A DNA stretch of 11,794 nucleotides from Candidatus Hodarchaeota archaeon. Its GTDB lineage: Archaea; Asgardarchaeota; Heimdallarchaeia; Hodarchaeales; Hodarchaeaceae. The stretch lies in NCBI GenBank assembly GCA_016839785.1, contig JAEOTQ010000247.1, positions 1-11,794 of the forward strand, given 5' to 3'. Made by a program: the position numbers and the translations under genes. Of the stretch, positions 1 through 11,794 are shown one piece after another. Within the stretch, counting starts at the first letter, position 1, and each line of letters opens with the position of its first letter. The notes below the pieces were generated by a model. It was not told the origin of the DNA. It worked only from the letters and a program-made list of their open reading frames with translations, and did not search any database.

Positions 1-120
1 AAATCAGTATCTCCTAATATTCCTCTTTGCGAGTCTCTTCTCTTTATGTGGATTTTTGACCCTGTTATTTCTCAAGAGTCATCCTCAGAAAGCCAACAAC
101 CCTTACTAGTATCACAATAA
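1..120 (+). CDS. Possible 3' end of an upstream gene truncated by the window edge; unknown product
   Basis: Frame +1 is open from base 1 to TAA at 118-120 (KSVSPNIPLCESLLFMWIFDPVISQESSSESQQPLLVSQ*). It is co-oriented with and 61 nt upstream of the methyltransferase. No recognisable motif. Confidence 0.35.
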   Translation, partial: KSVSPNIPLCESLLFMWIFDPVISQESSSESQQPLLVSQ

Positions 121-181
121 CTATACAGTAATTGATGTAGCTCATGTGAAACACTTAACGAGATTAACAAAAACTTGATGT

Positions 182-871
182 GTGATTAATCGCTCGCTAT
201 TCTTGATCCTTATTATGGCTACTATTCTAATGGTTTTGGCAGAAAAGAAAGTACCTAGTAAATATGAGTGGATAATTAACTTTCTAACCTTGGGACGACG
301 AATAAAAATATATAAGTACATTAGACAGAAATATCTTCAAGAAAATCAATTCATTCTTGATGCTGGATGTGGAACTGGTCGTTTTGTAGAAATAGCAGAC
401 GCAACTTGGGTAAGTTGTTTAGGAATTGATATTTCCGAAAACATGCTTCAGCAGGCAAAAATGCGATTTAGAGGGAGAAAACAACATCCTCCTTTGATTC
501 AGACTTCAATTACTGCTTTACCACTAAGAATAGAGTCATTCGACATTGTAATTTGCACCTTTGTCCTCTCAGAATTAAATCTTCAGCAAGTTCAGGATTC
601 ATTGAGAGAACTCTATACTTGTTTGAAAAAGGAAGGTCTTTTATTACTTGTTACAGAATCAAAACCTGAAAGCAAGATGAAACGTATTTTTTTCAATTGT
701 ATAAGGATTCCTGCTTTTCTAGTAACAAAAATTTTTGCGAGAATACCAAAACATCCTGTTTATGACGTGAAAGCATTACTTGAAGCTCATTCAGGTACAA
801 TCCTCGAACAAAAATCATATCTTGGAGAGCATCTTACTTTAATCGTTTATGAAAAAACTCCTATGAGATAG
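182..871 (+). CDS. Class I SAM-dependent methyltransferase (UbiE/Methyltransf_11/25-like), probably of the corrinoid-protein-associated (CpaM-like) type
   Basis: Motif I ILDAGCGTG, acidic post-I GIDISENML, motif II SFDIVICTFVLSEL, motif III LKKEGLLLL. The UbiE-like N-terminal segment PSKYEWIINFLTLG and adjacency to an hgcA-like gene suggest the corrinoid-associated subfamily (recalled, not searched). The true start may be ATG at 215 rather than GTG at 182. Confidence 0.88.
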   Translation: MINRSLFLILIMATILMVLAEKKVPSKYEWIINFLTLGRRIKIYKYIRQKYLQENQFILDAGCGTGRFVEIADATWVSCLGIDISENMLQQAKMRFRGRKQHPPLIQTSITALPLRIESFDIVICTFVLSELNLQQVQDSLRELYTCLKKEGLLLLVTESKPESKMKRIFFNCIRIPAFLVTKIFARIPKHPVYDVKALLEAHSGTILEQKSYLGEHLTLIVYEKTPMR

Positions 872-968
872 TGTGATATGAGACAACTAATAAAAATAAT
901 TCTGATAGACAATATCTCTAAAACCGCCAGGAAAAGAGTTATTCACTAATACAAGATTTACATTTAGA

Positions 969-1943
969 GTGGTTAGTATGGGTATTTTAGAGACATTTAA
1001 AGAAGGATTCTCGATTGCCATTGCAGGAATCGCATTCCCTGGGTTAAATCTGAATGTAACCCCTGGACTCTATCCCATTGGTCATCCTACAGAAGATTCT
1101 CCCATTTTAGTCACATCTAATTATTTTGTCACTTATAAAAGGGTTGTTTCGTCTCTGGAAAAACAAGACGTCACTGCTTGGCTGTTAGTAGTTAATACAG
1201 AGGGTGTAAATGTTTGGTGCTCTGCTGCTGGAGGAAATTTCACTGCAGAGAAGATTCTAGATCAGATAGATGACACTAACCTATCAGAGGCGGTTAATCA
1301 TAGACAGTTAATTTTGCCTCAATTGTCTGCATCTGGGGTTAACCATCTCGTCTTAAATAAAGCTAAATGGGAAGTAAAATTTGGACCTGTCAATATAAAT
1401 GATTTAGGGGAATATTTACAAAACGATCTATCAAAAACTACAAGTATGTCTCAAGTTGAATTCAATCTGAGAAGTCGAATTGAAAATTGTGTCTCTCATA
1501 ATGTCTTTATTTCTTTAATTTTAATACCTTTGATCCTAGGAATACAAATCTTAGCTCAACCTCTTGGTTTTCTCCTTCAACCCTGGGCCCAGTGGCTCTT
1601 AGTAAATGTGATATTCCTTTTGCTTTTTATTTGGGCTTTTGGTTTCCTTGTTGGTATTCTCTATCCTATAACACCATTTAATTCGGGTTTTCTCAAAGGA
1701 GTCATTCTATCGGCCATTCTAGTGCCTCTATGTGCAATATTATTCTTTACGAGTTCACTTTTAGATTTTATATTGGCAATCGGAACATTATTCCTCTATG
1801 GCATCGTAATAAGTACTGATTTTGATGGATTTTCCCCGTTTTGGGGCACTGATTTCATTTTAAAGGATTATTTGCTCTTAACTGGAGCTGCTGTGATAAT
1901 AATTATCATTTTAATCATTTCACCAATAATAATAGGAGGATAA
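969..1943 (+). CDS. HgcA-like corrinoid (cobalamin-binding) membrane protein: CdhD/CFeSP-like domain plus about 5 C-terminal TM helices, with a divergent cap helix
   Basis: HgcA-type blocks in order: PGLYPIGHPTEDSPILVTSNY, WLLVVNTEGVNVWCSAAGGNF (cap helix, 1209-1235; canonical N(V/I)WCA(A/G)GK), HRQLILPQLSASGV, FGPV..DL..YL, MSQVEF. These are followed by five hydrophobic segments with a DFDGFSPF loop. Alternative start ATG at 978. No symbol given because the motif is non-canonical. Confidence 0.85.
   Translation: MVSMGILETFKEGFSIAIAGIAFPGLNLNVTPGLYPIGHPTEDSPILVTSNYFVTYKRVVSSLEKQDVTAWLLVVNTEGVNVWCSAAGGNFTAEKILDQIDDTNLSEAVNHRQLILPQLSASGVNHLVLNKAKWEVKFGPVNINDLGEYLQNDLSKTTSMSQVEFNLRSRIENCVSHNVFISLILIPLILGIQILAQPLGFLLQPWAQWLLVNVIFLLLFIWAFGFLVGILYPITPFNSGFLKGVILSAILVPLCAILFFTSSLLDFILAIGTLFLYGIVISTDFDGFSPFWGTDFILKDYLLLTGAAVIIIIILIISPIIIGG
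1934..1940 (+). promoter_or_regulatory. Shine-Dalgarno-like site for the ferredoxin gene, embedded in the last codons of the hgcA-like gene
   Basis: AGGAGGA at 1934-1940, ending 9 nt before the TTG start at 1950. It overlaps the Gly-Gly codons just before the TAA stop. Confidence 0.6.
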
Positions 1944-1949
1944 CAACTT

Positions 1950-2168
1950 TTGGTCACACACATTAATTTAAAACGTTGTATTGGTTGTCAATTTTGTGTT
2001 CAGGTGTGCCCACGAGGATGTTTCGAGTATGATTTTGAAATAAATAAGGTCAAGCTAGTGAATCCCATCCTTTGTTTGAAATGTCGAGCGTGTGAACTGA
2101 ACTGTGAAGGAGATGCTATCAGGATAGAAAAACCCATCTTTCAGAATTTTTTTGCTCAATTAATTTAG
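1950..2168 (+). CDS. 2[4Fe-4S] dicluster ferredoxin, HgcB-like by position
   Basis: Two CxxCxxCxxxC motifs: CIGCQFCVQVCP and CLKCRACELNCEGDAI. It starts 6 nt after the hgcA-like stop, with a TTG start and SD site. No cysteines follow the second cluster motif. Confidence 0.9.
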   Translation: MVTHINLKRCIGCQFCVQVCPRGCFEYDFEINKVKLVNPILCLKCRACELNCEGDAIRIEKPIFQNFFAQLI

Positions 2169-2489
2169 GTACCATTTGGACAGAAGAATAGCAATTACTG
2201 ATTTTTATCAACTATACTCTTCGATTGTTTGTTGATGGCACCCTAGATTATTCAATGAATATCATTGATCCAACAAGGACGTTCAAAGTAATAATTTTTA
2301 AGAACAGATTATTCTTAAATCTTGAACACACTTTTCAAATTGTTGGATAATAGACAGATATTCTAAATACTAATCAGTTGTTTGGATACCCTTTTGAGTA
2401 GCAGGAATGATAATTACTTAAGTTCTCCACTATTAATGATTACAAGTGTACGATGAAGATTTCGGTATTTTTAATAGCTATTCAATGAG

Positions 2490-2588
2490 GTGGTGAAATT
2501 TTCAAAAGGAAAAGTCATAAGAGTACTCCAACACCCCTTATTAAATATTATACTAGTTATTATGGTTATAAATGTTAGTGCGATAGCT
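2490..2588 (+). other. Predicted Sec signal peptide or N-terminal signal anchor
   Basis: MVKFSKGKVIR (basic), PLLNIILVIMVINVS (hydrophobic), AIA (A-x-A). Confidence 0.65.
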
Positions 2589-5500
2589 GTAACTATACCG
2601 AACACGACTAGGTCTGAAAAAATAGAAAAAAACATTATTTTACCTCGTTTGATGTGCAATACTTCACTCACTCATGCGATTGATGGAGAAAATGGTTATT
2701 ATAAACCTGTTTCGTACTTGCTGGATTCTACTATTCATTCAGATACACTATTTGATATTAACACTCTTTCAATAGAAACAGAATTCCCCCCTGTGAAATA
2801 CAGCGTTCAATCAGGGATAGGAACAGAGGTTCTTATCGATGATGCTACATATGATGCCACTGACGAATATAATCCTGGGCCAGGCGTGGTGTTTATCAAT
2901 GGATCTCATGGTTACGTTTTTTATCAGAAAACGATTGACGAAAGAAGTGAAATTGTTTATTCTAAAACGACTAACGGCGGGGACAGCTGGTCATCCCCCA
3001 TAGGTCTTGATTCAACATTTAATGATCCGACTTTCAGGAGTTTTTCCGTTTGGTACGATCAATGGACACCTGGAAATAGCGGTGATTTGATCCACATTAT
3101 TGTTGGGGCTGCTGGCGATTATATGGAAATGTATTACAATTATCTTGACACTTCAGATGATAGTTCGAGTGGTGCGTGGACATTCTTATATGGTTTTGAA
3201 TGGCATAATGCTCCTGATGGAGGTGGAGCTGTTACCGTTTCAACAGAGGGATATATTTTTGGCGCTTTATGGGGTCGTCGACCAGGTACAGACTATCCTC
3301 GAATTATGAAATATGATTCAAGTTGGACTGATATTTCTCCAGAATATGCAATTAATACTGAAGAACACGATCATGGACAACTCTTACCTTTAAGCAACGG
3401 GGATATTATTTGTATCTATGAGGATTCAGGACAGAATAATCTATATTCATTTGTTTATGATGAGGAAACTGATACATGGGATTCTTCGGCGACTATTGTG
3501 ACTTCAATTGTTTCTGGAACTACAACAGGTTGGGAAGACGCAAATTGGGGAGCAGTACTTGACCCAGACACTTATGACGTATATTTACTCCTCAATAATG
3601 ATGTTTTTGCAAACGGAGGGGATATGGAGACTTGGGTTTTCTCTGATAATGATCGTTCTTGGAGCAAGAAAACTGATGTACTGAAAAATGTCGGTTCTAG
3701 TGGAGATGAAGTTAAGCCTACTTATGATCCTCTGACTGATACACTTTATGCAATAGCGATCTTTGGAACTAATATCTATGTTAAAAACTCAACAGATGGA
3801 GGTGATTCTTGGGGATCATTTGAAGAAATAACAACAGCAAGCGAAGATTGGATAGTAGTCCGTACCAATTTTATCTCATTTGGGAGAGTTTATGCGATCT
3901 ATTTTGATGAACCTAATGATGACCTTTATGGAAACACTATTTCATTAACTGATATCAATCCCCCCGTTGTTAATGATTTTGGTGTTGATGATCCTGGAAA
4001 TGGAAATATCCAATTCTGGGCAAATGTTACTGATGATCTATCCTCTGTTGCAAGTGTTAAACTTGATCTGAACGATATCCTTTACGACATGACTCTTAAT
4101 GAAACTGGATATTGGATTTACCAACCATCATCAGTCGTCTATGGAGACGTTTTCACCTACCAAATTATTAATGCTTCCGATACAGAGGGGAATTACTTAA
4201 CAGGGGGCACACAAAAGGATAGTATTACCTTAACTTATGATACAGTTTTTCCGATGGTTGACGATTGGGAGTATTTCAATGATATTGGATCTTTTGGTAC
4301 CTTTAATGCTAATGTATCCGATTTGTGGGGAGAAATTGATACAGTATTGGTGAATGTGACGAAATCTGCAGGAGTAGATCGTAATGATCTGCTCGCTATC
4401 ATGATACCAAGTCCCTCGGGATATCTCAACGATACTCTTCAGATGGATCCAGGAACTATCTTTTTTGAGATAATAGTTAACGATACAGTTGGAAATACTG
4501 AAACGTCAAGTCTACATCAAGGGTATGTACCTGAGGTGAATCATCCACCCACTGCATCAAACCTGACTCTCTCACCTGATCCTCTTTATAGTAATGATAC
4601 TCTAACATTAAGTTATAATTTTTCCGATCTTGATGGCGACTCTGATCTGGGAACGGAGATCAGATGGTACAAAAACAGTATTCATCAAGAAGCTTTTGAT
4701 GATGAACAGGACGTTCAAGATTTTGCCCTGTTTAAAGGTGATAAGTGGAATGTTTCGGTAAGGCCGAAAGATGGTCAAGATTTTGGCGAATTAGTCTGGT
4801 CCTCAATCATCGTCGTGCAAAATAATGTGCCAAATATTACTAGTTACTATACTAGTCCTGGAACACCCACTACAAGCGCTGTATTAAATATCAGCTATTC
4901 CTACTATGACACCGACAACGACGAGGAAAATATTACTAATAGGGAGATAGAATGGTATAAAGATGGACAACCTGTAGGAACCCTCAATGATCAGATTTCC
5001 GTACCCTCTTCCGAGACAAAAAGGGGAGATAACTGGCATTTCAAAATGCGTGTTCATGATGGAACAAATTTTTCTAGTTGGGTTATTTCATCAAATGTGA
5101 CAATTATCAATACTGCTCCATTCGTTAGCGACTATTTTGTGTCACCAATAAATCCAAAGACAGGAGACAACCTTGTAGCAAATTATACATACTCCGATCC
5201 AGACTCAGATTCTGAAAGCGAGTCATATATTCGCTGGTACAGGAATGGGGTTATCAATTCAACATACACCAACCAGACAACAGTTCCAGCAGCAGCCACT
5301 AAAAAAGGGGAAAATTGGTATTTTACCGTCCGACCAAGTGATGGAACTGATTATGGGAGCCTGAAAACTGCATCATATGTTACAATATCCAACACTGTAC
5401 CCTCTGTTTTCACTTTAAATATCACTCCAAGTATTCCAAAAACAGGAGACATCCTTTTAGCAGACTATACCTATGATGACCCTGACGATGATCCCGAAAG

Positions 5501-8500
5501 TGGTTCAGAGATCATTTGGTATAAAGGAGGAATATTACAAGGAAGTTTAGACTCTCTAACTGTTTCTGCCAGTCTTACGGCTAAGGATGACGAATGGCAT
5601 TTCAAGTATCGGCCATGTGATGGTACTGATTTTGGTGTGTGGGTATCGTGTCCTGTAAACGTTACTATCAGCAATACGGCGCCAACAGCAAACAACTTAA
5701 TGTTAACACCTGTTGATGCAAAAACAGGTGATGAATTAACAGCGGATTATAGCTATCATGATAATGATTCTGAAACTGAAAGCGGCACAGAAATCATTTG
5801 GTACCTCAACGGTACCTTGCAAGACCTCAATGATTCTTTTTCCATTCAATCAGGTAATACGAGTAGAGGAGACGAATGGCACTTTAAGGTTCGTCCGAAA
5901 GATGGAATAGATTTTGGAGAGTGGGTTGATAGCCCAAATATTACCATTAGGAATACACCACCAGTTGTTTCTGAAGTTGAAATCAACAACAACGATCAAT
6001 CAGCTCAAGTAGATAACGAAACAGACCTTGTTGCAAGTTATTCGTTTTTTGATGCTGATGGAGATGATGAAAATTATAGTCAACGAGTAATTTTATGGTA
6101 CAAAGGTAATCCGGGGGAATTGCAAAGTTCTCTCACGAATTCTTTAACCGTTGGACATGGTAATACAACAGTTGGGGATATTTGGTATGTTAATATTTCC
6201 CTTTATGATGGATTTAACAACAGCAATTATATAGTCTCTCCATCTGTAAGTATTGGACAAACAGCAAATGTGGTACCGGTTGCGAGTGATCTCAATATTT
6301 CAAATCCCAATCCAACAACCATAGATTACCTTTACATAAATTACACTTATTATGATACTCTTCACCCTGAATCAGGATCAATGTACTATTGGTATCGGAA
6401 TAACATTCATATGAGCCAATTTGATGGATTTAGGAACCTCTCTTATCTAGCAACCGCTAAGGGAGAGGAATGGCATGTCAAAGTACGGCCACGTGATGGT
6501 ATTGATTTTGGTGTTCTTGTCGGATTAGATCCTAATGTAACTATAGGTAACACTCCGCCATCCATTGTAGGTTTAGAAGTATCTCCTTTGAATCCTATTT
6601 CTGGTAATGATCTCAGTATTAATTATGAATACAATGATATAGATGGAGACTCTGAAAACGGTTCAGAGATTATTTGGTATCTCAACGGCACCTTGCAAGA
6701 CCTTAATGATTCTTTTATCATTCAATCAGGTAATACGAGTAAAGGAGACGAATGGCATTATAAATTACGTCCGAGAGACGGGACAGATTTTGGAGAGTGG
6801 GTTAGTTGTCCAAGTAATGTTACTATTGGAAATACAGCTCCTTCAGTCAGCAGTTTGAATATAAATCCTGGCAATCCTCGGACAGGAGATGCCCTTGAGG
6901 CAAATTACAGTTATTTTGATACTGATTTTGATTCTGAAAGTAATTCAATAATTCGTTGGTACAGGAATGGGGAATGGGATCCAACTTATAATAACCAGCA
7001 AACTGTTTCTGCAACAGCTACCTCGAAAGGGGAAAATTGGTATTTCACCATCCAACCTGGAGATGGTACTGACAATGGAAACCTGAAAACTTCTCCTATG
7101 ATCACCATCGCAAATTCGGCCCCATCTGCTAGTGGTTTATCAATTATCCCTAGCATACCTCAAACGGGACAAATCCTTAACGCTAGTTTCTATTTTGATG
7201 ACCCTGACGATGATCCAACAAGTGGTACTGAGATCATTTGGTATAAAACCGGGATCTTACAAGGTGAATTAAACAATTCGCTAACTGTTCCAACCAGTTA
7301 TACTGTTAAGGGTCAAGAGTGGCATTTCAAAGTCCGACCGTCTGATGGAACTAGCTCTGGTGGTTGGATAAGTTTACCTATTAATACGACTATAGCTAAC
7401 ACGAGACCCCAAATGGATTCGGTAATTTTATATCCATCTGGAGCGGTATATACTACACAAGCTTTGGTCGTGAATTATGAAAGTTCTGATATTGACCACG
7501 ATTTTATAACGGACTATCGTATTGTTTGGTTGATTAATGGCTCTGTAGAAGTTCCAAAATTAGAAAACAAAACTGAAGTTCCATCTAATTACACCAAAAA
7601 AGAAGATACTTGGGTTTGTCAAGTACAAGCGTTTGATGGCGAAGATTGGTCTGATTTTAAGTTTCCTATGACTGGAATAGCAATCTTGAATTCTAAACCA
7701 AATGTAAATTCCATAACTATAACGGGGGGCGAAACTACTGATGATAATATTGTCATTTCCTATAATTATACTGATCCTGACGGAGATTTTGAGTCATATA
7801 CACAAACTCAGATTTCATGGAAGATATTTCATAGGGGAAGTTTAGTGATTCCACCTTCAACAGCAACGATTGATAATTCATGGATAACCGCTGGTGATTT
7901 CGTCTTTTGCTGGATTAAACCTCATGATGGTGAAGAGTTCGGGGACATCATGGATTCTACAGCTTTTGAAAAAGGATATCTCATTGTTGGAAACTCGCCT
8001 CCTGAACTCTCAACTACACCAAATATTCTAGATTCCAACGATACAACAATTTTTTCTGCAATAAGTTCTCTACATGTTAACTATACAGTAACAGATGTTG
8101 ATCACGGTGAAAGTGATGAGGTGTATGATATAGAAGTTATTGATGGTCTAACTGTTGGTGCTGAGTATCGCTGGTATAGAAATGATGAGCTAAAAACCAT
8201 GTTAGACGGCCCCTTGGTCGATTCCTCCTATATTCACGAAGGAGAGATATGGATGGTTAGCACCCGACCACGGGACCGTTATGGTGACTTTGGTAATTGG
8301 GTTAACTCTTCTCCTATCGTCATTGGAAATAGTGCACCATCAATTCTAGGTTTCTCATGGACAACAGAAAGTCCGACAACCATAGATGATCTTCTCTTTT
8401 CTTACAATTATTTCGACCATGATCTCGATCCTGAATGGGTAAACATGACCATGATTCAATGGTATAAAAATGGTACAGAGATGCTAGCAGTTGAGAACCA

Positions 8501-10784
8501 GACCATCCTGGATCATGTGTATTTCACAAAGAATGATTCCATTTATGTTATTGTACAATCTTATGATGGAAAAGAGTATAGTATACCTTATAGAAGTGAA
8601 AATATCACAATAATCAATGCTCGTCCAGTGGCGTCCAATCTATCTATTAATCCCATTATCTCTTATACAACGGATTCCTTGAGTGTAAACTGGATTTATG
8701 AGGATCTTGATGACGATTTAGAAAGTACTCAAAACTTGATACATTGGTATAAGAACGGAATATTAGAATCGATTTTAAATGATTCTAAATACATAAGCTC
8801 TGCCAATACCAAAAGGGGAGATATCTGGGTTGTGACTCTTCAGGTGTTTGATGGTTTCAATTATAGTTTTCTTTATGAATCCGAGCCAATAACCATCTTA
8901 AACTCTCCAAGTACCATCACTCAAGTTGCAATTAATGGTAATATTGAATATACATATGCAGACACCTTTCTGAAAGCTGATTGGAATTTTGAAGACCCAG
9001 ATGGAGATTCTGAAGCTGATCATTTAATTTACTGGTTTTTAAACAATACTCTTCAAGCTGATCTTACCAATTTCACACTAATACCCAACTCAGACCTTTC
9101 ACAGGGTGACACTTGGTCTTTTGTCGTTCAGATATTCGATGGTGAAGATTGGTCATTGAACCATTCTTCTCAAGTGATATCGATTGTTGAGAATATCGTT
9201 TCTTCGCATGGTGTAGATTTGTTACCTGATAGTGAAGGATATAATCGTGAGGGATATTATCACCTCTGGATTAATGCGAGTGAATTTTGTGTCGATAATG
9301 GAGATATCTATGAGACAAGATATCAAATTACAATAAACAACACTCTTACTCTCCCAGAAAGAGTGACTGTTCTAAATAATGGAACTGATACCTTTTGGGT
9401 TCTGAATTATAACTTGTTGGACGATCTAGAAGAAGATTTTATCGCATATATCGATACAACTGCTGTTGTAACATTCACTGCACTAGCTAAAATACAAGGA
9501 AACTTCATAGTTAACTCTACTTTAACTTCTAATTTCACCATTGATGATCGATTTGCCCCACGGGTGACAAATGTATATTATGAATGGAATGATGATCGTA
9601 ATCCTACCAATCTCACATTTTACGCCAATCTACAGGAGTTTGGTTCAATCCCAGATGATATCCAAGTTACAGTTTATTATTCTTTTGACCCACCTGGGAC
9701 AACAAACCAAACAATTGGATTAGGTTCCATTGTGCTTCAGAATGGAGAACTCAAGGAAGCACAAATGAAATATGAGAATAAGACGGGAGAGAATCTCCTT
9801 TACTCCGTGACTGTTCCTTTTTCTCCCTCATCTGATGTAGAAATCCACTTCCGAATCCAAACTGAAGACAAACTAGGAAATAAGAATGAGAGTGCATTTA
9901 CTCATGAGCAACTTCAAACACCCCTTTCCTTCAAGTTACCTGGTTTTGATTTGGCTGATTTAATCCCGCTACTAGTTGTAGTCGGGGTGGTGCCTGCATT
10001 TCTTATCATTGTTGCTGTTTTAGCTCGGAGGAGACAACAAACTAGAATCTATAGAAAAAGACAAAAAGTGAAATCAATTGAGGAAAAATTAGCAGATATC
10101 TTCTCGTTAAGAGCAATTTTATGTCGAAATATGTTCGGCGTTCCTTTCTATACAGAAAATTTTGTAGAAGAGAGGCGAGACGGAGAATTAATTGCTGGAC
10201 TAACCTCGGCAATGACAGATTTCGTAAGTCAAGTAGCTCAAAGAGACATTAGTAGCGGGGAATTTGATGTTTTAGAAAGAGAGGGATTTAACATTCTATC
10301 TTATCATGGGGAATATTCCACGACTACGTTGATAGCAGAAACAAAACCAAGTTCTTACATTAAAGACAAACTTGTTGAAATAACTGACCAAATAGAAAGC
10401 AAATTTTCGAGGAATAGATTACAGGATTCTGAAATTTCTGGAACTCAAGAACCAATTAAAAAAATATTATATAAAACTCTTCCGCTGGGGTTATTTAAAC
10501 CACTAATTGTTGATGAGGAGCGTCTTAAAAAGCGAAAAAAGCACTTTAGTAAGGATGAGATAAAATGGTTTGAGTATGTGAAAGAAGTCCCATCATTCAT
10601 TGATGGTCAACAAGTATTCTACGCGATGACTTTTATTACTTCTCTTACTCTTCATGGGATTCCACTAACACAGGCTTTCAGCTTTCTTGAGACTTGTTAT
10701 GAGCTTGATGTAGTTCGTAACCTTACAGAGCAAGAGAGGAGTTTCTTTGAACCTGTTGTGGCAGTGGAACGACAACAGTATTAA
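2490..10784 (+). CDS. Giant (2764 aa) type I single-pass surface protein: signal peptide, Asp-box propeller-like domain, Ig-like repeat stalk, TM helix, cytoplasmic longin/roadblock-like domain
   Basis: Uninterrupted 8295-nt ORF. N-terminus has basic, hydrophobic and A-I-A segments. Two Asp-boxes, 16 ~95-aa repeats, TM LIPLLVVVGVVPAFLIIVAVLA followed by RRRQQTRIYRKRQK (positive-inside), and a 252-aa cytoplasmic tail. The exact start (GTG 2490 or 2493) is uncertain. Confidence 0.92.
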   Translation: MVKFSKGKVIRVLQHPLLNIILVIMVINVSAIAVTIPNTTRSEKIEKNIILPRLMCNTSLTHAIDGENGYYKPVSYLLDSTIHSDTLFDINTLSIETEFPPVKYSVQSGIGTEVLIDDATYDATDEYNPGPGVVFINGSHGYVFYQKTIDERSEIVYSKTTNGGDSWSSPIGLDSTFNDPTFRSFSVWYDQWTPGNSGDLIHIIVGAAGDYMEMYYNYLDTSDDSSSGAWTFLYGFEWHNAPDGGGAVTVSTEGYIFGALWGRRPGTDYPRIMKYDSSWTDISPEYAINTEEHDHGQLLPLSNGDIICIYEDSGQNNLYSFVYDEETDTWDSSATIVTSIVSGTTTGWEDANWGAVLDPDTYDVYLLLNNDVFANGGDMETWVFSDNDRSWSKKTDVLKNVGSSGDEVKPTYDPLTDTLYAIAIFGTNIYVKNSTDGGDSWGSFEEITTASEDWIVVRTNFISFGRVYAIYFDEPNDDLYGNTISLTDINPPVVNDFGVDDPGNGNIQFWANVTDDLSSVASVKLDLNDILYDMTLNETGYWIYQPSSVVYGDVFTYQIINASDTEGNYLTGGTQKDSITLTYDTVFPMVDDWEYFNDIGSFGTFNANVSDLWGEIDTVLVNVTKSAGVDRNDLLAIMIPSPSGYLNDTLQMDPGTIFFEIIVNDTVGNTETSSLHQGYVPEVNHPPTASNLTLSPDPLYSNDTLTLSYNFSDLDGDSDLGTEIRWYKNSIHQEAFDDEQDVQDFALFKGDKWNVSVRPKDGQDFGELVWSSIIVVQNNVPNITSYYTSPGTPTTSAVLNISYSYYDTDNDEENITNREIEWYKDGQPVGTLNDQISVPSSETKRGDNWHFKMRVHDGTNFSSWVISSNVTIINTAPFVSDYFVSPINPKTGDNLVANYTYSDPDSDSESESYIRWYRNGVINSTYTNQTTVPAAATKKGENWYFTVRPSDGTDYGSLKTASYVTISNTVPSVFTLNITPSIPKTGDILLADYTYDDPDDDPESGSEIIWYKGGILQGSLDSLTVSASLTAKDDEWHFKYRPCDGTDFGVWVSCPVNVTISNTAPTANNLMLTPVDAKTGDELTADYSYHDNDSETESGTEIIWYLNGTLQDLNDSFSIQSGNTSRGDEWHFKVRPKDGIDFGEWVDSPNITIRNTPPVVSEVEINNNDQSAQVDNETDLVASYSFFDADGDDENYSQRVILWYKGNPGELQSSLTNSLTVGHGNTTVGDIWYVNISLYDGFNNSNYIVSPSVSIGQTANVVPVASDLNISNPNPTTIDYLYINYTYYDTLHPESGSMYYWYRNNIHMSQFDGFRNLSYLATAKGEEWHVKVRPRDGIDFGVLVGLDPNVTIGNTPPSIVGLEVSPLNPISGNDLSINYEYNDIDGDSENGSEIIWYLNGTLQDLNDSFIIQSGNTSKGDEWHYKLRPRDGTDFGEWVSCPSNVTIGNTAPSVSSLNINPGNPRTGDALEANYSYFDTDFDSESNSIIRWYRNGEWDPTYNNQQTVSATATSKGENWYFTIQPGDGTDNGNLKTSPMITIANSAPSASGLSIIPSIPQTGQILNASFYFDDPDDDPTSGTEIIWYKTGILQGELNNSLTVPTSYTVKGQEWHFKVRPSDGTSSGGWISLPINTTIANTRPQMDSVILYPSGAVYTTQALVVNYESSDIDHDFITDYRIVWLINGSVEVPKLENKTEVPSNYTKKEDTWVCQVQAFDGEDWSDFKFPMTGIAILNSKPNVNSITITGGETTDDNIVISYNYTDPDGDFESYTQTQISWKIFHRGSLVIPPSTATIDNSWITAGDFVFCWIKPHDGEEFGDIMDSTAFEKGYLIVGNSPPELSTTPNILDSNDTTIFSAISSLHVNYTVTDVDHGESDEVYDIEVIDGLTVGAEYRWYRNDELKTMLDGPLVDSSYIHEGEIWMVSTRPRDRYGDFGNWVNSSPIVIGNSAPSILGFSWTTESPTTIDDLLFSYNYFDHDLDPEWVNMTMIQWYKNGTEMLAVENQTILDHVYFTKNDSIYVIVQSYDGKEYSIPYRSENITIINARPVASNLSINPIISYTTDSLSVNWIYEDLDDDLESTQNLIHWYKNGILESILNDSKYISSANTKRGDIWVVTLQVFDGFNYSFLYESEPITILNSPSTITQVAINGNIEYTYADTFLKADWNFEDPDGDSEADHLIYWFLNNTLQADLTNFTLIPNSDLSQGDTWSFVVQIFDGEDWSLNHSSQVISIVENIVSSHGVDLLPDSEGYNREGYYHLWINASEFCVDNGDIYETRYQITINNTLTLPERVTVLNNGTDTFWVLNYNLLDDLEEDFIAYIDTTAVVTFTALAKIQGNFIVNSTLTSNFTIDDRFAPRVTNVYYEWNDDRNPTNLTFYANLQEFGSIPDDIQVTVYYSFDPPGTTNQTIGLGSIVLQNGELKEAQMKYENKTGENLLYSVTVPFSPSSDVEIHFRIQTEDKLGNKNESAFTHEQLQTPLSFKLPGFDLADLIPLLVVVGVVPAFLIIVAVLARRRQQTRIYRKRQKVKSIEEKLADIFSLRAILCRNMFGVPFYTENFVEERRDGELIAGLTSAMTDFVSQVAQRDISSGEFDVLEREGFNILSYHGEYSTTTLIAETKPSSYIKDKLVEITDQIESKFSRNRLQDSEISGTQEPIKKILYKTLPLGLFKPLIVDEERLKKRKKHFSKDEIKWFEYVKEVPSFIDGQQVFYAMTFITSLTLHGIPLTQAFSFLETCYELDVVRNLTEQERSFFEPVVAVERQQY
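2820..3950 (+). other. BNR/Asp-box beta-propeller-like (sialidase-fold) head domain; boundaries approximate
   Basis: Asp-box motifs SKTTNGGDSWS (2961-2993) and STDGGDSW (3789-3812). Degenerate blade ends include YDEETDTWD and SDNDRSWS. Aromatic-rich short beta-strand pattern. Confidence 0.65.
4539..9191 (+). repeat. 16 tandem ~95-aa Ig-like beta-sandwich repeats (coding)
   Basis: Consensus N-x-x-P...L...Y.Y.D.D.D.E....I.WY.NG......T.KG..W.F..RP.DG.DFG.......VTI. The unit starts are NHPP, NNVP, NTAP, NTVP, NTAP, NTPP, NVVP, NTPP, NTAP, NSAP, NTRP, NSKP, NSPP, NSAP, NARP, NSPS (hand count of 16). Confidence 0.9.
5790..6803 (+). repeat. Nucleotide-level direct repeat pair 5790-5927 and 6666-6803 (Ig units 5 and 8)
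   Basis: Ungapped, offset 876 nt. Hand alignment gives 17 mismatches in 138 nt (about 88% identity) and 40/46 identical residues. Confidence 0.85.
9960..10025 (+). other. C-proximal transmembrane helix of the giant protein
   Basis: 22 uncharged residues LIPLLVVVGVVPAFLIIVAVLA, immediately followed by an Arg/Lys cluster. Confidence 0.9.
10098..10480 (+). other. Cytoplasmic longin/roadblock-like (profilin-like fold) domain
   Basis: beta-beta (LRAILCRNMFGVPFY), helix ELIAGLTSAMTDFVSQV (resembles the L-x-x-G-x-x-S-A-x-x-x-F helix of longin/roadblock proteins), three short strands (FDVLER, FNILSYHG, TTTLIAE), then helix SYIKDKLVEITDQIESKF and a final helix. This matches longin topology b-b-a-b-b-b-a-a. 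Confidence 0.65.
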
Positions 10785-10823
10785 AATTTGGAGTTTGTAA
10801 GGAAAAAACCAGCAAACTTTCCT

Positions 10824-10844
10824 CTTTTTTAACAATTAAAAAAG
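10824..10844. terminator. Candidate bidirectional oligo-T terminator / AT-rich inverted repeat between convergent genes
   Basis: CTTTTTTAA-caa-TTAAAAAAG is a perfect 9-bp inverted repeat giving a T6 tract on each strand, 40 nt after the giant ORF stop. Oligo-T tracts are typical archaeal terminators. Confidence 0.45.
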
Positions 10845-11225
10845 GTTACAGGGAAAAAATGGTTTCATTATATTTCTTCATCTCTAAATTTTCTCAATAT
10901 TGTCGGTTTTTTTAGTCCATTGCTCAACTAGAAAACCTTATTCTTTAACCAAGTGTTAATAGAATATCTAGTTAAACTTTTAAAATCCGATCACATGTAT
11001 TTCATCAGTGAAATCTCTCCCCAATACAATATTTCTGGAATTCCTCCATGATAGTTTTAAAACCTCATGTGTTTAAGAAAATCGAGAGAAGGTTTGAATG
11101 AGTTTATTCCAAAAGATACTCGAAAGAATGAAACAAATGAAAGCTTTTCAGATAATTATTGGGAAATTTGATTTTTTGAAAGAATTTCAAACGATAACGT
11201 AATAATGGCTACTAATTTTTTCCTA

Positions 11226-11792
11226 CTAATCTTGATTAATAATTCCTTGTTTTTTCAATATTTCTTTGGTTAAAAGAGAGAACGTTTCGCGAATATTCGC
11301 GTCTTGATAAGCTGATGTCTCAAGATATTTTATAGGTAAGAAATCTGGAATAACTTGATCTTCAAGAAAACCATAATCAATTCGAATCGAATCTTCAAGA
11401 TCAGACTTATTCCCAATTAATATATTTGGAATTTTATCCTTTCCAAGACGGTCGTCAATCTGTTGTTTCCATTCATAGAGGTCATCAAGGGTTTCAGGCC
11501 GAGTAAGATCAAATACTAAAAGCGCACCATGAGCTTTCCTGAAAAAAACATCTCGTAATGTTTGAAAGCGTTTTTGGCCCGCCACATCGAAGATAATAAG
11601 ATTAACAAGAAATCCATCTACTTCGATCTGCCGATTAGACGGATCGAGCCCTACAGTGAGTAAATAATTAAATTCAAACCTATCTTCGACATATCTTCGA
11701 ATAATTGATGTTTTTCCTACCGCTCCAGAACCGCAAACAATGATTTTCAAATGATATTTTGCCTTCTGATTGTTGTAATTCATTGATTTCAC
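11226..11792 (-). CDS. Rab-like small GTPase (Ras superfamily), no C-terminal prenylation motif
   Basis: G1 GSGAVGKT (11732-11709), G2 T in YLLTVGLD, G3 DVAGQ, G4 NKSD, G5 ETSAY. RabF-like motifs VGLDP, NLIIF, RFQTLR, FFRKA, LVFDLT. The start (GTG 11792 or ATG 11783) lies at the window edge. Confidence 0.93.
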   Translation of the reverse strand: MKSMNYNNQKAKYHLKIIVCGSGAVGKTSIIRRYVEDRFEFNYLLTVGLDPSNRQIEVDGFLVNLIIFDVAGQKRFQTLRDVFFRKAHGALLVFDLTRPETLDDLYEWKQQIDDRLGKDKIPNILIGNKSDLEDSIRIDYGFLEDQVIPDFLPIKYLETSAYQDANIRETFSLLTKEILKKQGIINQD

Positions 11793-11794
11793 TC

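Follow-up and report, generated by a model that had tools for sequence, protein, structure and literature searches.

We analysed a stretch of 11,794 nt (hereafter the window) from an Asgard archaeon of the order Hodarchaeales and found that it encodes a giant type-I surface protein, P0001, whose cytoplasmic tail contains what is, in the predicted structure, a true longin-fold domain (tail residues 28-159). Through its tail, P0001 belongs to a family that spans the Asgard phylum and whose members combine one common intracellular module with widely differing ectodomains. We propose that this module is a membrane-tethered longin docking platform that would couple surface proteins to an intracellular partner varying from one subfamily to another, a reading to which we give an even chance of being right. 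The original prediction, that the tail works with the Rab-like GTPase encoded next to it, fared worse: the same-strand GTPase pairs that we observed belong almost entirely to another branch of the family, and the adjacency in the window looks like a recent arrangement.

Architecture of P0001 and fold of its tail

The features of the window are given in the table below.

Features of the window, with positions counted from its first nucleotide
Feature	Position	Strand	Evidence
Flanking gene c7, SAM-dependent methyltransferase	182..871	+	Pfam Methyltransf_11 (6.3e-21), synteny
Flanking gene c4, CdhD-like N-terminal domain and polytopic C-terminal half	969..1943	+	Pfam CdhD (1.5e-25), synteny
P0001, giant single-pass surface protein gene	2490..10784	+	ORF list, translation
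N-terminal hydrophobic signal/anchor, aa 16-38, preceded by a basic n-region	2535..2603	+	Hydropathy scan
Ectodomain head, aa 95-500, two Asp-box-like motifs	2772..3989	+	BNR/sialidase-like propeller, a lead only
Stalk, 16 tandem repeats of ~95 aa, W-motif at aa 726...2182	4557..9239	+	Motif spacing
Single transmembrane (TM) helix, aa 2488-2512, with an Arg/Lys cluster behind it	9951..10025	+	Hydropathy maximum of 3.15 at aa 2494-2512
Juxtamembrane helix, tail residues 1-27	10023..10103	+	AF2 helix 2-27, pLDDT about 97
Predicted longin domain, tail residues 28-159, beta-beta-alpha-beta-beta-beta-alpha-alpha	10104..10499	+	AF2, Foldseek, VIA Z 13.1-10 to solved longins
C-terminal small alpha/beta subdomain, tail residues 160-253	10500..10781	+	DSSP of the model; element order winged-helix-like
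Convergent intergenic gap, 441 nt, AT-rich, T-tract past the stop of the giant gene	10785..11225	.	Sequence read
P0002, neighbouring Rab-like small GTPase, 188 aa	11226..11792	-	Pfam Ras (7.6e-40), PDB best matches Rab1A/Ypt1, synteny

P0001 is a single ORF of 2,764 aa with a GTG start, and it is 100% identical to the database entry P0005, whose called start is 24 codons shorter. A hydropathy scan found only two hydrophobic segments, at aa 9-39 and aa 2483-2515. The TM helix is followed by ARRRQQTRIYRKRQK and by a tail of 253 aa with a basic start (window positions 10023-10781). N-X-S/T sequons number 74 in the ectodomain of ~2,450 aa versus one in the tail, a distribution that supports a topology with the ectodomain outside and the tail inside, and the protein is probably heavily N-glycosylated. 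The ORF list, hydropathy and sequons therefore confirmed the giant ORF with its ectodomain, single TM helix and cytoplasmic tail as they had been predicted.

The description of the ectodomain as a propeller-like head on an Ig stalk held up in part. The stalk repeats are real, and the sole matches of stalk stretches were to the NCBIfam ZirU family (1.2e-19, below the curated cut-off). The propeller assignment of the head is a lead drawn from its two Asp-box-like motifs read in the translation (STDGGDSW at aa 434, and TTNGGDSW) and from Atlas feature matches to BNR/sialidase clusters, which scored 0.84-0.86 and thus fell under the 0.9 mark. The head gave no match to Pfam or to PDB sequences.

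An AF2 model of the tail built with a 42-row alignment reached a pLDDT of 90 and a pTM of 0.84; it superseded a single-sequence model that was unusable (pLDDT 36). DSSP assigned strands at residues 29-36, 41-46, 81-86, 89-95 and 99-105 and helices at 54-71, 111-127, 130-134 and 142-152, that is, the five-stranded antiparallel sheet sandwiched by helices that defines longin topology. Foldseek returned 32 PDB matches at E≤1e-3, and those among the matches listed are longin-type or roadblock-type chains. VIA superposition gave 45 chains at Z≥8, again longin or roadblock among the top rows listed. The predicted longin-like topology was thereby borne out at the level of the model. For the remainder of the tail (residues 160-253), the label winged-helix-like refers only to the order of the secondary-structure elements in the model.

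The closest structural likenesses of residues 28-159 are eukaryotic longins, with Z values from 13.1 to 11.5 and an rmsd of ~3 Å over 120-127 residues. They include TRAPPC4 synbindin (2zmv) and Sec22b (3egd/1ifq), both at Z 13.1 (3egd for Sec22b), VAMP7 (4afi, 12.8), sedlin (2j3w, 12.3) and AP sigma subunits; SRX is also among the best matches, and the Sec22b longin had a Foldseek TM-score of 0.77. Within the same superfamily and phylum, the Lokiarchaeota Roadblock-Longin protein (8yqg) scored Z 10.3, and of the Prometheoarchaeum Roadblock2/3 structures (9jq8/9jue) 9jue scored 8.2. Roadblock systems scored lower than longins (8.2 for MglB, 8.1 for MP1/p14). At the sequence level, identity between the tail and the eukaryotic longins is 5-14%. 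No Pfam family matched the tail at E≤10, including Longin, Sybindin, Sedlin_N, Clat_adaptor_s and Robl_LC7; no NCBIfam family matched at E≤1, and the tail-family profile (alignment A2) found no PDB sequence. Two other profile matches were set aside. One, from the A1 profile against the PDB, was to Plexin-C1 and covered columns of the TM and of the region before it; the other, to a DEP domain (E 0.14 with the A1 profile), fell in the C-terminal subdomain and was absent with A2.

The domain order of P0001 also differs from that of the longin SNAREs. In P0001 the longin follows the ectodomain and the TM at the C-terminal, cytoplasmic end, whereas in SNAREs the longin domain is N-terminal and the TM lies at the far C terminus. 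Furthermore, no Synaptobrevin/SNARE Pfam match was found.

The tail family and its gene neighbourhoods

The tail family comprises 137 representatives at E≤1e-3. Matches occur in 383 of 400 Asgard genomes, and 81 of the 85 genera are represented. Its members usually lie behind a TM helix on varied large ectodomains: a TM segment directly precedes the tail in all 31 checked representatives that extend upstream of it, and in a sample from other Asgard families a hydrophobic segment was found within 60 residues upstream of the tail domain in 42 of 52. Its subfamilies include clade A (Hodarchaeales only), clade B, to which P0001 belongs, and clade C. The homology of clade A to the P0001 tail rests on HMM matches with E-values of 1e-10 to 1e-16, but of 1e-4 for the copy in the same genome as P0001.

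Whether homologues of the tail recurrently neighbour small GTPases across Asgard genomes had been proposed as a check of the link, and in general they do not. Within the genus, a Ras-like GTPase lies no more than 1.5 kb downstream of 11 of the 62 tail genes; in other Asgard families the count within 1.5 kb was 0/51, with four GTPases at 1504-1527 nt on the opposite strand. As a background, 105 of 3433 proxy genes in the genome of P0001 have a GTPase within 1.5 kb on either side (54/3433 within 500 bp). All of these neighbourhood counts overstate the number of independent events, as orthologous loci are not independent. On the tree, ~6 changes are needed to account for tail-GTPase adjacency, and well-supported branches force at least 4 of them. 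Most tail genes (51/62 in the genus, 51/51 within 1.5 kb in the sample of other families) have no GTPase nearby, an observation that counts against the docking-platform reading.

The adjacencies are unevenly distributed. GTPases were found near six of seven clade-A tails, and a wider search revealed 13 of 26 clade-A loci with a GTPase just downstream, in every case on the same strand and within 454 nt. At two further clade-A tails, a second giant gene comes next and then the GTPase. One clade-A pair of the P0001 genome lies on contig C224, with the tail gene at 14174-15022 and the same-strand GTPase gene at 13444-14025 (both minus strand). All 12 clade-A-associated GTPases tested had the same GTPase of the P0001 genome as their best match there, indicating one dedicated subfamily. 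Only 4 of 23 clade-B tails have a GTPase nearby, and two of these are the window and its ortholog. Elsewhere in the same genome, on contig C142, a clade-B tail gene is followed after 4 nt by a GTPase gene of the clade-A-associated type (2486-3157). In the tree, a single clade (SH-aLRT 96) holds the six GTPases that adjoin tails on the same strand, the C142 one among them, whereas P0002 groups apart from these tail-operonic GTPases. Of the window pair, clade B, the sample of other Asgard families and clade A, only clade A has conserved linkage to a small GTPase. As a general idea, the predicted link of tail and GTPase therefore finds support in the same-strand pairs at 13 of 26 clade-A loci and in C142; a specific link between P0001 and P0002 is not supported.

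Clade C has neighbours of another kind. In 17 of 30 cases the tail gene is followed on the same strand by a gene for a protein of 315 aa, and in 16 of those by one for a gelsolin-repeat protein of ~400 aa. This order is independent of ectodomain size. The 315-aa protein is conserved and coiled-coil-ended; it had no Pfam match, no meaningful PDB profile match and no Atlas match, and its alignment with the tail profile had an hhalign probability of 0.2. One of its motifs may resemble FLCN/DENN-type longins. Clade-B tails have neither the 315-aa protein nor gelsolin as neighbours.

P0002 and the origin of its adjacency to P0001

P0002 has a Ras-superfamily G domain most like those of Rabs, with the G-motifs GSGAVGKT, DVAGQ, NKSD and ETSA read in the translation. 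Its best 60 of 762 PDB matches are all Rabs, including yeast Ypt1 and Sec4 together with one Thorarchaeota Rab; Rab1A is at the top (2.4e-34), and Ypt1, Rab8 and Sec4 are also among the best. A C-terminal Cys prenylation motif is absent, as the protein ends in ...LKKQGIINQD and has no Cys in its C-terminal region. Our results thus agree with the prediction of a Rab-like GTPase of the non-lipidated type, and with that of two convergent genes separated by 441 nt. The contig breaks off where the P0002 ORF starts, at its first base.

In the original prediction, the P0001 longin tail recruits or regulates P0002, giving outside-in signalling through this gene pair. Several observations favour such a link. 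The closest relative keeps the pair, with a tail 81% and a GTPase 91% identical to those of the window. Furthermore, within 1.5 kb of the own-genome paralog of P0002 (C149) is a membrane protein other than P0001 that carries a longin-like domain at its C terminus (tail HMM E 3e-8), and this arrangement of a GTPase and a longin-like membrane protein was seen in 4 more genomes. It is also known that longin and roadblock platforms partner with GTPases (PMC10933270).

A comparison of 20 loci carrying a GTPase of the P0002 clade argues against it. The giant gene adjoins the GTPase in two of the 20, the window and one close relative, and the steady neighbour of the GTPase is instead a divergently oriented polytopic membrane protein, c1 (18/20 loci). 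A separate search of genome contigs with the GTPase alignment gave 19 loci. Five other genomes have c4 and then c7 behind the GTPase, with no giant gene in between; therefore, the adjacency in the window seems to have arisen recently, when the giant gene was inserted beside a GTPase that was already there. From the gene order, c4 and c7 look like the marks of a conserved, older locus into which the giant gene was inserted, and P0002 would have become the neighbour of P0001 by that event. On the question whether the contig is a bin contaminant, the flanking genes proved to have no second copy in the genome, and the GC content of the contig is typical. Moreover, P0001 and P0002 are not co-transcribed because they are convergent, P0002 belongs to a clade other than that of the tail-operonic GTPases, and at a background of ~3% chance alone should place one or two of the 62 tail genes beside a GTPase. 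A complex prediction of two tail copies (A2) with P0002 (A3) scored 0.00 against a mark of 0.32 and, run without controls, is uninformative on binding. Taken together, we consider signalling through this particular pair very unlikely.

Candidate roles of the tail

P0001 carries its sixteen repeats of ~95 aa between a putative BNR-like head and the one TM helix, beyond which the tail consists of a juxtamembrane helix, the predicted longin and a small C-terminal alpha/beta domain. In the mechanism that we propose, the longin tail would bind a small GTPase or another cytoplasmic partner, and a signal may be relayed across the membrane via the tail. One tail branch would be served by the dedicated Ras/Rab-like GTPase subfamily with which it is gene-paired, and another by the 315-aa protein and gelsolin. 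Working models for a membrane-held platform that docks a non-lipidated small GTPase are provided by MglB-MglA (a bacterial roadblock GAP with its Ras-like GTPase) and by Ragulator-Rag, in which a roadblock scaffold anchored at the membrane recruits GTPases. Unlike the predicted platform, which is held by a TM helix, Ragulator is held by LAMTOR1 lipidation and not by a TM receptor (see the abstract of PMC5696360). The Asgard proteins of the 8yqg, 9jq8 and 9jue type are small and soluble or GTPase-fused, whereas the tail is membrane-tethered behind a huge ectodomain and has one GTPase-paired subfamily. Liu et al. (10.1101/2020.10.19.343400) describe a conserved Asgard operon with a LAMTOR1-like roadblock protein, a Rab-like GTPase and a DENN protein; it resembles the clade-A pairs in joining a Roadblock-superfamily protein to a Rab-like GTPase, but no DENN or LAMTOR1-like gene was seen beside the tails, and here the GTPase is gene-paired with a large surface protein that ends in the cytoplasm. 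According to passages of PMC10933270, the GTPase genes of MK-D1 as a rule do not share operons with roadblock or longin genes, and genome layout rarely helps to pair regulators with GTPases in Asgard archaea; the word "transmembrane" is absent from these passages. For a role as a longin/roadblock GTPase regulator of the TRAPP, Mon1-Ccz1, DENN, FLCN-FNIP, GATOR1 or MglB type, which would bind a small GTPase directly on a usually dimeric platform and act as a GEF or GAP, gene-neighbourhood evidence comes from the sister subfamilies only.

Longin domains also have roles that do not involve GTPases; SNAREs and adaptor sigma subunits are examples. Two other readings of the tail were considered. The tail could be a structural anchor by which surface proteins are fastened to the cell cortex or the actin cytoskeleton, with small GTPases not among its direct partners, as the gelsolin-repeat genes behind clade-C tails would suggest. 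An anchor of this kind would suit the Asgard envelope described in PMC9834061, which bears many complex surface proteins and actin-filled protrusions and lacks an ordered S-layer. However, clade B has no such neighbours, the 315-aa protein matches no recognisable family, and clade A pairs with GTPases and not with cytoskeletal genes. We consider an anchor unlikely. Alternatively, the tail could be a shared tag for sorting, localisation or turnover, read by common machinery that places, clusters or removes surface proteins, and would then have no part in signalling. SNARE longin domains and the SRX domain act in targeting, and both are among the best structural matches of the tail, together with adaptor sigma subunits. 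That a single conserved C-terminal module recurs behind many ectodomains with no relation to one another, and does so in almost all Asgard genomes, is consistent with a tag, and most members have no conserved neighbour, as would be expected if the partner were a single shared machinery encoded elsewhere. A tag does not account for the conserved clade-A gene pairs with their dedicated GTPase subfamily, and we judge it quite unlikely. A docking platform whose partner varies by subfamily is the reading that we prefer.

A stronger version of the docking platform is that Asgard archaea, and especially Hodarchaeales, possess true outside-in receptors. A ligand or contact at the giant glycosylated ectodomain would cluster the longin tails, which would recruit or switch either a dedicated non-lipidated Rab-like GTPase (as in clade A and C142) or the 315-aa protein and gelsolin (as in clade C), leading to local remodelling of the actin cortex or membrane. 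P0001 would then count among these receptors, and the gene for its GTPase would lie elsewhere. As a complete scheme, we regard this as improbable.

Asgard archaea are marked by eukaryote-like genes, prominent among them those for longin and roadblock domains and for dozens of small GTPases, and current questions are which regulator pairs with which GTPase and where in the cell they act. In the literature searched, we found no paper on TM-anchored longin tails, although the supplementary asCOG tables of Liu et al. may list the family. By fixing a longin domain at the inner face of the membrane, behind large and variable surface proteins, the family provides both a location and a plausible input. 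Furthermore, the branches with same-strand tail-GTPase and tail-gelsolin genes offer concrete pairs for expression and testing. The family bears on the origins of membrane and cytoskeleton control in what is regarded as the nearest lineage to eukaryotes, and if the outside-in receptor reading were true, it would represent a prokaryotic forerunner of the coupling between receptors, small GTPases and the cytoskeleton.

The giant protein and the predicted fold of its tail

The window is the complete record of an 11,794-bp contig from a 4.04-Mb genome (completeness 84.5%) and contains four ORFs of at least 80 aa (see table). Strong hydrophobicity is confined to two segments of the giant protein, aa 9-39 and aa 2483-2515. 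After the second come an Arg/Lys cluster and 253 further residues to the C-terminus. N-X-S/T sequons number 74 in the ectodomain versus 1 in this tail. The ectodomain also holds 16 repeats of ~95 aa each, for which an Ig fold is a candidate lead, as is a propeller head. The genes of the giant protein and of the Rab-like GTPase P0002 are convergent across an AT-rich spacer. Wherever it could be checked, the original observation was right, namely the ORF, the TM segment, the 253-aa tail and a convergent GTPase gene at 441 nt.

We observed that the public gene call, P0005 (2740 aa), begins 24 codons downstream of a GTG at 2490 (window 2490-2561), and that starting at this GTG gives the giant protein a normal basic n-region and a hydrophobic signal or anchor. 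Gene c4 encodes an unusual fusion of a domain resembling the delta subunit of CO dehydrogenase/acetyl-CoA synthase (CdhD) with a polytopic membrane half, and its position beside the methyltransferase gene is conserved in relatives.

Features of the window, the tail model and the loci compared
Feature	Location	Basis or remark
SAM methyltransferase (c7)	window 182-871	ORF and domain annotation
CdhD-like N-terminal domain and polytopic C-terminal half (c4)	window 969-1943 (+)	Pfam CdhD 1.5e-25 over aa 28-145
Giant ORF, 2,764 aa	window 2490-10784	ORF list
Ras-family GTPase P0002, 188 aa	window 11226-11792	strand opposite to the other three ORFs
Juxtamembrane helix	tail residues 2-27	model
Beta-beta-alpha-beta-beta-beta-alpha-alpha domain	tail residues 28-159	model
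Small alpha/beta part	tail residues 160-253	model
Clade-A array, own genome	C224: 14174-20008(-), 13444-14025(-), 5135-12379(-)	
Clade-A arrays, relatives	G005:C152, G006:C69	L215/L229, L216/L230
Clade-C trio, own genome	C204: 8173-11517(-), 7222-8166(-), 5676-6908(-)	also L053-L069 and others
c1 gene	L034:7954-9882 (+); own genome C149:15696-17582 (+)	neighbour of P0002-type GTPase
~250-aa tail genes	L145:1414-2166, L148:1399-2154, L190:2995-3747	other Asgard families

Comparison of the tail with Pfam and NCBIfam recognised no family, and the tail did not fall within their curated longin sequence families. A single-sequence fold reached a pLDDT of 36 only, and an alignment-based AF2 model (42 rows) reached a pLDDT of 90 and a pTM of 0.84. 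Foldseek searches of this model against the PDB gave 32 matches at E<=1e-3; those listed were longin-type chains (zeta-COP, AP sigma, Sec22b, Ykt6 and VAMP7) or roadblock proteins (LAMTOR, MglB and a Prometheoarchaeum roadblock). An independent VIA structure search, with superpositions at an rmsd of about 3 A over some 120-127 residues, gave Z scores of 13.1 for synbindin and Sec22, 12.8 for VAMP7, 12.3 for sedlin, 10.3 for a Lokiarchaeota longin domain and about 8 for roadblock proteins. Because both searches returned longin and roadblock structures, the model supports a longin fold at the structural level, as originally predicted. A DEP-domain profile match for the C-terminal 94 tail residues (E 0.14) disappeared with a cleaner alignment and was rejected. 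Structures of Asgard RB and longin proteins have been reported (PMC10933270), and Liu et al. (preprint 10.1101/2020.10.19.343400) list 130 Roadblock/longin asCOGs and describe NPRL2-like longins that carry a small C-terminal domain.

Spread and architecture of the tail family

An exhaustive HMMER search with the tail returned 137 cluster representatives at E<=1e-3. Among the best 34 of these, which were inspected, the match was C-terminal in every case, and a TM-like segment lay directly before it in all 31 members reaching upstream of the tail, the remaining 3 starting inside or just ahead of it. The tail occurs in 21/22 genomes of the same taxonomic family, and its profile A2 matched 383/400 Asgard genomes at E<=1e-6 (81/85 genera, 90/90 high-quality genomes). 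Clear tail genes number four in the host genome (C120, C142, C163 and C204), which also has two divergent ones on C224 and further membrane or soluble proteins matching the longin part only.

Among 52 tail domains sampled at 50 loci from other Asgard families, 42 are preceded by a hydrophobic stretch no more than 60 residues away. Six proteins without such a stretch (L154, L155, L157, L161, L173 and L183), about 590-735 aa long and mainly from a single Asgard family, carry the tail domain at the C-terminus and are possible soluble members of the family. Some tail genes in these other families are only ~250 aa long, encoding a TM helix and tail with almost no ectodomain. Ectodomains are otherwise varied and mostly unannotated, as 22/26 large members had no Pfam match at 1e-5; the remaining four carry ConA-like lectin, DUF2341, PKD or Ig-like domains. 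Asgard surface proteins have been described as complex, with no ordered S-layer (PMC9834061). Our literature search found no description of TM-anchored longin tails, and the accessible text of PMC10933270 does not mention 'transmembrane'; published supplementary tables may list the family.

Genes adjoining the tail genes

Within the genus, a Ras-like GTPase gene lies <=1.5 kb downstream of 11/62 flanked tail genes; at several loci the sequence available downstream was shorter than 1 kb. In the host genome, a GTPase lies within 1.5 kb of 5/24 tail-HMM matches and within 500 bp of 3/24, against a background (either side) of 105/3433 and 54/3433 proxy genes, respectively. A tree of 60 tails, built after dropping two rows in which no TM was detectable, resolved three clades that differ in adjoining GTPases (A, 6/7; B, which includes the window, 4/23; C, 1/30). 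Using the C224 tail as query against 201 Asgard genomes (E<=1e-12), clade-A tails were found in 13/15 genomes of the same family, in the single genome of a second family of the order and in none elsewhere.

The proposed link of the tail family to small GTPases is supported for this sister branch only: 13 of 26 clade-A loci have a same-strand GTPase <=454 nt downstream, at times two in tandem, whereas none of 51 tail genes in other Asgard families has one within 1.5 kb, with the downstream sequence limited to about 0.9-1.5 kb at ten of these loci. Four of the 51, probably orthologous, have an opposite-strand GTPase at 1504-1527 nt. At two more clade-A loci, a second giant tail gene comes next and then a GTPase. 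All 12 clade-A-adjacent GTPases tested share one host-genome GTPase as best match. Furthermore, the six same-strand tail-adjacent GTPases, among them the neighbour of the clade-B tail on C142, group as one clade in a 39-GTPase tree (SH-aLRT 96), and P0002 falls in a different one. In some arrays, a pair of giant clade-A tail genes shares its strand with one or two small GTPase genes, which lie between the pair or follow it. MK-D1 GTPase genes are reported to lie generally outside operons with RB or longin genes (PMC10933270), and an operon of a LAMTOR1-like protein, a Rab-like GTPase and a DENN protein is described (Liu et al.). On C74 of the host genome, a 335-aa ORF (7773-8777 (+)) matched the GTPase query (1.6e-7) and gave, at aa 199-306, a weak match to the tail HMM's longin part (whole-protein E 1.7e-3, domain 4.5e-3); it looks like a Rag-like fusion joining a GTPase to a longin or roadblock domain.

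The specific pairing of the tail with P0002 is not supported: the two genes are convergent, P0002 lies outside the tail-adjacent GTPase clade, and a giant gene adjoins a P0002-clade GTPase at only 2/20 loci compared for gene order. Five genomes (L110-L114) have the order c1, GTPase, (small ferredoxin), c4, c7, MFS, EamA, GNAT, and the window and relative L034 keep this order with the giant gene between GTPase and c4. Since these five genomes keep GTPase-c4-c7 without it, the giant gene appears to be a lineage-specific insertion beside an older GTPase locus, and P0002 is probably its chance or recent neighbour. A better candidate partner for the P0002-type GTPase is c1, a divergently oriented neighbour at 18/20 loci whose polytopic membrane product, about 620-660 aa long, matches no Pfam family; the window contig stops exactly at the GTPase start, so that c1 is cut off beyond 11794. 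In favor of the pairing, however, the P0002 paralog on C149 lies 864 nt from a different membrane protein that ends in a longin-like domain (tail HMM E 3e-8), an arrangement that holds in four more genomes. The product of this gene (C149:13044-14138 (+), ~365 aa) combines several TM segments in its N-terminal half with a C-terminal domain of longin-like type; such proteins (C149, L115-L117 and L120) match the tail HMM at about 1e-8 to 1e-10, and at five loci their gene lies two genes away from the GTPase paralog.

P0002-clade GTPases occur in 19/22 family genomes, with two copies of the locus in the host genome (C120 and C149) versus one in each of the 18 others. The two copies may reflect a genuine duplication or a bin that mixes two populations; the genes flanking in the window were found only once in the host genome, and the GC content is typical.

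In clade C, a gene for a conserved ~315-aa protein is the next same-strand gene after 17/30 tails, plus one fragment. One end of this protein is a coiled coil, and the protein belongs to no recognisable family. In 16 of the 17 loci the gene after it, again on the same strand, encodes a ~400-aa protein with gelsolin repeats (Pfam Gelsolin 1.5e-6, from a fragment). The ectodomains at these loci measure about 600 to 2,250 aa.

The tail as a proposed docking platform

The best explanation for a constant, membrane-tethered longin module that occurs with variable ectodomains is that it serves as a docking platform, with partners in the cytoplasm that appear to be subfamily-specific. For clade-A and C142 tails the partner would be a dedicated Rab/Ras-like GTPase, and for part of clade C it would be the module of the ~315-aa protein and gelsolin. 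For most members, including the window's protein, the neighbourhood gives no clue to the partner. We regard it as unlikely that the tail instead anchors surface proteins to the cytoskeleton, and slightly less likely still that it is a tag for their sorting or turnover.

With the docking platform as the preferred reading, the general receptor-to-GTPase idea remains alive for the family because clade-A tails pair with GTPases; that a signal could be relayed across the single TM helix we purely infer. The tail proteins would represent a novel architectural version of a known longin domain type.
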